64,000 nt of DNA. Source: Bacillota bacterium (GTDB lineage Bacteria; Bacillota; Clostridia; Peptostreptococcales; Anaerovoracaceae). The stretch is taken from NCBI GenBank assembly GCA_052034085.1, contig JBPOJA010000026.1, positions 414 through 64,413 of the forward strand, given 5' to 3'. How positions within the stretch are numbered: the stretch's first letter is position 1; every line of letters begins with the position of its first letter. A program made the position numbers and the translations under genes. Of the stretch, positions 1 to 64,000 are shown piece by piece. The notes beneath the pieces are model-generated. The model did not search any database. It was not told the origin of the DNA and saw only the letters and a list, made by a program, of their open reading frames with translations.

Positions 1-973
1 CATCGTAGAGACTTTCAATTTCTATATGATGATCTTTCGAAAGTGGCCAGTGGACCGGGCAATAAATATTGTTTCTAATAAGGTGTTGCTTCAAAGCATC
101 GCGTTTGCCCGCCTTGCTCAAAACAGGGACAAATAGAGGGGTATCTTCTGCTGTTATGTTAGATATCTCTATGCCATTGTAAGCACTTAAGCCTTCAATT
201 AAATATTTCGCATTGGTTCTGCGTGTATTTTTTATTGTATTAATATCTAAATGAGTAATCAAATTTGTAAATACATCTGGGATACCATATTCCTTGTAAT
301 CAGCCTCGATAATGCTTTCGGCTTCACAGAAAAGGCTTAGAAAATCTTCCTTGTTACCTTCTTTATTAGATATGTACTTCCCCTTCAAAAGAGCTGCTTG
401 TTTCCTCAAATCAATATACTTCTGATTTATCTTTTGGGGATTTCCTGAGATGAAATCTCCGGATTGTTTCTTGGCGATTGCACCACATGCCAATCCGGTC
501 CATTTCCGAAAGCTGGCAAATACATAATCCGATTCATTGCTATATGGTTTTTCTGAAAACCATGAGTGTGTTGCATCCTCTATAACGATGCATCCCTTCT
601 CTTTGACTTTCCTTATAGTTTCCTTAACTTCCTTGTCGATGAAACCAAAGTACTGCATAATCAGTATCGCATCGCATTCAACAGTACTATCAAAATTAAT
701 TGCATGCTCATATTTACCGTTATTGAAAACAATTTCATAAAACTTCACATTAATGCCATTATCCAAAAAAGGTTTTATCATTGTATGGCAACAATATGTT
801 GGAAGCATCACCCTGTTAAAACGATTTTCTGCTTTGATATCTTTGATAATATAATCGAGCGCTGTCCTTCCTGTAAGCAAAAAACGGAGGTTTTCATTGA
901 CTTTCAAAGTAGGAGTGCCACTTAGCTCCACTTCCCAAAATTCGCCGCCAATTTCACTATTTACCCTATTCAT
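1..973 (-). CDS. DegT/DnrJ/EryC1-like PLP-dependent aminotransferase-fold protein (3' end cut by window edge)
   Basis: Own translation of the minus strand from ATG 973-971: MNRVNSEIGGEFWEVELSGTPTLKVNENLRFLLTGRTALDYIIKDIKA...IEDATHSW...FASFRKWTGL... The frame is open to position 1. It is absent from the ORF track because there is no stop in the window. The ATG overlaps the stop of the upstream GNAT gene (ATGAATAG). Confidence 0.5.
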   Translation of the reverse strand, partial: MNRVNSEIGGEFWEVELSGTPTLKVNENLRFLLTGRTALDYIIKDIKAENRFNRVMLPTYCCHTMIKPFLDNGINVKFYEIVFNNGKYEHAINFDSTVECDAILIMQYFGFIDKEVKETIRKVKEKGCIVIEDATHSWFSEKPYSNESDYVFASFRKWTGLACGAIAKKQSGDFISGNPQKINQKYIDLRKQAALLKGKYISNKEGNKEDFLSLFCEAESIIEADYKEYGIPDVFTNLITHLDINTIKNTRRTNAKYLIEGLSAYNGIEISNITAEDTPLFVPVLSKAGKRDALKQHLIRNNIYCPVHWPLSKDHHIEIESLYD

Positions 974-1526
974 CCCAGTAGTTGTTCCCCTTAATGAGTT
1001 CCAAATAATCTTCTCTCAAGATTCCAACTACAAGTTCATCATGATAAGCATTTGTTTTAAATATAGCTTTTCTTTTTATGCCTTCAACTTTCCACCCACA
1101 CTTATCACAGTATAATTTTTTTGACCCTTCATTATAATCAACAATGGCTCCATCCAAGCGATTAAGATTGAGTTCTTCAAAAGCATAGCGCATTACTGCC
1201 ATAACGGTGTCTGTCCCAATCCCTTTTTGGCGATTCCGTTTGTTAGATATCTTTATTCCATGAAAAGCAGACCTATTTTTCCAGTTAATATTAAAAATAT
1301 TTGCATAGCCAACAGCTTCGCCATTATCTGTCTCTATGATAAGCCTTAATTCATTGGTTGTTTGTAGACTATTTTTGTACCAATCCATTTGTTGCTGCAT
1401 TGAAATCGGGAAACTATATCCCCCAACCATTCTTTCGATTTCAGGATCATTAACCATCTCCCTTAATAATTCCTGGTCTTTTTCCTCCATAGCTCGCAAT
1501 GTAACGAATTTACCTTTTATATTCAT
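966..1526 (-). CDS. GNAT family N-acetyltransferase (RimJ/RimL-like)
   Basis: 186 aa with GNAT-type motifs (RQKGIGTDTVMAVMRYAFEELNLNRL). There is a 4-nt overlap with the upstream sugar transferase gene, and the gene sits in a glycan-gene context. Confidence 0.8.
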   Translation of the reverse strand: MNIKGKFVTLRAMEEKDQELLREMVNDPEIERMVGGYSFPISMQQQMDWYKNSLQTTNELRLIIETDNGEAVGYANIFNINWKNRSAFHGIKISNKRNRQKGIGTDTVMAVMRYAFEELNLNRLDGAIVDYNEGSKKLYCDKCGWKVEGIKRKAIFKTNAYHDELVVGILREDYLELIKGNNYWDE

Positions 1527-2146
1527 TTTATCCCCTCTTTTTGCCTATAAACATTAAAATCTTCGAGCGAATTAACTCCCCTAACTCCAATATCAGAGCG
1601 GTTTATTACAATCCTGACAGTATCAGTGATAATTCTTATATCCCCTTTTAGTGTTATATCTTCAATATATTTCACATCAAATCCAAACCGCTCTTCCCAA
1701 GATGTGCGATTCCTTCCATTTACTTGAGCAAGCCCAGTTAATCCAGGACGCACATTATGCCGCTGTTTTTCTCGTTCGTTATAGTGTGGCAAATATTCGA
1801 CAGCTAAGGGTCTTGGCCCTACGATGCTCATATCTCCTTTTAGTATATTCCATAATTCTGGGAGTTCATCCAATGATGTAGACCTGAGCCACTTGCCAAA
1901 GCTTGTGAGCCTTTCGCTATCGGGCAGAAGCTTACCCTCTTCATCTTTTTTATCGGTCATGGTCCGGAATTTATATAAGGTAAAGATTTTTTCGTTCAAA
2001 CCGGGCCGATTTTGCTTGAAGATTACCGGGCTGCCCAATTTTATTCTCACAAGAAGGGCTATTACTGCAAGCACCGGCGAAAGGACGATTAGAGCTATCA
2101 GAGCTAGTGTAAAGTCTAATATTCTTTTGAAATATTTCCGGTACAT
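1523..2146 (-). CDS. Small bacterial sugar transferase (undecaprenyl-phosphate sugar-phosphotransferase, PglC/EpsL type)
   Basis: 207 aa with an N-terminal TM helix (ILDFTLALIALIVLSPVLAVIALLV). It carries the motifs GSPVIFKQNRPG, YKFRTM, DELPELWNILKGDMSIVGPRP and PGLTGLAQV, which are typical of this family. Confidence 0.85.
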   Translation of the reverse strand: MYRKYFKRILDFTLALIALIVLSPVLAVIALLVRIKLGSPVIFKQNRPGLNEKIFTLYKFRTMTDKKDEEGKLLPDSERLTSFGKWLRSTSLDELPELWNILKGDMSIVGPRPLAVEYLPHYNEREKQRHNVRPGLTGLAQVNGRNRTSWEERFGFDVKYIEDITLKGDIRIITDTVRIVINRSDIGVRGVNSLEDFNVYRQKEGIK

Positions 2147-2193
2147 CTATAGATAATCTCTAATTTACTGTAGTTGCGAACGCCATATAATGA

Positions 2194-2376
2194 TCAAATG
2201 TATTGTTCACTGATCTTATTTCGCAAATCAGCAAGAGCCTCTCTGGCATCATAAACTTTCCTTTGTTCTGCTTGTTCAAGTCCTTCTGTCAGCTTTTCAT
2301 AAATTTCAGCATCTGTCATAAACTCTGCATTTACTGAATCAGGAGCTAATTCTATGTTGGTTTTCTCACTGTTCAT
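2194..2376 (-). CDS. Small antitoxin-like protein (orphan, no cognate toxin adjacent)
   Basis: 60 aa counted from the internal ATG (MNSEKTN...). The C-terminal pattern EIYEKLTEGLEQAEQRKVYDAREALADLRNK resembles small ParD/RelB-class antitoxin tails. The assignment is by resemblance only. Confidence 0.3.
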   Translation of the reverse strand: MNSEKTNIELAPDSVNAEFMTDAEIYEKLTEGLEQAEQRKVYDAREALADLRNKISEQYI

Positions 2377-2457
2377 ATAAGGGCACCACATTATCAATCA
2401 TCAAAAACTCTTTGCTTACTTTACCTTCTGCATAAGACCCAAAAAGACTGCATTTGT

Positions 2458-2646
2458 TTAATAACACTCTTCCGCAAACAGGATCAACTTCTTGACGTCT
2501 GCTATGTTTTTTGTGGCTAGTTGGTAAATGTTTTTCTTGTCAATTGCAAGATATTGAAACTCAATAATATTCCGTTGGTCCAGCAATTTCTTATAACTTT
2601 CAAATTCGGCCTGGCTTATGAGCTCCTTATCTTTTGTTTGTTTATA
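2458..2646 (-). pseudogene. HepT (DUF86/HEPN) toxin C-terminal fragment, no start codon
   Basis: Own translation: YKQTKDKELISQAEFESYKKLLDQRNIIEFQYLAIDKKNIYQLATKNIADVKKLILFAEECY*. It contains a degenerate R-N-x-x-x-H-x-Y HEPN motif (RNIIEFQY, with H replaced by F). It has no ATG/GTG/TTG start with an RBS. An MNT-like scrap (SLFGSYAEGK...) follows in another frame. Confidence 0.4.
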
Positions 2647-2652
2647 TCAGCA

Positions 2653-3855
2653 CTAACCACTTTGTAATACTTTTCTGATTATCCCGCAGACCCTGTCCAG
2701 GTCTTCATCTGTCATTTTTGTGTCGCTGGGCAGGCATACACCATGTTCAAATAACTCCCGGGCCACGGACCCGTCGGCCTGCTCGGCACCCTTGCCCACA
2801 CCGGCCTCGCTTGTTGCCGTCACAAAATCGTACTTCTCAAAATAAGGCTGGAGATGCATGGGCTTCCAGATGGGCCTGGCTTCTATGTTTTCTGCCTCAA
2901 GGGCATCCATGATTTTGTCCGGCAGGCTTTTGTCCGCAAGGAGCATACAGGTCAGCCAGTAGTTTGGCTCATTCCAGTGGTTTTCCGGCATAAAGCTAAT
3001 TCCGGCAAGGTCGCCTAAGGCCTTTTTATAATAGTCAAATATATATTTTTTCTTGGCAACTCTTTGGTCCAGGACCTTCAGCTGGCCCCTGCCTATGCCG
3101 GCGGCTATGTTGCTCATACGGTAGTTGAAACCCAGTTCGCTGTGCTGGTAATGCCTGGCCGGGTCCCTCGATTGGGTGGCCCACTTTCTTACCTTTTGGA
3201 TTTTTTCCGGGTCCTGGGAAATCAGCATTCCTCCCCCGGATGTGGTGATGATTTTGTTGCCGTTAAAACTGAAAATGCCGTAATCGCCAAAAGTCCCCGT
3301 TTGTCTGGTTTTATAGCTGGTCCCCAGAGATTCGGCTGCGTCTTCTATCAGGATGGTCCCGTAGTTTTGGCAAAGCTCTAAAATGGGGTCTAAGTCTGCC
3401 GCCAGGCCATAAAGATGGACCACTATTACCGCCTTTGGCAACTGACCTTGTTGGGCGTATTTTTCAAAGGCTTTTTTCAGTGCCACCGGGTCCATATTCC
3501 AGGTCTTAAGGTCGCTGTCTATGAAAACGGGTGTGGCTCCACAGTAGATTATGGGGTTGGCTGTGGCTGAAAAGGTCAGGCTCTGACAGAAAACCACATC
3601 CTTCTGGCTGCCGCTTTCGCCACCGGCCCTTCCTCCGACTCCTGCAGCCAGCAGGGCCAGATGAAGAGCTGCTGTCCCGGAGGATAAGGCAGCCGCCTGG
3701 CCGACCCCCACTTTTTCGGCAAATTCTGTCTCAAAAGCATCCACATTGGGCCCTAAGGGGGCTATCCAGTTTGTGGCAAAGGCTTCTTCGATATATTGTT
3801 TTTCAAAGCCCTCCTGGCTCATATGAGGGGAGGACAGGTATATGCGATTTTTCAT
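2653..3855 (-). CDS. DegT/DnrJ/EryC1/StrS family sugar aminotransferase (PglE/EpsN-like)
   Basis: From the internal ATG at 3855 the protein begins MKNRIYLSSPHMSQEGFEKQYIEEAFATNWIAPLGPNVDAFE, a typical N-terminus for this family. The motif FSFNGNKIITTSGGGML places the PLP lysine. The 37-codon upstream extension in the ORF track looks non-coding. Confidence 0.85.
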   Translation of the reverse strand: MKNRIYLSSPHMSQEGFEKQYIEEAFATNWIAPLGPNVDAFETEFAEKVGVGQAAALSSGTAALHLALLAAGVGGRAGGESGSQKDVVFCQSLTFSATANPIIYCGATPVFIDSDLKTWNMDPVALKKAFEKYAQQGQLPKAVIVVHLYGLAADLDPILELCQNYGTILIEDAAESLGTSYKTRQTGTFGDYGIFSFNGNKIITTSGGGMLISQDPEKIQKVRKWATQSRDPARHYQHSELGFNYRMSNIAAGIGRGQLKVLDQRVAKKKYIFDYYKKALGDLAGISFMPENHWNEPNYWLTCMLLADKSLPDKIMDALEAENIEARPIWKPMHLQPYFEKYDFVTATSEAGVGKGAEQADGSVARELFEHGVCLPSDTKMTDEDLDRVCGIIRKVLQSG

Positions 3856-4049
3856 TTTATAATATTGGTTATTGTTTTGAGTAGAGCGGATTCTTCGATT
3901 TGTTTTGGGCACAGCTTCGCCCTCCGGGCCCCTGGCCCGGCTTTTTTCGTGTCCCCCATGACGCACACGAGACTTGCGTCACTTTGACACTTGCTATGAC
4001 ATCCCGGATTTGGCAACGCGCCTGGCGACGATTGCGAAAAACGGGAATT

Positions 4050-4078
4050 TGTGGCCGGCCTCTTCTTTCGCCGGCCTT
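4050..4078 (-). terminator. GC hairpin downstream of the wHTH gene
   Basis: GGCCGGC-N10-GCCGGCC stem about 20 nt after the stop at 4099. The T-tract is weak. Confidence 0.35.
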
Positions 4079-4098
4079 CCTGCCTCCCTGCCTTCCAG

Positions 4099-4653
4099 CT
4101 AGAGGTCCAGGCCCTCCAAAATGTTGACCTTTTCGGCTGCCTCTAAGCGGTCAGCAGGCGTATCTGATGCCGGACCTAAGTGCTGATCTTCCCAGTAAAA
4201 AACTACTGTCTTGCCGGCCTTTTCCCCGGAACCGGCTCCATCATTGGCAGCCGGCAGGCCCACCTGATAAGGAATCTTCCCTTCCTTCAGAGCCAGAGCT
4301 GTAATCTCCATAATCTCATCCTTGGCGCCTGCCAGGTAAATATCAAAGCCCCTGTCAGCATAACTGCTCCCCAGAGTCATGACTTTTTCCGACATGGCCC
4401 GGACAGCTATATAGGATTTTCTCATGTAGCGCATGGTCTTTTCAGCCAATGTAGCCATGCCCTTGGGAGTCAGATGATACTGCATGGACTTGGCTGTCTG
4501 CCCTTCGATTTTTACCAGACCAATGGATACGAATTTTTTCAACAAAAAATTGACCTGGCCAAGGGAAATGCCCATTTTCTGAGCGATTTTCCGTTGGGAG
4601 GTCTCGGGGTCTTTTGCAACTATATCTAAAATGTCCAATTCCTGCGTGTTCAT
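4099..4653 (-). CDS. Winged helix-turn-helix transcriptional regulator (MarR-like N-terminus plus uncharacterised C-terminal domain)
   Basis: The N-terminus ILDIVAKDPETSQRKIAQKMGISLGQVNFLLKKFVSIGLVKIE is a classic wHTH. The gene is divergent from the AAA ATPase gene. Confidence 0.6.
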   Translation of the reverse strand: MNTQELDILDIVAKDPETSQRKIAQKMGISLGQVNFLLKKFVSIGLVKIEGQTAKSMQYHLTPKGMATLAEKTMRYMRKSYIAVRAMSEKVMTLGSSYADRGFDIYLAGAKDEIMEITALALKEGKIPYQVGLPAANDGAGSGEKAGKTVVFYWEDQHLGPASDTPADRLEAAEKVNILEGLDL

Positions 4654-4893
4654 CGTATGAACAGTATAGCCCGGCTGGAATAAATAGTCAACAGTATCTG
4701 AACAAAATCAAAGTAGTCAAGAAAAATCATTATTTTTTGACTTTTCCTGACCACTTAATCGACTTTTATGTCCAAAACTTGGTTAAAATTGAAACTTTTC
4801 GACTTTCAGGTCAAAAACTATTTACTTTTCTTCATTTTCGGTTATACTGGATGCAAGAAGTCGCCTCAAGGCAGTGCTAAGGAGGGGTAAAGC

Positions 4894-6123
4894 ATGACAA
4901 AGCTTATTAATAGGCCGGATTATATGAAAAAGCTGATGGAACATAAAGATACGGATCTTGTAAAAATCATCACAGGAATCCGACGGTGTGGAAAGTCCTC
5001 CTTGCTTGATTTATTTCATAGAGACCTCCTGGCCCAAGGTGTTCCCGAAAGCCATATCATACACATGAATATGGAATCCCTTAAGTACCAAAATCTATCC
5101 GACTATATGTCCTTTTATAATTATGTCAGCAATGCGATAACAAGCGGGCGCAAGACTTACCTTATTTTCGACGAGCTCCAGGCGGTAACAGGATGGGAAA
5201 AAGCAATCGAATCCTTCCGGCTTGACTTTGATGTAGATATTTATATAACAGGATCTAATGCTTATTTACTCTCCACTGAGTTCTCCACTCTGCTGGCTGG
5301 GCGCTATGTCGAAATTCGGGTTCTTCCCCTTTCATTCAAGGAATTCCTGACCTTTTATGATTTTGAGCCTGGTGCGACAATGGAAGAGCAATTCCAGAAG
5401 TATCTTCAATTTGGCGGTATGCCGGTACTGGGGCAATATAAGTTCAACGAGGCCCGAAGCAATGAGGCATTGGAAGGAATCTATGCAACAGTGGTGCTAA
5501 AGGATATTCTGCAAAGAAACCCTGCTTCCGACCAAAGTGTTTTGCATAAAATCGCCCTGTTTTTATGCGATAACATCGGAAGCCTGACATCGCCTAATAG
5601 TATCGGAAATGTGCTCTCTGCAGAAGGAGAACTTGAAGGTAGAAAAGGGAAAAATATTGCAGGCAAAACCATAAATCGCTATATTTCCATGCTGGAAAAT
5701 GCCTTTGTTTTTTACCCGGTTGGCAGGTACGATATTAAAGGCAAACAACTTTTGAAAACTCTGGGGAAAAACTATATTGTGGATTTGGGCTTCAGGAATC
5801 TTTTGCTTGGTTATCGGGATGCAGACCGGAGCCATATTCTTGAAAATGTGGTATTTCTGGAACTCCTTCGCAGAGATTACCGAGTTTCCGTTGGCAAAGT
5901 TGGAGAAAGGGAAGTTGATTTTCTTGCAGAAAAACCGGGAGACAAGCTATATATTCAAGTAACTGAATCCTTATCCTCAGAAGAAGTCAGAGAGCGGGAA
6001 TTGCGCCTCTTATTGCAAATACCGGACAATTATGAAAAAATCATTCTCTCTATGGACAGAAGCTTTATCCAATCCTATGACGGTATCAAGACCCTTAATC
6101 TGATGGATTGGCTACTAAATTAA
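4894..6123 (+). CDS. AAA_14 / DUF4143 ATPase
   Basis: 409 aa with Walker A GIRRCGKSS and Walker B LIFDELQ. The overall layout is typical of the AAA_14 + DUF4143 family. Confidence 0.8.
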   Translation: MTKLINRPDYMKKLMEHKDTDLVKIITGIRRCGKSSLLDLFHRDLLAQGVPESHIIHMNMESLKYQNLSDYMSFYNYVSNAITSGRKTYLIFDELQAVTGWEKAIESFRLDFDVDIYITGSNAYLLSTEFSTLLAGRYVEIRVLPLSFKEFLTFYDFEPGATMEEQFQKYLQFGGMPVLGQYKFNEARSNEALEGIYATVVLKDILQRNPASDQSVLHKIALFLCDNIGSLTSPNSIGNVLSAEGELEGRKGKNIAGKTINRYISMLENAFVFYPVGRYDIKGKQLLKTLGKNYIVDLGFRNLLLGYRDADRSHILENVVFLELLRRDYRVSVGKVGEREVDFLAEKPGDKLYIQVTESLSSEEVRERELRLLLQIPDNYEKIILSMDRSFIQSYDGIKTLNLMDWLLN

Positions 6124-6185
6124 GAAGAAAAGATCAAATAAGCCCCCGGTTTCCCCAGAGGCTTGTCCTCTTTCCACAATATCAT

Positions 6186-7019
6186 CTAATACAACTTCGG
6201 TATGTCCACTTCCTTGTTAAAGCTGAATTCCGGTGTGGGGAATTTGCCTTCAATTGATTCCCGGCGGAATTCGTTGAGGGCATTTACCATGATTTCCCTT
6301 ATGTTGGCATACTGCTTGACGAACTTGGGTTTGAAGTCGCCGTACATGCCCAGCAGATCCTGGGTTACCAGCACCTGGCAATCAACATGGGGTCCTGCGC
6401 CGATGCCCAAAACGGGTATGCTGACCGCTTCTGCAACGGCTTTACCAACTACTGACGGAACGCATTCCAGCACGAATGAGAAGCAACCGGCTTCTTCCAG
6501 AGCCTTGGCATCTTTAATGAGTTTTGCCGCGCTTTCAGGTGTGCCCCCCTGCACTTTGAATCCGCCCAGTGAAGATGCGGTCTGAGGAGTAAGGCCGATG
6601 TGACCCATTACATTGATGCCTGCGTTGACTATGGCCTTGATGCGTGAAAGCATTTCCACTCCGCCTTCCAGCTTGATACAGTCGCAACCGGTTTCCTTGA
6701 TCAGCCTGTTGGCATTTCTCACTGCCTCTTCGTCGCTTACGTTGTATGAACCAAAGGGCATGTCGCCCACTATCCATGTGTCCGGGGCGCCTTTTACCAC
6801 GGGCCTGATGTGGTGAACCATGTCGTCCATGGTCACGGCTTCGGTGCCCTTGTAGCCCAGCATAATCATGCCCAGGGAGTCACCCACCAGAATGATTTCC
6901 ACGTCGCTTTCGTTGACGATGGAAGCCATGGTGTAGTCATAAGCCGTTACATAGCTGAATATCCTGCCTTCTTCCTTGAACTTCTTGAAATCCTGAATGG
7001 TCATTTTTGTTTTTGCCAT
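6186..7019 (-). CDS. panB: 3-methyl-2-oxobutanoate hydroxymethyltransferase
   Basis: 277 aa. The motifs TAYDY, ILVGDSLGM, GDMPFGSY and KLEGG are characteristic of PanB. Confidence 0.9.
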   Translation of the reverse strand: MAKTKMTIQDFKKFKEEGRIFSYVTAYDYTMASIVNESDVEIILVGDSLGMIMLGYKGTEAVTMDDMVHHIRPVVKGAPDTWIVGDMPFGSYNVSDEEAVRNANRLIKETGCDCIKLEGGVEMLSRIKAIVNAGINVMGHIGLTPQTASSLGGFKVQGGTPESAAKLIKDAKALEEAGCFSFVLECVPSVVGKAVAEAVSIPVLGIGAGPHVDCQVLVTQDLLGMYGDFKPKFVKQYANIREIMVNALNEFRRESIEGKFPTPEFSFNKEVDIPKLY

Positions 7020-7064
7020 TTAATATGCCTCCTTTGATTAATTGTTTCTGATTATCATAGAGTA

Positions 7065-7766
7065 TCATAACATATCATCGCCTGTTTGTATAACCATATA
7101 TTCGTGTTCAAGAAGATTGATTGACAGGATTTTGTGTCTCAGGATGTCGCCCCGGCCCAGGAGGACTTTCATGGCCTCGGCCACCTGAATGGAAGCCACC
7201 ACGGGCGGCGTAAAAGCGGGAGTGCCCAGCTCTTTTTCGATGCCTCCCTCCGTCTGGTCTCCGTAGAGTTTTTCCAGCACCCTGTCCCCGGGAAATATGA
7301 CGGCAACCTGGCCGTACCATCCTCCGATTGCTCCGTGAACCAGTGGGATTTCCTCCTTTTCGCAGGCTTTTTCCAGCACCAGCCTGGTTTCGATGTTGTC
7401 CAGGGCATCAACGACCAGGTCGTGACCTTTTATCAGATCGACGGCGTTTTCCTCTGTGATTTTCCGGTGGTGCGTGGCGACCTGCACCTCGGGATTGACC
7501 AGTTTCATCCTTTCCCGGGCTGATTCCACCTTGCTTTTTCCATGGGTAAAGTCGGTTGCCAGTATCTGCCTGTTGAAGTTTGTATCCTCAAAGACATCAT
7601 TGTCGACAACCGTCAAATGCCCTACTCCCAGTCTTCCCAGTTCTTCCAGCGCGTAACCTCCAAGTCCTCCGCAGCCTGCTATGAAAATCCGAAAGCCTTT
7701 AATCTTTTCGTTTTCCGCAGGAGAAAAGGTTTTCATGTTTCTTTCGTATCGTTTGTCCAATATCAT
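7065..7766 (-). CDS. ThiF/HesA/MoeB-family E1-like adenylyltransferase
   Basis: 233 aa. It has the Rossmann motif IAGCGGLGGYALEELGRLGVGHLTVVDNDVFEDTNFNRQ. Confidence 0.8.
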   Translation of the reverse strand: MILDKRYERNMKTFSPAENEKIKGFRIFIAGCGGLGGYALEELGRLGVGHLTVVDNDVFEDTNFNRQILATDFTHGKSKVESARERMKLVNPEVQVATHHRKITEENAVDLIKGHDLVVDALDNIETRLVLEKACEKEEIPLVHGAIGGWYGQVAVIFPGDRVLEKLYGDQTEGGIEKELGTPAFTPPVVASIQVAEAMKVLLGRGDILRHKILSINLLEHEYMVIQTGDDML

Positions 7767-7782
7767 TCCCTTTTCTACACGC

Positions 7783-9033
7783 TTAGTAAGGGCTTTTGAT
7801 AATAAATTTATTTCTGTCTGAGCAAAGATAACTCATGTTCGATGACACTTCAATATCCATGAGATGTGAAGTGTCCTGTATTTTTACGATTTTTGCATTG
7901 TTTACATCGATTTTTTCACATGTCATAATCGCAGCTCTGAGCGCTTCTTCTTCGTTATCCATTATGATGGGGATTTTACCTGCCTCCGGCTCCCCTGCTG
8001 CTATGCAGTTTGTGTAAGTAGCCTGAAGATCAATTTCATCATAAGCCTCCTTTGTGATGTAATCCGCCAGGCCCACGCCGGTGGCATTGTGATGTGTTTT
8101 TTCCGTCAATCCAGAAATAATTATCCTTTTTATCGTGGGCCCATCATAATTTCTGATTACTTCCTTATTGACTCTCCCAACAATTTTAGGATCCATCCCT
8201 GCGCCGGAAATATTTTTCCCTATCTGCTTAATAATCAACACATCTATTTCCTTGAACTGCAATTTCGGCATCAGTTTTTTACTAAGTTCGAGCAGCCGCG
8301 GCTCTTCAGTCAATATATCAGTCCCCTTCACTACTTCTATTGTATGAACAAAATCATGCGCATTTTCAACGATTGCAATTCCAAAAGGGACATTTACTTT
8401 TTCTAAAACGATTTCTGCAGCTTTTGGTATTAGCTCTCCAAAACTTGCGAAACCTTCCATATGTAGTCGGGAACAACCATTATGTTTGCCTATCCCAATT
8501 GAAAGCATTTTGCATAATCCGCTTTCAATTGGGCCTTCAAAGTCCGTGTGCTGCTTCACACGGACTATTGGTATTACAAAATCGGCTTTTAAAGCGTCCT
8601 TTGCAACATGAACGGGAATATTACCGTCAATTTTGCCTACTATCTCAGTATCCATGTTTGATACGATGGGGACTCCCATGTTTTGTTCAGTAATGCCATA
8701 GCTTTCAATTATTTTCTGTTGTTCCGAAGCTATCCCTCCGCCATGACTGCCCATTGAAGGCACAATAAATGGTTTTAGTCCATTTTCGACAAGGGAATCA
8801 ATCGTAGCCTTAACAACTATGTCCAGGCTTGCAATACCGCGGCTTCCTACTAACAAAGCAACCGTTTTTCCACTATCCAAAGTACTTAAAATGTCTTTCT
8901 TGTTGATCTGTTCTCTGACTACTGACGGTATCCTGTCAGCATCAATTTTACTGTCATCAAACAGCTGAGTTACTTTTATCATTTTCGGAAGCTTGATTTT
9001 GTAAGCTTCTTGTGGCAGTACATTCATTTCCAT
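7783..9033 (-). CDS. LarA-like (DUF2088, lactate-racemase N-terminal domain-like) protein
   Basis: 416 aa. Its size and N-terminal half (GKTVALLVGSRGIASL...PSMGSHGG) resemble DUF2088/LarA-type proteins from memory. This was not verified by search. Confidence 0.4.
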   Translation of the reverse strand: MEMNVLPQEAYKIKLPKMIKVTQLFDDSKIDADRIPSVVREQINKKDILSTLDSGKTVALLVGSRGIASLDIVVKATIDSLVENGLKPFIVPSMGSHGGGIASEQQKIIESYGITEQNMGVPIVSNMDTEIVGKIDGNIPVHVAKDALKADFVIPIVRVKQHTDFEGPIESGLCKMLSIGIGKHNGCSRLHMEGFASFGELIPKAAEIVLEKVNVPFGIAIVENAHDFVHTIEVVKGTDILTEEPRLLELSKKLMPKLQFKEIDVLIIKQIGKNISGAGMDPKIVGRVNKEVIRNYDGPTIKRIIISGLTEKTHHNATGVGLADYITKEAYDEIDLQATYTNCIAAGEPEAGKIPIIMDNEEEALRAAIMTCEKIDVNNAKIVKIQDTSHLMDIEVSSNMSYLCSDRNKFIIKSPY

Positions 9034-9062
9034 ACCTTCTCTAGGTTAAACTAATAAGAGCA

Positions 9063-10379
9063 TTATTTAATCATTGAATTCGGCAGATACAACGCTATCT
9101 GAGGGAAGATTATACATAATATCAGCGCAAGTATCTGCAACATAACGAATGGTATTACTGATCTATAAATATCGCCTATAACAATTCCTTTTGGCACAAT
9201 GCTCTTTAGGAAGAACAGGTTGAAACCAAAGGGCGGCGTCAGATAAGCCATCTGAAGGTTCAGCATGAATATCAGAGAAAACCAGATTGGGTCAAAGTCC
9301 AGTGCCTTGATGATAGGCAGATATAAAGGCGCAGTAAGGGTAATAATCGCATAGTCGTCCATTAGCATACCTAAAATAAAATTCAGTAAAAGTATACATG
9401 TAATAAACGCCCATCTGCCTCCAGGCAGTGCCAATGCTACTCTGTTAAGGACTGTATATGCCCCCATGTAATTATATACTACATTGAAAACTGATGCAGC
9501 GACCAGTATCCACAGAACCATGGCAGTAAGAGCCAACGTGCGCTTCACAAGATCCGACAGCAAAAATAAAGTTAATTTACGCTTTGCAAGGGCAATAAGC
9601 AGTGAGCCTAAAGCCCCAACTGCAGCCGCTTCGGTAGGTGTTGCTGCTCCTGTATAGATTGAACCGAGTACAACGACAATAAGTATTACCGGCCCGATTA
9701 ATGCTTTGACGGATTTCATTTTTTCCGGCCACGTTGCACGTTCTTCCAAAGGAATTGCAGGTCCCAGATTTGGATTGATATAGCATCTTATACCTATGTA
9801 CACAATATATATGCCTGCACATAGCAATCCCGGCAACACGCCAGCATAAAACAGTTTTCCGACTGAAATAGAGCCAAATTGCGCAATTATAATCATTGGA
9901 ATACTGGGTGGAATAATAATGCCCAAAACACCGCCGGCCGCTATGCAACCCAAAGCAAGCTTTTTGTCATAGCCTCTTTTTAACATCGAAGGAAGTGCAA
10001 TAAGACCCATCGTTATGGTTGCAGGCCCGCTCCCGCCGCTCATGGCTCCAAAAATTGCACAAATTATGACAGTGCCCATCGCCAGTCCACCTCGCAGGCC
10101 ACCCATCCATCTATAGAGCATCTCATATAAATCATCGGCTATGCCGGATCGCTGAAGGCAATTTGCCATAAGTAAAAACATGGCAATAGCCAAATAAGTT
10201 TCAGTCGTAAAAGTAGAGAATGCGCTGTTAGCCAAGACAAAAGTGCCGTCAATTCCCCAAATAAACAGTATCGCTACTGTAGCTACTCCTCCTAGGGCAA
10301 AAACTACGGGTTGTCCTAAGAACAGGAATATAATCATAATTCCAATTAAAACTGCAAAACTCCAGGCAGGAAATGTCAT
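9063..10379 (-). CDS. TRAP transporter large permease (DctM family)
   Basis: 438 aa polytopic membrane protein with DctM-like sequence throughout. It lies adjacent to DctQ and DctP genes. Confidence 0.9.
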   Translation of the reverse strand: MTFPAWSFAVLIGIMIIFLFLGQPVVFALGGVATVAILFIWGIDGTFVLANSAFSTFTTETYLAIAMFLLMANCLQRSGIADDLYEMLYRWMGGLRGGLAMGTVIICAIFGAMSGGSGPATITMGLIALPSMLKRGYDKKLALGCIAAGGVLGIIIPPSIPMIIIAQFGSISVGKLFYAGVLPGLLCAGIYIVYIGIRCYINPNLGPAIPLEERATWPEKMKSVKALIGPVILIVVVLGSIYTGAATPTEAAAVGALGSLLIALAKRKLTLFLLSDLVKRTLALTAMVLWILVAASVFNVVYNYMGAYTVLNRVALALPGGRWAFITCILLLNFILGMLMDDYAIITLTAPLYLPIIKALDFDPIWFSLIFMLNLQMAYLTPPFGFNLFFLKSIVPKGIVIGDIYRSVIPFVMLQILALILCIIFPQIALYLPNSMIK

Positions 10380-10396
10380 ATTATTTCTCCTTTCTC

Positions 10397-10927
10397 TTAA
10401 TAACCCATAGTCCGCACATTTTCGGACTCACCCGTAATAAGTACTATTATATCGTGTATAAGCTTGGAAATACCTTGTATAAAACACATGAACACACCAA
10501 AAGCAATTAGTGTTTTGATTGGATATAATATTGGTGCCAGCACCGAAGTAGATCTCTCACGAAAAGCCCAGGATATTTTTGCCATATCAACCATGTTATA
10601 TACTAAAAGTCCAACAAAAATAAAGAATAATATCGAAGTGAAGATGTCAACAATTGCCCTGGTTCGGACAGACCACCGTTCCCAGAAAACATCAACTTGT
10701 ACATGGCAATTATACAGCATTGCATAACCGCCGCCCATGCATCCCACCAAAGCCAATAATTGCCGGGCAATATCCTGCGCCCAAATTGTCGGGCTGTTAA
10801 AGAAATATCTGGAAACAACTTCGAAAGAGAGAACTCCGCAAATTACCAGCAAGGTCCATTTAAAGATTCTTCCGACCCAGTCATTTGCCGTATCAATAAA
10901 ATGTCTGATCTTTCTTAAGGTATTCAA
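10397..10927 (-). CDS. TRAP transporter small permease (DctQ family)
   Basis: 176 aa with 4 TM segments. It sits between the DctP and DctM genes. Confidence 0.8.
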   Translation of the reverse strand: MNTLRKIRHFIDTANDWVGRIFKWTLLVICGVLSFEVVSRYFFNSPTIWAQDIARQLLALVGCMGGGYAMLYNCHVQVDVFWERWSVRTRAIVDIFTSILFFIFVGLLVYNMVDMAKISWAFRERSTSVLAPILYPIKTLIAFGVFMCFIQGISKLIHDIIVLITGESENVRTMGY

Positions 10928-10950
10928 AAATTTTCACCACCTTTGTTTTT

Positions 10951-10989
10951 ATTATGCACATGGGAAGATTATCTCCCCATGTGCATAAT
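10951..10989 (-). promoter_or_regulatory. Intra-operon stem-loop after the TRAP binding-protein gene
   Basis: ATTATGCACATGGG-N11-CCCATGTGCATAAT, a 14-bp perfect stem in the 73-nt dctP-dctQ spacer. Confidence 0.5.
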
Positions 10990-11000
10990 AATTGGATCCT

Positions 11001-12056
11001 TTATTTGCTTTCCACCCACTTGAGTATAATATCATAGCCCGGCCCGGCTGCCGGATATTCTTTTCTGCACCTTTCAATGACAGCATCTGCCGCATCATAG
11101 AAAGGCTGTAAATTTTCTTCAGGAATCTCTGATATTTGAGTTCCATAATCTAACCCGGCTTCAATAGCACTTTTATCAAACGAAATGGATGCCTCGTAAA
11201 TGTCCATAAATATGTCCTGCATAGTTTTATTCACAATATCTTGAACTTCTTTTGGCAAAGCATTCCATGATTTCATGCTGATGCTCAGGTTAACCGGGGC
11301 GCTGCCACCAACTGCCGGTGTCACTAAATATTTAGTAACTTCCATCAGCTTTGAAGTCTCAAGTTCACATACGGTATAAATATTACCATCAATAGTTCCT
11401 AATCTCATTCCCATGTAGATATCTCCGCCTGACATTACAACAGGAGATCCGCCCAGCTCTTCAATGAACATTCCATAGGTCGTGGATGCTCTGATTTTCT
11501 TGCCTACAAAATCGCTTGCTTTGGTTACAGGGAAGTTGGTCATTATCATATATGCTCCGTTTGGCACATACATCCCAAAATAGATATCTGATTTTGCATA
11601 CTCATCCCGAATGAAATCCAGGAGTCCTGCATTGTAATAGGTGTCATATACATCCTGTCCATCCTGCCATAAGAATGGTACTCCTTGTTCCGCATATGCT
11701 GCCGGGATTAAGCCTGCAGTATGGTTCGGTGCAGTCAGCGCAGCATCCAGCAGGCCTTTTGAAAGCATTGTGGGCGCTTCATCCGGTTCACAAATTGCTC
11801 CGGGCTGAAACAATTCAAACTTGATCAATCCATCGGTAGCCTCAGTTATAGCTTTTGTTATCATCGGCATTTGAACATCCCAACATTGGTCTCCCGGTGG
11901 GTATGAGCTTTGAATTCTCCATGTTACTCCTTCAAATTCGGCAACATCTCCGCCACCACCACCGTTATCACCGCCGCCGCCGGTGCCACCGCCGCCACAT
12001 GCTGTTAAAGCAACAATCAGCATTGCAATCAGCAAAAACGATAATAATTTCTTCAT
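11001..12056 (-). CDS. TRAP transporter substrate-binding lipoprotein (DctP family), ligand unknown
   Basis: 351 aa. It has a lipobox (LTAC) followed by a Gly-rich linker (GGGGTGGGGDNGGGGGD) and then a DctP-like periplasmic binding fold sequence. Confidence 0.8.
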   Translation of the reverse strand: MKKLLSFLLIAMLIVALTACGGGGTGGGGDNGGGGGDVAEFEGVTWRIQSSYPPGDQCWDVQMPMITKAITEATDGLIKFELFQPGAICEPDEAPTMLSKGLLDAALTAPNHTAGLIPAAYAEQGVPFLWQDGQDVYDTYYNAGLLDFIRDEYAKSDIYFGMYVPNGAYMIMTNFPVTKASDFVGKKIRASTTYGMFIEELGGSPVVMSGGDIYMGMRLGTIDGNIYTVCELETSKLMEVTKYLVTPAVGGSAPVNLSISMKSWNALPKEVQDIVNKTMQDIFMDIYEASISFDKSAIEAGLDYGTQISEIPEENLQPFYDAADAVIERCRKEYPAAGPGYDIILKWVESK

Positions 12057-12127
12057 TTGTTCTCCTCCTTTTTATTTAGAGTACAATTATCAGCTTCTTT
12101 TTTAAAAGCTGTTGCGAATAAATCCAA

Positions 12128-13288
12128 TTACTCAAATGCTTCTTCCAGTATTTCCAGTACGTCATCAGATGTAATCTTCACAGGATTCAATGCGAGCAAT
12201 CTGTAGGCCATTGTTCCCTCCACCAAATCGGGGAACATTTCCCTGGTTATCCCTACTTCTTTTAGTTTCATGGGTATGCCGGCATCTTCCGCCAGCTTAA
12301 AAACAATTTCTGATGATTTTGCGGCAATTTCCTCTTCAGCCAATCCGCTTTCGTCCACTCCCAGGGCTATGGCAATATCCTTAAATTTCCTGATATTGCC
12401 CTTTATATTTTTCTTCATAGCATACGGTAAAATCAGGCTGTTGGCAACCCCATGGGGAACGTCTGCCACTGCTCCCATTGTTTGTGCTATGCCATGAACG
12501 ACACCCAGGCCACCATTCATAAAGGCTACTCCGGCAATAGAGCTTGCCAGAGCCATCTTTCCCCTTGCCTCGAGATCTGCCCTGTCATTTATGGCTTTGA
12601 TCAAATTTTCACCTATTAATTTGATGGCATATAGCCCCATCATGTCACTCAGAGGTCCCGCATTCAACGAAACATATGATTCTATTGCATGGGTTAATGC
12701 GTCCATACCGGTGGTTCCCGTGACGAACTTCGGCATATCTACATGCAATTTGGGATCAATTACAGCTAGTGCCGGGAACAGATAATCATGGGTGACGGAG
12801 ACTTTTACACCCCTGGCTTCGTCATTCACAACCGATACCGGTGTCATTTCACTGCCACTGCCGGCTGTGGTCGGCACGCATATTAAAGGCATTGTAGGAT
12901 TGGTCACTGTCTTGCTACCCCCGAAAAGATAGTCGGCAATCGACCCATCATGAGTCTGCATCAGACACATTGCCTTAGCCGCATCTATTCTGCTGCCGCC
13001 TCCGACTGCCAGAACTGCGTCGGCATTGCTGGCCTTAAGGACTGCTGAAGCTTCATCAATCTGGTTAACAGAAGGCTCTGCCGCCAAATTGCTGTAAACC
13101 TCATAATCCATGCCGGCATTTTCAAGGGATTTTTTTATCTGCAAAACACCTTCGGTTTTACCTACTGTCGGGCCTGTTACAATAAAAATCTTTTTGTATC
13201 CCATACTCTTCAATGTGTCCCCGATTTTCTCCGCAGCACCGGTTCCGTACATTATCCTTGTAGGCATTTTAAACATAAAATCTTTCAT
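12128..13288 (-). CDS. Iron-containing alcohol dehydrogenase (4-hydroxybutyrate dehydrogenase-like)
   Basis: 386 aa with Fe-ADH motifs (AVGGGSRIDAAKAM, metal His cluster DALTHAIE, VHG). Confidence 0.9.
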   Translation of the reverse strand: MKDFMFKMPTRIMYGTGAAEKIGDTLKSMGYKKIFIVTGPTVGKTEGVLQIKKSLENAGMDYEVYSNLAAEPSVNQIDEASAVLKASNADAVLAVGGGSRIDAAKAMCLMQTHDGSIADYLFGGSKTVTNPTMPLICVPTTAGSGSEMTPVSVVNDEARGVKVSVTHDYLFPALAVIDPKLHVDMPKFVTGTTGMDALTHAIESYVSLNAGPLSDMMGLYAIKLIGENLIKAINDRADLEARGKMALASSIAGVAFMNGGLGVVHGIAQTMGAVADVPHGVANSLILPYAMKKNIKGNIRKFKDIAIALGVDESGLAEEEIAAKSSEIVFKLAEDAGIPMKLKEVGITREMFPDLVEGTMAYRLLALNPVKITSDDVLEILEEAFE

Positions 13289-13318
13289 AATCTTTCTCCC
13301 ATTCGGCTGAAATATGCA

Positions 13319-14593
13319 TTATAGAGATGCGAGAGCTTCTTCGAATATGGCAAGTCCTTTGTCCAGATCTTCTCTCGAAATATTCAGGGGTGTTGCAAAT
13401 CTGAATCCGTTTCCGTATACTCCGCATCCCAGAATCAGCATATTCTTTTTGAGGCAAAATTCTTTAACTTTGTTGAAAGCATCTGCATTCGGAGAGTTGT
13501 CTTCCGGATTGACAAACTCAGCGGCAACCATCAGACCCAGGCCCCTTACGTCGCCAATTACGGGATATTTCTCCTTAAGCTCAAATAATCTTCCTTTCAG
13601 GTATGAGCCCTGAGTATTGACGTTGTCCAGTATGTTTTCCTTTTCAAAGAGCTCCAGAATTTTCAGTGCGACTGCTGTGCATACCGGGTGACCTCCGAAA
13701 GTTGTTCCATGCATACCCGGTTCCCATTTGTCCATAATTTCTTTTCTGCTTGCAATGCATGACATGGGAAGTCCTCCGGCAATGGCTTTGCCCATGGTCA
13801 TTATATCAGGAACTATGCCGAAATGCTCACTGGCAAACATTTTGCCTGTTCTTCCGAAGCCTGACTGGATTTCGTCAAAAATGAGGAGTATGCCGTGTTT
13901 CTTCAGCAATTCACTCAGCTTTTCAACATACTTCTTCGGCGGGACGACATATCCGCCTTCACCCATGAGCGGTTCCATTATGACTGCCGCCACATTTTCG
14001 GGTGCTATCAGGTAATCAAATGTCCATTGCAGTTCCCTTAAGCATTCCAGGCTGCAGGTTTCGCAGGTTGTGTTGTAGGGACATCTGAAGCAGTTGGGAT
14101 AGGGAACAAAATATACTGACGGAAGAAGCGGCTCAATGTTTTTCCTGTACTTTGAGTTTGAGCCTGTAATGGATGCTGCTCCCAGTGACCGTCCGTGAAA
14201 CGATCCCCGCATGGAGATTATTCCCGGTCTTCCTGTGAAGTTGCGGGCCAGTTTTAAAGCTCCGTCGTTGGCCTCTGCGCCGCCGTTGCTGAAGAAAAAC
14301 ACATCCAGGTCACCGGGTGTGACTTCTGCCAGTTTTTCCGCATATTTTAATGTGCTGGGATAGTTGACCAAATTAAATGATGCAGTGATAAGTTTTCCTG
14401 CCTGCTCCTGCAGGGCTTTGACTATTTCCGGATGACAATGGCCGAAAGCATTTACTGCAATGCCCTGAACGAAATCCAGATATCTGACTCCGTTCACATC
14501 TTCCACATAGCATCCTTCGCCTTTTTCAATAATTAAATCTGTCGCTTTTGCTAAAGCCGGGCTAAGATACTGTTTGTACTCTTCAAATTTCAT
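13319..14593 (-). CDS. Class-III (omega) aminotransferase, GabT/ArgD-like
   Basis: 424 aa. It carries the motifs SNGGAEANDGALKLAR, IFDEIQSGFGRTGKMFA and TMGKAIAGG (PLP lysine). Confidence 0.9.
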   Translation of the reverse strand: MKFEEYKQYLSPALAKATDLIIEKGEGCYVEDVNGVRYLDFVQGIAVNAFGHCHPEIVKALQEQAGKLITASFNLVNYPSTLKYAEKLAEVTPGDLDVFFFSNGGAEANDGALKLARNFTGRPGIISMRGSFHGRSLGAASITGSNSKYRKNIEPLLPSVYFVPYPNCFRCPYNTTCETCSLECLRELQWTFDYLIAPENVAAVIMEPLMGEGGYVVPPKKYVEKLSELLKKHGILLIFDEIQSGFGRTGKMFASEHFGIVPDIMTMGKAIAGGLPMSCIASRKEIMDKWEPGMHGTTFGGHPVCTAVALKILELFEKENILDNVNTQGSYLKGRLFELKEKYPVIGDVRGLGLMVAAEFVNPEDNSPNADAFNKVKEFCLKKNMLILGCGVYGNGFRFATPLNISREDLDKGLAIFEEALASL

Positions 14594-14639
14594 GTTACCC
14601 CTCCTGTATTAAAAATTTAAAATAACTGATGCCTTTGCG

Positions 14640-16016
14640 TTAATAAGAAATCTTGCTTGTATTGCACCATATACCCATGCGCTCTGCCTCTTTTATCAGG
14701 TCTTCCCTGAAATCGGGATGTGCTATGTTGATTAAGAGTTCGGTTCTTTCCCATGTTGATTTTCCTTTGAAATTGGCCGTGCCGTATTCGGTTACCAGAT
14801 TATGTATGGCTGCTCTTGGCACCGTCACGATTGACCCTTCCGGCAGTCTGGGAACAATCAGGGACTCTTTGCTTCCGTCTTTTTTCGCCCTTGTGGAAGG
14901 CAGGCACAGGAAGCTTTGTCCGCCTTTTGACTTGAAAGCGCCCATAACGAAGTCCAATTGTCCTCCGTTGCCGCCAATATGCTGCCATACGGCGGATTCT
15001 GAATTGACTTGACAGAAAAGATCGATTTGCAGGCAGCTGTTGATTGAAACCACTTTGTCATTTTCTGCTATCACACCCAAATCATTGACCCATTCCACCG
15101 GGGCACAATGACAGATCGGATTTCCGTCGATGAAATCATAAAGCTCCTGGGAACCCTGTGAAAAGGTGTACACCATCTGACCTTTCATTGTATTTTTATT
15201 GCCTGTAATTTTGCCTTCCTTGTAGAGATGCAAATATGCATCAACGAACATTTCCGAATGCACACTTAAATCACCTATATCCGAATGCGCAATCATGCTG
15301 CCCACATAATTTGGTATTCCGCCTATTCCAAGCTGTAATGTGCTCCCGCTTTCTATCCTGTTGACAATTTGTCCCGCTATTGCCTTGTCAACCTCATTTG
15401 CATCTTTGGCCGTAATAATAGGCATATCTACATTGCTGCCTTCTACGACATAATCCACCTGGCCAATGTTAATTGTGGTTTTTAATCCCATGGCCTGTGG
15501 TTGCTTTTCATTGACTTCCACTATTACTGTTTTTGCCTTTTCCAGAATCCCCCAGTATTCAGCCACCTGAGGTCCCAGGTTGAAGTTTCCCCATTTGTCC
15601 ATGGGTCCAACCTGCAACATGGCAACATCTATGTCGCCTACATTCTCGGCCCAGAGCTTGGTGTTTTCCCTGAACTGCACCGGTATGTACCAGCAGCATC
15701 CATTTTTATTCATCTGCCTGTCCAAACCGCTGAAATGAGTGCTTAAATATTTGAAATGCTGCGACCCCGGGTCGGCTTCAAGAATTGCGGGGGGATCGGG
15801 ATATGCCCAGATAGTCGTGCAGACTTTTACATCCCGCAACTCTTCTGTCCTTTTGGCCAGGGCTTTGTCCAAATCAACAACCAGACCGTTAAACAGGCCA
15901 TAGTGAATACGATCACCCGATTTGATGACTTTTACCGCTTCATCTGCGGAAACACATTTTTTTCTGTATTCCGCCTCAATCCCGGAAAATTTACTGATAT
16001 TGCTTACTCTGTTCAT
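14640..16016 (-). CDS. Acetyl-CoA hydrolase/transferase family CoA-transferase (Cat2/AbfT/butyryl-CoA:acetate type)
   Basis: 458 aa. It shows the family-typical segments LQLGIGGIPN, SEMF and GGQLDF. Confidence 0.85.
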   Translation of the reverse strand: MNRVSNISKFSGIEAEYRKKCVSADEAVKVIKSGDRIHYGLFNGLVVDLDKALAKRTEELRDVKVCTTIWAYPDPPAILEADPGSQHFKYLSTHFSGLDRQMNKNGCCWYIPVQFRENTKLWAENVGDIDVAMLQVGPMDKWGNFNLGPQVAEYWGILEKAKTVIVEVNEKQPQAMGLKTTINIGQVDYVVEGSNVDMPIITAKDANEVDKAIAGQIVNRIESGSTLQLGIGGIPNYVGSMIAHSDIGDLSVHSEMFVDAYLHLYKEGKITGNKNTMKGQMVYTFSQGSQELYDFIDGNPICHCAPVEWVNDLGVIAENDKVVSINSCLQIDLFCQVNSESAVWQHIGGNGGQLDFVMGAFKSKGGQSFLCLPSTRAKKDGSKESLIVPRLPEGSIVTVPRAAIHNLVTEYGTANFKGKSTWERTELLINIAHPDFREDLIKEAERMGIWCNTSKISY

Positions 16017-16036
16017 TTTGCTTCCTCCTAATTGGA

Positions 16037-17221
16037 CTAATCATACAAAGCTTCCAGTATGACTGCAGTTCCCATTCCGCCGCCTGCGCACAGGGTTGCA
16101 AGTCCATACTTGTTGCCGCGCCTTCTCATTTCATAAAGCAGAGCTATCATTATCCTTGTGCCGGTTGCTCCGACCGGATGCCCCAAAGAAATTCCGCCGC
16201 CATTTACGTTGGTAATCTCCCTGTTTAGCCCAAGAGCTTTTTCACAGCCTATATACTGGGCGGCAAATGCTTCATTGACCTCTACCAGTTCCAGGTCTTC
16301 CAGTTTCAGTCCGGCTTTTCCCAAAGCCTTTTCAGTTGCACTGACGGGACCAAGCCCCATTATTTCCGGTTCGATGCCCGTGGTAGCAACAGATACGATT
16401 CTTGCCAATATGGGAACGCCAAGTTCCCTTGCCTTGTCCTCTGCCAGTAAAATCACACCGGAAGCGGCATCATTCATTCCGGATGCATTTCCTGCGGTAA
16501 CGGTTCCGTCATCCTTGAATGCCGGCTTCAGTTTCGCCAGGCTTTCTAACGTAACATCCCGTTTTGGATATTCATCCGTGTCATAAACCACATCACCTTT
16601 ACGGCCTTTTACGGTAACCGGGACAATTTCTTCTTTAAATTTGCCCGCATCCTGGGCTGCCACAGCTCTCTGCTGTGAGAGAAGCGCATACTCGTCCTGT
16701 TCCTCTCTGGAAATGCTGAATTTTTCCGCGATGTTTTCTGCGGTTATTCCCATACCCGGCCCGATACCGAGATTAGTCAGAGAATCCCACATGGAGTCCC
16801 TCAGTTCCATGTGACCGAACTTCTGTCCGTATCTGGCCTTAAATGCCATGTGCGGGGCTGTACTCATGCTGTCAGCCCCTCCCGCCATAATGCAGTCGGC
16901 CTCTCCTGCCCTTATCTGATAAAATCCCAGCTGTACGGAAGACATGGAAGATGTGCAGTTTCTGTGAATGGTGATGCCGGGAACGCTGGTCGGCAATCCC
17001 GCTTTTACCAGGGCCACTCTTGCCAGGTTGTTTTCCATGTAAGTCCTTTGATAGTTGCAACCCCAGATAACATCATCTATTATGGCAGGATTTATTCCAG
17101 CCCTTTCAACCAGAGATGACATTACCGGTATAGACAAATCCAGCGAAGTAATGTTCATAAACTGCCCGCCCATAGTTCCTATAGGTGTTCTGGCTGCCGA
17201 AACAATAACTACATTTCTCAC
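16037..17221 (-). CDS. Acetyl-CoA C-acetyltransferase (thiolase II)
   Basis: 394 aa. The motifs are NRNCTSSM (active-site Cys), NVNGGGISLGHPVGATG and CAGGGMG. Confidence 0.9.
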   Translation of the reverse strand: MRNVVIVSAARTPIGTMGGQFMNITSLDLSIPVMSSLVERAGINPAIIDDVIWGCNYQRTYMENNLARVALVKAGLPTSVPGITIHRNCTSSMSSVQLGFYQIRAGEADCIMAGGADSMSTAPHMAFKARYGQKFGHMELRDSMWDSLTNLGIGPGMGITAENIAEKFSISREEQDEYALLSQQRAVAAQDAGKFKEEIVPVTVKGRKGDVVYDTDEYPKRDVTLESLAKLKPAFKDDGTVTAGNASGMNDAASGVILLAEDKARELGVPILARIVSVATTGIEPEIMGLGPVSATEKALGKAGLKLEDLELVEVNEAFAAQYIGCEKALGLNREITNVNGGGISLGHPVGATGTRIMIALLYEMRRRGNKYGLATLCAGGGMGTAVILEALYD

Positions 17222-17254
17222 TTTTCTTCCCTCCTGATTTGATTCACCTTTATT

Positions 17255-18022
17255 TTATTCACCTTTATAAACCGGTTTTCTCTTTTCCACAAAAGCGCTC
17301 ATGCCTTCTTTTTGATCTTTGGTGTTGAAAAGTCCGGCCCAGTTGCTGCCTTCTATTTCCACGGCTTTTTTAACATCCGCTTCCAGCAGGCCTTCCCTTA
17401 TTGTCTTTTTTGCAATCTTCTGTGCAATGGTGGCTCCTATGGCCAGCTTTTCCGCCCAATTCATGGCATCCTCAAAGCAGGCTCCTTTTGCGCTGACTTT
17501 GTTTACAAGACCTGCTTTTTGCGCATCCTCTGCGCTGATTATGGTGCCGAGCAGAACCAGTTCCATTGCCTTGGCTTCTCCTGCAATTCGCGCCGCTCTG
17601 GCGGTTCCCCCCGCCCCGGGCATTATGCCCAGTGTTATTTCGGGAAAGCCCAATTTGGCGTCTTCATCGGCAATCCTCATATCGCAGGCCAAAGCCAGCT
17701 CAAATCCTCCGCCCAGTGCATATCCTTCAATTGCTGCTATGGTTGGAAATTCGAGATCTTCAATCTTGTTAAAAGTTTCTGAGAAGGCGAAGGCTTTGGC
17801 TTCCTCTTCATTAAAATCAAGCATGCTTTTGATATCTGCGCCCGCTGCAAAGTTTTTTTGACTGTGAATGACCAGGACCTTGACGGTTTCATCATTTTTT
17901 ATGCGCTCGATTGCCTCATCCAGTTCATCCACAAGCTCCCTGTTAAGAGCATTGTAAGCCTCCGGCCTTTGTATGCTGAGCACTGCAATGTTATTTTCGT
18001 TTCTGATGTTGATATATGACAT
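17255..18022 (-). CDS. Enoyl-CoA hydratase (crotonase family)
   Basis: 255 aa. It contains FAAGADI, GYALGGGFELALACD and PEITLGIMPGAGGT. Confidence 0.9.
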   Translation of the reverse strand: MSYINIRNENNIAVLSIQRPEAYNALNRELVDELDEAIERIKNDETVKVLVIHSQKNFAAGADIKSMLDFNEEEAKAFAFSETFNKIEDLEFPTIAAIEGYALGGGFELALACDMRIADEDAKLGFPEITLGIMPGAGGTARAARIAGEAKAMELVLLGTIISAEDAQKAGLVNKVSAKGACFEDAMNWAEKLAIGATIAQKIAKKTIREGLLEADVKKAVEIEGSNWAGLFNTKDQKEGMSAFVEKRKPVYKGE

Positions 18023-18036
18023 CTGTTTCCCCTCAA

Positions 18037-18900
18037 TTAATACTCATAGAAGCCTTTTCCGGTTTTCCTTCCATACTCGCCTCTGGCATACATTTCTGTG
18101 AGGCAGGCTGCAGGCCTGTCTTCAGGTTTTTCAGTCATCCTGAATTTTTCCATATAAACGTTATACTCCAGATCTATCCCTGTCATATCCAGAAGTTCAA
18201 GAGGTCCCATAGGATGACCCAGTCCGCCCTTTACTGCCTTGTCTATGTCTTCCACCGACGCGATTTCCATATCCACAAGATAGCAGGCCTCTCTTGTGAG
18301 AGCGCTGAAAATCCTGTTAACAATGAAGCCATAAATTTCCTTTTCAACCAGAACCGGCGTTTTGCCTATAGCCTTTGTAAATTCATAAACCGTGTTTACG
18401 GTTTCTTCAGATGAATGAGGCCCTTTTACAACTTCAACTATCTTCATTACCAAAGCCGGATTAAAAAAGTGCATATTACATACATTTTCAGGTCTTCTCA
18501 CTACGTCACAGAATCTTGAACTTACTATGTAGGAACTGTTGCTTGCGTAAATAGCATGTTCCGGCGCAAATTTGTCGGCTTCTTTCAGAACTTTTCTCTT
18601 GATTTCCAAAACATCTGCGACTGTTTCCACTATGATGTCGGCATTTTTACATGCCTCTTCAAGGCTTGTGGTGAAAGTGAGCCTGCCTTTGATTTCATCT
18701 GTTTCCGCTTGAGAAAACTTCTCTTTCGCTACTGCCTTTTCAAACCACCCGTCTGCATATTTTTGCGCCTTGTCCACTGTTTCCTGCCTTCTTGAATAAC
18801 AGACGGTTTCAAAACCATTTATGGCTATTTGCATCGCAATCTGATTTCCCATCAGACCTGCTCCCAATACTGCTGCTTTCTTAATCTCCATATTTTGCAC
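18037..18900 (-). CDS. 3-hydroxyacyl-CoA (3-hydroxybutyryl-CoA) dehydrogenase
   Basis: 287 aa. It has the NAD-binding motif VLGAGLMGNQIA and the signatures HFFNP and GFIVNR. Confidence 0.9.
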   Translation of the reverse strand: MQNMEIKKAAVLGAGLMGNQIAMQIAINGFETVCYSRRQETVDKAQKYADGWFEKAVAKEKFSQAETDEIKGRLTFTTSLEEACKNADIIVETVADVLEIKRKVLKEADKFAPEHAIYASNSSYIVSSRFCDVVRRPENVCNMHFFNPALVMKIVEVVKGPHSSEETVNTVYEFTKAIGKTPVLVEKEIYGFIVNRIFSALTREACYLVDMEIASVEDIDKAVKGGLGHPMGPLELLDMTGIDLEYNVYMEKFRMTEKPEDRPAACLTEMYARGEYGRKTGKGFYEY

Positions 18901-18923
18901 CCTTTCTCCTTTTTTAAATAATG

Positions 18924-19694
18924 CTAATTATCCATCTCTTTAGCATATATCGCTGCGCCTAACGCACCCATTGTCTGTGGGCTTTCCAACCTTACTATGT
19001 CGTAACCTGTTTCCGTTTCCAACGCTTTTATTACACTTTCGTTTAAAGCCACACCCCCCGACATTACAATCATGGGGGTTAACCCGATGCGATTGATAAG
19101 ACCTGCAACTCTTTGAGCTATCGATTTATGAGCTCCCAAAGCTACGTCTTCGATTTTCTTTCCTGCCGCCAGCTGGGAAATCATCTCAGATTCAGCAAAA
19201 ACGGTACAGGTGCTGCTGATGGTTACTCCATCCTTGCCTCTTTCCGCCATATCGGACAGCCCGTCAATGGTTGTATCCAAAACCCTGCCCATGACCTCAA
19301 GGAATCTGCCTGTGCCGGCTGCACATTTCTCGTTCATGACGAAATTTTTAACATTGCCGTTTTCATCTATCGATATGACTTTTGCATCCTGGCCTCCTAT
19401 GTCGATAATGGTCCTGGCTTCCGGAACAGTTTTGATTACTCCTTTTGCGTGGCAGCTTATTTCGGTAATCTGCTTGTCTGCCCCTTCAAAAGTCATACGT
19501 CCATAACCTGTGACCACGGTCTTTTTTATATCGTCGCGCTGAATGCCTGCCATTTTAAGTGCTTCATCTATCACTTTCTGAGGGCCTCTGCTACCTGTTC
19601 CTATATTGATTACCGCCTGCCCGGCAATATTTCCATCTTTGTCCAAAATTACTGCTTTAGAGGACGACGAGCCTATATCCAGTCCCAGATACAT
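18924..19694 (-). CDS. 2-hydroxyacyl-CoA dehydratase activase (BcrAD/BadFG ATPase, HgdC/HadI-like)
   Basis: 256 aa. It contains LGLDIGSSSSKAV, DIGGQD and the cluster-ligand context NEKCAAGTGRFLE. Confidence 0.9.
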   Translation of the reverse strand: MYLGLDIGSSSSKAVILDKDGNIAGQAVINIGTGSRGPQKVIDEALKMAGIQRDDIKKTVVTGYGRMTFEGADKQITEISCHAKGVIKTVPEARTIIDIGGQDAKVISIDENGNVKNFVMNEKCAAGTGRFLEVMGRVLDTTIDGLSDMAERGKDGVTISSTCTVFAESEMISQLAAGKKIEDVALGAHKSIAQRVAGLINRIGLTPMIVMSGGVALNESVIKALETETGYDIVRLESPQTMGALGAAIYAKEMDN

Positions 19695-19719
19695 ATAGTT
19701 TCTCCTTTTGTAAATTATT

Positions 19720-20847
19720 TTAGAGTATTTCGCTGAAAGTTTGGATTCTTGTTCTTAATTGCTCAACAGAATCCATCTGCTGTTCAATTTCTATGTATAG
19801 TGCCGGTACACCTGCTTCTTCCAGCTCTTTTTTTATCACCGGATAATCAAACTCTTCCGGATCACAAAACTTGAGCTGGCAATATACAATACCATCCGCA
19901 TTGAATTGTTTCTTGAGGTCAATCAGCATCTTCCCCCTGGTTTTTTCCTTATCGTACAGGAAGGGGCAGCCGTCCTGCCGTGCCACCCTTTCAGCCATTC
20001 TTTCAAAAACATCACCTTCTTGGGGGACTCTGACCCGGAACTGTCTCGACTCCTGCGCAAGGTCATCGGCAACTATAACGAGATTGTTTTCTGAAAAGAG
20101 ATTGAGAAATTCTTCGGGTTCCGCCAGAAGCCCTGAAATGATAATCCTCTTATAGGTGTTTTCTTTCCGGGGTATTTCTTTAAGCCCCTCCAGCAGGAGC
20201 TTCATATTCTCTACATATTCTGCTTTATCCATGAAATATGCCGCTTTGATGATTAAGTGCCTTGTGGATGCATCAAATATTTCAGGATAATCTCCGGCTG
20301 CTGCGACAAATTCTCTCATCAGGCTTCTGTATTCCTCATAGAGTGCATAGCTTTTTTCAAGAGCCTCGTCTGTAACGGTCACACCCAGGACTTTTTCCAG
20401 CTCTCTCTTAACACGGGCAAACTCCTCTCTCATAAAAATTTTCCCCGCAGAGGTTTTTCTGTTTTGCGAATAAACCACGGGGATGATATTTAAATGAGGG
20501 ACTGCCACTTTCCAGTTTTCTATCGTGCATTTCAGAGTGTCACAGAAAGCGCTTACAAGCACTGCAGACAGTTTGTCGTAAACACCTTTAAGGGCCTGGT
20601 GGGTGTTTGCCTTTATTACTGAACAGCAAAAAACCTGGTAATACCTGTCGCTGAGATTTCCAACCTGGGGACCTCCCCACATGCCTATGGGCAGTGCTCC
20701 TGCTGCGTAAACCAGCTCATCCGGCGAATAAATAGGAAAGCAGCCAACAGCTTTTTTTCCGGTCTTCTGAATTGCGAGTTCCACCGATCTTGCGGGATGC
20801 CTGGCAATTTCCTTAAATTCTTCTATTACTTTGTTAACATCTGTCAT
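19720..20847 (-). CDS. 2-hydroxyacyl-CoA dehydratase beta subunit (HgdB/HadC-like)
   Basis: 375 aa. It overlaps the alpha-subunit gene by 4 nt, and its size and sequence are typical of the HgdB/HadC family. Confidence 0.8.
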   Translation of the reverse strand: MTDVNKVIEEFKEIARHPARSVELAIQKTGKKAVGCFPIYSPDELVYAAGALPIGMWGGPQVGNLSDRYYQVFCCSVIKANTHQALKGVYDKLSAVLVSAFCDTLKCTIENWKVAVPHLNIIPVVYSQNRKTSAGKIFMREEFARVKRELEKVLGVTVTDEALEKSYALYEEYRSLMREFVAAAGDYPEIFDASTRHLIIKAAYFMDKAEYVENMKLLLEGLKEIPRKENTYKRIIISGLLAEPEEFLNLFSENNLVIVADDLAQESRQFRVRVPQEGDVFERMAERVARQDGCPFLYDKEKTRGKMLIDLKKQFNADGIVYCQLKFCDPEEFDYPVIKKELEEAGVPALYIEIEQQMDSVEQLRTRIQTFSEIL

Positions 20848-22070
20848 TGTGAATTGCCTCCCTTTGCTTTGCGCTCTTCCATCATTTCCACCAGTGCCTG
20901 CACTCTGGTTTCATATTGGGCCTGTGAGAATGCCCTGGGGTCCGTCTGATCGCCGTCAAAGATTACGGAAGGTACTCCGGTTGCCTGCTCTACCCTTCTT
21001 TGAACCTCAAACTGCCTGAAATCCATAAGCTTGCAGCTTCTGTTGGAGTGGTAGATTATCCCGTCAAGCTCAAAATTTCTAACCAGATTGACAATATTGT
21101 CAACGCCGAAATCAAGATTTCTGTTTACATAATTTGAGCTGTAAGCTCTTGCCATCCCATCCAGGTCATTGTCATCGTAAACTATGTACCAGGAATCGGG
21201 ATAAGTGGAAGTCACCATATTGATTCCGTAGTTTTTCAATGTCTTGTAAGTACTGCTCAAATATGGCCAGCAGGCTATGCCGTCCCACATTACCCTGTAC
21301 TTTTCTTCCCCGTCCTTCCATGGGCCCAGACCCTTTTCTGCCTTGTCTTTCAGCTCATCATGCCACATTTTGAAGAGTTCCCTTCCTTCTTCCGTGCCTC
21401 TTGCGCACACAATCGTGGCCATGTAGTTAAATAAGTCAAAGCCATTTAAGGGCGAAGGCTTGGCTCTTGCAAGGAGAGAAGCTTTTTTCCACCATATCGA
21501 TGTATCTCTCGATATGCTCATTACTTCGGAAAATTTGTCATAATCAAACTTTTTACCGGTGATGTTTTCAACCTGTCTGATAGCATCTAAAAGCTGTGCT
21601 TTCATATACTTTGTGTTTTGCTCATTAATTTCATACTGGTGATTGAAAGGCATGTCGAATACTATCATGGGAATATTGAGCTGCTTGGCAATGTTTTCAT
21701 ACCATTTGATGACAGTGTTGCAGATATTGTTGCAGCAAAAAATCAGATCCGGGCGCGGCATATTTCCGGCATCGCTATGCATGATGTCCAGATAGCCCAT
21801 ATTGACTCTTGCATATGAACAGATGTCAACGGAATATCCCTTTCCTTCTGCCTGGTTTATGAATTCCTGAGCCTGTTTTCTGGCCCCTATTGCGGCTGCA
21901 TGGTTTTCAGGATACATGGTATAGATATCTGCTGTTGTGAGAATTTCCTGAGGGGAGATAGATGTTGCCCAGGCCACAAGCTTTCCTTCTTCTTTCGCTG
22001 TGAAAGCCTCTTTGTAATGCCTGTCCAGCATTTCATTCAACAGCTGCTTTGACGTTTTGACTGTGTCCAC
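20844..22070 (-). CDS. 2-hydroxyacyl-CoA dehydratase alpha subunit (HgdA/HadB-like)
   Basis: I chose the GTG start at 22070 (VDTVKTSKQLL...) because GGGAGGG lies 5-6 nt upstream. The ORF-track TTG at 22100 has no RBS. The sequence is family-typical (AWATSISPQEIL, ICSYARVN). Confidence 0.8.
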   Translation of the reverse strand: MDTVKTSKQLLNEMLDRHYKEAFTAKEEGKLVAWATSISPQEILTTADIYTMYPENHAAAIGARKQAQEFINQAEGKGYSVDICSYARVNMGYLDIMHSDAGNMPRPDLIFCCNNICNTVIKWYENIAKQLNIPMIVFDMPFNHQYEINEQNTKYMKAQLLDAIRQVENITGKKFDYDKFSEVMSISRDTSIWWKKASLLARAKPSPLNGFDLFNYMATIVCARGTEEGRELFKMWHDELKDKAEKGLGPWKDGEEKYRVMWDGIACWPYLSSTYKTLKNYGINMVTSTYPDSWYIVYDDNDLDGMARAYSSNYVNRNLDFGVDNIVNLVRNFELDGIIYHSNRSCKLMDFRQFEVQRRVEQATGVPSVIFDGDQTDPRAFSQAQYETRVQALVEMMEERKAKGGNSQ

Positions 22071-22161
22071 TTTTACCCTCCCGGATACGACGATAGGCAA
22101 ATGCGAATATTTTTTATGTTATTGTTGCTGTTACTACTATGTCTACTATGTTTTCTATCGT

Positions 22162-22178
22162 CGCAAAAGTTGTGCCAA
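22162..22178 (-). promoter_or_regulatory. Sigma-54 (-24/-12) promoter
   Basis: The minus strand reads TTGGCAC-AACTT-TTGCG, matching the consensus TGGCAC-N5-TTGC exactly. It lies about 90 nt upstream of the dehydratase start and downstream of a sigma-54 EBP gene. Confidence 0.75.
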
Positions 22179-22240
22179 ATGAAGGTTCAGCTAAGAATGT
22201 GTTGAAAATGTGTATTCTTTAATCTTTTCTGCATTAAAAC

Positions 22241-22276
22241 AGGCGGGTTCGATGCGTTTGCGCATCATATCCGCCT
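22241..22276 (-). terminator. Nested hairpin after the EBP gene (possible terminator and/or EBP site)
   Basis: AGGCGG...GATGCG-TTTG-CGCATC...CCGCCT. It sits 37 nt after the stop at 22313, and the trailing T-run is short. Confidence 0.45.
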
Positions 22277-22312
22277 AATTTCTGTGTTCTTTTGGCATTT
22301 ATGCATCAATTG

Positions 22313-23695
22313 CTAAATGCCATACTTTTTCAGTTTTCTTATTATGGTCGATTGATCTATTTTCAATGCTTTTGACATTTTGCGACTGCTGCCATACTGG
22401 GATTTTGCCCTTTCCAGAATAAACTTTTCATAATCATCAACTAATTCTTTAAATGATTTGCTTTCACCCGGACTGCAGGGATCTTCCCTTTTTGTGTCCC
22501 TGAACCATGGCAGGTCTGATATTTGAAGATATTCATTATTGCTGACCACCACCATGTTTTCAATAACGTTTTTCAGCTGTCTGATATTTCCTTTCCAGCT
22601 GTTCATTTTCAACTCTTCAAGCACCTCGTACGTGAGTCTTTTGTTCTGCCCGTACTGCTTATTGAACTGATTCAGAAAACCAAGCGCCAAGGGCATAATT
22701 TCTTCTTTTCTTTCCCTTAGCGGCGGGATGTCTATTGTTATAACATTTAACCTGTAGTACAGATCTTCGCGGAAATCGCCGGAAGCCACCATTTCTCTCA
22801 GATCCTTGTTTGAAGCAGCAATAACACGTATGTCCACCGGAATATATTCTGTTGATCCCACACGGTTAATGGTCCTTGATTCCAATGCCCTCAGTAATTT
22901 TACCTGCAGGTTTAAACTCATCTCTCCTATTTCATCCAGTAAGAGCGTTCCGCCGTTTGCGGCTTCAATTAAACCTTCTTTGCCTCCTTTCGCAGCTCCG
23001 GTAAAAGCACCTTCGGCATAACCGAAAAGTTCAGACTCCAGCAATGATTCCGGAATGGAACCACAGTTTACGGCAATGAAAGGTTTGTTCCTTCTCAGCA
23101 TGCTGTTGTCATGGATAAATCGGGCCAACACATCTTTGCCCACCCCGGACTCTCCAGAAATCAGTATCGTTGTGTTAAAATCTCCCACCTTTTTGGCAAG
23201 AGAAAAAATTTCTTCCATAACCCTGTTTATTACTACAATTCCATGACTTTCTCCGCTTTTCTCAGCATTTAGCTGGTCAAAATATATCCTTTCCATTTTC
23301 CTGGCATCGTCAAGTTCTTCTTTGAGAGCATATATTTCAGACATGTCTCTTGTATTGACAACTACTCTTTTTATAGTTCCGTCTTCCTGGAAAATGGGAG
23401 TTCCTGTAACAATGATATTTTTGCCATGCCTGGTTGTGTGGTGCATGGTAACCGGCCTCCCCTGTTCAATAGCCAGCAGAACAACTGAGTTTTTCATCCA
23501 GACAGGATTAATGAGCTCACGAACATTGTGACCTAAAAGCTCATCCTTTTGTATATTAGTATTTCTTACGTAAGATTGATTAACAAGGAGAACTTTTCCA
23601 TCCCCGTCAGTGACCATTATTCCATCAAAAGAACCTTCTATAATTTCCTGTAGTTCTTCCAGGCTTTTATCTTTATTTTTGTCTGGCCCAAACAT
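22313..23695 (-). CDS. Sigma-54-dependent transcriptional activator (PAS - AAA+ - HTH)
   Basis: An N-terminal PAS-like domain is followed by GESGVGKD (Walker A), GAFTGA and ELFGY (sigma-54 contact), then a C-terminal Fis-type HTH (SSRKMSKALKIDQSTIIRKLKKYG). The start is taken at the internal ATG at 23695; 23725 is also possible. Confidence 0.9.
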   Translation of the reverse strand: MFGPDKNKDKSLEELQEIIEGSFDGIMVTDGDGKVLLVNQSYVRNTNIQKDELLGHNVRELINPVWMKNSVVLLAIEQGRPVTMHHTTRHGKNIIVTGTPIFQEDGTIKRVVVNTRDMSEIYALKEELDDARKMERIYFDQLNAEKSGESHGIVVINRVMEEIFSLAKKVGDFNTTILISGESGVGKDVLARFIHDNSMLRRNKPFIAVNCGSIPESLLESELFGYAEGAFTGAAKGGKEGLIEAANGGTLLLDEIGEMSLNLQVKLLRALESRTINRVGSTEYIPVDIRVIAASNKDLREMVASGDFREDLYYRLNVITIDIPPLRERKEEIMPLALGFLNQFNKQYGQNKRLTYEVLEELKMNSWKGNIRQLKNVIENMVVVSNNEYLQISDLPWFRDTKREDPCSPGESKSFKELVDDYEKFILERAKSQYGSSRKMSKALKIDQSTIIRKLKKYGI

Positions 23696-23820
23696 GATGT
23701 CACGATATCCTTTCCTGCAAACCACACCACAAGTTTATTATGGTACAGTTTACTATAATAAAAAAATTCATTCAACACATGTCATAAGAATAGGGTATTA
23801 CGCAGAGATGACGGAGAGCA

Positions 23821-24018
23821 TTATTCTCCGTCTGCAAGCCTGAGAATTTTCACTGCATCTCCGTCGCCCAGAATGTGGCCGGCGTATTCGTTTTTTCGAA
23901 GCTGGTTTCCGTTAACCCACACAGCAGCCCTTGTGCTATAATCTCTATATCCCAGGAGCTGCTGTATGGTTGTTTCGTTTTCCAGCGATATTTCTTCTTT
24001 GTTTACTTTAATTCGGAT
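23821..24018 (-). pseudogene. ThiS/MoaD-like beta-grasp ORF with no canonical start codon and no C-terminal Gly-Gly
   Basis: Own codon-by-codon translation: IRIKVNKEEISLENETTIQQLLGYRDYSTRAAVWVNGNQLRKNEYAGHILGDGDAVKILRLADGE*. It aligns by eye with ThiS (TIQDLL..., DGDxIEIvxxvGG). The frame is open back to the bfr TAG but contains no ATG/GTG/TTG. Confidence 0.4.
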
Positions 24019-24105
24019 ATCCGGGGTTCCATGCGCTCTTGCGCACTCCGGAGTTCCATGCGCTTTGGGCTTTTGGTTCTTGCGCGCTCCTGAGCCTCGA
24101 AGGCA

Positions 24106-24570
24106 CTAGACCTGAGTGGTAAGGAATATGGGCAGACCCATCTGGTCTATCCTGTCCTGAAAACCTTCGATATCGTCCATGTGGCGGTCTTCGTCCATTA
24201 AGATTTCCTCAAGCAGGTCCTTCGTGGCGAAGTCGCCCACTTCACTGGCCAGCTTGATGGCTTCGTTGTAAGCCCTGATGGCATCAACTTCCGCCAGCCT
24301 GTCATTTTCCAGCTGATTGGGCACCTGGGCGCCGATGTGAATTTTTCTGAGTTCTGTGACTATGGGCCTTCCTTCCAGGAACAGAATCCTGCCTATGAGT
24401 TTCTCCGCATGTTTCATTTCGTCAATGGCTCTCTTTTCGAAGCTTTCATGAAGCTTGTCGTAGCCCCAGTCCGCGCACATCTCCGAGTGAACCATGTATT
24501 GATTAATCGCCGTCAGTTCATCGGCCAAAAGTGAATTAAGTGTTTCAAGTAGTTTGGGATCGCCTTTCAT
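24106..24570 (-). CDS. bfr: Bacterioferritin
   Basis: 154 aa. The opening MKGDPKLLETLNSLLADELTAINQYMVHSEM and the di-iron ligand motifs (E..H twice) match. The RBS is AAGGAGG. Confidence 0.9.
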   Translation of the reverse strand: MKGDPKLLETLNSLLADELTAINQYMVHSEMCADWGYDKLHESFEKRAIDEMKHAEKLIGRILFLEGRPIVTELRKIHIGAQVPNQLENDRLAEVDAIRAYNEAIKLASEVGDFATKDLLEEILMDEDRHMDDIEGFQDRIDQMGLPIFLTTQV

Positions 24571-24640
24571 CGTACTTCCTCCTTATGTTGCTTTTACTTT
24601 GTGGTTTTTCTGTTTTGCAATCTTATGCTGCATCTACAGG

Positions 24641-24859
24641 GTTGGGTTCTGTGGGCCGGCTTGGGTTTTGTGGGCCGGCTTGGGTTTGTGGGCCGGTCCG
24701 GCCTGGGTTCTTTGGGTCGGCTAATTTTGGGCCGGTCCGGCCTGGGTTCTTTGGGTCGGCTTATTTTGGGCCGGTCCGGCTTGGGTTTTCGGGCCGGCTA
24801 ATCTTGTGGGCCGGTCCGGCCTGGGTTTGCGGGCCGGCTTATTTTGGGCCGGTCCGGCT
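24641..24859. repeat. GC-rich minisatellite, ~39-bp unit (two ~19-20 bp half units), about 5.5 copies
   Basis: The unit GGGCCGGTCCGGCCTGGGTTCTTTGGGTCGGCTAATTTT is repeated head to tail. Each unit contains the palindrome GGCCGG-T-CCGGCC. The array fills the spacer from the MATE stop to the bfr upstream region. Confidence 0.85.
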
Positions 24860-26471
24860 ATTCTCTATATGATAGGTTATCACTGCCGGCCCAACTATGC
24901 AATGATAATATATACCAGATCAGCATGGAAAGTCCCCGCAGCGCCGCCGAAAGGCTGATGCCCAGCCAGAGTCCGTTCATGCCCATAATGAGGTGGAGCC
25001 GCCAGCAGAGAATCGGCCTTAAAAGGTTTGCCCCTATGCTACAGATGCTTGGGGGCAGGGTTTTTCCAAGACCACGGAAGGCCCCCGAGCAGGTTCCTTC
25101 AAAAGCCAGAAACACCAGGCAAATGGCCATTATTTTCAGGTAAACAGCTCCCATGCCGATGATTTCGGGCGGCTCCCTGAGAAATAGCGAAAAGAAGAAT
25201 CCCCCAAAAGCCACCAGCAGGAAAGTTACAAATAGCTCCCATATCAGGAGCGCCGCCGTGGCGATTTTGAAGGATCTTCGGATTCTGTTCCACTTTTTTG
25301 CCCCGTAATTTTGCCCTACGAAAGCGGTCATGGCGGATGAAAATCCTATGCCAACCATCCAGGAGAGGGATTCAATCTGGCTGCCTACCCGGTTGATGGC
25401 AACTGCCATTTCTCCGTACCAGGCTGCCGCCATTGCCGTGACCACCATGGACAGGATGGTGAAGGCGGCGCTTTCCAATGCCAAAGGCGTGCCCCACCAA
25501 AGGATGATTTTGCTGCGTCTTTTCCGCAGTCCCAGCAGACTTTTATGCAAGCCCGGCAGGTCTTTCTCCGAGCTTTGTGGTGTGAAATGGCGGGCGTAGG
25601 CTCTTCCGCCGTTTTCCGCTTGACGACCGCATGCTCTTCCGCCGCCGAAAATTCTGAAGCCTGAGAAAGGCCTTGTAGCCGGATGCTTTATAAAAATTAT
25701 GAACTGCACAAACACCACTATTTCCGCCAGGGAAGTGGCTACTGCGGCTCCGGTCACCCCCCAGCCGAAGTACAGAATCATGAGAGGATCCAGAACCATA
25801 TTAACCAGAAGCCCCACAGCATTTGCCTTGAAGCTGATTTTGGAATTACCTGCACCATTGAAAATGCCTGTTATCGATGCGGAAACATAAAAGAAAGGCA
25901 CGGCCGCCCCTATTATGCGCAGGTACCGAACTGAATTCTGATAAACGGTGGGTTCCTGAACTTTCAGCAGGCTTATGAGGGGTTCGGGAAATATGATGAA
26001 AATAGCTCCGCAAACTATCCCGAGAATCAGGGCTATCCGCACCGAATCCTGGGCATAGTCCCTGGCTTTGCCGGGCTTTCGCTTGCCCAGATTTTGCGCG
26101 GTTCCGATTTCGGCTCCTGTCCGCCCAAGTAGCATGGGAGCAGCGGACAGCCACATATAGAGGCCCGCCAGCCCGCTGGCGGCTACCGCCATAACCGCAT
26201 AATCCGTCCGCCCCAGCCAGAACATATCCGTCAGGTTGTAGGCCATCTGCATAAACTGAGTCCCCATGATGGGCAGTGCCACCATGAGGAGTTTTTTGAG
26301 TATGCCGCCTTCAGTGAGATTGCCGGCATCTGAACTTCCTGATTTGTGACCGCCGGCATCTTTTGCCTTTGCTTCGAGGCTACCCGCATCTTTTGCCTCG
26401 GCTTCGAGGCTACCGGCATCTTTTGCTTTAGCTTCAAGGCCGCCGGCTTGAATTTTTTCTGATGATTCCAT
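24858..26471 (-). CDS. MATE family efflux transporter with repeat-containing N-terminal extension
   Basis: 537 aa and 12-TM-like. The segment ILKKLLMVALPIMGTQFMQMAYNLTDMFWLGR is typical of a MATE N-terminus. It is preceded by 3 x 10-aa repeats (LEAKAKDAGS). A basic linker is inserted between the two halves. Confidence 0.8.
   Translation of the reverse strand: MESSEKIQAGGLEAKAKDAGSLEAEAKDAGSLEAKAKDAGGHKSGSSDAGNLTEGGILKKLLMVALPIMGTQFMQMAYNLTDMFWLGRTDYAVMAVAASGLAGLYMWLSAAPMLLGRTGAEIGTAQNLGKRKPGKARDYAQDSVRIALILGIVCGAIFIIFPEPLISLLKVQEPTVYQNSVRYLRIIGAAVPFFYVSASITGIFNGAGNSKISFKANAVGLLVNMVLDPLMILYFGWGVTGAAVATSLAEIVVFVQFIIFIKHPATRPFSGFRIFGGGRACGRQAENGGRAYARHFTPQSSEKDLPGLHKSLLGLRKRRSKIILWWGTPLALESAAFTILSMVVTAMAAAWYGEMAVAINRVGSQIESLSWMVGIGFSSAMTAFVGQNYGAKKWNRIRRSFKIATAALLIWELFVTFLLVAFGGFFFSLFLREPPEIIGMGAVYLKIMAICLVFLAFEGTCSGAFRGLGKTLPPSICSIGANLLRPILCWRLHLIMGMNGLWLGISLSAALRGLSMLIWYILSLHSWAGSDNLSYRE
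26352..26441 (-). repeat. 3 x 30-bp in-frame tandem repeat inside the MATE 5' end
   Basis: CC(G)GCATCTTTTGCCTnnGCTTCGAGGCTA occurs three times and encodes LEAKAKDAGS / LEAEAKDAGS / LEAKAKDAGG. Confidence 0.85.
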
Positions 26472-26877
26472 GCCTATGATTATAGATGAAAATTAGAGCG
26501 TTTTGGGGATTTTGAGCAAATTTTCGACTTATCATTGATTTTTGGCCCCTCGAGTTCGGATTGAATTCGGGCATCTAGAATATTTGCTCAGAAATCTGAA
26601 AGTAAGTGGCAAAATTTCAGATATCCTGAAATTTTGCTTACATCATGCCCGGCCGAGAGCTCCTGCCGGGAGCCTGTGTTGAGAGCTTCTGCCTGGAGTC
26701 CCGGCCTGAAGCCTATGTCGGAAGCTTTTACCTGGAGTCTATGTCGGGAGCTTCTGGCCGGAGCATTTCAAGAAGCCCGACGGCCGCTTTTTGTCGGCCG
26801 CCGGGTGCACCGCCTCAGATGCTGTGCTGTAATCCCGAAGAACAGGTAAATAAAAGCCGGTTCTTCGGGATTTCAAT

Positions 26878-27068
26878 AGATTTTGAGCTAAAACCGGCGA
26901 AGTGCTATGCCGGAATGCAGATATTAGGACGGTTGTGAGCAAAAACACGAGAAGTGCATAGAAAAACTTGGGTGCAAGTCCGAAAATCCATAGCACTTCG
27001 CTCTTTTTTGCTCATTCCGCTCCTGTTTTCCCGATTTCTGGCTAGCACTTCTCCTCATTTTGCTCAAA
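26878..27068. repeat. Four-module 52-bp-pitch repeat element, copy A
   Basis: Four modules of the form GAGCnAAAAnnnGAGAAGTGCTAG are present. The GAAGTGC core is at 26899 and 26951 (direct). The GCACTTC core is at 26993 and 27045 (inverted). Modules 1/4 and 2/3 are mutually complementary. Confidence 0.85.
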
Positions 27069-27076
27069 AGAAGAGC

Positions 27077-27144
27077 AGAAATTTTTTGCACAAAAGTCAC
27101 AGAAATTTTTTGCACAAAAGTCACAGAAATTTTTTTGTGCAAAG
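27077..27144. repeat. 24-bp tandem repeat (2.8 copies), last copy partly inverted
   Basis: AGAAATTTTTTGCACAAAAGTCAC occurs twice, followed by AGAAATTTTTTTGTGCAAAG. TTGCACAAAA and TTTTGTGCAA are complementary. The array lies about 110 nt upstream of the -10 of the peptidase gene. Confidence 0.8.
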
Positions 27145-27229
27145 TATTGCCACGATATTTTTATTCAAAATACAACATTTTCACTCAACTGATGCACCGC
27201 AGTTAGTAAGTCGGAAATTTCCGCAAACC

Positions 27230-27263
27230 AACACTGCACGGACCGCCTGGAATGTGGTATAAT
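27230..27263 (+). promoter_or_regulatory. Putative sigma-A promoter with extended -10 for the M28 peptidase gene
   Basis: TGgTATAAT at 27255-27263, 34 nt upstream of the TTG start. The -35 is poor. Confidence 0.45.
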
Positions 27264-27296
27264 TTATCTGAATAATCTGAAAGGAAGTGATCCCAA

Positions 27297-29561
27297 TTGT
27301 CCCGAAATAAAAAACTTCTCAGTATTGCACTAATTCTTATTCTGATTTTGGGTCTTCTGTCCGCCTGCGGCAAAGGGGGCGGCGATGAGAACGGCACCGA
27401 AGAGCCGGGAACTGAGACCACAATCTACACAAGTTTTCTCGAAGCAGTTGATGTAAATTTTGCATATGAAGTTGGGGTTGAGCTGGCGGAAAATCCCGAA
27501 TACCACGATTCTCCCATGGGCACCAGGACCGCCGGCAGCGATGCGGAGCACAAGGCAGCTGATTATCTGGCCAACCTGATGGAATCCATTGGCCTGCAGG
27601 ATGTGGAAAAAGTGGGAGTCAAAGTGGACAGATGGCAGTTTAACGGCGCCAGCCTGGTGCTCGAGAGCGATGGCGATGGTGCAGGTGGTGGCAACAGCGA
27701 AAAGAAAGAGATTCTCCTCCACTCATACGCTACCGAGGCAACTCCCAAAGAAGGCATTGATGCGGAAATCATCTATGTGGGCGAAGGCACTATGGCAGAC
27801 TACGAGGGTCTTGATGTGAAAGGCAAAATCGTTCTATGCGATGTGAACCAGCGTGACAACTGGTGGGTTACTATGCCCATGCTGGAGGCCTGGCATCAGG
27901 GGGCGGCAGCTTTGCTAGCCGCTTCGACCGAAGGTTTTTCCGAAATCAGCGATGAGGCCTACAATGCCAATGACATCTGCGGACCCACAGGCATTCCTTG
28001 CGTCAGCATAACTCCCAAGGATTCCGCCTATCTCCAAAGCCTGATGGAAGAAGGTCCGGTCCGCGGCAATCTGAAAGTGGACAACATCGTTGAACCCGGA
28101 GGTACCTCTTACAACATTGTGGGCAAAATCCCCGGAAAATCATCTGAGGAAATGGTAATCTTCGGCGCCCACTACGATATGTATTTTACCAGTTTTCAGG
28201 ATGACTCAGTTGCTGTGGGCTCGGCACTGGCCATTGCAAAGGCCATGATAGATTCGGGCTACACTCCCGAGAGAGACATCGTTTTCTGCATTCACGGCTC
28301 CGAAGAATGGGGCGCCAGCAACTCCCAGTTTGACTGGACCACCGGAGCCTGGCGCATGATCAACGAGGCGCACCCGGAATGGGCGGGAAAAACTCTGGCT
28401 TTCATCAATTTCGAGCTTCCTGCCTTTGAGTTTGATGACTACACCATGGTTTATTCCGCACCGGAAATGTACACCATGATAGACCGTTTCGTAAATGAAG
28501 AACCTTCACCGGGGCCAGTTGACTGCTTCCCTGACGGGGTTCTCACCGACGGTTTTCAGACTTACACTTATTCCGACGACTTTTCATATTACGTAGCGGG
28601 GGTTCCTTCCACTGTGAACGGCTTTTTGCTGGATAAGGATATGGAAGACGTTTTCCCCTTCTACCGGGAGATTTACCATTCCAATTTTGACACCAAGGAA
28701 ACCTGCAACTTCAATGTGTTGCGCTTTACCGTGGAGTTTTATGGAGCTTTCGGCATTTACATAGACTCCACCCCTGCCCTGCAGCTGGATTACACGGCTC
28801 ACTATGACAGACTGATGGATGCCATAGACGAGGAAACGGCTCTAGCTTACGGTGTGGATTATGACGGCTATATTGCAGCTGCCAAGGCTTACAAGGAAGC
28901 GGCAGAGGATGCTTTCGGAGCTGTTGATGCCCTGAACAAGGCGTATTTTGCTTTGCTCAGCAATGGCAACGGTACTGGGGCAGGTTCGGGAAATGGGGAG
29001 ACCGCGGACAATTCAGGCGATCTTGAGAGCGATCTGGAAAGCATATGGGCCGCCGCCCGCGATATGAACAAGAAAAACCTGGCCCTCTTTAAGCTTACCC
29101 AGGACAAGATTCTGGGCCTCATGTACGAACGGCCAATAGTTCCCCACGAGGCGGCCCAGGAAAACCTCATGCTTATGCAGGAAATCATTGCTTTGCTGAA
29201 AGATGGCGATGTGCAGACTGCGGTGGATGAGTATGCCTGGCAGATTAATAATGTGGAAGAATGGTATGCCATGTATTTCAGCCCAGAAGTAACCAAAATA
29301 GGCTACGATATGTTCTACAGCCCCGACAACAAGCACAATCTCTTCTGGGGCTCCGGCAAGGAATATCTGCCGGCTGAAGTTGAGGAAGCCACCCGCAGTT
29401 TAGTGGCCAGATACGATGAGCAAGGCGGAAAATTCGCGAAGGAAATTGCTGTGTATGAGGCCTCCATCGAAGCCCAAAAGATTGAATACAAGAAAAGGGT
29501 CAGCCAGGAAATAGCGGACCTGTACACTCTGACCCAGGCCCTGAAAGGAATTACATATTAG
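27297..29561 (+). CDS. M28-family metallopeptidase lipoprotein with PA domain and long helical C-terminal domain
   Basis: 754 aa with a TTG start after AAAGGAAGTGA. It has a lipobox (LLSACG), a PA-like segment (GKIVLCDV) and M28 motifs (GAHYD, HGSEEWGASNS). Confidence 0.7.
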   Translation: MSRNKKLLSIALILILILGLLSACGKGGGDENGTEEPGTETTIYTSFLEAVDVNFAYEVGVELAENPEYHDSPMGTRTAGSDAEHKAADYLANLMESIGLQDVEKVGVKVDRWQFNGASLVLESDGDGAGGGNSEKKEILLHSYATEATPKEGIDAEIIYVGEGTMADYEGLDVKGKIVLCDVNQRDNWWVTMPMLEAWHQGAAALLAASTEGFSEISDEAYNANDICGPTGIPCVSITPKDSAYLQSLMEEGPVRGNLKVDNIVEPGGTSYNIVGKIPGKSSEEMVIFGAHYDMYFTSFQDDSVAVGSALAIAKAMIDSGYTPERDIVFCIHGSEEWGASNSQFDWTTGAWRMINEAHPEWAGKTLAFINFELPAFEFDDYTMVYSAPEMYTMIDRFVNEEPSPGPVDCFPDGVLTDGFQTYTYSDDFSYYVAGVPSTVNGFLLDKDMEDVFPFYREIYHSNFDTKETCNFNVLRFTVEFYGAFGIYIDSTPALQLDYTAHYDRLMDAIDEETALAYGVDYDGYIAAAKAYKEAAEDAFGAVDALNKAYFALLSNGNGTGAGSGNGETADNSGDLESDLESIWAAARDMNKKNLALFKLTQDKILGLMYERPIVPHEAAQENLMLMQEIIALLKDGDVQTAVDEYAWQINNVEEWYAMYFSPEVTKIGYDMFYSPDNKHNLFWGSGKEYLPAEVEEATRSLVARYDEQGGKFAKEIAVYEASIEAQKIEYKKRVSQEIADLYTLTQALKGITY

Positions 29562-29602
29562 AGTTTAAGCAAAGTGCTGCATTAAGAGCTTCTGGAAATG
29601 TT

Positions 29603-29646
29603 ACAACCGGGCCGGTCCTAAAAGGCGGCCCGGTTGTTTCTTTTAT
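29603..29646 (+). terminator. Rho-independent terminator of the peptidase gene
   Basis: CAACCGGGCCG-N12-CGGCCCGGTTG followed by TTTCTTTTAT. Confidence 0.7.
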
Positions 29647-29657
29647 CGGTTATCGGT

Positions 29658-29845
29658 GGATTTTGAGTTAAAACAGGAGAAGTGCTAGGCGCGAAAGTGG
29701 ATATGAGGCTGGCAGTGAGCGAAAACACGAGAAGTGCTAGGAAAAATTGGGGATAAACCCTGAAATCCCTAGCACTTCACATTTTTTTGCACATTTCAGC
29801 CTGGATTTCTTATTTCGGGCTAGCACTTCTCCTGTTTTTGCACCC
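29658..29845. repeat. Four-module 52-bp-pitch repeat element, copy B
   Basis: The GAAGTGC core is at 29679 and 29731, and the GCACTTC core is at 29772 and 29823. The architecture matches copy A. Confidence 0.85.
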
Positions 29846-29900
29846 ACAAACAGCTCTATCTTGTGTTTCCAATCAGTTGTCTCTGCTTCGCAGCATCAGG

Positions 29901-30944
29901 CTAGTTGTTTTTGGCCAGAAACTCCTTCATTTTGACTATCATGAAGTCAATGTCTTCGCGGCTCACATTGGCGTTAGTCACAAAACGCCACTCTCCCAGC
30001 TCTTTTCCGTTAACTTTAATGCCGTTGTTAAATAAATATTTAACTAAAGCATCTTCTTCGGTCTTTGACATATCAGGTTCGGTCTGGAAAAAGACCATAT
30101 TGATGTCCCGGCGGTCTTCCATGACTTTGATGCCGGGGAGTTTGGAGAGCTGGTCGGCCATGTAGGCTGCATTTTCGTGGTCTATATTAAGCCTCTTGGT
30201 CATTTGCTCAAGTGCAATGATGCCGGCGGCGCCCAGGATACCGGCCTGCCTCATGCCGCCGCCCATAAGCTTTCTGCCGCGTTTGGCCTTATCGATGAAT
30301 TCTTTGCTGCCGACTACCATGGAACCAACCGGCGCTGACAATCCTTTGGACAGACAGAACATTACCGAATCGGCGCAGGCGGCGATTTCTTTAACATCAA
30401 TGCCCAGAGCAACTGCCGCATTGAAAATCCGGGCGCCGTCCATGTGAACGGGTATGCCGTATTTTTCGCCTATTGCTTTGATAGCCTTCAGGTTTTCCAG
30501 AGGCACCGCAACTCCTGAACCGTGAGCGTTTTCCACGCAAATCAGCCCGGTCCTGGGATAATGGATATCGTCCGGATCCCTGATGGCGCCTTCCACTTCG
30601 GAGGGGTCAAAGGTGCCGTATTTGGTATCCAGCGTCCAGAGCTGCACGCCTGCTATAACGGCGGCACCTCCTGCCTCATGAATCAGTATGTGACTTTCTT
30701 TGCCCAGAATTATTTCGTCGCCCCTGTTGGTGTGTGCGAGAATGCAGAGCTGATTGCCGAAAGTTCCGCTGGGCACGAAGAGTGCGGCTTCTTTTCCAAG
30801 CATTTCCGCAGCCAGAGCCTGGAGTCTGTTCATGGTGGGGTCATCATCGTAGACGTCATCTCCTACTTGAGCCTCTGCCATGGCTTTTCTCATTTCTGCC
30901 GTGGGCATGGTTACTGTGTCGCTTCTCAAATCGATGTACTTCAT
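29901..30944 (-). CDS. ltaE: Low-specificity L-threonine aldolase
   Basis: 347 aa. The opening DLRSDTVTMPTAEMRKAMAEAQVGDDVYDDDPT and the PLP-lysine context (FCLSKGLSAPVGS) match. Confidence 0.9.
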   Translation of the reverse strand: MKYIDLRSDTVTMPTAEMRKAMAEAQVGDDVYDDDPTMNRLQALAAEMLGKEAALFVPSGTFGNQLCILAHTNRGDEIILGKESHILIHEAGGAAVIAGVQLWTLDTKYGTFDPSEVEGAIRDPDDIHYPRTGLICVENAHGSGVAVPLENLKAIKAIGEKYGIPVHMDGARIFNAAVALGIDVKEIAACADSVMFCLSKGLSAPVGSMVVGSKEFIDKAKRGRKLMGGGMRQAGILGAAGIIALEQMTKRLNIDHENAAYMADQLSKLPGIKVMEDRRDINMVFFQTEPDMSKTEEDALVKYLFNNGIKVNGKELGEWRFVTNANVSREDIDFMIVKMKEFLAKNN

Positions 30945-30974
30945 TTTTCGTCTCCCTTTGCAATTTTTGGCTTA

Positions 30975-31057
30975 CCGGCACGGAGCCGGGATGTCTTTTT
31001 ACAGCCGGCACGGAGCCGGGATGTCTTTTTACAGCCGGCACGGGGCCGGGACATCTG
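30975..31057. repeat. 30-bp tandem repeat, 2.8 copies
   Basis: CCGGCACGGAGCCGGGATGTCTTTTTACAG occurs twice plus a partial copy. Each unit holds the small hairpin CCGGC-ACGGA-GCCGG. The array lies in the ltaE upstream region. Confidence 0.85.
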
Positions 31058-31062
31058 AAATT

Positions 31063-31094
31063 AAATGGCTGTGATGATAATATCACAGCCATTT
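31063..31094 (-). terminator. 13-bp perfect hairpin ending the 4-gene cluster
   Basis: AAATGGCTGTGAT-GATAAT-ATCACAGCCATTT, about 90 nt after the stop at 31181. The T-run is modest. Confidence 0.45.
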
Positions 31095-31133
31095 TCACGT
31101 TTCAATCGATGTCGCTGAAATCGGACCTTTACC

Positions 31134-31207
31134 TCAGGACATCTTTGTGCTCAGGTACTAATCTCCGGGCATCTTTGTACTCAGGCCTTAATCTCCGGGC
31201 ATCTGAG
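31134..31207. repeat. Second 30-bp tandem repeat, about 2.5 copies, overlapping a gene 3' end
   Basis: TCAGGTACTAATCTCCGGGCATCTTTGTAC / TCAGGCCTTAATCTCCGGGCATCTGAG, plus a partial copy at 31134. The TGA stop of the 301-aa ORF lies inside the last unit. Confidence 0.75.
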
Positions 31208-32086
31208 ATAGTGCTCTACAATGCTCAGCAGCTGTTCTCCGCTTAAGGCCAGCAGATTAATTTCTTCGTCGCCCATCGAAAGGTAAATTATATCTCTCAG
31301 GCCGGCAACAAAAGCAAGTCCGGTGTCAAATGTAACTTCTCCCTCTTCATCCAGGGAAAACAGTTCAAGCACCACCATGGCTTTGGGTACAAGCATACTT
31401 CTTGCCATTTCTGCCAATTCATCATTAAGTCTGTAATCTCCTTCAACCAGGCCCTTTTCTTTCAGGGATTCAAGAAGTTTCTTCACGTCTGCTTTTTCCG
31501 GCGGTTCATAGCCATAGCTTTCGATCAGTATCTTTGTCATACTGTTGCCTTTAGAGTCAAACAAGGCATCCGCCACGGCTTTTTCATCGTATGTGTCATG
31601 CAGTTCCGCTGCACCGCCCTGATAAAGAAGATTATTTTTTCTGTATGCGTCAACCAGCGCAAACAACACAAGCATCTCTTTTGAAGCTGCTTCAACTTCG
31701 ATATCCGCAATCTTCATTTTTCCCATGCCCACAAATTCCGACAGGTAAATCATCATCATGTCAAATTCCAGCAACAGCTTGAATGACAGGTCTCCCATAT
31801 CGTTGTCAATCTGGACATATTTTTCGCCCATCCGGTAAACATATTTTTCAACGATCACCTTATCGTCCTGAATTGCCAGTCTTGCCGCACCGGTTCCTTT
31901 GGCCACCACTTCAAAGACCTCCGCGGCAGCGGCATCGAGGGCTCCGTTTTTCAAAATGCCTTTGCTTTCAAGACTCTTCGCCTCGGAACCGTCCATTGGT
32001 GCCTCCAGTGTCGTAAAGAGGCTAATCGGGGACTTTTCTTCCAACAGTTCTGCCACATAGGCCACTTCATTTATACTAAGTTTCAT
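31181..32086 (-). CDS. Hypothetical acidic cytoplasmic protein (301 aa), last gene of the 4-gene cluster
   Basis: Long ORF with no signal peptide or TM segment. I recognise no motif in it. It starts 22 nt after the stop of the 1037-aa gene. Confidence 0.6.
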   Translation of the reverse strand: MKLSINEVAYVAELLEEKSPISLFTTLEAPMDGSEAKSLESKGILKNGALDAAAAEVFEVVAKGTGAARLAIQDDKVIVEKYVYRMGEKYVQIDNDMGDLSFKLLLEFDMMMIYLSEFVGMGKMKIADIEVEAASKEMLVLFALVDAYRKNNLLYQGGAAELHDTYDEKAVADALFDSKGNSMTKILIESYGYEPPEKADVKKLLESLKEKGLVEGDYRLNDELAEMARSMLVPKAMVVLELFSLDEEGEVTFDTGLAFVAGLRDIIYLSMGDEEINLLALSGEQLLSIVEHYLRCPEIKA

Positions 32087-32108
32087 CTCATCAGCTCCTT
32101 TACAATCA

Positions 32109-35100
32109 CTATATTAATTTTCGCACTCCGGCGGCAGTTGCCTTGCCCAGGGGTTTGCTCACATATGGTTTAACTACGAAAGAATCTGTTACATTCTTTC
32201 CGAGCTTGGCTCCGAAAACTTTTGTAATGGGGCCTGCCGCGCTTTTGATGAAGCCCGCTCCATCTCCCTCTGTTAATGGGAACTTGGGAAGAGTGGTCCC
32301 GGGAGCCGGCTTGGCCAGCTTATCACTGACATGAAGCATAGCTCCTTTTATCGAGCCTTCCACAAAGCCTTGTGCGGCACCTTCTGCTCCCTTATCAATA
32401 TAACCAGCTACGGTTTCACCTGTAACTACTGTGGCAAATTTGCCAGCCGCCCCGGGGACATAACCCCTTGCTGCAGCGGCTGCGCCCTTCACCGCGCCTT
32501 TCTTTAAACTCTTGACGGACCAGTCGCCGGATGCGCCTTCATAAGCCACATTTCTGACAAATTTGTAGCCTGCGTTGATTCCTTTCCCAACGGGTCCGGT
32601 TACCTTTCCCAGAGCATCCATTGAGGCATCGGCAGCATTCATAACTAGCGTGGCTCCGCCTTCTGCCCATGCTCCTACTCTATCCACGTGCATCCATCTT
32701 TCATATGACTGTTTGTTGAATGCATCATTTATACCTATTATTGCTTCCAGATCAGCCCTCGAAGAGACGTTATATTTCTTGAACAATTGACGGTACAGTT
32801 CATCTTTTTTGCGCTGTTGATCAATTTTCATTTCAGTTTCCCACACAAGGTAATCCTGAAGCGTCTCGCCTTTTACATTTTTCTCCCATTCTCTTTCTAT
32901 GAATTCCCTGTCTTTTTCAAGATTGGGTTTTACAACTTTCTCATAGGCTTCCATATCTAAGACACCGCCGGTTTCCGGATTGACATATTCGCCCGTTGCA
33001 GGGTCACGAACATATCTGGATATCCTGCCGGTATGGTCAGTTACCAGTTCAAGCTCATCCGGACCTTCGGGCATGCCTGTTCCCGGTGTGCCGGGTGTTT
33101 GGCCTGCATCCGGCCCTGCGGCCGCGGTTGCCGCAACACCGCTGTCAGGGGCACCGGTCTCGTAACCGCCTTCGGTTGTACCGGCTTCATGGCCGGCTTC
33201 GTAGCCGCCTTCATAGCTGTCGGTGGAAGTGCCGCCATCATATCCCGAATCGCCGCCGTCGTAGCCGCCGTCTTCGTCATATCCGCCGAAGACACCTCCC
33301 GACTCTCCTCCGGAAGCGCCGCCGGTCGCAGCGGCTATTTCGTTGTCACCTACTGAAACAGGATCGTTGGGATCGCCACCTGAGGCCCCCAGGGCTTCTG
33401 CAAGAATTGCCCAGGCCTCTGACTCTCTTTCAGAAATGAGCCTGCCCGAAGGTTTGGGTTTGGGCATTTCTTTAGGCTTAAGCGCATTCGAAATAGCTGT
33501 GGCAAGAAGGCCTACCAAGGGCGGGAAAAGCATTCCAGCCGCAGCTTCAAAGGGACTGTCGGGGCCCGGAATATTTCCGGCTCCATATGCCGCTCCTATG
33601 GCAGCAATTACATAGGAAGGAAGTTCATCCTTTACCTTGTAGCCTTTGCCGTTGAGATTGTATGTGTTGCTGTCAGCGCCTTTGTTCTTTGATGGCATTC
33701 TGTCGTAGTAACCGTTGCCGCCGACAGTCACTGAAATTACCCCGTTGATTGCTTTTTCGAAACGAATTTCGCCGTTGGCTGAAATCGCCGCTTTGTATGG
33801 CAGTCCGGTCAGGTCTGCCGCAAATTCCAGTTTGGCAACCGCATAATCCACTCCTCTTTCCAGCACGGGGCAGTTTTGCGAGAACGGCATGCCTTCGTAC
33901 TTGCCAATGATTTCAATGAATTCGCCTTTATCAATGACCGCCAGCACCTGATCATAGAGTTCTTTAGACTTCTCGGGTGGATCCACATCCCCCATGAGAG
34001 TTCTTATCTTATACAGAAATATGTTCATATTGTAAGTGCCGGTGAAAACCGTAAATTCTTCCGGTGCGGGTGAAACACTGACCGAAAACACCGGATCCCC
34101 GTCTTCGTCAAAATCCAATGCCCATTTATCATCGATGTCTAAGTAATACACTCCCGGAGGCAGTATAATGTCCGGCATAACCATCCAGAAAGTATTTGGC
34201 GCATTTCCGGGGCCGTAGCCCTGGGACTGGAATGCGGCCACCATCTCGTCTTCATCATTATAGATATATATGATGCCCGGCATGGCGCCTTCGCCGTTGT
34301 TCCAGGTGCTAAGAATTATTTCATCGATTATATAGCTTTCATCCAGTTCGAAAGCGGGGGCTTTATATGGTATTTCGACACCCATCCAGGTCGGTTCCTC
34401 CACCAGATCGGAGAGTACCCTATCCCAGAATTCATCGCTGAGTTCCTGGTTGCCGATTACTTCCGGTTCTTCTTCACCTAGCCACTTTACCAGTTTTTCT
34501 TTATATTTTTCATAGGCCTTGAAATCCATGCCTTTGACGAAATAACCCTCTGCCGGCCAGGCACCACCCGCCAGCTGAATCATGTATCTGCCTTTGGGCA
34601 ACACTATGGCATCTTCCGGATAATAGTAAACTATGGTATCGCCCTTCTGGCCTTCAAGCCTCTCGCCGTAATGTGGAGTATAATCCTCGATGCCTTCGGT
34701 ATTTTCCAGGTCTCCTATTAGCTCATCCTGTTCTTCGTCCGGTTCTCCATCCGGCATACCTCCCGTGTCATCGTAACCCGGAGGAGGCGGCGATGAAGGT
34801 GGCTGAACTTCTTTTAAGGTACCCACATAGGCTATTTCTCCCGAAAAGCCCTGATAGACATTGCCCTGATCCGAAACCAGAGCCATATACATAGGTTCAA
34901 GCAGAAGCCCCGGGAATGGAATATAGATGCCAGTCAGCACTGTGGTTTCCTTCACATCAAAGGTGAAGAATGCTTCGGTGCTGGGCTTGTTAAAATTGCC
35001 TCTGAAACCCACTACCAGGGTGTTTGCTCCTTCGTAGGTGAACTGAGAGGTGTACCAGCTGCCCTTTTGAACGATTGCTTTTTCGTAAGGTCTTTCGGGC

Positions 35101-35222
35101 GGTGCACCCTGGCCTGCCGCATAGCTTGAAAAAGGCATAAATGTCATGACCAGCAGATAGGCCAGCAATATTATGCTTAGCATCCGTCTCATTGTGCTAT
35201 TTTTAATTGGTCTCCTGATCAT
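32109..35222 (-). CDS. Large single-pass envelope protein (1037 aa), function unknown
   Basis: The N-terminus carries a signal peptide (MRRMLSIILLAYLLVMTFMPFSSYAAG). About 520 aa of extracytoplasmic sequence follows, interrupted by a Pro/acidic linker. A hydrophobic span (AAAGMLFPPLVGLLATAISNAL) is followed by KPKEMPKPKP. Next comes a Gly/Asp/Tyr-rich low-complexity stretch of about 110 aa. The C-terminal ~330 aa comprise a charged helical region and a Gly/Ala/Lys-rich tail. Confidence 0.7.
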   Translation of the reverse strand: MIRRPIKNSTMRRMLSIILLAYLLVMTFMPFSSYAAGQGAPPERPYEKAIVQKGSWYTSQFTYEGANTLVVGFRGNFNKPSTEAFFTFDVKETTVLTGIYIPFPGLLLEPMYMALVSDQGNVYQGFSGEIAYVGTLKEVQPPSSPPPPGYDDTGGMPDGEPDEEQDELIGDLENTEGIEDYTPHYGERLEGQKGDTIVYYYPEDAIVLPKGRYMIQLAGGAWPAEGYFVKGMDFKAYEKYKEKLVKWLGEEEPEVIGNQELSDEFWDRVLSDLVEEPTWMGVEIPYKAPAFELDESYIIDEIILSTWNNGEGAMPGIIYIYNDEDEMVAAFQSQGYGPGNAPNTFWMVMPDIILPPGVYYLDIDDKWALDFDEDGDPVFSVSVSPAPEEFTVFTGTYNMNIFLYKIRTLMGDVDPPEKSKELYDQVLAVIDKGEFIEIIGKYEGMPFSQNCPVLERGVDYAVAKLEFAADLTGLPYKAAISANGEIRFEKAINGVISVTVGGNGYYDRMPSKNKGADSNTYNLNGKGYKVKDELPSYVIAAIGAAYGAGNIPGPDSPFEAAAGMLFPPLVGLLATAISNALKPKEMPKPKPSGRLISERESEAWAILAEALGASGGDPNDPVSVGDNEIAAATGGASGGESGGVFGGYDEDGGYDGGDSGYDGGTSTDSYEGGYEAGHEAGTTEGGYETGAPDSGVAATAAAGPDAGQTPGTPGTGMPEGPDELELVTDHTGRISRYVRDPATGEYVNPETGGVLDMEAYEKVVKPNLEKDREFIEREWEKNVKGETLQDYLVWETEMKIDQQRKKDELYRQLFKKYNVSSRADLEAIIGINDAFNKQSYERWMHVDRVGAWAEGGATLVMNAADASMDALGKVTGPVGKGINAGYKFVRNVAYEGASGDWSVKSLKKGAVKGAAAAARGYVPGAAGKFATVVTGETVAGYIDKGAEGAAQGFVEGSIKGAMLHVSDKLAKPAPGTTLPKFPLTEGDGAGFIKSAAGPITKVFGAKLGKNVTDSFVVKPYVSKPLGKATAAGVRKLI

Positions 35223-35764
35223 AGTATGCCACCCCCTATCAGGGAACGTAACAGCTCATAACCGCCTTCAATAAATGAAGGAATTCTGTACATGTATCCA
35301 AAAGACAGGGTCCAGGCCGCAGAAAACAGGAAGGACATAACTGCCGCCCCTATGGTGTTTTTAAAAGCGGGCTTTTCTGATAGCTTGTTCATTTCGATGG
35401 CTGAAGCTGTTCCCACCGCCATAATTCCTGCCGTAATGAAAGGCACGCTCATGGACCAGCGCAACCCGAACACCGCAATGAGCAGCATGATTGCGAACGG
35501 GGTCAGGAAGAGCATGCCGTTATCAATGGCATATTTCATTGCCGCTTTGCCATGCTCTTTTTTTATTTTCCCGTTGAAGGCGCTGAGTATTGCCTTAAGA
35601 AAAATCCTGAAGACCATGCCGAAAATCAGACCCACAACGGCTCCAACTATTAGATGAAAGAGGTTTAATGGATTCATGGGATCTGCAAAGGCCCCTATTC
35701 CAAGGGCTATAAACGAAAGCCTTCTGACCAGTGTTCTGGCTCCCTTGCCTTTTTTGAAGTCCAT
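35219..35764 (-). CDS. Hypothetical polytopic membrane protein (181 aa)
   Basis: 4-5 predicted TM helices. The stop overlaps the start of the 1037-aa gene (ATGA). Confidence 0.6.
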   Translation of the reverse strand: MDFKKGKGARTLVRRLSFIALGIGAFADPMNPLNLFHLIVGAVVGLIFGMVFRIFLKAILSAFNGKIKKEHGKAAMKYAIDNGMLFLTPFAIMLLIAVFGLRWSMSVPFITAGIMAVGTASAIEMNKLSEKPAFKNTIGAAVMSFLFSAAWTLSFGYMYRIPSFIEGGYELLRSLIGGGIL

Positions 35765-35776
35765 ATGCCCACCCCC

Positions 35777-36328
35777 TTAAAGATTCCCAAAGACAGACCA
35801 GGAGATGAGCACAAGGGCTCCCACCAGGCTGGCTATGGGGACACTGAGAGCATTTTTCCCGCCGGTTAGTTCCCGTATCGTAAACATCATGGGGCCTATT
35901 GCCCAGAGAACTCCGGTTACGCCAAAGGCAATGGAAGTTTTCCAGCCTAGGGCAAGTGAAAAAATAATTCCTAAAATTCCGTAAATCAAGGCGCCGCTGT
36001 AGCTTAAACAAAAAGCGGATACCGCCTCAAGAATGCTCTTGTCCGTTTTCGCGGCTTTTAATATGACCCAAACTACCACTCCAAGAATAGGAATGACAAC
36101 CAGTCCGTAGGCCAGCCCTGTTCCGGCTGAAAAAATCACAAAACCCGTGCCTTTCTGGCCCGTTTTGTAAAGATCCATGCCGGTTTGCAGGAAGAACAGC
36201 CCAAAGGCCACGGCGGAAACCGCCGCAGATAAGTACCATTTGTTGGCAAAGGCATCTTTGATTGCACCCGAAGGATTAATCATCATGCCAAAAATGGTTC
36301 TGACCAGGGATCGTTTCTCCTGTTCCAT
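35777..36328 (-). CDS. Yip1-domain-like membrane protein (183 aa)
   Basis: The N-terminus IFGMMINPSGAIKDAFANKWYLSAAVSAV is followed by 5 TM helices, a layout typical of bacterial YIP1-family proteins. The assignment is by resemblance. Confidence 0.5.
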   Translation of the reverse strand: MEQEKRSLVRTIFGMMINPSGAIKDAFANKWYLSAAVSAVAFGLFFLQTGMDLYKTGQKGTGFVIFSAGTGLAYGLVVIPILGVVVWVILKAAKTDKSILEAVSAFCLSYSGALIYGILGIIFSLALGWKTSIAFGVTGVLWAIGPMMFTIRELTGGKNALSVPIASLVGALVLISWSVFGNL

Positions 36329-36441
36329 TTCACACCTGCCTTTCTCAATTGTTAATTAAAAGATTTCGGGTTTTTGACTGTAAGTCTTTCGCTGATTTTT
36401 CGGCCTCACCCCTCAGTCTGAATAGTCTGATATTTATAGAA

Positions 36442-36469
36442 ATTATAACAATTTTAGGTGCATGTGTAA
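36442..36469 (-). promoter_or_regulatory. Sigma-A promoter of the 4-gene cluster
   Basis: The minus strand reads TTACAC-N16-TATAAT with an extended-10 TG (TGtTATAAT). It lies about 110 nt upstream of the Yip1-like start. Confidence 0.6.
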
Positions 36470-36487
36470 ATAAGAAAGTAGCGACTG

Positions 36488-36666
36488 TATGACGGTGGTA
36501 TGTATGACAGGGATGACAGTGGTGACAGTGGGACAGACCTTTTGACATGACAGACATGTATGACAGTGGGACAGACCTTTTGTCATATGACAGTGGGACA
36601 GACCTTTTGACATATGTCAAAAGGTCTGTCCCACTGTCATCATTTTGTCATCTGTCTCATTGTCTT
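36488..36666. repeat. GACAG palindromic element cluster, locus 1 (T/A variant)
   Basis: There are three direct copies of GACAGTGGGACAGACCTTTTG(A/T)CA plus one inverted copy. The last pair forms a 52-bp perfect palindrome at 36588-36639, centred on CATATG. The cluster is flanked by TGACAG/ATGACAG short repeats and begins about 3 nt after the stop at 36669. Confidence 0.9.
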
Positions 36667-36668
36667 CT

Positions 36669-37745
36669 CTACAGTTCGAGCTCCATAAATCTTGCCCCCG
36701 GGATGGGATTGTAGATGTAAGGCTCGATATCATAGAAGCCCAGGCTCTCATATAACTTCTGAGCTTTTTCCATGGTGGCCAGGGTGTCCAGCCTCATGTA
36801 CTTGTAGCCCTTTTTTCTAGCCTCATTTATGATGCGACGTGCAAGCTCGCTGCCGATATCAAGTCCGCCATAGGCATGGTCTACATAGAGCCTCTTCATT
36901 TCACAGATTGAATCCGGCTTCGCAGGATTATTGTCTGGCGGAATTCGACCGGTCGGATTGCTTATGGGACGCAGAGCCACGCAGCCTATTGCCGCAAGTT
37001 CGGCTGTGAATGAGAACTGGCCGTATAAAGAAGCTTCAGCAGGCGCCGGCGCATCTGCGTCAACGACTTGCGCAATTATGATGGCGCCGTCGGGCGAGGC
37101 ATAAGCCCCGGGCAATTCCGCCAGCTCCCGGGCAAAGCCCTGAAACTGCAAATCAATCCCGATATGTTTCTCATATTGTTTGAAAAGACGCCTCAGCTCT
37201 TCCAGCAAGTGCGGATTTTTTTCATCTTCTGCACCCAGCACTTTATATTCAACAACATAATCTCCGGCATAATGCACTTCTTTGGAGAAAAACATAGGGT
37301 CTGCATTTTTCAATTTAAGCAGATCTTCATATGCAAGCAACTTTAAGCCCCTGCTTTCAAGGAAATTTTGTACACCCGACCGGATTATCTCATGCTCCAA
37401 CAGAAAAGGTTCTTCCGAAACAATCAGATTTTGCCCCTTGCTCCCCTTAACGTATTTTAGAAAATCCAGATATGCCAGTTTTTCATCTTCTGAAATGTTT
37501 ACAACCATGTAAAATACATGGTTGCGGTCCGAGAAATCAGCGAACTCCTCCCCTCCAAAATCACCGTCAAAATCGCTCAGGCTCACATAAAAAGCCTTGT
37601 TTTGCGTCCGGTCAAAGTCGCTTAAATCCTCTACTTTCCGGCCGGGGAAAGCCGTTTGCAGTTCATGTTCCCAGTCCGTCATCTTTCCGTTTCCTTGATA
37701 TTTTCCTAAATATTTTTTTGCTGGAATTATTATAACATTTGTCAT
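36669..37745 (-). CDS. GNAT acetyltransferase domain fused to an uncharacterised ~170-aa N-terminal domain
   Basis: The C-terminal half carries GNAT motifs (RLYVDHAYGGLDIGSELARRIINEARKKGYKYMRLDT, LYESLGF). I do not recognise the N-terminal half. Confidence 0.65.
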   Translation of the reverse strand: MTNVIIIPAKKYLGKYQGNGKMTDWEHELQTAFPGRKVEDLSDFDRTQNKAFYVSLSDFDGDFGGEEFADFSDRNHVFYMVVNISEDEKLAYLDFLKYVKGSKGQNLIVSEEPFLLEHEIIRSGVQNFLESRGLKLLAYEDLLKLKNADPMFFSKEVHYAGDYVVEYKVLGAEDEKNPHLLEELRRLFKQYEKHIGIDLQFQGFARELAELPGAYASPDGAIIIAQVVDADAPAPAEASLYGQFSFTAELAAIGCVALRPISNPTGRIPPDNNPAKPDSICEMKRLYVDHAYGGLDIGSELARRIINEARKKGYKYMRLDTLATMEKAQKLYESLGFYDIEPYIYNPIPGARFMELEL

Positions 37746-37790
37746 GTTAAGTAGGAACAGGAATAGATGTTATCAGCTATTACACGAGGA

Positions 37791-38717
37791 TTATCGGTCA
37801 TTTTGAAAAAGGCCGCGCAATTGTGCATGGGCGGCGTCGAATTTTGCCGTTCTGATTTGAACCCGTCGCCCTATTCTTTTAGCAAGGTTGTGCGCAAAAT
37901 CCCTGCAGGCGTCCGGATTATGCAGCTGCAAGGTGCTTAAACTCATGGTGCCGATCCCCTGACTTTCCAGAATGACAGATCTCATTGCATCTTTTCCCTG
38001 CTCTGACGGACTGTTATGAAAAGCAAAACTGTCGTACTCTACGACCAGTTTTGCTTCCTTGTAATATAAATCGAGGAAACAGCGCTTCTGGCCCAGGCGC
38101 TGTTTCCCTTCGTCTCTCAACTTTATTTCATAGTTGAAAATCGGTTTTCCAAGGCCGTATCCTCCCAAGTGGTTGGGCAGCGACAGAACCATAAACGCAA
38201 AAGATTCCATTACGGAGGCTGAGCCGTTTTCGATGAATCGCAAGGCGTGAGCGGATTTCTGTACTCCACGAAGCCCGGGTGCCTTTTTTATGAAATTGCA
38301 TAATTTCTGTTTTGATGTGACAGCTTTTTGGGGCTGTCCCGGAGGGAATGAGCACATTTGCAGGCCAAGAAGAGTTAACTGATGAAGGTTCAATTCTGTA
38401 GCCAACTGCAGAAAAACCAGTTCCGGTGAAGCAATTTTCAAATTCGGCCGAGTATTTTCACTATCTGCTTCTGCGCCTATGACTTTTTTTACTGAGCTGC
38501 TGCTTAGTACGGCATTTGAAGGTAAGGGTGTTTGACATAAATGCGTAATCTGCCCGTGCCTGAAATTTCTTTCACCTCTTTTTAAATAAGTAATATGGGC
38601 CTTCTCTGACCTTTCATCCAAATTCATAAAAATTTGATCAAGATAAGAAATTTGCCAAATTCGCGCTGCCGTATAATGACTGATAAAGGATTTGCTGTTA
38701 TTCATATTCCGTATCAT
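37791..38717 (-). CDS. DUF559 / Vsr-like PD-(D/E)xK endonuclease-domain protein with AbiEi-like N-terminus
   Basis: 308 aa. The N-terminus ISHYTAARIW and the C-terminal block CFLDLYYKEAKLVVEYDSFAFH...R..D..R resemble DUF559 proteins. Confidence 0.55.
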   Translation of the reverse strand: MIRNMNNSKSFISHYTAARIWQISYLDQIFMNLDERSEKAHITYLKRGERNFRHGQITHLCQTPLPSNAVLSSSSVKKVIGAEADSENTRPNLKIASPELVFLQLATELNLHQLTLLGLQMCSFPPGQPQKAVTSKQKLCNFIKKAPGLRGVQKSAHALRFIENGSASVMESFAFMVLSLPNHLGGYGLGKPIFNYEIKLRDEGKQRLGQKRCFLDLYYKEAKLVVEYDSFAFHNSPSEQGKDAMRSVILESQGIGTMSLSTLQLHNPDACRDFAHNLAKRIGRRVQIRTAKFDAAHAQLRGLFQNDR

Positions 38718-38859
38718 AACTTAATTCAGTGTTAGTTGCAACCATATATTTCCATTATTGTTTGTCAATACCATTTATTATGCCAAAGTCAGCTTTTTCT
38801 GACCTCTGAACTTAACTGAAACCTTTCAGAAGTGGCCTCTTTGCAAAAGAGGCTTCATT

Positions 38860-39052
38860 ATTAAGCGAAAAAGGGAGAAGTGCTATGGAGAATTTGATAA
38901 ATCTGGGAGCGGCTGAGCGAAAAACGGAGAAGTGCTAGAGATTAAGTGGGCTGGCTCTCTATATTCTTTGGCACTTCTATGATTTTTGCTCAAAAACACC
39001 CAAAATCTTAAATTTGCCATAGCACTTCTCTTTTATTTGCTCAAATCCTGCC
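38860..39052. repeat. Four-module 52-bp-pitch repeat element, copy C (module 3 degenerate)
   Basis: The GAAGTGC core is at 38877 and 38929, and the GCACTTC core is at 38971 and 39022. Confidence 0.8.
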
Positions 39053-39111
39053 GATTTCCTGAAAGCCCATCTAATCTATCTATAAAAAGTATCAAGAGAA
39101 ATACAAAGAAA

Positions 39112-39207
39112 CAATCGGGGCCGACCGGCGGGCGGTGGCCCGGCATGTGTGCCGGCAGAGTTCCCGCCTTTTTGCGCTGTCTAGTGCCGTCTTGACGGCC
39201 CCGATTG
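39112..39207 (-). terminator. 96-nt nested palindrome downstream of ppdK
   Basis: The outer stem is CAATCGGGGCCG ... CGGCCCCGATTG (12 bp, perfect). The inner stems are GGCGGG...CCCGCC and CCGGCA-TGTG-TGCCGG. On the minus strand it is followed by the T-rich run TTTCTTTGTATTTCTCTT. Confidence 0.45.
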
Positions 39208-39292
39208 TCACATCTGAGTTTATTTGAGATTATTTGAGTTTATCTGAATTCATTTGAATTCTATGGTAGCGCAAGGGGCCTTGCGCATCTGC

Positions 39293-41947
39293 CTATTTCT
39301 GTCCCAGGCTTTTAACTCCAGTCAGTTCATGGAGTCTGGCCTGGGCGGCGGCGAGCCTGGCTATTGGTACTCTGAAGGGCGAGCAGGACACGTAGTCAAG
39401 GCCTGCAAAGTGGAAGAATTCCACAGATGCGGGGTCGCCGCCGTGTTCGCCGCAAACACCCAGGTGTAGGTCGGGATTGCCCTTCCTGCCTAATTCAACA
39501 GCCATTTCTACAAGCTTGCCGACACCGGTCTGGTCAAGCTTTGCAAAGGGATCGCTTTCATAAATCTTGTTGTCATAGTAGGCATCCAGGAAGGAGCCGG
39601 CGTCGTCACGGCTGAATCCAAAAGTCATCTGAGTCAGGTCGTTGGTGCCGAAGGAGAAGAAATCAGCCTCTTTGGCAACCTCGTCCGCAGTCAGGGCAGC
39701 CCTTGGAATTTCAAGCATTGTGCCCACCAGGTATTTCAGGTCAACACCGGAGTCTTTGATGATGGCGTCAGCGGTCTTTACAACGAAGCTCTTTACAAAA
39801 GCCAGTTCCTTGGCTTCGCCTACAAGAGGAATCATCAGTTCGGGAACCAAATCCCATTCGGGATGCTTTTTCTGAACATTGATGGCTGCCTCAATGATGG
39901 CCCTGGTCTGCATTTCTGCGATTTCAGGATAAGAAACCGACAGGCGGCAGCCTCTGTGGCCCATCATGGGATTGTATTCGTGCAGGGATGTGATTACCGC
40001 CTTGAGTTCGGTGATTTCCATTTTCATTTCTTTTGCCAGCTCGGCGATGTCATCCTCGTCAGTGGGCAGGAACTCGTGCAGGGGGGGATCCAGGAAACGG
40101 ATGGTTACCGGGAAGCCCTGCATGGCTTCGAATATGCCTTCAAAGTCTCCTCTTTGCATGGGCAGGAGCTTGTCCAGTGCGGTTCTTCTTTGTTCTTCAG
40201 TCTTGGAGACAATCATTTCGCGCATGGCGGAAATTCTGTCCGGCTCGAAGAACATGTGCTCGGTTCTGCAAAGGCCTATGCCTTCGGCACCGAATTTAAT
40301 GGCCTGGGCTGAGTCTGCAGGAGTATCGGCATTGGTCCTGACTTTAAGGGTTCTGATTTCGTCAGCCCAGTGCATGATCCTGTCAAAGTCACCGGAAATG
40401 GTGGCTTCCACTGTGGGAATCGCTTCGCCGTAAATTTTACCGGTGGAACCATCCAATGAAATCCAGTCGCCTTCCTTGTATTCTTTGCCGCCAAGGGTGA
40501 ATTTGCCGGCAGCTTCATCGATGTGAAGTTCACCGCAGCCTGCTACGCAGCAGGTTCCCATGCCCCTGGCAACTACCGCCGCATGGGAAGTCATGCCGCC
40601 TCTGGCAGTCAAAATTCCCTTGGAATGGTGCATACCTTCAATATCTTCCGGAGAGGTTTCAAGACGTACCAGAATAACATCCTTGCCGGCCCGGCCCCAT
40701 TCGGCAGCCTTGTCTGCGGTGAAGGCCACCTGTCCGGTTGCCGCTCCCGGTGAAGCAGGCAGACCTGAACCGATGGGAGTTGCTGCCTTGAGGGCGGCAG
40801 CGTCAAATTGTGGATGAAGCAGTGCATCCAGCTGCTTGGGATCAATCATGTTTACAGCTGTTTCCTTAGTAATCATGCCTTCGTCCACCAGGTCGCAGGC
40901 AACTTTAAGGGCCGCGGCCGCAGTTCTTTTGCCGCTTCTGGTCTGCAGCATGTAGAGCTTTCCGTCTTCAATGGTAAACTCCATGTCCTGCATATCTTTG
41001 TAGTGTTTTTCCAGCTTTTCCGCTATATCATGGAACTGCTGGTAGACATCTGGGTTAATCTCCTTTAGATAATCGATTGGGTTGGGAGTTCTGATGCCGG
41101 CCACCACGTCTTCACCCTGGGCATTCATCAGGAATTCACCGTAAAGCTTGTTTTCGCCGGTGGCCGGGTTTCTTGAGAAAGCGACACCGGTGCCGGATTT
41201 GTTGCCGGTATTTCCGAATACCATGGACTGGACATTAACAGCGGTGCCCCAGGATGAGGGAATATCGTTCATCCTTCTGTAATAGATGGCTCTGGGGTTG
41301 TCCCAGGAGCGGAATACGGCTTCAATGGCTCCGAAAAGCTGGACTTTCGGATCCTGAGGAAAGTCGTCTCCCACGGATTTTTTGTACTCCTCTTTGAACT
41401 GTTCAGCCAGGGCTTTCAGATCGCCGGCATCCAGGTCAATGTCGTCCTTCACGCCTTTTTCAGCTTTCATTGCGTCAATGAGTCTTTCGAAATGGGATTT
41501 GCCCACTTCCATTACGACGTCTGAATACATCTGAATAAACCTTCTGTAAGAGTCATATGCAAAACGGGGGTTGCCGGTTTTTTCCGCAAAACTTACAACC
41601 ACCTCGTCGTTTAAGCCCAGGTTTAAAATGGTGTCCATCATGCCGGGCATGGAGGCTCTGGCGCCGGAACGGACGGAAACCAGCAGGGGATTTTCAACGC
41701 TGGCGAATTTCTTGCCTGTGATTTCTTCTAGTTTTGTAATATGTTCCATAATTTCTGCCCGGATGGCGTCATTGATGACTTCGCCGTCCTCGTAATACTT
41801 GGTGCAGGCTTCCGTGGTAACGGTGAAGCCCTGGGGCACGGGCATGCCCAGGTTGGTCATTTCGGCCAGGTTTGCGCCCTTGCCGCCTAAGAGTTCCTTC
41901 ATGGAACCATTGCCTTCTTTGAACTGATAAACATACTTTACACTCAT
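39293..41947 (-). CDS. ppdK: Pyruvate, phosphate dikinase
   Basis: 884 aa. It contains LLGGKGANLAEM, GGMTSHAAVVARGMG (phospho-His) and a C-terminal PEP-utilising domain. Confidence 0.95.
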   Translation of the reverse strand: MSVKYVYQFKEGNGSMKELLGGKGANLAEMTNLGMPVPQGFTVTTEACTKYYEDGEVINDAIRAEIMEHITKLEEITGKKFASVENPLLVSVRSGARASMPGMMDTILNLGLNDEVVVSFAEKTGNPRFAYDSYRRFIQMYSDVVMEVGKSHFERLIDAMKAEKGVKDDIDLDAGDLKALAEQFKEEYKKSVGDDFPQDPKVQLFGAIEAVFRSWDNPRAIYYRRMNDIPSSWGTAVNVQSMVFGNTGNKSGTGVAFSRNPATGENKLYGEFLMNAQGEDVVAGIRTPNPIDYLKEINPDVYQQFHDIAEKLEKHYKDMQDMEFTIEDGKLYMLQTRSGKRTAAAALKVACDLVDEGMITKETAVNMIDPKQLDALLHPQFDAAALKAATPIGSGLPASPGAATGQVAFTADKAAEWGRAGKDVILVRLETSPEDIEGMHHSKGILTARGGMTSHAAVVARGMGTCCVAGCGELHIDEAAGKFTLGGKEYKEGDWISLDGSTGKIYGEAIPTVEATISGDFDRIMHWADEIRTLKVRTNADTPADSAQAIKFGAEGIGLCRTEHMFFEPDRISAMREMIVSKTEEQRRTALDKLLPMQRGDFEGIFEAMQGFPVTIRFLDPPLHEFLPTDEDDIAELAKEMKMEITELKAVITSLHEYNPMMGHRGCRLSVSYPEIAEMQTRAIIEAAINVQKKHPEWDLVPELMIPLVGEAKELAFVKSFVVKTADAIIKDSGVDLKYLVGTMLEIPRAALTADEVAKEADFFSFGTNDLTQMTFGFSRDDAGSFLDAYYDNKIYESDPFAKLDQTGVGKLVEMAVELGRKGNPDLHLGVCGEHGGDPASVEFFHFAGLDYVSCSPFRVPIARLAAAQARLHELTGVKSLGQK

Positions 41948-41978
41948 AATCTATTCTCCTTTTATTTATTTACTAATT

Positions 41979-42097
41979 ATATGACAGGGGGACATATGAC
42001 AGGGGGACAGCCCTTTTGACATATGGCATATGACAGGGGCATTCTAACGCCTGATGACAAAAGATGTCAAAAGGGCTGTCCCCCTGTCATCCTGTCA
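41979..42097. repeat. GACAG palindromic element, locus 2 (split arms)
   Basis: GACAGGGGGACAGCCCTTTTGACA at 41998-42021 and its exact inverse at 42065-42088, separated by 43 nt. Flanking ATGACAG/CTGTCAT repeats are present. The element abuts the glyQS TGA. Confidence 0.9.
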
Positions 42098-43501
42098 TCA
42101 AAACTCAAGTTTTTCCTCAATGTAATTTCGGACTTCTGATATTGGCAGGCGAACCTGTTCCATTGTATCACGGTCGCGGACGGTTACTGCCCCGTCGGCT
42201 TCCGTGTCGAAGTCAACAGTTATACAGAAGGGTGTGCCTATCTCATCCTGCCTTCTGTAGCGCTTTCCTATGCTGCCCGGCAGGTCATAATCCACCATGA
42301 AATACCTGGCCAGCTCTTCATGAAGAGCCGATGCCGCCTCGTGCTGCTTCTTGGTAAGCGGCAGTACGGCTGCCTTGAATGGCGCCAGGGCCGGATGGAA
42401 GCGCAGTACAACGCGGGTGTCTTCCTTGCCGTTTACGTCAAGCACGGTCTCCTCGTCGTAAGCATCGCACAGAAAAGCCAGAGTCATCCTGTCCAGGCCA
42501 AGCGACGGTTCGATGCAGTAGGGGATATATTTTTCATTGGTTTCGGGGTCCATATAGGTCATGTCCTGCCCCGAATGCTCCTGATGCTGCTTCAGGTCAA
42601 AGTCTGTCCTGTCAGCTATGCCCCAAAGCTCGCCCCAGCCAAAGGGGAACTTATACTCAAAGTCCGTGGTGGCCGCACTGTAATGGGAAAGCTCTTCCTG
42701 CTCATGATCCCTCAGTCTGATATTTTCCATTCTCATGCCCAGGGAGACAAGCCAGTTTTCACAGAAATCCCTCCAGTATTTGAACCATTCGAGATCTGTA
42801 CCGGGTTTACAGAAAAATTCCAGCTCCATCTGCTCGAATTCCCTTGTTCTGAATGTGAAATTTCCGGGAGTTATTTCGTTTCTGAAGGACTTGCCCACCT
42901 GGCCAATCCCAAAGGGGATCTTTTTTCTGGTGGTTCTGGCAACATTTTTAAAGTTGACGAAAATGCCCTGAGCGGTTTCGGGCCTTAAAAACAGCTCAGC
43001 CTGAGAATCCTCGGTAACACCCTGAAAGGTTTTGAACATAAGGTTGAACTTTCTGATTGCCGTATAATCGTGCTTGCCGCACACGGGACACGGCACCTCC
43101 TGCTCAGTCAGAAAATCCTGCAGTTTTTCGTTGGACCAGCCGTCCACGCTTATATTCATATTTTCTTTGGACTTTATGTAGTCTTCTGCCAACTTGTCGG
43201 CTCTGAACCTGGATTTGCAGCTTTTGCAGTCAATAAGAGGGTCCGAAAAACCTGCCACATGACCTGATGCCACCCAGGTTTTCGGGTTCATCAGAATGGC
43301 CGCATCCAGACCCACATTGTACTTGGATTCCTGAATAAATTTTTTCCACCAGGCTTTTTTTACATTGTTTTTCAGCTCCACTCCCACCGGGCCGTAATCC
43401 CATGTATTGGCCAGGCCACCGTAAATCTCGGATCCGGGAAATACAAAACCCCTGGACTTGGCCAGAGCCACGATCAGGTCCAAAGTAAAATCTTTACTCA
43501 T
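42098..43501 (-). CDS. glyQS: Glycine--tRNA ligase (homodimeric type)
   Basis: 467 aa. The opening [31 protein letters not shown] and the class-II motifs match. Confidence 0.95.
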
Positions 43502-43552
43502 ATTATCTTGTTTGCTCCAATCTCACTAATCTTTCCTGCCCTACCAGCTTTT

Positions 43553-44173
43553 CTAGTCTTCGGGCTTAAATTCATCTGCAACTTCTTCGACAAAATCCTC
43601 CACATCTTCCGCTACATCTGCGCCTTTTTTCTTTGCTTTATCGAAAGCGTCGGAGGCTTTGTCAAAAGCTTCGCTGGCTTTTGATTTGACACTTTCAAAG
43701 ACTTCGCCGCCCTTTTCCTTCATCTCATCGGCAATGATTGAACCTTTTTCAACTACTTCTTCGAAAGTATCCGTGGCCATTTCGCTTATATCGACAACCT
43801 CGCCACTATCCTTAACCAGCTCAACTGTGCACTTGGTTCCGAAGACAGCCACAACACCGGCCACCGCTGCCCATGGAGCCAGAACTGTTCCCACTATACC
43901 AACATTGACGGGCAGATTGAGCATGACATCGTCGCCTTTTCTGACCACTATTTTTGAAACATTGCCTTTTTTGATGGCGGCCTTAACTTTTTCAACTATT
44001 GCAGAACTATGTTCTCCAAGTTTGCTTCTGGATTTGATATCCATGGATTCCTCAATGGCTATGATGGCATCCACAACGCTGCCTTCAGCCGCTTCCAGAG
44101 CTTCCTTAGCTTCTTTGTAGCTGACTCCGGTTCTGTCTTTTACCAGTTCAATCTTTTCCAATGTAATCTCCAT
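43553..44173 (-). CDS. DUF4342-like protein with UBA/EF-Ts-N-like N-terminus
   Basis: 206 aa. The N-terminus is VKDRTGVSYKEAKEALEAAEGSVVDAIIAIE and the core is KIVVRKGDDVMLNLPVNVGIVG. Confidence 0.55.
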   Translation of the reverse strand: MEITLEKIELVKDRTGVSYKEAKEALEAAEGSVVDAIIAIEESMDIKSRSKLGEHSSAIVEKVKAAIKKGNVSKIVVRKGDDVMLNLPVNVGIVGTVLAPWAAVAGVVAVFGTKCTVELVKDSGEVVDISEMATDTFEEVVEKGSIIADEMKEKGGEVFESVKSKASEAFDKASDAFDKAKKKGADVAEDVEDFVEEVADEFKPED

Positions 44174-44189
44174 TGCTTTCTCTCCTCTC

Positions 44190-44936
44190 TTATTCCAGAA
44201 TCTTCATGCATTCTTCGGTTTTCAGACAACCTATGTCTAAATGACAAAGGGAATAATTTTTTACAACCTCCCGCAAAATGGGAAGCGCATCCTCATTTAA
44301 AGTCAGTTTTTCCAGGCCGGAAAAAGCTGTCTCCGTCAAAAAATCGATTACACTTACTATATCAAATCCCGACCCGTAAATCAATTGTTCCTTATGCTCT
44401 TCCTTGTCGGAACACGCAGGACAGAGCCTTCCACCTTCCGCGACCGAGAACCCTCCGCCTTTTTCCTCAGAACCGCATCTGACGCAGGTTTTCAGATTCG
44501 GTGCACAGCCCATGAGCTTGAGGGTCTTGAACTGATAGGCCAGCAGAAGTATCTCAAACTCCTTGGTCCTTTTTTCCATGTGTGTGAGAAACTCAAGCAG
44601 CATGTTGAAAAGTTTAGGGGCCGGCGCGTCTTCCGGCAACAGTTTCCCTGTAAATTCCATAGCCATGGAAGCGTACATGTATTTGTCAAGGTCGGCGCCA
44701 AGACCGTAATGCGATGAAATCAAGTCGCTGTTGTTGATATGATATTTGTCGCCGGTCTTTCTTATTTCATATTTCCCATGGGCAAAGGGCCGCAGGGCCG
44801 CTGCGGAACGACTCTTGCCTCCTTCGTTGATGGAAGTGCCTGCACTTATAATGCCGCGTGCCTTGCTGAACAGCACTATCATACGCCTGCCGGAAGCAAT
44901 TTTATGTTGTCTTAAAACAATGGCCTCTAATTCCAC
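44190..44936 (-). CDS. recO: DNA repair protein RecO
   Basis: I chose the GTG at 44936 (preceded by AAAGAGG) as the start. The longer ORF-track version (to 45023) translates the palindromic repeat. The protein has an OB-fold N-terminus and the zinc motif CVRCG...CPAC. Confidence 0.85.
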   Translation of the reverse strand: MELEAIVLRQHKIASGRRMIVLFSKARGIISAGTSINEGGKSRSAAALRPFAHGKYEIRKTGDKYHINNSDLISSHYGLGADLDKYMYASMAMEFTGKLLPEDAPAPKLFNMLLEFLTHMEKRTKEFEILLLAYQFKTLKLMGCAPNLKTCVRCGSEEKGGGFSVAEGGRLCPACSDKEEHKEQLIYGSGFDIVSVIDFLTETAFSGLEKLTLNEDALPILREVVKNYSLCHLDIGCLKTEECMKILE

Positions 44937-44947
44937 ATCAACCTCTT

Positions 44948-45032
44948 TGATGACAGATGACAGGGGGACAGCCCTTTTGACACATGACAAAAGGGCTGTC
45001 CCCCTGTCATCACCTGTCATCACCTGTCATCA
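44948..45032. repeat. GACAG palindromic element, locus 3
   Basis: TGATGACAGATGACAGGGGGACAGCCCTTTTGACACATGACAAAAGGGCTGTCCCCCTGTCATCACCTGTCATCACCTGTCATCA. It fills the whole era-recO spacer and includes the era TGA. Confidence 0.9.
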
Positions 45033-45959
45033 TTCCTTATACCCCAATTCCGAAATTGCGAAGCTGCTGTTCCGCCAGTTTTCCCGGACTTTCACATAAA
45101 GTTCGAGAAATACGTGGGCGCCCAGCAGGGCCTCAATTTCCAGCCTGGCGCTTTTTCCTATGCCCTTGAGCTTTTTGCCGCCTTTGCCAATAATAATGCC
45201 TTTGTGTGACTGTTTTTCACAGTAAATCAAGGCTGATATTCTGATCAGATTCTCTGACTCTACAAAGTTTTCAATCTCTACTGCTATGCCGTGGGGAATT
45301 TCCTCTTCAAGATAATGAAGGGCTTTTTCTCTTATGATTTCACTTACCAGAAATCTTTCGGGATGGTCAGTTACCATGTCGGCAGGGAAAAACATGGGCC
45401 CTTCCGGGATGTAATCCCTTATCACTTCCATCACTTTATCCACATTTTTTCCCGTCAGGGCCGATATACCCATAATGTGATCGAACACTCCTGCTGCTTC
45501 ATAGTCCTCATAAATTTCCCTGAAGGTTTCGGGACCCATGACATCGATTTTGTTGATGAGAAGTATGGCTTTTGTGCCGGACTTTTTTATCATCTCCAGA
45601 ATCATATCGCCATCTCTCATGGGCCTGTCCACCAGATAAAGAATCAGATCCACTTCATGCAATGTGTTGGATGCCACACTGCTCATGTATGAACCCAGTT
45701 TGGTCCTGGGCTTGTGAATGCCCGGCGTATCCAGGAACACTATCTGCATTCCGGCCTCTTGCCCGCTTTCCCCGGGTCGGTCTTTGTTTTCCTGCCGCTC
45801 CGTGTAAATGCCTCTTATTACGTTTCTTGTGGTCTGGGGCTTGTCGGCGGTGATAGCCACTTTCTCCCCCAAAATATAGTTAAGCAGACTGGATTTTCCC
45901 ACATTTGGCCTGCCTATGATTCCTACAAACCCGGATTTCATTAATTTCTGCTGCTCCAT
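45030..45959 (-). CDS. era: GTPase Era
   Basis: 309 aa with G1 GRPNVGKSS, G3 DTPG, G4 NKID and a KH domain. About 14 extra residues lie between G2 and G3. Confidence 0.95.
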   Translation of the reverse strand: MEQQKLMKSGFVGIIGRPNVGKSSLLNYILGEKVAITADKPQTTRNVIRGIYTERQENKDRPGESGQEAGMQIVFLDTPGIHKPRTKLGSYMSSVASNTLHEVDLILYLVDRPMRDGDMILEMIKKSGTKAILLINKIDVMGPETFREIYEDYEAAGVFDHIMGISALTGKNVDKVMEVIRDYIPEGPMFFPADMVTDHPERFLVSEIIREKALHYLEEEIPHGIAVEIENFVESENLIRISALIYCEKQSHKGIIIGKGGKKLKGIGKSARLEIEALLGAHVFLELYVKVRENWRNSSFAISELGYKE

Positions 45960-45967
45960 TTTGCCTT

Positions 45968-46369
45968 TTATCTTTCCAGCCGGAAACCTTCCGGCAAAAG
46001 TTCTGTTATTTTATATACTTTCAGGTGGTCTTCATCCTCCCCGGTTATTATCCTCAGGTCATCGCCGAATTCGAACATGAACTGACGGCAGATGCCGCAG
46101 GGAAGCACGGCCCCTTCAGACGAAACCACCGCCACGGTATGAAAGTCTTTTCTGCCTTCTGAGATTGCCTTTACGAAAGCTGTCCGTTCGGCGCAAATAG
46201 TTGCACCGAGGGATGAGTTTTCCACATTTACTCCCGTAAAAACCTCTCCGCCACGGGTCAGAAGAGCCGCGCCTACTGCAAAGTTGGAAAATGGTGCATA
46301 AGCCTTGTTCAGCATGCTCTTCGCCAGTCGAAACAGTTCTTTATCCCTTGATCCGTCATTATTATTCAT
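45968..46369 (-). CDS. cdd: Cytidine deaminase
   Basis: 133 aa with the zinc motifs CAERTA and PCGICRQ. Confidence 0.9.
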   Translation of the reverse strand: MNNNDGSRDKELFRLAKSMLNKAYAPFSNFAVGAALLTRGGEVFTGVNVENSSLGATICAERTAFVKAISEGRKDFHTVAVVSSEGAVLPCGICRQFMFEFGDDLRIITGEDEDHLKVYKITELLPEGFRLER

Positions 46370-46430
46370 CTTATTTTACTCCCCGAACCTCTTTTCTCCC
46401 GAATCTTTCACTCCCTGAACCTATTTCCGG

Positions 46431-46886
46431 TTAATCGCGGGAAAGACCCACTTTGGCCAGGATTGCTTCTTCTTTCTCCCTCATACCCGCTTTTTCATCT
46501 TCTGTCCCATGGTCGAAGCCCAAAAGATGCAAAATGCTGTGAACGAATAGATACGTGAGCTCTCTCTCGGGGGAATGTCCGAATTCATCGGCCTGAAGCA
46601 GAGCCTGTTCGGTGCATATAACCACATCCCCCAGCAGAACCTTACCTGTCGGCGGCAGGTCTCCGATTCCATCGTACTGAGGGAAAGACAAAACATCGGT
46701 GGTTCTGTCCACTCCCCTGTAAAGGGCATTCAATTCGCGTATTTCCTCACTGCTGACAAAACTGACGGAAACGGCAAACCTGTCGGGCTCCAGATCATTT
46801 TCCGTAAAACAGATTTCCGCCGCCTCACGGATCTTTTTAAGTATGGTTCTGCCGGGTTTTCTCTCGTTGCTGAAAATCAGTTCCAT
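46431..46886 (-). CDS. ybeY: rRNA maturation endoribonuclease YbeY
   Basis: 151 aa with the motif HSILHLLGFDH. Confidence 0.9.
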   Translation of the reverse strand: MELIFSNERKPGRTILKKIREAAEICFTENDLEPDRFAVSVSFVSSEEIRELNALYRGVDRTTDVLSFPQYDGIGDLPPTGKVLLGDVVICTEQALLQADEFGHSPERELTYLFVHSILHLLGFDHGTEDEKAGMREKEEAILAKVGLSRD

Positions 46887-46930
46887 TGCTCCACCTTTGC
46901 TCCACCTTTTGTTTTCTTTTGCCTTACTTT

Positions 46931-47929
46931 TTACACATCAACCTTGTCCATCTGCTTCTGAAAATATTCGTAGGCGTTGATAATCCGTCTTACCAGAGGA
47001 TGTCTCACCACATCTTCATCTTTCAGGAAGCAGAAATCAATGCCTCTGACATTTTTTAATATTTTGTGGGCTTCCACCAGGCCTGACTGAGTATGTCCCG
47101 GAAGGTCTATCTGGGTAATGTCGCCTGTGATGACCGCTTTTGATCCGAAGCCCATCCTTGTCAGAAACATCTTCATCTGCTCTCCGGTTGTGTTCTGAGC
47201 TTCGTCCAAAATAATAAATGAATTGTCAAGAGTCCTCCCCCTCATATAAGCAAGGGGAACCACTTCTATAATTTCCCGTTCTTTCAGACGCAGGGCTCCG
47301 TCCCTTCCCAGCATGTCATAAAGGGCATCATAAAGCGGCCTCAGATAAGGATCCACCTTTTCCTGGAGATCTCCCGGCAAAAACCCCAGTCGCTCTCCTG
47401 CTTCCACGGCCGGTCTTGCCAGGACGATTTTTTCCACTTCCTTATTTTTGAGAGCGTTTATCGCCAGGGCGACTGCAATGTAGGTTTTTCCGGTTCCGGC
47501 AGGGCCTATGCCGAAACAGATGTCATGTTCCCTTATGCTCTTTGCATAAAGGGTTTGACCCAGGGTTTTGGGCTTAATGGCCTTGCCTCTGTGCGTAAAA
47601 CATAAAACATCCCCATTAAGCTTTGATTTACTATAGGACAAACCTTGTTTTTTCAAGCTTATTGCATAATTGACTGTTTGGCCGTCAAGCTTTTCTCCCG
47701 CCTGAATAATTGCCACAAGCTCTTCAATGAGGCCGGCTGCTTCCCTGGCTTCATCACCAAGCACGATGAGATTCCCTTCTCTTTGAATAAGGTCAACCCT
47801 GTAGTTGTCCCTGATGATTTTCAGGTTGGTGTCTCCCGGGCCAAAGAGCTGATGGCCTTCCGCCTCAGAACTCAGCTCGATTTTTATCTCGTTAATATCG
47901 TTTGTTGTATTTATTACGTTGCTTCCCAA
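46931..47929 (-). CDS. phoH: PhoH-family ATPase
   Basis: 332 aa with GPAGTGKTY and ILDEAQN, plus the PhoH-typical segment LARPAVEAGERLGFLPG. Confidence 0.9.
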   Translation of the reverse strand: MGSNVINTTNDINEIKIELSSEAEGHQLFGPGDTNLKIIRDNYRVDLIQREGNLIVLGDEAREAAGLIEELVAIIQAGEKLDGQTVNYAISLKKQGLSYSKSKLNGDVLCFTHRGKAIKPKTLGQTLYAKSIREHDICFGIGPAGTGKTYIAVALAINALKNKEVEKIVLARPAVEAGERLGFLPGDLQEKVDPYLRPLYDALYDMLGRDGALRLKEREIIEVVPLAYMRGRTLDNSFIILDEAQNTTGEQMKMFLTRMGFGSKAVITGDITQIDLPGHTQSGLVEAHKILKNVRGIDFCFLKDEDVVRHPLVRRIINAYEYFQKQMDKVDV

Positions 47930-48002
47930 GTAATTTTCTCCTCAAAGTTTATATACTTCTTTGAAACAATTAATCCCTTCGAAATTATCGATCCCTTCGA
48001 AT

Positions 48003-48034
48003 TATAGAAAAGAATAACCCGACTGGCGGGTTAT
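48003..48034 (-). terminator. Rho-independent terminator after rpsU
   Basis: The minus strand reads ATAACCCG-CCAGT-CGGGTTAT followed by TCTTTTCT. Confidence 0.65.
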
Positions 48035-48049
48035 CCTTATCACACTATT

Positions 48050-48229
48050 TTAATATTTTCTTGCTTTTTTCCGTGCCGCCTCGGATTTTTTCTTCCTTCT
48101 GACACTGGGCTTTTCATAGTGTTCCCTTTTGCGAAGCTCAGACATGACGCCGTCTCTGGCACAGGAACGCTTGAATCTCTTTAAAGCGCTTTCGAGGTTT
48201 TCACCCTCTCTAACAACCACTTGAGCCAT
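48050..48229 (-). CDS. rpsU: 30S ribosomal protein S21
   Basis: Own translation (59 aa, below the ORF-track cutoff): [59 protein letters not shown]. The RBS is GGAGGGAGGG. Confidence 0.9.
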
Positions 48230-48334
48230 CTATCCATTTTCCCTCCCTCCGTATTTAGGACTTCCGCATTGTCACTCCCGGGCTCACGCCCCTTCCTAAA
48301 TAGAGTTTGTGGAGCGGTTTGCTTACGACTTATC

Positions 48335-48363
48335 ATTATAACTGCTTACTAAAGAATAGGCAA
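48335..48363 (-). promoter_or_regulatory. Putative sigma-A promoter of rpsU
   Basis: The minus strand reads TTGCCT-N17-TATAAT. The -35 abuts the left copy of the IS target duplication. Confidence 0.5.
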
Positions 48364-48391
48364 GCAAATTTATTATAAGATTTACTAATTG
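48363..48391. repeat. Target-site duplication, left copy
   Basis: AGCAAATTTATTATAAGATTTACTAATTG is identical to 49954-49982. The true duplication is 26-29 bp depending on where the IS ends are drawn. Confidence 0.85.
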
Positions 48392-49954
48392 TATGAAGCA
48401 CAAATGATAATGTCACCCTGTAAACGCAAATGAAAATGACACAGTAAAGAATTACAATGGAGCCTGGGAGGTGGTTCCGTTGAGAAAGGTGGCATTAACA
48501 GTGAAAGAAGAATACGTCTATCAACAAATCAAGAATTATGTGCACCAGGGTGGCAATTTTAAGGCTTTGTGTTTAAGATTAGGCTGCAGCGAAAGAACGG
48601 CCCGGCGAAAAATAGCGGGCTACAAAAAAGAAGGTAGAGCTTTCTTCCGCCACAAAAATCATGATAACAAACCAGCTACAACCATATCGGAAGATAAGAG
48701 AAGAGAGTTGATTGAGCTATACAACAAGCTATATTTTGACGCAAACTTTACACATTTTCATCGGCTGCTACAAAGGACTAATTCCGAATTCAGAAATCTC
48801 AGCCTTTCTACCATACGAAACATTATGAAAGAAAATGATATACTCTCGCCCTTAGCCTTTAGAAGCACTAAAAAAGCCCTGAGAATCAAAGACAAGCAGG
48901 AAATAGAAGCAAGTAATCAGGAAGAACCTGTTAAGATAGAAGAACCAACCGTAAGCATTTCTCCTCATCCAAGAAGGGAAAAATCTAAATATGCAGGAGA
49001 ATTAATTTATCAGGATGGATCTGTACATCCCTGGTTTAATGGTGCTTATACAACCCTGCATGCAGCCGTGGATGATGCTACGAGCACATTGGTAGGGGCC
49101 AGATTTGAAGAACAGGAGACTCTAAAAGGCCATTACCATGTCCTTGCTCAAATTCTTAAAAACCATGGTATACTTAACAAGCTTGGTGTTGATGGGCGTA
49201 CTGTATTTGAATACAAAAGAAAGGGCCTGACTTCTTTGGAGGAAGATGCCGCTACTCAATTTGGCTATGCCTGTAAGACTTTAGGCATACAGCTACGATC
49301 CACAACCAGCGCTCAAGCTCAGGGGAAGATTGAAAGACTCTTTGGCACTTTACAATCACGCCTTGTTGTCGAATTACGACTCCAAGGCGTGACCACAATC
49401 GAGCAAGCCAATGAGTTCTTGAAATCATATATCCCCATACATAATCAAGAATTCGCTGCTCCACTTAAATCTATACCATCAGCCTATGAGAAGCAACTAT
49501 CTGATGAGGAAATCAATCTGATTTTGGCTGTAATTTCCAAAAGGACTGTAGATGGTGGTCATTGCATCGCCTACGACAAGCAGCATTACCGCTTTCTTGA
49601 CAGCTATGGAAATCGCATACCCTTGGCTCCAAAGCAGACAGTCTTGGTAATCCGTGCTTTTGATGGCCAATTGTTCGCTTCTTGCAAGGATAGACTCTTT
49701 GCCTTGCAGCAAGTTGCTGACCACAAGAAACATTCTTATGACCTGGATTTTATTACTGAAAAACAAAAGACTCCAAAACCCTATATTCCACCTTTTATGC
49801 ATCCCTGGCGGAAAAATGAATTCGAAGCCTTTGCTAAAGATTATCGATCTTCAAAATATTCCTTTGAAGAGCTTATGTATTCAACCGAAAATATCTACTC
49901 CCTAGAAAACTCATATTTTTGATTTTTGGGTGACATTTTCATTTGTGCTTGACA
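48390..49954 (+). mobile_element. Insertion sequence, ~1.56 kb, ISNCY/IS1202-group-like
   Basis: The terminal inverted repeats are TGTATGAAGCACAAATGATAATGTCACCC and GGGTGACATTTTCATTTGTGCTTGACA, with a 23-bp core and 1 mismatch. It carries a single 483-aa DDE/integrase-core transposase and has perfect long direct repeats on both sides. Confidence 0.85.
48471..49922 (+). CDS. Transposase (N-terminal HTH plus rve/DDE integrase-core domain)
   Basis: 483 aa. It has an N-terminal HTH (LRLGCSERTARRKIAGY) and a DDE core (YQDGSVH..., HAAVDDATS..., GVDGRTVFE). The TTG at 48480 is better spaced from GGGAGG than the GTG at 48471. Confidence 0.85.
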   Translation: MVPLRKVALTVKEEYVYQQIKNYVHQGGNFKALCLRLGCSERTARRKIAGYKKEGRAFFRHKNHDNKPATTISEDKRRELIELYNKLYFDANFTHFHRLLQRTNSEFRNLSLSTIRNIMKENDILSPLAFRSTKKALRIKDKQEIEASNQEEPVKIEEPTVSISPHPRREKSKYAGELIYQDGSVHPWFNGAYTTLHAAVDDATSTLVGARFEEQETLKGHYHVLAQILKNHGILNKLGVDGRTVFEYKRKGLTSLEEDAATQFGYACKTLGIQLRSTTSAQAQGKIERLFGTLQSRLVVELRLQGVTTIEQANEFLKSYIPIHNQEFAAPLKSIPSAYEKQLSDEEINLILAVISKRTVDGGHCIAYDKQHYRFLDSYGNRIPLAPKQTVLVIRAFDGQLFASCKDRLFALQQVADHKKHSYDLDFITEKQKTPKPYIPPFMHPWRKNEFEAFAKDYRSSKYSFEELMYSTENIYSLENSYF

Positions 49955-49982
49955 GCAAATTTATTATAAGATTTACTAATTG
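49954..49982. repeat. Target-site duplication, right copy
   Basis: Identical 29-mer to 48363-48391. Confidence 0.85.
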
Positions 49983-49989
49983 ACCCGTA

Positions 49990-50343
49990 TCAACCCGGCG
50001 GCCACTTCATGAGTCTCTTGCCCAGCAGGTGGAAGTGCACGTGATCAACGGTCTGCATCCCATCCCTTCCGCAGTTGCTTACCAGCCTGTAACCATTTTC
50101 CAGACCGAGGTCTTTAGCAATTTCCCTGACTTTTCCCATCAGATAGCCCAATACTTCCTGATGATGCTCCTCTATATGATCCAATGAAGCTATATGTTCT
50201 TTGGGAATTATAAGCACATGAACGGGAGCCTGCGGATTCAAATCGTGAAAGGCAAGTATTTTATCGTCTTCATAAACGGGATTCGAGGGAATCTCTTTAT
50301 TCACTATTTTGCAAAAAATACAATTATCCATGTCTTCCTCCAT
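49990..50343 (-). CDS. HIT-family (histidine triad) nucleotide hydrolase
   Basis: 117 aa containing CIFCKI and the HVHFHLLG triad. Confidence 0.9.
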   Translation of the reverse strand: MEEDMDNCIFCKIVNKEIPSNPVYEDDKILAFHDLNPQAPVHVLIIPKEHIASLDHIEEHHQEVLGYLMGKVREIAKDLGLENGYRLVSNCGRDGMQTVDHVHFHLLGKRLMKWPPG

Positions 50344-50386
50344 TTCCTATGGCTATGATTATTAATTATCTGTCGGCATTCAGACC

Positions 50387-51727
50387 TCATTTCAGTGAGG
50401 CCATCATACCGTCATTATAGACTTTTTCAAGTATTACTGCAACAAAGGTGTTGATATAGCTCTCACTGCCGGCTTCTGCTGACGGGAGTTTTATATAGGT
50501 TTTCACGAAATTTCCGGTGTGACCTACCAGGCAGCCGCCATCAACTTCTTCCACCAGCACCCTTTCGCTTTTACCTTTTAATCCCTGCAGGAATTCCCGG
50601 GCTGACTCTTCGCCGGCCTTTATCATTTGCGCATTTCTGGCTTTTTTTATCGAAGGATCTATCTGATCTGGCATTTTTGCTGCAGGAGTTCCTTCTCTCA
50701 GCGAATACGGAAATGCGTGGGTTTTGACGAACTTGTTCTCTCTGATTGCTCGCAGGCTTTCCTGAAAATCTTCGTCGCTTTCTCCCGGAAATCCTACAAT
50801 GATGTCAGTGGAAATGCCGTAGTCAGGATCCGTAGCCCGGAGTACTTCTATAATTTTCTCGAAATCCTTCATTTGATAGCGGCGGTTCATAGACTTTAAG
50901 GTTCTGTTACTGCCGCTTTGCATCGAGAGATGCATATGATGGGCAAGTTTGTCAAATTTGAGAAGTCTTTCCGCCAGTTGCCAGTCTATAACATTGGGCT
51001 CAAGGGAACCCAGGCGGATTCGGAAGTCGCCGGGAAGATCGTTCAGCCGGGCCACCAGATTTTCTATGGTTGGCTTTGTACCGTCGCCGTTCGCCGCCGT
51101 CGATTTAAAATCCAGGCCATACAGGGCCGTGTTGATGCCTGTCAGCACCAGCTCCTTGTAACCTTTTTTCAGCAGGTTTTGAGCTTCTTCCACGATATCT
51201 TCTATGCTTCTGCTGCAGACCGGGCCTCTTGCATAGGGAATTATGCAATAAGAACAGAAGCGGTTGCAGCCTTCCTGGATTTTTATCAGGGCCCTTGTCC
51301 TGTCGCCCGGCAGTGTCTGTCCTGAATTTCCCCCCGAAAAATCCAAAAGATTCCGGCCCATGCCCCTGAACTCATGTTCCTCATCCATTTTCAACCTGGC
51401 TTCAATCAAATCCGGCAAATTAAGTTTTTCTTTATTGCCCAGAATAATGTCAACCCCTTCTATGGCCGCTAAATCGTCGGGGTTTATTTCCGCATAGCAG
51501 CCGATGGCAGCAACTATGCTTTCGGGATTGAGCTTTTTCATCCGTTTGATATATTGCCTGGATTTCCTGTCTGCCAGGTGGGTTACGGTACAGGTGTTGA
51601 CTACATAAACATCTGCCATCTCGTCATGATTAACTATGGAGTAGCCCCGTCCGGCAAAATCCTCCATCAGTGAATTGCTTTCGTATTGATTAACTTTACA
51701 GCCTAAAGTGTAGAATGCTACTTTCAT
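50387..51727 (-). CDS. mtaB: tRNA t6A37 methylthiotransferase MtaB (radical SAM, MiaB-like)
   Basis: 446 aa. It has an N-terminal UPF0004 domain (YTLGCKVNQYES, NTCTV), the radical-SAM motif CNRFCSYC and a TRAM-like C-terminus. The gene occupies the yqeV position next to rsmE and prmA. Confidence 0.85.
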   Translation of the reverse strand: MKVAFYTLGCKVNQYESNSLMEDFAGRGYSIVNHDEMADVYVVNTCTVTHLADRKSRQYIKRMKKLNPESIVAAIGCYAEINPDDLAAIEGVDIILGNKEKLNLPDLIEARLKMDEEHEFRGMGRNLLDFSGGNSGQTLPGDRTRALIKIQEGCNRFCSYCIIPYARGPVCSRSIEDIVEEAQNLLKKGYKELVLTGINTALYGLDFKSTAANGDGTKPTIENLVARLNDLPGDFRIRLGSLEPNVIDWQLAERLLKFDKLAHHMHLSMQSGSNRTLKSMNRRYQMKDFEKIIEVLRATDPDYGISTDIIVGFPGESDEDFQESLRAIRENKFVKTHAFPYSLREGTPAAKMPDQIDPSIKKARNAQMIKAGEESAREFLQGLKGKSERVLVEEVDGGCLVGHTGNFVKTYIKLPSAEAGSESYINTFVAVILEKVYNDGMMASLK

Positions 51728-51774
51728 TGTTGCTCCGGTTCGTACGATTGTTATTGCTCCAGTTCGTACATAAG

Positions 51775-52599
51775 TTATTGCTCCAATTCGTACATAATCA
51801 TGGCCAGTGCTGCCGGCCCTGCCGTCTCTGTTCGCAATATTGTTTTACCCAATGAGAGGGCTTTTCCGCCCTTTTCGGTAATCAGGGCCGCCTCTCCGAC
51901 GGAAAAGCCTCCTTCCGGGCCAATCACAAGCCCGATTTCAGGCCCTGTTTCAGGTCTTGCTTCAGGCCCTCTTTTCAGCCCGTCTCCGCCGGTTCCGATT
52001 CCTGCTGATGCTGCAGCCGTCAAGGCCAGCCACTGCCTGAGCACATCTTTCATGCTAGTACCCTTTTCATCTTCGTATGGGAAAAGCACAAGGTCAAAGT
52101 GCCCGAACATTTCTGTCATCTCTTCAAGTTTCAATGGTTCGGCAACTTCGGGTATTATGCCCCTTTTGCACTGTTTAACTGCTTCTGCGGCCATCCTGTT
52201 CCATCTTTGAATTTTGCCCCTGTTTTCTTTATCCTTCACAACTGTACGGCTGCAATATACCGGAACAATCTTATAAACGCCCAGCTCCACGGATTTTTGA
52301 ATAATTGTTTCCATTTTTCCCTGCTTGGGAAGGCACTGGAACAAAGTGACCCGGGTGGTCGCCTCGCCTCTGAAAGCCTGTTTATCTATAATTCTCCCCA
52401 CCACTATGGAGTCGTCCCCGACAGATTCAGGAATGCTTACAAGCTCCACAATATACTCGAACTCTGTGGAGTCTGAAACTTCGATCTTATCGCCGGCCTT
52501 AAGTCTCAGCACTTTCACGATATGCTTTATATCGTCTTTATCGATTATTTCTATGTTTTCCCCGCCCACCCGGGCAGGCTCCACAAAAAACCTGTTCAC
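51775..52599 (-). CDS. rsmE: 16S rRNA (uracil1498-N3)-methyltransferase RsmE with ~30-aa internal insertion
   Basis: 274 aa. The opening is MNRFFV, the core is KSVELGV and the SAM-binding motif is IGPEGGFS. The segment LTAAASAGIGTGGDGLKRGPEARPETGPE precedes IGPEGG. Confidence 0.85.
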   Translation of the reverse strand: MNRFFVEPARVGGENIEIIDKDDIKHIVKVLRLKAGDKIEVSDSTEFEYIVELVSIPESVGDDSIVVGRIIDKQAFRGEATTRVTLFQCLPKQGKMETIIQKSVELGVYKIVPVYCSRTVVKDKENRGKIQRWNRMAAEAVKQCKRGIIPEVAEPLKLEEMTEMFGHFDLVLFPYEDEKGTSMKDVLRQWLALTAAASAGIGTGGDGLKRGPEARPETGPEIGLVIGPEGGFSVGEAALITEKGGKALSLGKTILRTETAGPAALAMIMYELEQ

Positions 52600-52623
52600 C
52601 TTATTTTGTCTTAACCTCCGGGG

Positions 52624-53598
52624 TCATTGCTTGAATCTGGCCCCTATGGCACACCATTCTCCTTCTTCCATAATCTTGTCTATAATGAAGCCGGCATCCA
52701 GCAGGCTTTTTACAATTTCGTCCTCTTTCTCAATCAGGATGCCTGAAGATATGAAGACTCCGTTTTCTTTAAGGTTTGGCCTGACCAGTGGGGCAAGCCT
52801 GATAACCAGGTCTGCCATCAGGTTGGCCACAACTATATCCGCCACAAATTCCACACCCTCATTTAGATCGCCTTTGATTATGGTGATTTTTTCTTCCTGG
52901 CCATTTCTTTTTATATTTTCCATGGCAACTGGTATGGCAACCGGATTAATTTCAATACCCAGTACTTCTTGCGCCCCAAGAAGAGCTGCCGCCAGGCTTA
53001 ATATGCCCGAACCGGCTCCAATGTCAAGCACAGCCGGGCCATTCAGCGAACTGCTCTTCTCACCCTGCCCCGGGTTTCCGGCAAAGCCGGCTTTCATGTA
53101 TTCTTCCATGAGTTCAATGCAAAGCCTGCTGGTGGGATGATCGCCGGTTCCAAAAGCCATACCGGGATCCAGATCAATTACCAATTCGCCTGCTGCCGCC
53201 CGGTATTCCTCCCAGCTGGGCCTGACAACTATTTTTTCGGTAATGTGAACCGGTTTGAAATACTCTTTCCATTTATGCTGCCAGTCATCAGAGTCCGCCG
53301 GAGAAATTTCAACTTTTTCAGGCCGGAAAGGCCGTAATGTTTCCAAAGCTTCATCCAGAAGTTCCAGACCTTTTTCGCTGTCTTCCAGATAAAACTCAAT
53401 GCCGGGTTCCATATTCCTGATAGCCTCCACTGAAGGATCAATATAGTCCCAGTCATACTCATTCTTTTTCCGGACAAGTTCATTAAAGGAGCCCGGATCG
53501 TGGATTTCCGATCCTGTTTCGATAGCTTCGAATATAGCTCCCGCCATGTCTTCTAAACTGTTGCTCTTGGCATATACTTTGATTTTTATATAGTTCAT
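52624..53598 (-). CDS. prmA: Ribosomal protein L11 methyltransferase
   Basis: The start is taken at ATG 53598 (MNYIKIKVY...); the ORF-track extension translates the palindromic repeat. The motifs are FGTGDHPTT-like (FGTGDHPTS) and LDIGAGSGILS. Confidence 0.9.
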   Translation of the reverse strand: MNYIKIKVYAKSNSLEDMAGAIFEAIETGSEIHDPGSFNELVRKKNEYDWDYIDPSVEAIRNMEPGIEFYLEDSEKGLELLDEALETLRPFRPEKVEISPADSDDWQHKWKEYFKPVHITEKIVVRPSWEEYRAAAGELVIDLDPGMAFGTGDHPTSRLCIELMEEYMKAGFAGNPGQGEKSSSLNGPAVLDIGAGSGILSLAAALLGAQEVLGIEINPVAIPVAMENIKRNGQEEKITIIKGDLNEGVEFVADIVVANLMADLVIRLAPLVRPNLKENGVFISSGILIEKEDEIVKSLLDAGFIIDKIMEEGEWCAIGARFKQ

Positions 53599-53610
53599 TT
53601 TTTGCCTACT

Positions 53611-53680
53611 GAATGACAGGGAATGACAGGGGGACAGCCCTTTTGACACATGTCAAAAGGGCTGTCCCCCTGTCATGTCA
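53611..53680. repeat. GACAG palindromic element, locus 4
   Basis: GAATGACAGGGAATGACAGGGGGACAGCCCTTTTGACACATGTCAAAAGGGCTGTCCCCCTGTCATGTCATT. It starts directly after the dnaJ TAA and ends 13 nt before the prmA ATG. Confidence 0.9.
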
Positions 53681-54835
53681 TTATTTAAACAAATCTTTCA
53701 CTGCGCCGGCAAAGCTTTTCTTCTTTGTATAAGAATCATCGGTCAGGCCGGCGCCCATATCTTTAATAAGATTCTTCTGCCTGGCGTTCAGCTTGGTGGG
53801 CACTTCCAGTTTCACTTTTATATAAAGGTCACCCACCCTGCTGCTTCTCACACTCTTAACACCTTTGCCTTTCAGGCGGAATATGGTGTCAGGCTGGGTT
53901 CCCTCAGGAACCTTATAGCTGACCTTTTCCTTCATAGTCGGAACAACTATATCTGCTCCCAGAGCTGCCTGGTCAAAGGTTATGGGGATCTCAAGCCAGA
54001 GGTCGTTACCTTCACGCCTGAAGAGCTTGTGGGGCTCAACGGAGATTACCACATAAAGGTCGCCTGCCGGGCCTCCGTTCTTGCCCGGCTCTCCCTGGCC
54101 CTTGATGGAAATTACAGAATCATTGTCCACGCCTGCCGGAACTTCCACGGCTATAGTCACCTGTTTTTTCAGCTTGCCTTTGCCGTTGCAGAGCTTGCAG
54201 GGATCCTCCACGACTTCTCCGGTACCTTCACAGGTGGGGCAGGATTGAACGTTTACAAACTGGCCAAAAGGCGTTCTCTGAGTACTCCTTACCTCTCCGC
54301 TTCCTCCGCAGGTGGGACAGGTTTTCTTGCCGGAACCTTTGCTGGCACCGGTGCCCTTGCAGCCTTCACAGATAACGGTCTTTGTAATCTTTAAATTCTT
54401 CTTGGCACCGAAAACAGCCTCTTCAAAAGTAATTCTGAGACCTTTCTGCAGATCTGCACCCCTTTGAGGGCCTGTTCTCCTGGGCTGGCCGTAGCCGGCT
54501 GCTCCGCCGAACATGCTGCCGAAAATATCGCCGAATATGTCCTCAAAACCACCGGCTCCGCCAAAACCGCCAAAGCCGCCGGCCCCGCCGAATCCCGCAC
54601 TGGGATCTACGCCGGCGTGGCCGAATCTGTCATACTTATCCTTTTGCTTAGGATCCGATAAAATACCGTAGGCCTCATTTACTTCCTTAAACTTTTCCTC
54701 CGCAGTCTTGTCTCCGGGGTTCCTGTCAGGATGATATTCCATAGCCTTCTTTCTGAAGGCCGATTTAATCTCATCCTCACTGGCGCCCTTCTTTATGCCA
54801 AGGACTTCGTAATAATCTCTCTTTTGTTCTGCCAT
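53681..54835 (-). CDS. dnaJ: Chaperone DnaJ
   Basis: 384 aa with a J-domain (YHPDRNP), a G/F region and four CxxCxGxG zinc motifs. Confidence 0.95.
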
Positions 54836-54889
54836 GGGTATTCGTCTCCCGCTAAATTATCTTCCTTTATTATTTATTTTCAGCTTTCT

Positions 54890-56803
54890 TTAGTTTTCTT
54901 CGCTGCTTCCGTTTTCATCATCTTCCACTACTTCGAACTCCGCGTCAACCACATTGTCATGTTCGCCGGCTGAGGAAGCACCGCTTCCAAAGTCACCGCC
55001 GCCAAAGCTGTCGGCACCGCTTGGGTCAAAGCCGCCCTGGGCTCCCTGGGCTCCCTGGGCTCCCTGGGCCTGCTGATACAGTTTAGCAGAAATTGTGTGG
55101 AAATGCTCGGTTAATGCATCAGTTTTTGCTTTTATTTCTTCCAGTGTACCGTTTTCAAGCACAGCACTGAGGTCATCTTTTGCACTGACTATGGTGTCTT
55201 TTTCAGAATCTGACAGGCTGCCTTCCAGCTCCTTCAGTGATTTTTCCGTCTCGTAGATTAAGCTTTCAGCCTTGTTTCTGGCTTCAACCTCTTCTTTTCT
55301 TCTCCTGTCCTCTTCGGCAAACTGCTCAGCTTCTTTAACCTTCTGCTTGATTTCTTCATCGCTCAGTTTGGTTGATGAAGTTATGGTAATCCTCTGCTCC
55401 CTGCCTGTGCCCAGGTCTTTGGCACTGACGTTTACAATGCCGTTGGCGTCTATGTCAAAAGTAACTTCAATCTGGGGCACTCCTCTGGGTGCGGGAGGAA
55501 TTCCGCTGAGCTGAAATCTGCCTAAAGTAATGTTGCCGGCCGCCATTTCCCTTTCACCCTGCATTACGTGAATATCCACTGCGCTCTGGTTGTCTGCAGC
55601 CGTGGAGAAAATCTGGCTCTTCTTGGTAGGTATGGTTGTGTTTCTCTCGATCAGCCTGGTGGCAACTCCGCCCAGAGTCTCTATGGACAGGGACAGAGGT
55701 GTTACGTCCAGAAGAAGCACGTCCTTAACTTCACCGGTCAGAACTCCGGCCTGGATGGCCGCACCTATGGCAACACATTCGTCGGGGTTGATGCCCTTAA
55801 AAGGTTCTTTGCCTGTAATTTTCTTTACTGCATCCTGAACGGCTGGAATTCTTGTGGATCCCCCTACCAGAATAACTTTTTCCAGATCCGATGCGGTAAC
55901 GCCGGCATCAGCCATAGCCTTTTTCATGGGGTCAATGGTCTTCTCTACCAGATGGCTGGTAAGCTGGTCAAATTTCGCCCTGGTTATATCCATGTTCAGG
56001 TGCAAAGGACCTTCCGGATTAACCGTGATAAATGGCAGGTTTACGCTGGTGGTCTGGGCTGAGGACAATTCCTTTTTCGCCTTTTCCGCGGCTTCCTTCA
56101 GCCTCTGCAGAGCCATTTTGTCACTTCTCAGATCCACGCCATTTTCCTTGGCAAAGCTGTCTGCTATGAAATTTACCAGTGCATCGTCAAAGTCGTCGCC
56201 GCCAAGTTTATTGTTGCCGTTGGTGGCCAGAACTTCAAATACTCCGTCTCCAAGGTCCAGTATGGAAACGTCAAATGTGCCACCGCCAAGGTCATATACC
56301 AGAATCTTGTGGTTGGCACCGCTTTCTTTATCAAGACCGTAGGCCAAAGATGCCGCCGTGGGCTCATTTATAATTCTTTTTACGTCAAGACCTGCAATCT
56401 TTCCGGCATCGGCAGTTGCCTGCTTCTGACTGTCTGTGAAGTAAGCCGGCACCGTGATAACCGCCTCTGTAATTTTTTCACCCAGGTAGGCTTCTGCATC
56501 CTGCTTGAGTTTTGATAGTATCATTGCAGAAATATCCTGCGGTGTGTAGGTTTTGCCATCTATGGTAACTGTATAGTTGGTTCCCATTTCTCTCTTGATG
56601 GACATTACTGTTCTGGTGGGGTTGGTTATGGCCTGACGCTTGGCTGTCTCGCCTACCAGTCTTTCGCCATTTTTGGCAAATGCAACTATGGAGGGTGTAG
56701 TCCTGTTGCCTTCTGCGTTGGCTATTACAACGGGCTCTCCCCCTTCTAAAACGGATACTACCGAGTTTGTTGTTCCTAAATCAATTCCTATTACTTTTCC
56801 CAT
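54890..56803 (-). CDS. dnaK: Chaperone DnaK (Hsp70)
   Basis: 637 aa containing GIDLGTTNS and DLGGGTFD. Confidence 0.97.
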
Positions 56804-56878
56804 TTCTTTCTTCCTCCTGTGATTTCTGTTATCTGTATATCTTGTATCTCTATTTGTCCGATTAATTCCTTATTTAAT

Positions 56879-57451
56879 CTATTCGGCCACTATCACCATG
56901 GATGGTCTTATAACTTTCTTGTTCAGCATATAACCCTTTTGCAAAACTGTGGTTATGTGGCCCTTTTCTGTTTCATCCGTGCTTTCAGTCTGCACTGCAT
57001 GATGAAAGTTCGGATCAAATTCCTGGTTTTCCGTGGGAATTTCCTCCAGGCCGGATTTGGTCAGCACGCCCATAAGCTGCTTAAAAATCATCTCCATGCC
57101 CTCTTTCATTCCCGTGTCCGCTGTTTCCACCGCCAGGGCTCTGTCAAAATTATCTATAACGGCTAAAAGCTCCGTCATAATCTTTTCATTGGCATAGGAG
57201 TATATGTCGTTTTTCTCCTTGTCCACCCTACGCCTGAAGTTCTGGAAGTCGGCCGCCAGCCGCAAATACTTGGTGTTTAGTTCCTCCTCTTCCTGTGAAA
57301 GCTGGTCGTCTTTTGCCATCGTTTCATCTGATGATTCAACTTTTTCGTCTGTTTCACCGGCCGTCTTGGCCTCCTCTTCCGACTGTTCTGAAATATCCTC
57401 CAGATTGTCCATCAGATCTTTTTCTTCTGCCGCACCTTTTTTACTCTTCAT
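56879..57451 (-). CDS. grpE: Nucleotide exchange factor GrpE
   Basis: 190 aa. It has an acidic N-terminus, the motif RLAADFQNFRRR and the C-terminal segment GYMLNKKVIRPSMV. Confidence 0.9.
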   Translation of the reverse strand: MKSKKGAAEEKDLMDNLEDISEQSEEEAKTAGETDEKVESSDETMAKDDQLSQEEEELNTKYLRLAADFQNFRRRVDKEKNDIYSYANEKIMTELLAVIDNFDRALAVETADTGMKEGMEMIFKQLMGVLTKSGLEEIPTENQEFDPNFHHAVQTESTDETEKGHITTVLQKGYMLNKKVIRPSMVIVAE

Positions 57452-58490
57452 CCTCTTCTCCTTCTTCTCCGGTTATAAATGCCTCGTTTAAATGATCAGT
57501 CATATATTCCATAATCGAGGTTATCTGGCCGTACTGCATTCTTGTGGGGCCGATGACCCCCAGTCTGCCCACCAGCTTGCCGTCGATTTTATATGTAGCT
57601 GTGATTAAACTGCACTCCTTCAGGGTTTCGTCAATATTTTCCTCGCCTATGGTGATAATCACTCCCTTGTCCCTGTTAACCAGAACCCGGGGGAAATCCT
57701 TGCTGTTAATCATTTCAAGGAAAATTTTCGCCTTTTCTATGTCGTTGTATTCAGGCAGATTGAAAATATTCAGAAGCCCTTCCATGTAAAACTCTTCGTC
57801 CAGCATATTCTCCAAAGTCCTCATAAATCGAGGCATGATGGAGTCGGCCAGTTTGCTGAGTGCATCTATGTCAACTTCAAAGTTACGCACAATGTCCATT
57901 GTCAGTATGTCGGACAGCTTCTTGCCTTTGTAGTTGTGAGTCAGCACCTTTGCCAGCAGCTCCAGCTGGTCCTCTTTATATGGAACCTTGGGCTGGAGTA
58001 TGGTGTTGGTGGATTTGCCGCTTTCGGCAACAAGCACCAGAACCACACTGTTTTCATCTATGGGTACGATATTTACATACCTGAGCACATCCTCATGCTG
58101 GCTTGGCGTTACCGCAAAAGAGGTCAGGCTGGTAAGCTCCGACAGCAGTTTGGCCGCATGTTCAACAGTCTGGCTGAATTCATTGAGCTTGGTGTTCAGG
58201 TTGTTTCTGATCCGCTCTTTTTCCAACTTTGAAAGCTCATGCCTTTCCATAAGGCTGTCCACATACAGGCGGTAAGCTTTTGTGGACGGAACCCTGCCTG
58301 CCGATGTGTGAGGATGGGTCAGGAAGCCCATCTCCTCCAGATCAGCCATTTCGTTTCTTATGGTGGCGGGACTGATGCCCATTCCATACCTACGGGACAA
58401 GGTGCGGGATCCTACAGGCTCGGCGGAAACTATAAAATCCGTGATTATAGCCTGAAGAATCTTAAGTTTTCTTTCGTTTAAATCCATCAT
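57441..58490 (-). CDS. hrcA: Heat-inducible transcription repressor HrcA
   Basis: 349 aa opening with LNERKLKILQAIITDFIVSAEPVGSRTL. A CIRCE element lies upstream. Confidence 0.95.
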   Translation of the reverse strand: MMDLNERKLKILQAIITDFIVSAEPVGSRTLSRRYGMGISPATIRNEMADLEEMGFLTHPHTSAGRVPSTKAYRLYVDSLMERHELSKLEKERIRNNLNTKLNEFSQTVEHAAKLLSELTSLTSFAVTPSQHEDVLRYVNIVPIDENSVVLVLVAESGKSTNTILQPKVPYKEDQLELLAKVLTHNYKGKKLSDILTMDIVRNFEVDIDALSKLADSIMPRFMRTLENMLDEEFYMEGLLNIFNLPEYNDIEKAKIFLEMINSKDFPRVLVNRDKGVIITIGEENIDETLKECSLITATYKIDGKLVGRLGVIGPTRMQYGQITSIMEYMTDHLNEAFITGEEGEEDEE

Positions 58491-58513
58491 TTCCCTCCTC
58501 CCGTTTCATTTTA

Positions 58514-58540
58514 TTAGCACTCTTACCAAGTGAGTGCTAA
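58514..58540. promoter_or_regulatory. CIRCE operator
   Basis: TTAGCACTC-N9-GAGTGCTAA, a perfect match to the CIRCE consensus. Confidence 0.95.
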
Positions 58541-58549
58541 TCTAACAAT

Positions 58550-58578
58550 AATATACTACCCGAAAAGGCCCTTGTCAA
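58550..58578 (-). promoter_or_regulatory. Sigma-A promoter of the hrcA-grpE-dnaK-dnaJ operon
   Basis: The minus strand reads TTGACA-N17-TATATT, immediately upstream of CIRCE. Confidence 0.75.
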
Positions 58579-58584
58579 ACAGTT

Positions 58585-58872
58585 TTACGGGGTTTTTCTT
58601 TCCTCAAGATAATCAATTAATTTTTTGTGAAATTCGCATTTGAAAGAACAGAGTTTTTCAGTAATCCTCTGCCTTGTCCGGAGAGCTTTTCCCGTTCCGG
58701 GTATGTCAAAAAAGACGAATCCGTCCGCATACCAGAGATCTTCCCCCCTGGTGTTGTCCACAATGCGGCCATCCAGGCAGCTCATCAGCCAGTCCATGTC
58801 ATCTTCCTTGTCAATGTGGGCAAAGGGGGGTGTTTTAATTATTTCATCGTAATACTGCTTGTACTCTTTCAC
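58585..58872 (-). CDS. Hypothetical protein (95 aa)
   Basis: ORF with no recognisable motif, sitting between glpK and the hrcA promoter. Confidence 0.4.
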   Translation of the reverse strand: MKEYKQYYDEIIKTPPFAHIDKEDDMDWLMSCLDGRIVDNTRGEDLWYADGFVFFDIPGTGKALRTRQRITEKLCSFKCEFHKKLIDYLEERKTP

Positions 58873-58915
58873 TTTGCAGGCTCCTCCTTACAGTTTTGGG
58901 CTGCACGCAGGCTTC

Positions 58916-60394
58916 TCAAAAACTTCTTTTTACGGCATCGTGCCAGCCTTCCAGCAGTTCTTTTCTCTTTTGGATTTCCATGTCCGGCTCAAAAAAGCGT
59001 TCAACCTGGCGGTTGTTTTTTACATCATCAAGGCTTTTCCAGTAGCCGGTGGCCAGGCCTGCCATGTAGGCGGCGCCCAGGGCGGTGCTTTCTTTGTTTA
59101 CAGGTCTTTCCACCGCCGCACCGGTTATATCTGCCTGAAACTGCATTAGAAAATTGTTTTCAGAGGCGCCGCCGTCTGCTTTGACATTTGCCAGTTTTAT
59201 GCCGGCATCCTCCTCCATTGCATTTAAAACATCAACAGTCTGATAAGCGATGGCCTCAAGAGTTGCTCTGACCAGATGGTTTCTGCCCGTGCCTCTGCTG
59301 AGCCCTGTGATTGTTCCCCTGGCATAGGGATTCCAGTAAGGTGCCCCAAGACCCACAAAGGCCGGAACAAAATAGACTCCGCCGCTGTCCTCTACCTCCA
59401 TGGCCAGCTCTTCGGTTTCCTGGGCTGTCCTTATGAGTTTCAGCTCATCCCTCAACCACTGGACAGCGGCTCCTGCTATGAAAACAGAACCTTCCAGGGC
59501 ATAAGTGATGTTCTTTCCTATTTTCCAGCCAATGGTTGTCAGCAGCCCGTTTTTAGAGCTGACAGGCCTACCTCCAGTATTCATGAGGAGGAAACCTCCG
59601 GTGCCATAGGTATTTTTTGCATCGCCGGCATGAAAACAAGCCTGGCCAAACAAAGCAGCCTGCTGGTCCCCCACTGCCGAGCCTATGGGAATCTCTCCTC
59701 CGAAAATCAGCGGATCAGTGCTTCCGTATATAAAACTTGAATCCATAACCCGGGGCAGCATGCCTGCAGGAATTTGCAGGATTTCCAGCAGTTCTTCGTC
59801 CCATTTCAGTTCTTTAATATTGTAGAGCATGGTTCTGGCGGCATTGGAATAATCCGTTGCATGAACCCTGCCCTTAGTAAGATTCCAGATAAGCCAGCTG
59901 TCGATTGTTCCGAAAAGCAAATCGCCTCTTTCTGCTTTTGATCTTGCCCCCTCCACATTATCCAGTATCCATTTAATTTTGGTAGCCGAAAAATATGCAT
60001 CGATGGGGAGGCCGGTCTTTTCCCTGAACTTTTCTTCAAGGCCCTGCTTTTTCAGCTCATCGCAGTAATCAGCCGTGCGGCGGCACTGCCAGACAATGGC
60101 ATTGTAAACCGGTTTCCCGGTTGTCTTGTCCCAGACCACGGTGGTTTCCCTCTGGTTGGTAATGCCTATGGCTTCAATGTCATGAAATTCCACCCCTATG
60201 TGCCTCATGGCCTGTTGTGCCACCCCCACCTGAACCGCCCAGATCTCCATGGCGTCATGCTCCACCCAGCCGGGCCTGGGGTAGATCTGCTTAAACTCTC
60301 TTTGGGCAATGCTTACTATTTCACCCCTGTGGTTTACCAGCATGGCCCTCGATGAGGTAGTTCCCTGGTCGAAAGACATTATGTATTTTGACAT
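58916..60394 (-). CDS. glpK: Glycerol kinase
   Basis: The start is taken at ATG 60394 ([16 protein letters not shown]) after AGGTGA. FGGY-family motifs run throughout. Confidence 0.95.
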
Positions 60395-60435
60395 TTCTTC
60401 ACCTGTTCCTTTTCTACAAAACAACTCTTTGCATA

Positions 60436-61629
60436 TTACACGAAATCCACCAGGACCCGGTTGAATAAATCCAGGCCGGCAAGGCTCAGTCTTATGGTCT
60501 TTTCATCGCTTTTCAGCAGCCCGGCTTTCACATTTTTCTCTATGGCCTCTCCGTACTTACTGTAAATATCCATGCCGAACCTCTGCTCAAAATCCTTTAT
60601 CTCTATTCCTTCCACTTTTCTCAGACCTGTAAACATATACTCCGCCAGTTCATCCTCCAATGTGTTTTTATGCACGGAGTCCATGAAATCCCCGCTCCCC
60701 ATGCCTTTAAGATACACATCAAGCTCTCTTACATTTTCACATCTGTGCCCGCTCAAGTATGAATGGGCACCCAAACCCAGCCCAAGATATTCCTCCATTG
60801 ACCAGTATTTCAGATTGTGACGGGACTGAAAGCCCGGCTTTGCGCAGTTGGATATCTCGTAATGGACATATCCTGCAGCTTTCAGCATTCCCACTGCCTT
60901 GTGATACATGGCTCTGTCCGTCTCCTCGTCAATTGCGTCAAGGAAGCCTGTATCAATCATTTCTTTCAAAGGCGTTCCCTCTTCAATCTGCAGTGCATAA
61001 AAAGAAATATGCTGAGGGTCCAGGCTTATGGTTTCACCCAGAGTCTTCTCCCAATCGCCCAGGGTCTGACCGGGAAGAGCAAAAATCAAATCCAGACTTA
61101 TATTTTTAAAGCCGGCATTTTTTGCCATTTCATATTTCCTGAGAAAAACTTCTCTGCTGTGGGCCCGCCCCAAGGTATTCAACATTTCATTGTTCAAACT
61201 TTGAACACCAATGCTTAGGCGGTTAATGCCCGCTTTCAGGTAGGCCTCCAGTTTCTCTTCCGTTATGGATTCGGGGTTGGCTTCTATGGTGATTTCCGGA
61301 AGTCCTTCTATTCTCCCGTCTCCCGCAAACGAAAAAGGTGTTCGCAGCTCATCCATTATTCTTGCTACATGGCCGGCATCAATAAAGGAGGGGGTTCCCC
61401 CTCCGATATACACTGTATCTATATAATAGTTGTCTGCGGCAAAATGCAGGCTTTCACGGGTAAATCCGGCTTTGAAACTTCCGATCTGCCTGCTAAGGGC
61501 ATCAATGTAGGTGGCAACCGCATCTTTTCCAGGATCCTGAAAAGAGAGAAAATCGCAGTAACTGCAGCGGTGCACGCAAAAAGGAATATGAATATAGAGG
61601 CCCAAAGGCTTTTTATTTGTTGTCGTCAT
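60436..61629 (-). CDS. hemW: Radical SAM heme chaperone / oxygen-independent coproporphyrinogen-III oxidase-like protein
   Basis: The start is taken at ATG 61629 ([27 protein letters not shown]), overlapping the lepA 3' end by 17 nt. The longer ORF-track version is unlikely. Confidence 0.85.
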
Positions 61630-63424
61630 ACTTGAGCACCGCAGTAAAAGCTTCCTGGGGAACTTCCACACTGCCGAAGCGACGCATCCTTTTCTTGCCT
61701 TCCTTCTGCTTCTCCAGCAGTTTCTTTTTACGGGAAATGTCGCCACCGTAACACTTGGCTATTACGTCCTTCCTGACGGCCTTAACGGTTTCCCTGGCTA
61801 TCACCTTCTGGCCAATGGATGCCTGAATGGGAATTTCAAACTGATGTTTGGGTATTATCTCCTTCAGTTTTTCACAGACGAAGCGTCCTCTTGAATAGGC
61901 CTTTGACTCATGGACTATCATGGAAAATGCATCCACCAGCTCCTTGTTAAGCAAAATATCCAGTTTCACCAGATTGGATTTCTGATAACGCAAAAGCTCA
62001 TAATCCAAAGAACCGTAGCCCCTGGTTTTGGATTTAAGGGCATCGAAGAAGTCATAGATTACCTCATTTAAAGGCATCTCATAGTGAAGGGCAACCCTGT
62101 TTTCTGTAATATATTCCATATGGGTCATGGTGCCCCGTCTTTCCTGACAGATTTCCATTATTCCGCCCACATAATCATTGGGAATCATGATATCCGCTTT
62201 TACTATAGGCTCTTCAATATGGTCTATTTCCACCTGCGGCGGCAGGTTTGAAGGATTCTGTATCATCAGCTCTGTGCCGTCGGTTTTTACTACTTTGTAT
62301 ATTACACTGGGGGAAGTGGTTACTATGGCCAGGTCAAACTCCCGTTCCAGACGTTCAACTATGATTTCCATATGCAAAAGGCCCAAAAATCCGCACCTGA
62401 AACCAAAGCCCAGAGCTGTTGAAGTTTCCGGCTCAAACAGGAAGGCCGCATCGTTGACCTGGAGCTTTTCCAGGGCATCTCTTATACTTTCGTATTTTTC
62501 ACCTTCGGCAGGGTATATGCCGCAATAAACCATGGACTGCATCTTCTTATAACCTGGGAAAGGTTTATCGGTAGGATCTTTGTCCAGGGTAATGGTGTCA
62601 CCCACCCTTGCATCGGCTACCTGCTTGATGCTGGCGCTTATGTATCCAACCTCTCCTGCTTTCAATTCAGCAACGGGAGTATGACCGGGTGCAAAAACTC
62701 CAACCTCGGTTACTTCGTATTTTTTATTTGTGGACATGAGGCGTATAGTGTCGCCGGCTTTCACGCTGCCGTCAAACACTCTGGTGTATATGACCACCCC
62801 TCTGTAGTTATCGTAATAGGAATCAAAAATCAGGGCCTTCAGTCTGCCTTCGGGATCCCCTTTTGGAGGGGGTATAACCTCAATGACTTTCTCAAGAAGG
62901 TCCTCAATGCCTATGCCTTCCTTGGCGGAAATCAGAGGAGCTCCGCCAGCATCAATTCCTATAACCTCCTCTATCTCAGCTTTTGCCGCATCGGGGTCGG
63001 CGCTGGGCAGATCTATCTTGTTTATAACGGGGAGGATTTCAAGTTCTTCATCCAGCGCCAGATATACATTGGCCAGAGTCTGAGCCTCCACTCCCTGGGT
63101 GGCATCCACCACCAGAACAGCTCCTTCACAGGCAGCAAGGCTCCTGGAAACTTCATAGGTAAAGTCCACATGTCCCGGAGTATCGATGAGATTGAAAATG
63201 TACTCCTTTCCGTCCCCGGCTCTGTATGTGAGCCTGGTGGTCTGGAGTTTGATGGTTATGCCTCTCTCCCTTTCAATATCCATGTTGTCCAGAAACTGGT
63301 CCTTCATATCCCTTTGCTGAACCAGGCCTGTATGTTCCAGAAGTCTGTCGGCAAGGGTTGATTTTCCATGGTCTATGTGGGCAATTATACTGAAATTTCT
63401 TATGCGGTCCTGATAGCTGTTCAT
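61613..63424 (-). CDS. lepA: Elongation factor 4
   Basis: 603 aa containing [20 protein letters not shown] and DTPGHVDF, with a LepA C-terminal domain. Confidence 0.97.
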
Positions 63425-63449
63425 AGGTCCTCCTTTACAAGCTCACTAA

Positions 63450-63478
63450 TTGTAGCATATTTTTATTTTTGATACAAT
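63450..63478 (+). promoter_or_regulatory. Sigma-A promoter of rpsT
   Basis: TTGTAG-N17-TACAAT with an extended-10 TG (TGaTACAAT). Confidence 0.55.
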
Positions 63479-63547
63479 TGGCCTTGCATTTCCTTTTTCC
63501 ATAATATATACTTCATTAGGCTATATTCATGAAAGTGGGGTGAAAAT

Positions 63548-63817
63548 ATGGCAAACATTAAATCTGCTAAGAAAAGAATAGGCGTCATAGCAAGGAAAAC
63601 AGCGGCAAACAAGAGGGTGAAAAACCATCTTAAGGAGATTGTCAAAAGCTATGACAAGGCCATTGCAGACAAGGATTTAAGCCTTGCCCAGGAAAAGCTG
63701 GCTCTGGCAGAAAAGAAACTGATGCAGGCCGCGTCAAAAGGAACCATTCACAAGAATGCCGCTTCCAGAAAAGTTTCAAGAATGACCGTGAAGCTGAACA
63801 AGGCAAAGGCTGAGTAA
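63548..63817 (+). CDS. rpsT: 30S ribosomal protein S20
   Basis: 89 aa opening with MANIKSAKKRIGVIARKTAANKRVK. Confidence 0.95.
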   Translation: MANIKSAKKRIGVIARKTAANKRVKNHLKEIVKSYDKAIADKDLSLAQEKLALAEKKLMQAASKGTIHKNAASRKVSRMTVKLNKAKAE

Positions 63818-63838
63818 TCTCACCCGTCCCCACAGAAT

Positions 63839-63872
63839 AAAAGCCGGATGTGTCTCCCGGCTTTTTTTATTT
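63839..63872 (+). terminator. Rho-independent terminator of rpsT
   Basis: AGCCGG-N9-CCGGCT followed by TTTTTTTATTTTTT. Confidence 0.8.
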
Positions 63873-63906
63873 TTTGTATTTTTTCAAGCCGGCGCAGCCT
63901 GCGCCC

Positions 63907-64000
63907 TTATTTCCCCAGGTGCTTGAAGCGCTGTATCTTTTTGGTCGTGGTCTTTATGAATTCGTCTTTTCTGATGCTTATATTCCTGATTCGCTTATAT
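63907..64000 (-). CDS. 3' end of an unidentified minus-strand gene (30 codons in window)
   Basis: Own translation: ...YKRIRNISIRKDEFIKTTTKKIQRFKHLGK*, followed by the hairpin GGCGCAGGCTGCGCC. It is too short to name. Confidence 0.3.
   Translation of the reverse strand, partial: YKRIRNISIRKDEFIKTTTKKIQRFKHLGK

Follow-up and report, generated by a model that had tools for sequence, protein, structure and literature searches.

Four genes on the minus strand of a 64,000-nucleotide stretch of clostridial DNA (hereafter, the window) make up an envelope module of anaerobic Clostridia that is real, conserved and as yet undescribed; all of its components are annotated as 'hypothetical'. With just its four genes, the locus represents the minimal form of a conserved Clostridia envelope system that consists of two sub-modules, and the module most likely handles a toxin-like effector. 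The specific arrangement that we tentatively propose combines a membrane-anchored polymorphic effector, a cognate chaperone of the EspG fold and a conserved membrane sub-complex.

The open reading frames g1 (35777–36328), g2 (35219–35764), g3 (32109–35222) and g4 (31181–32086) are separated by gaps of 12, −4 and 22 nt, as given in the original prediction, with the stop codon of g2 overlapping the start of g3 (ATGA); the promoter, leader, g3 segments and hairpin described below lie on the minus strand as well. The strong promoter assigned to the cluster was also recovered: the sigma-70-type sequence TTTACA-17-TGtTATAAT with an extended −10 element (36470–36442) is near-consensus (score 11/12), is the top-scoring site of the region and is 100% identical in L026, a 98%-identical related strain. 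No structure (RNA fold z = 0.06) and no Rfam match were detected in the 5' leader of ~105 nt (36329–36441). The terminal hairpin attributed to the cluster exists (31063–31094; 13-bp stem, −20.4 kcal/mol, z = −4.75) and is a possible terminator, but it sits inside a repeat-containing segment of ~146 nt that is a strain-specific insertion, missing from three close assemblies (L026, L028 and L029), where the spacer between g4 and the next gene is 91 nt compared with 236 nt here; the hairpin can therefore not be counted among the conserved elements of the cluster. The depiction of the surroundings as an accessory segment bounded by repeats fared worse. The 'GACAG palindromes' belong to a dispersed REP-like element, a generic genomic repeat with further copies at ~42.0, 45.0 and 53.6 kb, the flanking genes are of the housekeeping kind (PPDK, aaRS, threonine aldolase-like, M28 peptidase, MatE), and the position of the locus is syntenic with an Anaerovoracaceae MAG, so that the accessory status finds little support.

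The genes co-occur outside this genome. In 21 of the 21 complete relative loci examined, g1, g2 and g3 are contiguous, one 3-kb contig shows g2 and g3 alone, and the 4-nt ATGA coupling of g2 to g3 is kept across relatives, which come from Syntrophomonadaceae, Oscillospiraceae, Anaerovoracaceae, Proteocatella, Geosporobacter, Dethiobacter and Phosphitispora. The system is rare and patchily distributed (27 clusters at 90% identity), and at least three further assemblies have all four genes intact, with g4 100% identical there. Most relatives carry 3–8 additional conserved genes (a membrane-bound LuxR/GerE regulator, kept upstream in 13 loci, Zn-ribbon membrane proteins, lipoproteins and LGT), and all of these are missing from the window; hence the original view of a self-contained cluster applies to the lineage of the window but not to most relatives. 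In one relative (L020), an RHS protein takes the place of the effector half of g3, and RHS fragments are present in another (L025). Profile searches tie none of the four genes to a characterized system, and an ATPase, a peptidase or a known toxin domain was likewise not found, in agreement with the earlier failure to assign a function or to find an ATPase or peptidase motif.

The proteins encoded by g1 and g2 are two very conserved small membrane proteins. The g1 product (183 aa, ~5 predicted transmembrane segments) is the most conserved component, with 55–85% identity to the g3-adjacent copy in the 21 loci that retain g1 and with invariant polar motifs (FFxQTGxD and GWKT..FG.TGV.WA). It matches Pfam Yip1 with E = 7.5e-5 over positions 1–172 of 173, under the gathering score, and 10 of the 17 g1 homologues also match over the full length, every one below the Pfam cut-off, which suggests, if weakly, that g1 is a divergent Yip1-like protein as proposed earlier. 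Yip1 proteins are recurrent in bacteriocin gene clusters, with a function demonstrated for none of them (PMC11580447); g1 resembles these in its ~5 transmembrane segments, its full-length sub-threshold match and its location beside a possibly membrane-active product, but here there is no bacteriocin peptide or ABC transporter, and g1 goes with every tail type of g3. The g2 product (181 aa, ~4 predicted transmembrane segments), 41–73% identical among relatives, adjoins g3 in every complete locus; it belongs to no known family, with no relative detected in Pfam or PDB, and is unrelated to g1 (hhalign 0.6%).

The 1037-aa g3 protein, which is conserved far less than g1 and g2, is modular. It opens with a signal peptide and a beta-rich ectodomain; an invariant transmembrane segment then leads to an S(V/I)GDNE motif and an acidic linker, behind which come a small beta module, a coiled coil and finally an exchangeable C-terminal tail. 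The signal peptide (aa 1–36, ending in …SSYA and followed by AG; 35115–35222) is hydrophobic at aa 14–32 and aligns with the signal peptides of the entire family, in which the conserved Met is M11. The AF2 model of the extracytoplasmic ectodomain (aa 37–545; 33588–35114; pLDDT 70–88 in structured parts) contains two beta-sandwich-like domains and a long-strand, 8-stranded beta-barrel at aa 395–531, with an acidic, disordered insert at aa 135–192; it resembles other folds only weakly and generically (PsbO/avidin/Ail barrels and phage tail proteins). The anchor (aa 546–581, GAGNIPGPD…AAAGMLFPPLVGL, followed by KPKE; 33480–33587) is the single predicted transmembrane segment (hydropathy peak at 560–581), and G549, P552–D555 and L565–L569 are invariant in 27 g3 sequences. 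It is followed by a juxtamembrane helix with the S(V/I)GDNE motif at aa 623–628 (aa 582–628; 33339–33479), where D617, D620, S623, G625, D626, N627 and E628 are invariant and ~60 aa beyond which the split g3 of L020 stops. The low-complexity G/D/E/Y linker (aa 629–720; 33063–33338; pLDDT below 35) differs in length between strains, by a 7-aa indel (GYDGGDS) relative to P0001, and leads to the beta-hairpin 'RDPxTGxYVNPETG' module and coiled coil (aa 721–850; 32673–33062), conserved across all tail types and modeled with pLDDT 73–78 at aa 723–800. This post-membrane module was found in 84 proteins, including those with other ectodomains, with a signal peptide and transmembrane segment upstream in 62 of 81 evaluable cases; soluble, repeat-fused versions of module and tail also exist (P0125, P0140). 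Of the alternatives 'secreted' and 'anchored' offered for g3, secretion is unproven given that the tail is predicted to be cytoplasmic.

It is the tail that varies, along with the genes behind it. The g3 of the window ends in a Gly/Ala/Lys-rich helical tail (type A; aa 851–1037, terminating in FVVKPYV…; 32112–32672), delineated by tail clustering and alignments, for which no Pfam or PDB relative was detected and the AF2 model is of low confidence. At least three tail types occur on the conserved trunk of the g3 family, and at least six classes are combined with several N-terminal architectures; among the 49 type-A tails, 11 are on g3-type proteins and 38 on other N-termini. Type-B tails yield repeated sub-threshold matches to EF/ExoY nucleotidyl-cyclase toxins. 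The downstream partner switches with the tail: the g4 family (C12) follows type A, DUF8367 and C6 follow type B, and C6 follows type C. C12 is unrelated to DUF8367 (hhalign 0.3%), and C6 is probably EspG-like, with a moderately supported relationship to g4 (46.8%). Homologues of g4 follow type-A tails in L001, L004, L015, L018, L023, L025 and L031; type-A tails on three other carrier architectures, where g1 and g2 were not detected, are among those followed by g4 homologues (BLAST 40–44% over 300 aa; hhalign 99.9%, E = 1e-35). In L013, a locus with a type-A tail, no g4 homologue lies downstream.

The 301-aa g4 protein, acidic and soluble as predicted (pI 4.5), adopts the EspG fold in its confident AF2 model (pLDDT 83, pTM 0.77). 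EspG1/3/5 structures account for all of the top 18 Foldseek matches in PDB (E 4e-10 to 4e-8, prob 1.0, TM 0.47–0.61), and these mycobacterial type VII secretion chaperones are the only strong structural matches; an independent Pfam EspG match is partial and sub-threshold (E = 1.3e-3). With such TM values and a high rmsd, common ancestry of g4 and EspG is likely but not proven. Together with the tracking of the glycine-rich tail by g4 across unrelated N-termini, the fold strengthens the effector/chaperone analogy that had been drawn for the cluster.

Like EspG of mycobacterial ESX (type VIIa; for example PDB 4w4l, 4kxr, 4w4i), which binds PE-PPE substrates, g4 has two lobes in an alpha/beta fold (Foldseek E ~1e-10, prob 1.0), is cytoplasmic, acidic and specific to one partner class, and its gene lies beside that of a protein whose long helical region it plausibly binds. 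However, the EccC/EssC ATPase, EccB/D, MycP and WXG100 were not seen in the window or in the relative loci examined, g4 would act on the C-terminus of a membrane protein inserted by Sec rather than on a soluble PE-PPE dimer, the Pfam match is sub-threshold, and the hosts are Clostridia, not Actinobacteria. Among known arrangements, the EsaD/EsaE toxin-chaperone pair comes closest, although the type VII machinery is absent here. In the EsaD-EsaE-EsaG system of Staphylococcus aureus (T7SSb; toxin, EspG-like DUF5081 chaperone and immunity protein), EsaE is predicted to be EspG-like, a Firmicutes precedent (PMC12478183), with a function that is itself known only in part. Here too, a Firmicutes locus pairs an effector with a cognate EspG-fold protein, and the type-B trio (tail, DUF8367 and the probable EspG-like C6) recalls toxin, immunity and chaperone, but there are no LXG or nuclease domains, no EssC and no DUF5081 match for g4 in Pfam, and the effector shares its polypeptide with a signal peptide, an ectodomain and a transmembrane segment. 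With polymorphic toxins (Rhs/WapA, LXG, CdiA, S8-PTS; PMC3482391, PMC9424270), the system has in common a conserved N-terminal carrier on which C-terminal cassettes are exchanged and a downstream gene that covaries with the cassette; in two loci, RHS proteins are also adjacent. The differences are that the cassettes here are predicted to be cytoplasmic behind a membrane anchor, the ectodomain also varies, no known toxin or pre-toxin domain, S8 peptidase or BetaH was found, and the tails are less diverse than those of classical polymorphic toxins (~6 classes, two dominant, and no orphan cassettes).

The tails are swapped among carriers, each with its own partner gene(s), in the manner of polymorphic cassettes, and therefore a membrane-anchored, chaperone-assisted effector is the interpretation that we find most likely, if still tentative. 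The membrane sub-module comprises g1, g2 and the N-terminal ~630 residues of g3, from the Sec signal peptide through the ectodomain and the proline-rich transmembrane segment to the S(V/I)GDNE motif; these are always found together and may form a cytoplasmic-membrane complex with the ectodomain at the cell surface. The cytoplasmic sub-module joins the last ~320 residues of g3, with the beta-hairpin module, the coiled coil and the tail, to g4 which, by analogy with EspG/PE-PPE and EsaE/EsaD, could bind the helical type-A tail in the cytoplasm, keeping it soluble, inactive or delivery-competent. In favor of the effector we count, besides the co-occurrence, the modularity, the partner switching, the fold of g4 and the EsaE precedent, the conflict context, namely, RHS in L020 and L025, the cyclase-like matches of type B, the patchy distribution, the divergence of g3 and the Yip1 proteins of bacteriocin clusters. 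Against it, no tail has been demonstrated to be a toxin, type A lacks both a Pfam or PDB relative and a confident model, the tail is predicted to reside in the cytoplasm of the producer, and neither the Pfam gene tables nor the ORF family map of the relative loci examined showed a gene for an ATPase, translocon or protease, so that there is no visible export route; an immunity gene is not obvious in the locus of the window unless g1, g2 or g4 serves as one, and the few tail classes, the lack of orphan cassettes, L013, the moderate C6–g4 link and the TM of 0.5–0.6 with high rmsd of the EspG similarity also count against it.

The Nout-Cin topology, which places the tail and g4 in the same compartment, would suit an envelope-triggered suicide or defense device as well. 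The ectodomain, with g1 and g2, would sense an insult at the surface, for example phage adsorption or injection or an attack by a competitor, and the tail, freed from an EspG-like inhibitor (g4), would act in the producer itself, by membrane damage (type A) or nucleotide cyclization (type B). The soluble module-tail forms, the missing export machinery, the patchy taxonomic spread and the joining of a conserved sensor-like part to exchangeable effector-like parts, as in many defense systems, all agree with such a device, but we consider it unlikely: PADLOC models do not match the locus, which lies between housekeeping genes and outside defense islands, no match was found on phages or plasmids, RHS proteins are exported toxins rather than suicide effectors, and the EspG fold has a precedent as a secretion chaperone but no known one as an effector inhibitor. 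Somewhat more doubtful is a single-pass signaling receptor, with an ectodomain that binds an environmental or cell-surface ligand, a tail that serves as the output domain and recruits g4 as an adaptor, g1 and g2 as co-receptor or stabilizing subunits, and the LuxR/GerE protein of most relatives as the downstream transcription factor. The constant cytoplasmic module with many ectodomains resembles receptor families, the regulator is upstream in 13 loci, and a possible type-B cyclase output would fit second-messenger signaling. However, the window and close relatives do without the regulator or any accessory gene, no known signaling domain (HK, GGDEF, STYK, anti-sigma) was detected, EF/ExoY-type cyclases are known solely as toxins, the RHS association does not fit, and partner genes that change with the tail type are unusual for signaling adaptors.

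We regard it as improbable that g4 is an immunity protein (antitoxin) and g3 a Sec-exported, surface-anchored toxin whose central hydrophobic segment acts as a translocation domain that lets it enter target cells, and not as a stop-transfer anchor. The directly downstream gene does covary with the tail, and the succession of signal peptide, receptor-binding-like domain, hydrophobic segment and C-terminal activity domain is that of AB-type toxins and bacteriocins, but the segment is invariant and followed by KPKE, as expected of a membrane anchor, the strong structural matches of g4 are chaperones alone, the probable EspG-like C6 goes with other tails too, with DUF8367 as an extra tail-specific gene, and g4, at 300 aa, is large for an immunity protein. 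With the membrane-anchored, chaperone-assisted effector, surface contact or sensing would fall to the ectodomain, and the activity to the tail, in biological conflicts of these Clostridia.

The four minus-strand genes of the cluster, denoted g1 (35777-36328, 183 aa), g2 (35219-35764, 181 aa), g3 (32109-35222, 1037 aa) and g4 (31181-32086, 301 aa) in the order of transcription, are tightly packed, with distances of 12, -4 (an ATGA overlap) and 22 nt separating g1/g2, g2/g3 and g3/g4, respectively. An ORF check reproduced the positions and the packing given in the original prediction, and the strong promoter claimed for the cluster also stands: the site TTTACA-17-TGtTATAAT (36470-36442) scores 11 out of 12, the highest in the region. 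The promoter region is 100% identical over approximately 200 nt in locus L026, which encodes a 98% identical relative (P0001). The leader of approximately 105 nt lacks significant structure (fold z = 0.06) and has no match in Rfam, with no riboswitch or leader RNA found. By hydropathy, g1 contains about five transmembrane (TM) segments in some 180 residues (peaks at 33-51, 72-90, 105-135, 133-151 and 161-179) and g2 about four; in g3, an N-terminal signal peptide precedes the only TM segment, at about 560-581, which KPKE follows; and g4, with a pI of 4.5, is TM-free.

Relatives of g3 form only 27 clusters among 5.8 billion proteins, all of them unnamed or 'hypothetical', and come from Syntrophomonadaceae, Oscillospiraceae, Anaerovoracaceae, Proteocatella, Geosporobacter subterraneus, Dethiobacter and Phosphitispora fastidiosa. 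The co-occurrence sample consists of 21 complete loci with a g3 relative and one 3-kb contig on which only g2 and g3 are visible. Homologues of g1 and g2 are located directly upstream of g3 in all 21 complete loci, and all four loci that have gene calls (L001, L003, L004 and L005) keep the 4-nt g2/g3 overlap. The entire four-gene core is likewise found intact in at least three further assemblies, where g4 is 100% identical, so that the genes do co-occur outside this genome. Conservation is highly unequal across the first three genes, with 55-85% identity to relatives for g1, 41-73% for g2 and 31-45% for g3.

The description of the cluster as self-contained applies to this core but not to most of the relative loci, which carry additional conserved genes. 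These encode a LuxR/GerE helix-turn-helix (HTH) domain fused to a domain of about 10-12 TM segments (family C5, 13 loci), a membrane protein of about 180 aa (C8), paralogous Zn-ribbon membrane proteins (C4), a 3-TM protein (C18), lipoproteins (C16, C21, C23 and C25) and, in some loci only, LGT. None of these genes is encoded within the 64-kb window, which therefore represents a stripped-down core. The RefSeq labels are 'hypothetical protein' throughout, except for 'zinc ribbon domain-containing protein' and 'LuxR C-terminal-related transcriptional regulator'. The architecture of C5, a weakly MFS-like membrane domain with a C-terminal HTH (e.g. L003 2316-3767), is unusual; this gene heads most of the full clusters and also the loci of short paralogues. 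The lipoproteins of family C16 bracket the core in several loci (L001 5236-5859 and 10947-11633; L003 5256-5870 and 12787-13455), and their 'DPYEAYGL' motif near the lipobox resembles the mature N-terminus of g3 (EPYEKV…), a likeness that may reflect a shared docking motif. Carriage of the cluster by a plasmid or phage found no tblastn match.

The surroundings are not clearly an accessory island. The neighbouring genes have housekeeping roles (pyruvate phosphate dikinase, class II aminoacyl-tRNA synthetase, DUF4342, GNAT, a threonine aldolase-like enzyme, M28 peptidase and MatE). An Anaerovoracaceae MAG (L015) shows synteny in the PPDK-aaRS-DUF4342 block, which is followed there by a more complete form of the cluster; the repeat-dense accessory segment of the original prediction is not well supported. 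Two ORFs at 36669-38717, one for a GNAT protein (358 aa) that is extended at its N-terminus by a long stretch and one for a basic protein of 308 aa that no Pfam family matches, take the place that the LuxR/GerE regulator, C8 and C4 genes of the full cluster have in L015. The GACAG palindromes that were thought to bound the cluster belong to a dispersed REP-like repeat, GACAG(T/G)GGGACAG(A/C)CCTTTTG (10 matches versus 0 expected), which forms intergenic inverted pairs or arrays at 36520-36642 and, farther away, at 41998-42088, 44959-45008 and 53625-53674 (about 42.0, 45.0 and 53.6 kb); this rules them out as a cluster-specific operator. One copy (36587-36640) forms a perfect 27-nt palindrome, which also resembles a bidirectional terminator.

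Although stable (-20.4 kcal/mol, z = -4.75), the hairpin at 31063-31094 does not qualify as a conserved terminal element of the cluster. The gene order in L026 (g1, g2, g3, g4, aldolase-like, M28 peptidase) is that of the window, whereas the spacer between g4 and the aldolase gene is 236 nt in the window versus 91 nt in L026 and two further assemblies (L028 and L029), so that the hairpin and the adjacent 30-nt repeats are a strain-specific insertion outside the conserved unit. Arrays of 30-nt tandem units lie on either side of the hairpin (30975-31064 and 31133-31192); the absence of this hairpin/array segment of about 146 nt from the three close assemblies points to a recent insertion or expansion.

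Yip1-domain proteins have been noted in leaderless and circular bacteriocin clusters, where a role in immunity or transport was suggested (PMC11580447). The match of g1 to the Yip1 family (PF04893) spans positions 1-172 of the 173 in the model, but its score, 23.1 bits, is below the gathering cut-off of 28.6; 10 of the 17 g1 homologues match at E ≤ 0.01. The five-TM part of the earlier assignment is thus retained and the Yip1 likeness is full-length but sub-threshold. Invariant polar motifs are found inside the hydrophobic segments of g1. No relative of g2 was detectable in Pfam and PDB searches, and hhalign (0.6%) rules out that g1 and g2 are paralogues. Both genes go with the large ectodomain of g3 and its invariant TM segment, not with its tail.

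The order of the parts of g3 was derived from the family alignment and an AF2 model. A Sec signal peptide (aa 1-36) is followed by a beta-rich ectodomain (aa 37-545, pLDDT 70-88) that includes an acidic disordered insert (aa 135-192) and an 8-stranded long-strand barrel (aa 395-531), an invariant hydrophobic segment (aa 546-581, GAGNIPGPD…AAAGMLFPPLVGL), a juxtamembrane helix with the invariant S(V/I)GDNE motif (aa 623-628), a G/D/E/Y low-complexity linker (aa 629-720) with a 7-aa indel between strains, a conserved post-TM module consisting of the beta-hairpin 'RDPxTGxWVNxETG' and a coiled coil (aa 721-850), and a C-terminal tail (aa 851-1037) that varies among relatives. From the signal peptide, the single TM segment at 560-581 and the KPKE sequence, the tail is predicted to be cytoplasmic. 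With a pTM of 0.27 for the g3 model, global fold matches are meaningless, and Foldseek searches of PDB and BFVD returned only generic beta-barrel and phage-tail beta-domain matches with a whole-chain TM below 0.1. The linker indel is GYDGGDS (33245-33265, aa 653-659), g3 having 1037 aa in the window versus 1030 aa in P0001; in another strain, it has 1020 aa. Substitutions between strains concentrate at aa 507-518, within the barrel.

In the family alignment, the g3 tails are of three types, namely A (about 190 aa, Gly/Ala/Lys-rich), to which the tail in the window belongs, B (about 450 aa) and C (about 670 aa). An exhaustive HMMER search of 1.84 billion representatives expanded the family to 84 proteins at E ≤ 1e-30 and 265 at E ≤ 1e-10, many of which are shorter (400-700 aa), match the post-TM module and the tail only, and possess smaller ectodomains of their own, some being lipoproteins. 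An N-terminal signal or anchor and a TM segment precede the module in 62 of the 81 evaluable proteins, most of the exceptions being truncated fragments. Clustering yields at least six tail classes. Type-A tails occur on 11 g3-type and 38 other carriers (the protein parts N-terminal to the tail) and type-B tails on 17 and 6, respectively; given this spread, the post-TM module is the constant element, with both ends exchangeable. In two proteins (P0125 and P0140), a cytoplasmic array of EGY(D/N) decapeptide repeats, recalling the g3 linker, replaces the signal peptide, ectodomain and TM segment, with the module and tail kept. A short type-A paralogue of the 'FDDKW' C-terminal subgroup (P0141, L030 2379-7408) lies directly downstream of two serine recombinase genes, a position that suggests mobile-element carriage in that lineage.

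Type-A tails share a conserved C-terminal 'hxhKPxh' motif and have no relative in Pfam or PDB, and no known C-terminal domain was found by Pfam in six very long family members (1358-1597 aa). Three type-B members match PF03497 below the cut-off (E = 1.7e-4, 1.9e-5 and 1.4e-3), and the PDB matches are 7p1h (Vibrio ExoY-like, E = 0.019) and 8bjj (E = 0.81); these sub-threshold matches fall on the nucleotide-binding start of the EF/CyaA/ExoY cyclase toxins. The type-B invariants are K…K-x-K-T, T-x-D-x-D (consensus TGDVD) and a His further on (e.g. L003 9776-10675), of which the T-x-D-x-D motif and the His could match the catalytic Asp pair and His of EF. Type-B tails may thus be EF/ExoY-like cyclases, which is a lead and not a demonstration.

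The gene downstream of g3 follows the type of the tail: type A is followed by homologues of g4 (family C12), type B always by a DUF8367 gene (C10) and then by C6, and type C by C6. In BLAST comparisons of the fetched loci, g4 homologues were found only behind type-A tails. Type-A tails on carriers that are unrelated to the g3 ectodomain, and next to which g1 and g2 were undetected, are still followed by g4 homologues (L023, L025 and L031); those of L023 and L025 are 40-44% identical over 300 aa and have an extra C-terminal Zn-ribbon, and that of L031 is matched by hhalign at 99.9% (E = 1e-35). This is the decisive result for the linkage to the tail. The exception is L013, a type-A locus without a g4 homologue downstream; in L030, the contig ends too early for a call.

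A single-sequence search for relatives of g4 retrieved only g4 itself, and a profile built from the locus-derived homologues retrieved 30 clusters. The AF2 model based on the profile alignment (pLDDT 83.2, pTM 0.77) has EspG1/3/5, chaperones of type VII secretion in mycobacteria, as all of its top 18 Foldseek matches in PDB (E from 4e-10 to 4e-8, probability 1.0, TM 0.47-0.61), the next match being at E = 1.6e-3 with a probability of 0.23. The modeled g4 has the two-lobed alpha/beta fold of EspG. A weak, partial match to Pfam EspG (PF14011; 18.8 bits against a cut-off of 27, aa 201-262 only) agrees with this result. DUF8367 is ruled out as a homologue of g4 (C12 versus C10, hhalign 0.3%). The C6 family aligns with the g4 family over 171 colinear columns (hhalign 46.8%, E = 2e-4) and may itself be EspG-like, in a divergent form that includes a Zn-ribbon; in that case, a partner of the EspG type would be general to the system and DUF8367 would be a type-B-specific extra.

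One locus (L020 10013-16455) contains a split system, in which g3 (509 aa) ends about 60 aa after SIGDNE, behind an acidic linker. The next gene encodes a 1134-aa DUF6531-RHS protein (E = 2e-79) that has the canonical DPEG motif, carries a small hydrophobic domain at its C-terminus and lacks a signal peptide; after it comes another g1/g2 pair, which is diverged (42% and 27% identity). RHS fragments are also found upstream in L025. These loci suggest that the anchor half can be separated from the effector half and that the system belongs in a toxin context.

Profile searches did not assign the cluster to a characterized system: across Pfam, NCBIfam, PADLOC and PHROGs, the only matches of g1-g4 are the sub-threshold ones to Yip1 (g1) and EspG (g4). 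PDB sequence searches gave nothing significant for P0017 alone or for the profiles of the type-A tails, the g4 family, g1, g2 and C6. No LXG or WXG100 N-terminal domain was matched on g3 in Pfam or NCBIfam at E ≤ 1, its N-terminus being a Sec signal peptide. [quoted passage not shown] The S8 peptidase and BetaH of S8-PTS (PMC9424270) are absent from the window proteins and the neighbouring loci, and the DUF4176 chaperones of T7SSb are a different family. Membership in ESX/T7SS, LXG, S8-PTS or known defence systems accordingly fails on their defining features.

As in polymorphic toxin systems, a conserved N-terminal part of the g3 homologues is joined to unrelated alternative C-terminal domains, and a downstream gene covaries with the C-terminal domain, here on other carriers too and with L013 as the exception. 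The partnership of g4 with the g3 tail is analogous to that of EspG with PE-PPE substrates and to that of EsaE, predicted to be EspG-like (PMC12478183), with the toxin EsaD in Firmicutes. An exchangeable C-terminal cassette, a covarying neighbour and an EspG-fold partner are the logic of known polymorphic effector systems. The combined data support two co-inherited sub-modules, one in the membrane (g1, g2 and residues 1-630 of g3) and one in the cytoplasm (the post-TM module and tail of g3, and g4). The best-supported reading, which draws on these analogies, is that g3 would be a membrane-anchored exchangeable effector, the tail of which would be held in the cytoplasm by a cognate EspG-fold chaperone. 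It is from the genetic linkage of g4 homologues to type-A tails that we infer that g4 may bind and stabilize the helical tail.

The main obstacle to the effector reading is that the tail is predicted to be cytoplasmic and that no motor, translocon or protease is encoded with the system; the toxins of polymorphic systems are exported from the producer. The effector/chaperone analogy of the original prediction gains from the EspG fold and the linkage of g4 to type-A tails. The tail may be delivered outward or act in the producer, so that a defence or suicide function, with the tail acting in the producer cell, ranks as a serious rival, although none of the four proteins has a PADLOC match at E ≤ 1; so does a role of g3 as a receptor. 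If the anchored effector is delivered outward, g1, g2 and the N-terminal half of g3 might be an unknown ATPase-independent conduit or release device that passes an EspG-chaperoned C-terminal effector across the membrane or to a neighbouring cell, which we consider improbable. The effector would be either fused in cis, as in the window, or a separate product supplied in trans, like the RHS protein of L020, which has no signal peptide; cleavage close to the invariant S(V/I)GDNE motif could release it. The chance of a new delivery pathway is modest; if real, it would be a Gram-positive one that makes use of the chaperone fold of type VII secretion but not of its motor.

No paper was found on this system, nor on DUF8367 or EspG-like proteins in such a context in Firmicutes. 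To our knowledge, EspG-fold chaperones have so far been tied to type VII secretion, and a family of this fold that is genetically locked to the tails of Sec-inserted proteins, with no type VII core near the fetched loci, would widen its known uses. We likewise know of no Yip1-domain protein of bacteriocin clusters that has been characterized, and the cluster would for the first time place a bacterial Yip1-like protein, one that is 55-85% identical across families, in a functional context. The g3 relatives make up a new family of modular proteins whose ectodomains and tails can both be exchanged; it includes possible EF/ExoY-like cyclase tails and an RHS-coupled variant, and the window, with four genes only, holds its simplest version. 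If the tails are effectors, the system would be a new way for strictly anaerobic Firmicutes of digesters, sediments and guts to deploy or control toxic activities.

Follow-up and report, generated by a model that had tools for sequence, protein, structure and literature searches.

The window, a stretch of 64,000 nucleotides, contains an open frame of 1037 aa on the minus strand (32109..35222), and the plus strand over the same interval is full of stops. The ORF had been proposed by an earlier sequence-only reading, which left its strand unstated; the frame is open throughout and the gene is real. It is third in a four-gene module, in the order Yip1-like protein, 181-aa membrane protein, large protein and EspG-fold partner (Table 1). 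Helicovermis profundi carries these four genes as well, and together they constitute the minimal module. The ATG of the large gene overlaps the stop of the upstream gene as ATGA and is preceded, 6 nt upstream, by an RBS-like GGGGGTGG. The Yip1-like and 181-aa proteins show 57–84% and 39–72% identity between loci, respectively, with no homology between the two. Other neighboring genes are ltaE and a GNAT gene, and an adjacent DUF559-like gene gives a weak Pfam match (E 3.7e-3, below cut-off).

Table 1. Coordinates of the module and of the features of the 1037-aa protein
Feature	Position	Strand	Basis
Promoter-like site TTTACA-17-TATAAT with TG extension, upstream of module	36442..36470	-	11/12 consensus matches; pattern only
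183-aa Yip1-like protein, first gene of module	35777..36328	-	Five hydrophobic spans (five TM)
181-aa polytopic membrane protein	35219..35764	-	Translationally coupled to large gene via ATGA overlap
N-terminal signal peptide, aa 1-35	35118..35222	-	Hydropathy scan; family consensus ...LPLxALAA
Ectodomain 1, aa 40-245, beta-sandwich	34488..35105	-	AF2 pLDDT 70-86 outside loop, <50 in loop
Pro-rich and acidic insertion loop in ectodomain 1, aa ~136-194	34641-34817	-	Lineage-specific
Ectodomain 2, aa 288-390, NxGxGAxPG motif	34053..34361	-	AF2 pLDDT ~80
Ectodomain 3, aa 393-535, eight long antiparallel strands	33618..34046	-	AF2 strands E395-531, pLDDT 73-87
Single TM helix, aa 558-581, AAGMLFPPLVGLLATAISNAL, then KPKEMPKPKPSGR	33480..33551	-	Hydropathy scan
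Conserved juxtamembrane segment, aa 582-628, ending SVGDNE, predicted cytoplasmic	33339..33479	-	Conservation
Acidic Gly/Asp/Tyr-rich disordered linker, aa 629-720	33063..33338	-	Composition; AF2 pLDDT <50
Beta-hairpin and three-helix coiled coil, aa 721-850	32673..33062	-	AF2 pLDDT 75-80; conservation
Class-B basic Gly/Ala helical tail, aa 851-1037	32112..32672	-	Composition; invariant columns
Glycine zipper within class-B tail	32343-32390	-	G948-x3-G952-x3-G956
301-aa acidic partner, EspG-like fold, predicted cytoplasmic	31181..32086	-	AF2, Foldseek, co-occurrence

From N- to C-terminus, the large protein is organized into a signal peptide, three beta-rich ectodomains, one TM helix and an acidic disordered linker, followed by a conserved beta-hairpin with coiled coil and a basic Gly/Ala helical tail carrying an invariant GxxxGxxxG. 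Every part listed in the sequence-only reading was recovered, with corrections to number, extent and role; its "tripartite" layout proved too simple, as three ectodomains, the hairpin, the coiled coil and a separate tail are resolved. A hydropathy scan detected only two hydrophobic spans, at aa ~10–37 and aa 558–581. The first belongs to the signal peptide, recognized earlier and characterized by a basic n-region, the h-region LSIILLAYLLVMTFMPF and a cleavage-site-like SYA|AG, with ALA|A at the corresponding position of the family consensus.

The extracytoplasmic region, previously described as two ~200-aa segments, comprises three beta-rich domains instead (aa ~40–245, ~288–390 and ~393–535). 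Domains 1 and 2 are homologous (hhalign probability 89%, E 2e-6) and represent an internal duplication; the domain 2 module also recurs in other secreted proteins. The stretch PPSSPPPP...EPDEEQDE, formerly placed between the segments as a linker, is an insertion inside domain 1, found only in the 1037-aa protein and its 98%-identical twin (P0001, P0002). Conservation within the family is highest in a region that includes ectodomain 3, where most of the invariant residues are located. Foldseek returned only weak matches for it, to 8-stranded barrels including PsbO (E 7e-4), avidin and CRABP.

The second hydrophobic span is, as suggested earlier, a TM helix with a positive-inside flank, KPKEMPKPKPSGR following directly. 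Residues G563, L565, F566, P567 and L569 on the helix are invariant, and the juxtamembrane segment, aligned over 62 sequences, contains invariant A610 and D620 and nearly invariant S623, G625, D626, N627 and E628. The Gly/Asp/Tyr low-complexity core highlighted by the first reading is indeed present at aa 629–720 (32% Gly, net charge -16), but this GGYD tract is only the lineage-specific form of a variable acidic linker whose length and sequence differ across the family. A beta-hairpin motif, DPxTGEWVNPETGG (aa 740–753), is conserved N-terminal to the coiled coil and had been missed. The charged helical region noted earlier corresponds to three helices at aa 757–849 (pLDDT 75–80). Hairpin and coiled coil are common to all three C-terminal classes described below. 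A cytoplasmic location is most likely for the C-terminal ~450 aa, in line with one of the two options proposed before for the large C-terminal domain (cytoplasmic or membrane-inserting), because a signal peptide is combined with a single TM helix and a positive-inside KPK motif, and because the cognate partner has neither a signal peptide nor a TM segment; the topology is based on the hydropathy scan and the positive-inside rule.

The earlier statement that no characterized family shares this layout was borne out by Pfam, NCBIfam and PDB sequence searches. The whole length of the large protein gave zero Pfam matches and zero meaningful NCBIfam matches at E <= 1, no match among PDB sequences and nothing in PADLOC, and when the full-length model was compared with PDB and BFVD by Foldseek, the matches were confined to weak, generic beta-barrel or tail-protein ones. 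Homology to adhesin, S-layer or anti-sigma families was looked for and not encountered: anti-sigma, SLH, cell-wall-binding and adhesin domains are absent (Pfam, NCBIfam, E <= 1), and no ECF sigma gene lies among the neighbors. We also considered an artefact in which assembly joined two genes into one ORF, a concern already voiced in the first reading. The long low-complexity linker is the sole feature able to suggest such a fusion; the frame is open along the entire ORF, and dozens of independent assemblies, among them a complete 3.1-Mb genome and a contig of 1.86 Mb, show the full-length architecture. The ORF is not a fusion, and this explanation has a negligible probability. The 1037-aa ORF is a real single-pass membrane protein, uncharacterized, from Clostridia.

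Approximately 100 full-length relatives were collected, all from Clostridia, to which this uncharacterized family is restricted. A conserved core (aa 11 to ~815/870) is combined with three alternative C-termini, classes A, B and C, each of which is well conserved. The suggestion that the C-terminal part may be a polymorphic cassette was followed up by a homologue check: among the 202 relatives in hand, the class-B cassette (C-terminal ~320 aa) stands behind unrelated N-termini in 57. The tail is a widespread cassette (1478 profile matches in total) found on many different membrane proteins. The downstream genes of class A and class C loci differ and are non-homologous, and no homology was found between their products and the class-B partner. 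Class-A tails gave weak, sub-threshold Anthrax_toxA/ATLF matches in 2/27 cases and nothing above threshold in profile searches.

This organization recalls polymorphic toxin systems (CdiA-CT/CdiI, Rhs and LXG; reportedly described by Zhang et al. 2012), which are said to combine a conserved N-terminus with alternative C-terminal modules and cognate genes. By analogy, the family could serve interbacterial competition, the N-terminal part mediating delivery, the C-terminus being exported as a toxin and the downstream gene encoding immunity. The conserved N-terminal core, the alternative C-termini each with its own small non-homologous downstream gene, the movement of tail and partner as one cassette and the weak Anthrax_toxA/ATLF matches all fit such a system. 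We nevertheless regard it as highly improbable: the C-terminus is predicted in the cytoplasm of the producer, there are three conserved tail classes rather than hypervariable ones, no toxin or trafficking domain reached threshold, and the predicted fold of the partner is that of a chaperone and of no known immunity protein (see below). Searches for a secretion ATPase and for components of T7SS, Rhs, CDI or LXG systems were likewise negative (Pfam; 8 carrier genomes for T7SS).

The class-B tail is basic, as described before (pI 9.8, net +11; 16% Gly, 18% Ala), with a length of 187 aa (851–1037) instead of the ~230 aa then estimated, and 17/21 tails have a pI >8. Its glycine-zipper appearance was substantiated by 19 class-B sequences, mutually 33–49% identical, that all share Y886, G909, G913, G948, G952 and G956; once the tail alignment is widened to 21 sequences, the invariant columns are Y886 and G913 only. 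Position 960 is G, A or V, and the conserved (G/A/S)xxxGxxxG motif that membrane-depolarizing toxins of the TelE/EsxX/TspA type have near the C-terminus is present. Although shuffling the tail yields a four-Gly i,i+4 ladder by chance in 8% of cases, the invariance of G948/G952/G956 at this level of identity indicates that the zipper is conserved. The tail helices, for which membrane insertion had been one of the earlier proposals, are polar (mean Eisenberg hydrophobicity 0.0–0.26); the zipper helix itself averages 0.20 and contains E, Q, E and K. The tail reached a pLDDT of only 55–68 in the full-length AF2 model, with no fold match by Foldseek against PDB and BFVD and no Pfam or PDB sequence match in profile searches. 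A conserved YxxxD/E or WxG motif is absent from the tail.

The 301-aa partner was modelled by AF2 with a pLDDT of 91.3 and a pTM of 0.86. Its best 18 Foldseek matches in the PDB are all EspG1/3/5 (E 9e-11 to 2e-8, probability 1.00; TM-score 0.45–0.60, rmsd 6–8 Å), the first non-EspG match following at E 9e-3. At the sequence level, the partner scores 18.8 bits (E 1.3e-3) against Pfam EspG PF14011, below the 27-bit cut-off, a PF14011 match of any kind occurs in 2/15 partner family members, and a partner profile found no EspG among PDB sequences. A word-based homologue search gave almost no matches, even with a profile. Judged from this predicted model, the partner resembles EspG at the fold level only. 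The partners have a pI of 4.5–4.9, opposite in charge to the tail, and 5/15 contain zinc ribbons.

Partner and class-B tail occur together in 10/12 loci. The partner gene lies directly downstream of the tail gene in the window, L002, L006, L013, L014, L027, L029, L031, L032 and L033, and near but upstream of it in a second L027 module. In L014 the ectodomain is unrelated and a Yip1-like gene is missing, yet both its tail and its partner have their closest counterparts (55%) in L006. The identity matrices of tail and partner are correlated (Mantel r = 0.92, reached in 0/5000 permutations), a value inflated by the near-identical L029/L032 pair. We infer from these sequence relationships that the partner binds the helical tail as its client.

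Two distant partner homologues without a tail gene lie in a pilus/CheY context, between a CheY-receiver protein and PilB/PilT, so the EspG-like fold is not tied to a tail client alone and an adaptor role is suggested. The large protein might accordingly be pictured as a signalling or scaffolding receptor without membrane activity, its cassette and the EspG-fold protein acting as adaptors that recruit or release cytoplasmic factors. A ~480-aa LuxR/GerE regulator, which heads larger clusters at L004, L005, L006, L014 and L027, could be one such factor, and the coiled coil in the cassette and the zinc ribbons of the partners would suit adaptors. This regulator is missing from both the source genome and Helicovermis profundi, which carry the four-gene module only, and no kinase, cyclase or other known output domain was found; we consider a receptor of this kind doubtful.

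In the literature found, the one role described for the EspG fold is that of a chaperone for type VII secretion substrates, and T7SS-variant EspG-fold proteins in Firmicutes comprise EsaE, TscG and TshG (PMC11217815). The partner shares with EspG and its PE-PPE clients (mycobacterial ESX/T7SSa) the fold, an acidic character, a predicted cytoplasmic location, adjacency to a presumed helical client and covariation with the client's sequence. In contrast to the EspG, EsaE, TscG and TshG systems, the carriers here lack WXG100 and EssC/EccC: WXG100 was found in 0/8 carrier genomes, and no EssC scored above cut-off in the same eight, where the matches were ordinary 700–870-aa FtsK/SpoIIIE proteins only. 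The LXG domain likewise has no Pfam match in the large protein. The presumed client also differs, being the tail of a Sec-inserted membrane protein instead of a free secreted helical dimer and lacking the motifs searched for above, and the sequence similarity of the partner to the EspG family stays below the Pfam threshold. The T7SSi system of Vallitalea was rejected as a candidate, since it has an EssC-type ATPase and WXG100 genes, both absent from the carriers.

Glycine zippers recur in EsxX–ExiAB–ExiCD of Staphylococcus aureus (PMC12744356) and TelE–TipE of Streptococcus gallolyticus (PMC10434224). EsxX is toxic from the cytoplasmic side; a soluble protein that binds its zipper neutralizes it, and two polytopic membrane proteins that confer immunity are encoded at the EsxX locus (PMC12744356). 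Common to these systems and the present module are a C-terminal glycine zipper, an adjacent soluble cytoplasmic alpha/beta protein and small polytopic membrane proteins in the locus. EsxX and TelE are LXG proteins exported by T7SSb, whereas the 1037-aa protein combines a large ectodomain with a signal peptide and a TM helix in a genome without T7SS; ExiAB has a GyrI-like fold (DUF5085), unlike the EspG fold of the partner; and the zipper helix here is polar.

The parallel in gene logic with EsxX, namely a zipper toxin, a soluble binder and two membrane immunity proteins (PMC12744356), raises a self-directed membrane effector for abortive infection or envelope surveillance. Phage, envelope damage or some other external event would be sensed by the ectodomain, the partner would let go of the glycine-zipper tail, and the tail would depolarize the cell's own membrane from the cytoplasmic face, with the two small membrane proteins modulating or protecting. 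Such an effector would account for the conserved GxxxGxxxG in a basic amphipathic tail, for sensor-like N-termini and effector-like C-termini that are both swappable and for a patchy distribution (large protein in 0/10 congeners, partner in 9/400 genomes of the class), and the weakly matching DUF559-like gene lies next door. We nonetheless think it unlikely, given that none of the polar tail helices is hydrophobic enough to span a bilayer, that the C-termini fall into only three well-conserved classes, that PADLOC has no match for the large protein and that no known defence system has such a layout.

Our preferred reading, with a probability of about 0.45, is that the protein enters the membrane via Sec and that a dedicated EspG-fold binder holds its cytoplasmic glycine-zipper tail, with no involvement of T7SS. 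It draws on the architecture and modularity of the family, the co-inheritance of tail and partner, the predicted fold of the partner and the lack of T7SS markers. A type I membrane protein would be inserted via Sec, exposing outside the cell the duplicated pair of beta-sandwich modules and, next to the membrane, the eight-stranded beta domain, and placing the juxtamembrane segment, acidic linker, hairpin with coiled coil and exchangeable C-terminal module inside. The class-B tail would be the client of the EspG-fold protein encoded directly downstream, which may bind and shield it in the cytoplasm and keep it soluble or inactive, by analogy with EspG, which binds PE-PPE dimers at their helical tips, and with ExiAB, which sequesters the EsxX glycine zipper. 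The conserved TM and juxtamembrane region may assemble into a complex with the small polytopic membrane proteins specified by the two upstream genes. The module would most likely operate as a transmembrane sensor or anchor with chaperone-controlled cytoplasmic output, and a signal might trigger release of the tail.

The co-inheritance of an EspG-fold protein with the tail of a Sec-inserted membrane protein, in genomes without type VII secretion, provides a concrete pair for study: the tail region aa 721–1037 and the 301-aa partner. If the pair binds, a large uncharacterized family of bitopic proteins would have chaperone-controlled cytoplasmic output, and the known role of EspG-type proteins would be widened. 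A bolder combination, which we hold to be rather improbable, is a T7SS-free modular envelope system in which the Sec-inserted sensor controls a self-directed glycine-zipper effector tail kept inactive by the EspG-fold protein. Were it true, loci would exchange both sensors and effector/antidote cassettes, and this module would be the type example of a new kind of self-directed membrane effector, abortive-infection-like or for envelope surveillance, in which the EspG fold plays a second role outside secretion.

We know of no bacterial Yip1 protein that pairs with a protein like the 1037-aa one. The first gene of the module resembles the Yip1 family in its ~183-aa, five-TM product, which matches Pfam Yip1 PF04893 over almost its full length (profile positions 1–172 of 173; E 7.5e-5), and differs in scoring 23.1 bits, below the 28.6 cut-off, and in having no Rab-like GTPase in its context; bacterial and archaeal members of the family have been reviewed (PMC5898192). 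When same-genus genomes were compared to define an empty site, none of the window's other neighboring genes was found on the short contigs that carry ltaE, and ltaE itself is present there at ~71% nucleotide identity.

The 1037-aa reading frame is open on the minus strand and closed on the plus strand (Table), and its ATG, preceded by a ribosome-binding-like site (GGGGGTGG), overlaps the stop codon of the upstream gene (ATGA). All parts of this large protein listed in the sequence-only reading were recovered, including the Gly/Asp/Tyr tract, the charged helical region and the basic Gly/Ala tail. Hydropathy scanning detected only two hydrophobic spans, the N-terminal signal and a second segment followed by KPKEMPKPKPSGR; the protein is therefore predicted to adopt type I topology, with ~520 aa outside and ~455 aa inside. 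Searches of Pfam, NCBIfam, PADLOC and PDB sequences returned 0 matches, in line with the earlier statement that no characterized family is known to have this layout, and the large-protein family itself is uncharacterized.

The AlphaFold2 model, computed from an alignment of 19 homologues sharing its C-terminal type (class B), had a mean pLDDT of 57.6. Its folded portions were confident (pLDDT 70–87), the linker was disordered, and the tail helices reached only 55–68, a modest-confidence model. Profile–profile comparison of ectodomains 1 and 2 (probability 89%, E = 2e-6) shows that the two arose by internal duplication. The PPSSPPPP/acidic stretch, previously read as an inter-domain linker, is an insertion loop within domain 1, confined to the large protein and its 98%-identical twin. 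In the Foldseek check proposed earlier, domain 3 had weak matches only, to barrels of eight strands (PsbO, E = 7e-4; avidin; CRABP), and the tail had none in PDB or BFVD. Unrelated secreted proteins contain the ectodomain-2 module (NxGxGAxPG) in two or three copies, and one of them also has papain-like peptidase C1 and CHB_HEX_C domains; this recurrence suggests that it may be a general extracellular binding module.

Table. Features of the window, the large protein and related loci (L, locus; P, relative protein)
Feature	Position	Detail
Yip1-like protein, 183 aa	35777-36328	first of four genes; five TM
Polytopic membrane protein, 181 aa	35219-35764	second of four genes
Large protein, 1037 aa	32109..35222 (-)	third of four genes
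Acidic protein (partner), 301 aa	31181-32086	fourth of four genes; no TM or signal
Strong promoter-like site	36442-36470	
Perfect palindrome	36590-36637	20-bp stem; terminator scan
Two identical hairpin-plus-T-tract units	30975-31019 (+)	CCGGCACGGAGCCGG GATGTCTTTT; spacing 30 bp
Spurious ORF	30522-31058 (+)	
N-terminal signal	aa ~10-37	SYA, cut before AG; hydropathy scan
Second hydrophobic span	aa 558-581	hydropathy scan
Folded part	aa 40-135 and 195-245	AlphaFold2
Folded part	aa 290-390	AlphaFold2
Folded part	aa 395-535	eight long antiparallel strands; AlphaFold2
Disordered linker	aa 576-720	AlphaFold2
Gly/Asp/Tyr tract	aa 629-720	32% Gly; net -16
Folded part	aa 722-840	beta-hairpin and three helices; AlphaFold2
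Charged helical region	aa 757-849	
Basic Gly/Ala tail	aa 851-1037	pI 9.8; net +11
Tail helices	aa 854-969	AlphaFold2
Ectodomain-2 module recurrences	profile positions ~230-320	P0198 and other matches; L010-L012
Class-A examples	P0005 aa ~1000-1223; L004:10001-13678	alignment A6
Zinc-ribbon partner homologues	L006:13108-14139; L014:9918-10931; others	alignment A4
Distant partner homologue (318 aa) with its neighbours	L028:7213-13042; L030:1796-7517	
Two back-to-back modules (L027)	G079:C1:306000-325900	
Zinc-ribbon multipass membrane protein	L014:7123-8004	motif FLTFAQGGMYGG

A word-indexed search returned 61 relatives, every one from Clostridia (Peptococcaceae, Phosphitispora and Petrocella are among the named sources), and 1478 matches at E <= 1e-3 were obtained when 1.84 billion representatives were searched exhaustively with a profile. 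Homology in all 61 spans aa 11 to about 815–870, beyond which the C-termini fall into three classes only: A (29 sequences), B (22, including that of the window) and C (10). Residue conservation is strongest in four places, ectodomain 3 and the TM helix among them; the third is a juxtamembrane segment on the cytoplasmic side, with SVGDNE at its end, and the fourth the DPxTGEWVNPETGG motif of the hairpin. The GGYD tract is the local lineage's form of a variable acidic linker. The check proposed earlier, whether the C-terminal part is a cassette, came out positive: among 202 collected proteins, 57 share nothing but the class-B cytoplasmic cassette, either as hairpin, coiled coil and tail or as the tail by itself, and there it stands behind unrelated N-termini, some being other signal-peptide ectodomains with a Gly-rich TM and others multipass membrane domains. 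Both ends of the large protein are thus exchangeable modules. Polymorphic toxins show the same cassette logic, but the large protein contains neither a trafficking nor a toxin domain, and its C-terminus is predicted to lie in the cytoplasm; that the free tail is an exported toxin we consider very unlikely. The last ~250 aa of class-A C-termini form a conserved globular region, in which R, K, D, GGP, H and W positions are invariant and for which there was no PDB sequence match; Anthrax_toxA/ATLF matches to class A were weak (2 of 27 proteins only, E = 2e-4), and the downstream gene of class-A relatives (303 aa) carried a precomputed DUF8367 label.

In the window, the large gene takes third place among four co-directional genes, and the complete Helicovermis profundi genome carries just these four genes again. 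Bigger versions of the cluster add a ~480-aa LuxR/GerE regulator (not found in the source genome), zinc-ribbon membrane proteins, LemA and small secreted proteins. Between loci, identity is higher for the two small membrane proteins (39–88%) than for the large protein (31–62%). Distribution is patchy, with the large protein in 0 of 10 same-genus genomes and, across the class, the partner in 9 of 400 genomes; no empty site was definable in congeners. Just downstream of the module sits a tandem repeat of hairpin-plus-T-tract units, rendered as a repeated peptide by a spurious plus-strand ORF, and a perfect palindrome separates the promoter-like site from the GNAT gene upstream.

Tail and partner are strictly co-inherited. 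The downstream gene follows the C-terminal class: class-B loci share a ~301–343-aa partner, and class-A and class-C loci have different downstream genes, non-homologous to it. The partner is directly downstream of the class-B tail gene at ten loci (the window, L002, L006, L013, L014, L027, L029, L031, L032 and L033) and, in a second L027 module, near the tail gene but upstream. Several of these tail proteins differ completely in their N-termini and are encoded without Yip1-like genes; the L014 protein (621 aa) has an unrelated ectodomain, and its tail and partner are each closest to those of L006 (55% in both cases). Tail and partner identity matrices correlate with a Mantel r of 0.92 (0 of 5000 permutations), a value inflated by one near-identical pair. 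The charges of the two are opposite.

[quoted passage not shown] The partner is thus predicted to have an EspG fold. A weak Pfam EspG match (E = 1.3e-3) points the same way. The link nevertheless holds at fold level only: the Pfam score is below threshold and was obtained for 2 of 15 family members, and the partner sequence profile found no EspG in the PDB. Published EspG-fold proteins (EspG, EsaE, TscG, TshG and T7SSi) all belong to T7SS loci (PMC11217815). T7SS markers are absent from the carrier genomes: WXG100 was found in 0 of 8 partner-carrying genomes, and an EssC model returned nothing above cut-off in these eight, only ordinary FtsK/SpoIIIE-size proteins.

The large protein, with its predicted type I architecture and its exchangeable ectodomain and cytoplasmic modules, may carry a chaperoned tail, a tentative reading to which we assign a probability of 0.45. 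In the cytoplasm, the partner would bind the basic glycine-zipper tail and shield it, much as EspG covers the helical tip of PE–PPE or as the soluble ExiAB pair sequesters the glycine zipper of EsxX (PMC12744356). EsxX exerts its toxicity from the cytoplasmic side, and two polytopic membrane proteins are encoded at the same locus (PMC12744356). That the free tail engages or depolarizes the membrane is unlikely. Against a pore-former stand the polar character of its helices, of which no single one could cross the bilayer, the lack of any defense-system or toxin-domain match, and the restriction to three well-conserved tail classes. A free tail that scaffolds and signals is likewise rather improbable. 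On the chaperoned-tail reading, the present system would work like EspG–client pairs, and it resembles EsxX–ExiAB–ExiCD in gene logic; however, it belongs to neither, because it has no T7SS, no LXG domain and no above-threshold EspG sequence match. Pairing of an EspG-type binder and a helical client is known as a kind; what we rate as new is its putative occurrence here in a membrane-tethered, T7SS-independent form.

Several related loci vary this arrangement. A single or double zinc ribbon ends 5 of 15 partner homologues, the window copy having none. At L028 and L030, a distant partner homologue, with no tail-bearing gene nearby, lies between the pilus ATPases PilB and PilT and a 645–676-aa CheY-receiver protein that contains a long polyacidic linker. 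At L027, two modules flank one GerE/LuxR regulator: the first comprises core plus class-B tail (971 aa), then the partner, and in the other a partner-like gene is followed in turn by a Yip1-like gene, a small membrane protein and a 737-aa tail protein with a differing N-terminus. Upstream of the L014 cassette protein is a separate zinc-ribbon multipass membrane protein; on comparison with P0169 and P0119, this membrane domain is seen fused to the N-terminus of the cassette-bearing protein P0169, and the fusion suggests that the two may act together.

Follow-up and report, generated by a model that had tools for sequence, protein, structure and literature searches.

The window analysed here is a stretch of DNA of 64,000 nt (C24:414-64413 of assembly G000; positions without a contig name refer to the window). 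Locus 1 occupies the whole gap from the stop codon of a GNAT-domain gene to the next promoter, and the genes neighbouring it are all on the minus strand. Its features are listed below, with T6, A14 and T22 denoting the base at that position of the repeat unit.

36669-37745, minus strand: GNAT-domain gene upstream of locus 1, 358 aa, with a C-terminal match to Pfam Acetyltransf_1; stop codon at 36669-36671
36488-36666: locus 1 as a whole, four full units with degenerate or partial TGACAG-type fragments flanking both sides
36615-36638, minus strand: full unit, inverted relative to the other three; exact GACAGTGGGACAGACCTTTTGACA, variant T6, A14
36589-36612, plus strand: full unit, exact GACAGTGGGACAGACCTTTTGACA, T6, A14; palindrome partner of 36615-36638
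36562-36585, plus strand: full unit with one mismatch (GTCA for GACA), T6, A14, T22
36524-36547, plus strand: full unit, the distal direct copy; exact GACAGTGGGACAGACCTTTTGACA, T6, A14
36442-36470, minus strand: sigma-70-like promoter match outside the repeat, TTTACA-17-TATAAT with an upstream TG, 11/12 matches (consensus match only)

An earlier note on this DNA had counted three direct units and one inverted unit at locus 1, and this arrangement is confirmed, with three exact copies and a fourth that carries one mismatch. The full units span 36524-36638. A minus-strand transcript meets the inverted unit (36615-36638) before the others, and the mismatched unit is a tandem copy with a 27-nt period to the unit at 36589-36612. 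The palindrome that the note had described as 52 bp at 36588-36639 is indeed perfect, but it is slightly longer, comprising 54 nt at 36587-36640. Its 27-nt arms are 100% complementary with no gap between them, and it consists of two 27-nt units abutted head to head. As DNA, the doublet forms a hairpin of -30 kcal/mol (z -12).

The repeat block begins 3 nt from the stop codon of the GNAT-domain ORF, the distance that had been claimed for the cluster, but 36641-36666 holds degenerate unit fragments only, with 30 nt separating that stop from the first full unit. On the other side, locus 1 precedes a candidate promoter (36470-36442, minus strand) just past the repeats, which, judged by consensus match only, would serve the downstream four-gene cluster, as had been suggested.

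Family matches at ≤3 mismatches number 10 in the window, compared with 0 in 100 dinucleotide shuffles. Three further loci of the family lie in the window, together with an unrelated insertion sequence (IS):

41998-42088: locus 2, inverted doublet of the consensus type whose units are 43 nt apart
44959-45008: locus 3, tight inverted doublet with a 2-nt centre, between era and recO
53625-53674: locus 4, tight inverted doublet, a perfect palindrome except for its 2-nt centre
~48363-49982: DDE-type IS with inverted repeats TGTATGAAGCACAAATGA...

These three loci use GACAGGGGGACAGCCCTTTTGACA (at 41998/42065, 44959/44985 and 53625/53651), as described before, with GTCA in one arm (44985). Locus 2 separates the gene for pyruvate phosphate dikinase (PPDK) from that for a class II aminoacyl-tRNA synthetase (probably GlyRS). 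By PPDK similarity, the organism groups with uncultured Clostridia. Locus 3 fills an era-recO spacer of ~100 nt, and the same spacer is 8-10 nt long in most of seven readable same-genus genomes. The inverted repeats of the DDE-type IS bear no relation to the family unit.

The repeat family across the genome

The family is not confined to the four loci of the window. A census of the assembly (1.68 Mb, 28 contigs, 96.6% complete) counts 81 units at 42 loci at ≤5 mismatches to the 24-mer, and a reversed-genome control counts 2. Both the unit and the locus counts are lower bounds: 12 contig ends break off within a unit (C1, C2, C4, C10, C15, C17, both ends of C19, C24, both ends of C26, and C27), so the true number of units exceeds 81.

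The full unit has a 27-nt consensus, ATGACAGGGGGACAGCCCTTTTGACAT. Its borders are sharp: the T that precedes GACAG and the A at the end vary hardly or not at all, and the information content collapses beyond them. The word GACA occurs three times per unit, in the arrangement T-GACA-GGGG-GACA-GCCCTTTT-GACA-T, and the unit contains GGGGACAG; the GTAG / CGTC tag is absent from it. Position 6 is G in 57 units, T in 16 and A in 8, and position 14 is C in 70, G in 5, A in 4 and T in 2. Two states each occur at position 22 (A 55, T 26) and position 2 (A 75, T 6).

Units are found solo, as head-to-head doublets, as spaced doublets and in short tandem arrays. Tight doublets with a 2-nt centre make up 9 of the 21 doublets; these, like the tandem copies with a TAT spacer, are exact abutments of 27-nt units. 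Predicted folding of the consensus (A22) unit (-2.7 kcal/mol, z -1.1) is no more stable than that of shuffled sequences. The T22 variant, to which about a third of units belong, folds alone (-5.7 kcal/mol, z -3), and doublet hairpins reach -30 to -32 kcal/mol.

Partial units accompany the full ones. A 13-nt form, TGACAGNGGGACA followed by a non-G base, occurs at five sites of this genome (C1:44325, C3:29618, C17:16821, C19:68 and C24:42395, the last being window position 41982) and at locus 1 of another strain (L210). Every 13-nt partial unit sits outside and 5' of a full unit, in the same orientation, and 5-nt partial units are likewise confined to the outer side of full units. Comparable stuttered 5' parts, ending just past GGGGACGG, are seen in the sister families of two related genomes, G040 and G003. 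The 13-nt partial units could originate from slippage between GACA words, or they could be an enzyme footprint.

The units lie close behind genes. At 28 gene ends beside clusters, with gene positions taken from crude ORF calls, the distance from the stop codon to the start of the nearest full unit is -2 to 30 nt (median ~8 nt). The TGA stop codon is itself the start of a TGACAG (partial) unit in four cases and stands directly before one in five more. The gene upstream of the transposase gene considered below ends in ...MTGGQPF*, coded wholly by a unit (C2:11811-11832). Further genes with a stop codon that comes from, or is fused to, a TGACAG unit are found at C16:4114, C1:44325 and C3:29618 and at window positions 42098 and 45030. 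Units also cause spurious N-terminal extensions of ORFs, for example in recO and in ORF 52624-53649.

Three clusters have unusual layouts. At C12:30979-31104, four direct consensus units are separated by spacers that alternate between 9 and 12 nt, giving a 69-nt higher-order period. A CRISPR-like nature of this array was considered and rejected, as its spacers are only 9-12 nt. Adjoining it are ~760 nt without a long ORF, which hold a tRNA gene. Two inverted doublets with wide spacing, one at C26:4256-4363 and one a little beyond the window at C24:66900-67032, enclose apparent native intrinsic terminators (a G+C-rich hairpin, then a T-run), as if units had landed on either side of a pre-existing hairpin.

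The family is a main source of fragmentation of this assembly, through the 12 contig ends, and it also produced one artefactual contig of 67 kb. Over its full 67,176 nt this contig, C18, equals its reverse complement exactly, with a GTCAGT-variant doublet at the centre (C18:33564-33613). The assembly has almost certainly folded back at the hairpin here, so that ~33.6 kb are counted twice in the genome size. The repeats thus matter for genome-size estimates, and they matter for annotation through the spurious N-terminal extensions and the stop codons that they supply to several genes.

Scanning the genome collection for the exact 24-mer gave no match, and the family was not found in 10 same-genus genomes or in 30 further family- or order-level genomes. 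Judged by these sequence comparisons, the repeat family is species-specific.

The Y1 transposase gene and its flanking repeats

What might mobilise these units? A REP-associated tyrosine transposase (RAYT), which the earlier note had named as the enzyme to look for, is represented by one RAYT-class Y1 gene flanked by family units. This 261-aa ORF on the minus strand (C2:10901-11686) is the only Y1_Tnp (PF01797) match in the 96.6%-complete genome. It is bracketed by two units per side, with the two sides in inverted orientation. In gene orientation, the upstream units (C2:11832-11755) are at C2:11755 and 11809, and the downstream units (C2:10896-10838), at C2:10838 and 10873, have the opposite orientation and lie 4 nt past the transposase stop.

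The best model for the protein is NCBIfam REP_Tyr_transpos, at 77.9 bits just below the cut-off of 80; the IS200 model scores 17 bits. A PDB search with the single transposase sequence gave no match, and a profile of 28 homologues gave one only, E. coli TnpA_REP (4ER8, E 4.6e-9). The AlphaFold model (pLDDT 86.9) also has 4ER8 as its best fold match (target TM-score 0.75); the TnpA structures of ISDra2 and IS608 come next. In the 28-homologue alignment, neither the HUH histidines nor the Tyr of RYIxxNP vary. A C-terminal block, GLSIRQIERxTGI, is conserved in the closer relatives and is modelled as helices. The C-terminal tail of some homologues is matched by Pfam HTH_23, HTH_28 and HTH_38; the protein itself has only an HTH_19 match (E 0.05).

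Related inverted repeats, with the pattern CAGGGGAC[AG]G...TTTTG as their basis, border homologous genes in other phyla and in the same genus:

Same-genus genome G010: GTGACAGGGGGACGGGGTT
Same-genus genome G007: AGACAGGGGACGGTTCT
Syntrophomonadaceae MAG: GGGGACGGGGTTGTTGACAC
Atribacteria MAGs: CAGGGGACGGTCCTTTG

Amplified sister families occur in the relatives G040, G029 and G003, with ~58, 18 and 15 occurrences, respectively, of a 13-mer. The sister families of G040, G029, G003 and G010 (loci L190-L209) have the core GACAGGGGGACGG... in common and differ in their 3' halves, and each is paired with its own transposase homologue. They repeat the convergent doublets, the outer partial repeats and, in places, the mirrored variants: both arms carry GCTTTT at L198, both carry TCAC at L205, and the arms are unlike at L206. 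In G003 and G029, the ends of the sister families are self-complementary, and the A22 form of the unit may therefore be derived.

Formation of the doublets by internal deletion from the present gene-bearing element was considered and rejected, because the ends of that element differ at position 22 (A versus T) and 17 of the 21 doublets have the same base there in both arms.

Mirrored substitutions at locus 1

The two changes that set locus 1 apart, G to T and C to A, are both matched in the inverted arm, as the earlier note had observed; they correspond to T6 and A14. The note took the pair to define a variant subfamily. This is true of the G-to-T change, which is found in 16 units at 8 loci, but not of the C-to-A change, which occurs four times in the genome, always at locus 1 (in the three direct units and the inverted one). 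It further held that such a pattern is expected either from selection on a hairpin or from copying of a palindromic unit. The genome-wide data support this pair of options, and at locus 1 they favour copying.

All 21 inverted neighbour pairs are convergent and none is divergent. The arms are identical in 15 of the 21, compared with 18% of between-locus pairs (permutation p < 1e-4), and direct neighbours are also more similar than chance (p = 6e-4). The C18 doublet is one of the 21 pairs, and its removal leaves the picture unchanged. At least six non-consensus states are mirrored somewhere in the genome (A6, T6, T2, G14T15, T14T15 and A14), and six doublets contain unmirrored private changes. 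That mirrored variants have arisen independently at least six times is also compatible with selection or with repair templated by the hairpin. An intra-unit pair between G6 and C14, with T6 and A14 as compensatory changes, was considered and rejected, since no covariation is seen between positions 6 and 14 in other variants and the variant unit does not fold.

Comparison of strains adds a dimension in time. Look-ups of exact products in other assemblies (the GNAT protein, Era, the DUF4342 protein, the 384-aa protein by locus 4 and the transposase) found none, the cytidine-deaminase contig ended before reaching locus 3, and none of the 10 same-genus genomes has the GNAT-domain gene. An identical copy of the 183-aa protein encoded downstream of locus 1 is present in two other assemblies. 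One of these provides a contig of a conspecific strain that is 98.2-99.3% identical over 3 kb. Its locus 1 (L210) consists of the doublet only, with T6 and A14 in both arms, and then a 13-nt partial unit; one arm has a private T-to-C change. Relative to it, the window strain has 59 additional nt (~36523-36581), which are two extra full units. The second assembly breaks off at the palindrome and has an identical junction, and since the junction is alike in two independent assemblies, the shorter allele of locus 1 is real. The presence of T6 and A14 on both arms of the conspecific doublet indicates that the mirrored state is older than the split of the strains, and that the direct copies reflect a recent local gain or loss.

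Unit copying is therefore better supported than hairpin selection as the explanation of the mirrored changes at locus 1, because the direct copies share T6 and A14 and copy number varies between strains. Three direct copies cannot all pair with one inverted arm, which makes local copying the simpler account. Taken as a whole, locus 1 is very probably one site of a genome-wide family of 27-nt units that are the terminal repeats of a single RAYT-class (TIRYT-type) Y1 transposase, with mirrored changes that result from local copying of units.

The other option is that the mirrored substitutions are compensatory changes under selection for a functional hairpin, such as an RNA 3'-end stabiliser or terminator, a DNA cruciform or a protein-binding site, and that the doublet is kept for the benefit of the host. 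The uniform convergence of the 21 doublets and the identical arms of 15 of them agree with this, as do the very stable stems in both RNA and DNA (z -8 to -12), the position of the elements directly past stop codons and the compensatory changes reported for REPINs (PMC3116915). Moreover, the sole private arm change of the other strain produces a G-U pair on the transcribed strand. We nevertheless regard selection as an unlikely source of the pattern. The direct copies carry T6 and A14 even though one inverted arm could not pair with all of them, A14 is found at no other locus, variants are common to direct neighbours across the genome, and copy number differs between strains. The stem lacks a U-tract on the transcribed strand, and the absence of the family from 40 related genomes implies that no conserved host function is tied to the unit sequence.

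A host effect of the hairpin at locus 1 is a separate matter. The minus-strand RNA of the locus has a predicted fold of -80.5 kcal/mol (z -8.2), including a 25-bp perfect stem that is not followed by a U-tract. The only T-rich tail at the locus is on the plus strand, and the flanking genes are on the minus strand. Given the lack of a U-tract on the transcribed strand, the structure is not a canonical intrinsic terminator, and an Rfam search returned only sub-threshold generic hairpin (miRNA-type) matches. It is more likely that the element would act as a barrier to 3'-exonucleases or as a processing site, or hinder ribosomes at the nearby stop codon, than that it is a classical intrinsic terminator. 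E. coli REPs protect mRNA 3' ends, and Liang, Rudd and Deutscher reportedly found in 2015 that REPs <~15 nt from a stop codon can stall terminating ribosomes.

It is highly improbable that the palindromes are MITEs of a DDE-type insertion sequence and owe nothing to the Y1 enzyme. Their shape is alike, with two terminal inverted repeats and little or no interior, and a DDE-type IS is present in the window (~48363-49982), but the inverted repeats of that IS are unrelated to the unit, and units flank the Y1 gene both here and in distant relatives. At 20 doublets, no target-site duplication of ≥4 nt was found; 16 have no direct repeat, and the others have one of 1-3 nt. The lack of target duplications is as expected of a Y1 enzyme and speaks against a DDE-type MITE. 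Least probable of all is that the units serve a host regulator as operators or iteron-like binding sites (a regulon signal), or that they are an assembly artefact: short direct arrays such as the four units at C12:30979-31104 and the artefactual perfect palindrome of contig C18 may recall one or the other, but the sites follow stop codons and are not at promoters, the family is species-specific, two independent assemblies from other samples show the locus 1 doublet with the same flanks, and doublets within contigs have unique flanks that differ on each side.

Under the favoured explanation of transposase-borne units and local copying, the Y1 enzyme would act in trans to mobilise or amplify units by way of single-stranded DNA, and would leave no target duplication. 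Indirect evidence for such mobility comes only from the copy-number polymorphism between strains and from the contrast of filled and empty era-recO spacers. Units that do not flank the transposase gene would be non-autonomous elements that settled in tiny spacers just 3' of stop codons. The G-to-T change may be an older subfamily marker that spread to 8 loci, and it and the C-to-A change would have become mirrored at locus 1 through local duplication and inversion of whole 27-nt units. Selection on the hairpin would be unnecessary for the locus 1 pattern, although it may add to it.

Relation to known repeat systems

The closest known counterparts are TIRYTs and TIRtrons, RAYT-like enzymes flanked by terminal inverted repeats that share GGGGWSAS, with repeats that also occur as dimers and clusters (PMC3733652; Di Nocera, De Gregorio & Rocco 2013). 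TIRYT proteins fall mostly in the HTH-bearing TnpA-Y1 subclass 2.1 of Quentin et al. 2018 (PMC6006769). The resemblance extends to a Y1/HUH protein that is longer than classical RAYTs and has a putative C-terminal helix-turn-helix region, to a gene flanked by terminal inverted repeats with GGGGWSAS (here GGGGACAG) and to repeats elsewhere in the genome as dimers and clusters. By its GGGGWSAS motif, putative C-terminal HTH tail and repeat organisation, the system probably belongs to the TIRYT type. Two differences stand out. The family is large for the class, with ~81 units in 1.7 Mb, and its repeats flank the gene, whereas automatic and manual searches by Quentin et al. found no REP-like sequences near subclass 2.1 genes (PMC6006769). 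Since about a third of its units (T22) fold alone, the family falls between the descriptions of terminal repeats and of REPs.

Similarities with REPs, BIMEs and REPINs (4ER8; Bertels & Rainey 2011, PMC3116915) are also extensive. In both cases a single-copy RAYT-class enzyme has its own repeats on either side; these lie outside genes, for the most part downstream of them, and have a lineage-specific sequence; and inverted doublets form long hairpins, with changes matched on both arms, and tandem higher-order clusters. Unlike REPs and REPINs, the family here has no GTAG/CGTC tag and its majority unit is not a palindrome. Where the known systems have two hairpins with a spacer between them, many doublets here form a perfect palindrome around a 2-nt centre; the enzyme has a putative additional HTH tail, and the host is a Clostridia bacterium with a small genome rather than a proteobacterium.

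With the TnpA proteins of IS200/IS605 elements (IS608, ISDra2), the enzyme shares the catalytic fold, the HUH motif, the single catalytic tyrosine and the lack of target-site duplications. In contrast to these elements, it matches the IS200 models weakly (17 bits), its gene is single-copy, and its gene-less 27-nt ends have been amplified; the ends are inverted repeats, not two different subterminal hairpins. Hairpin recognition is the known mode of RAYT and IS200/IS605 enzymes. It cannot simply be assumed here, because the A22 majority unit does not fold alone.

The element at locus 1 is thus a well-supported instance of an already-known bacterial repeat type, and what is particular to this locus is the evidence for an origin of mirrored variants by unit copying, together with a strain-level difference in copy number. 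To our knowledge, REP/RAYT-type systems have been characterised almost only in Proteobacteria, and we know of no experiment that has shown a mechanism for the HTH-bearing TIRYT branch. The genome described here would be a clean case from that branch: it has a single gene with a single repeat family, the borders of the unit are clear, and one locus varies between strains. We tentatively raise the idea, with considerable doubt, that the Y1 enzyme might cut and rejoin immediately 3' of the GACA words in the unit. Should this be true, the 27-nt abutments, the 5-nt and 13-nt outer partial units and the strain-variable copy number would all be products of strand transfer. Perfect palindromes would then be born symmetric, by joining beside an existing unit and not by way of compensatory evolution, and there would be a concrete route for the origin of REP doublets and clusters.
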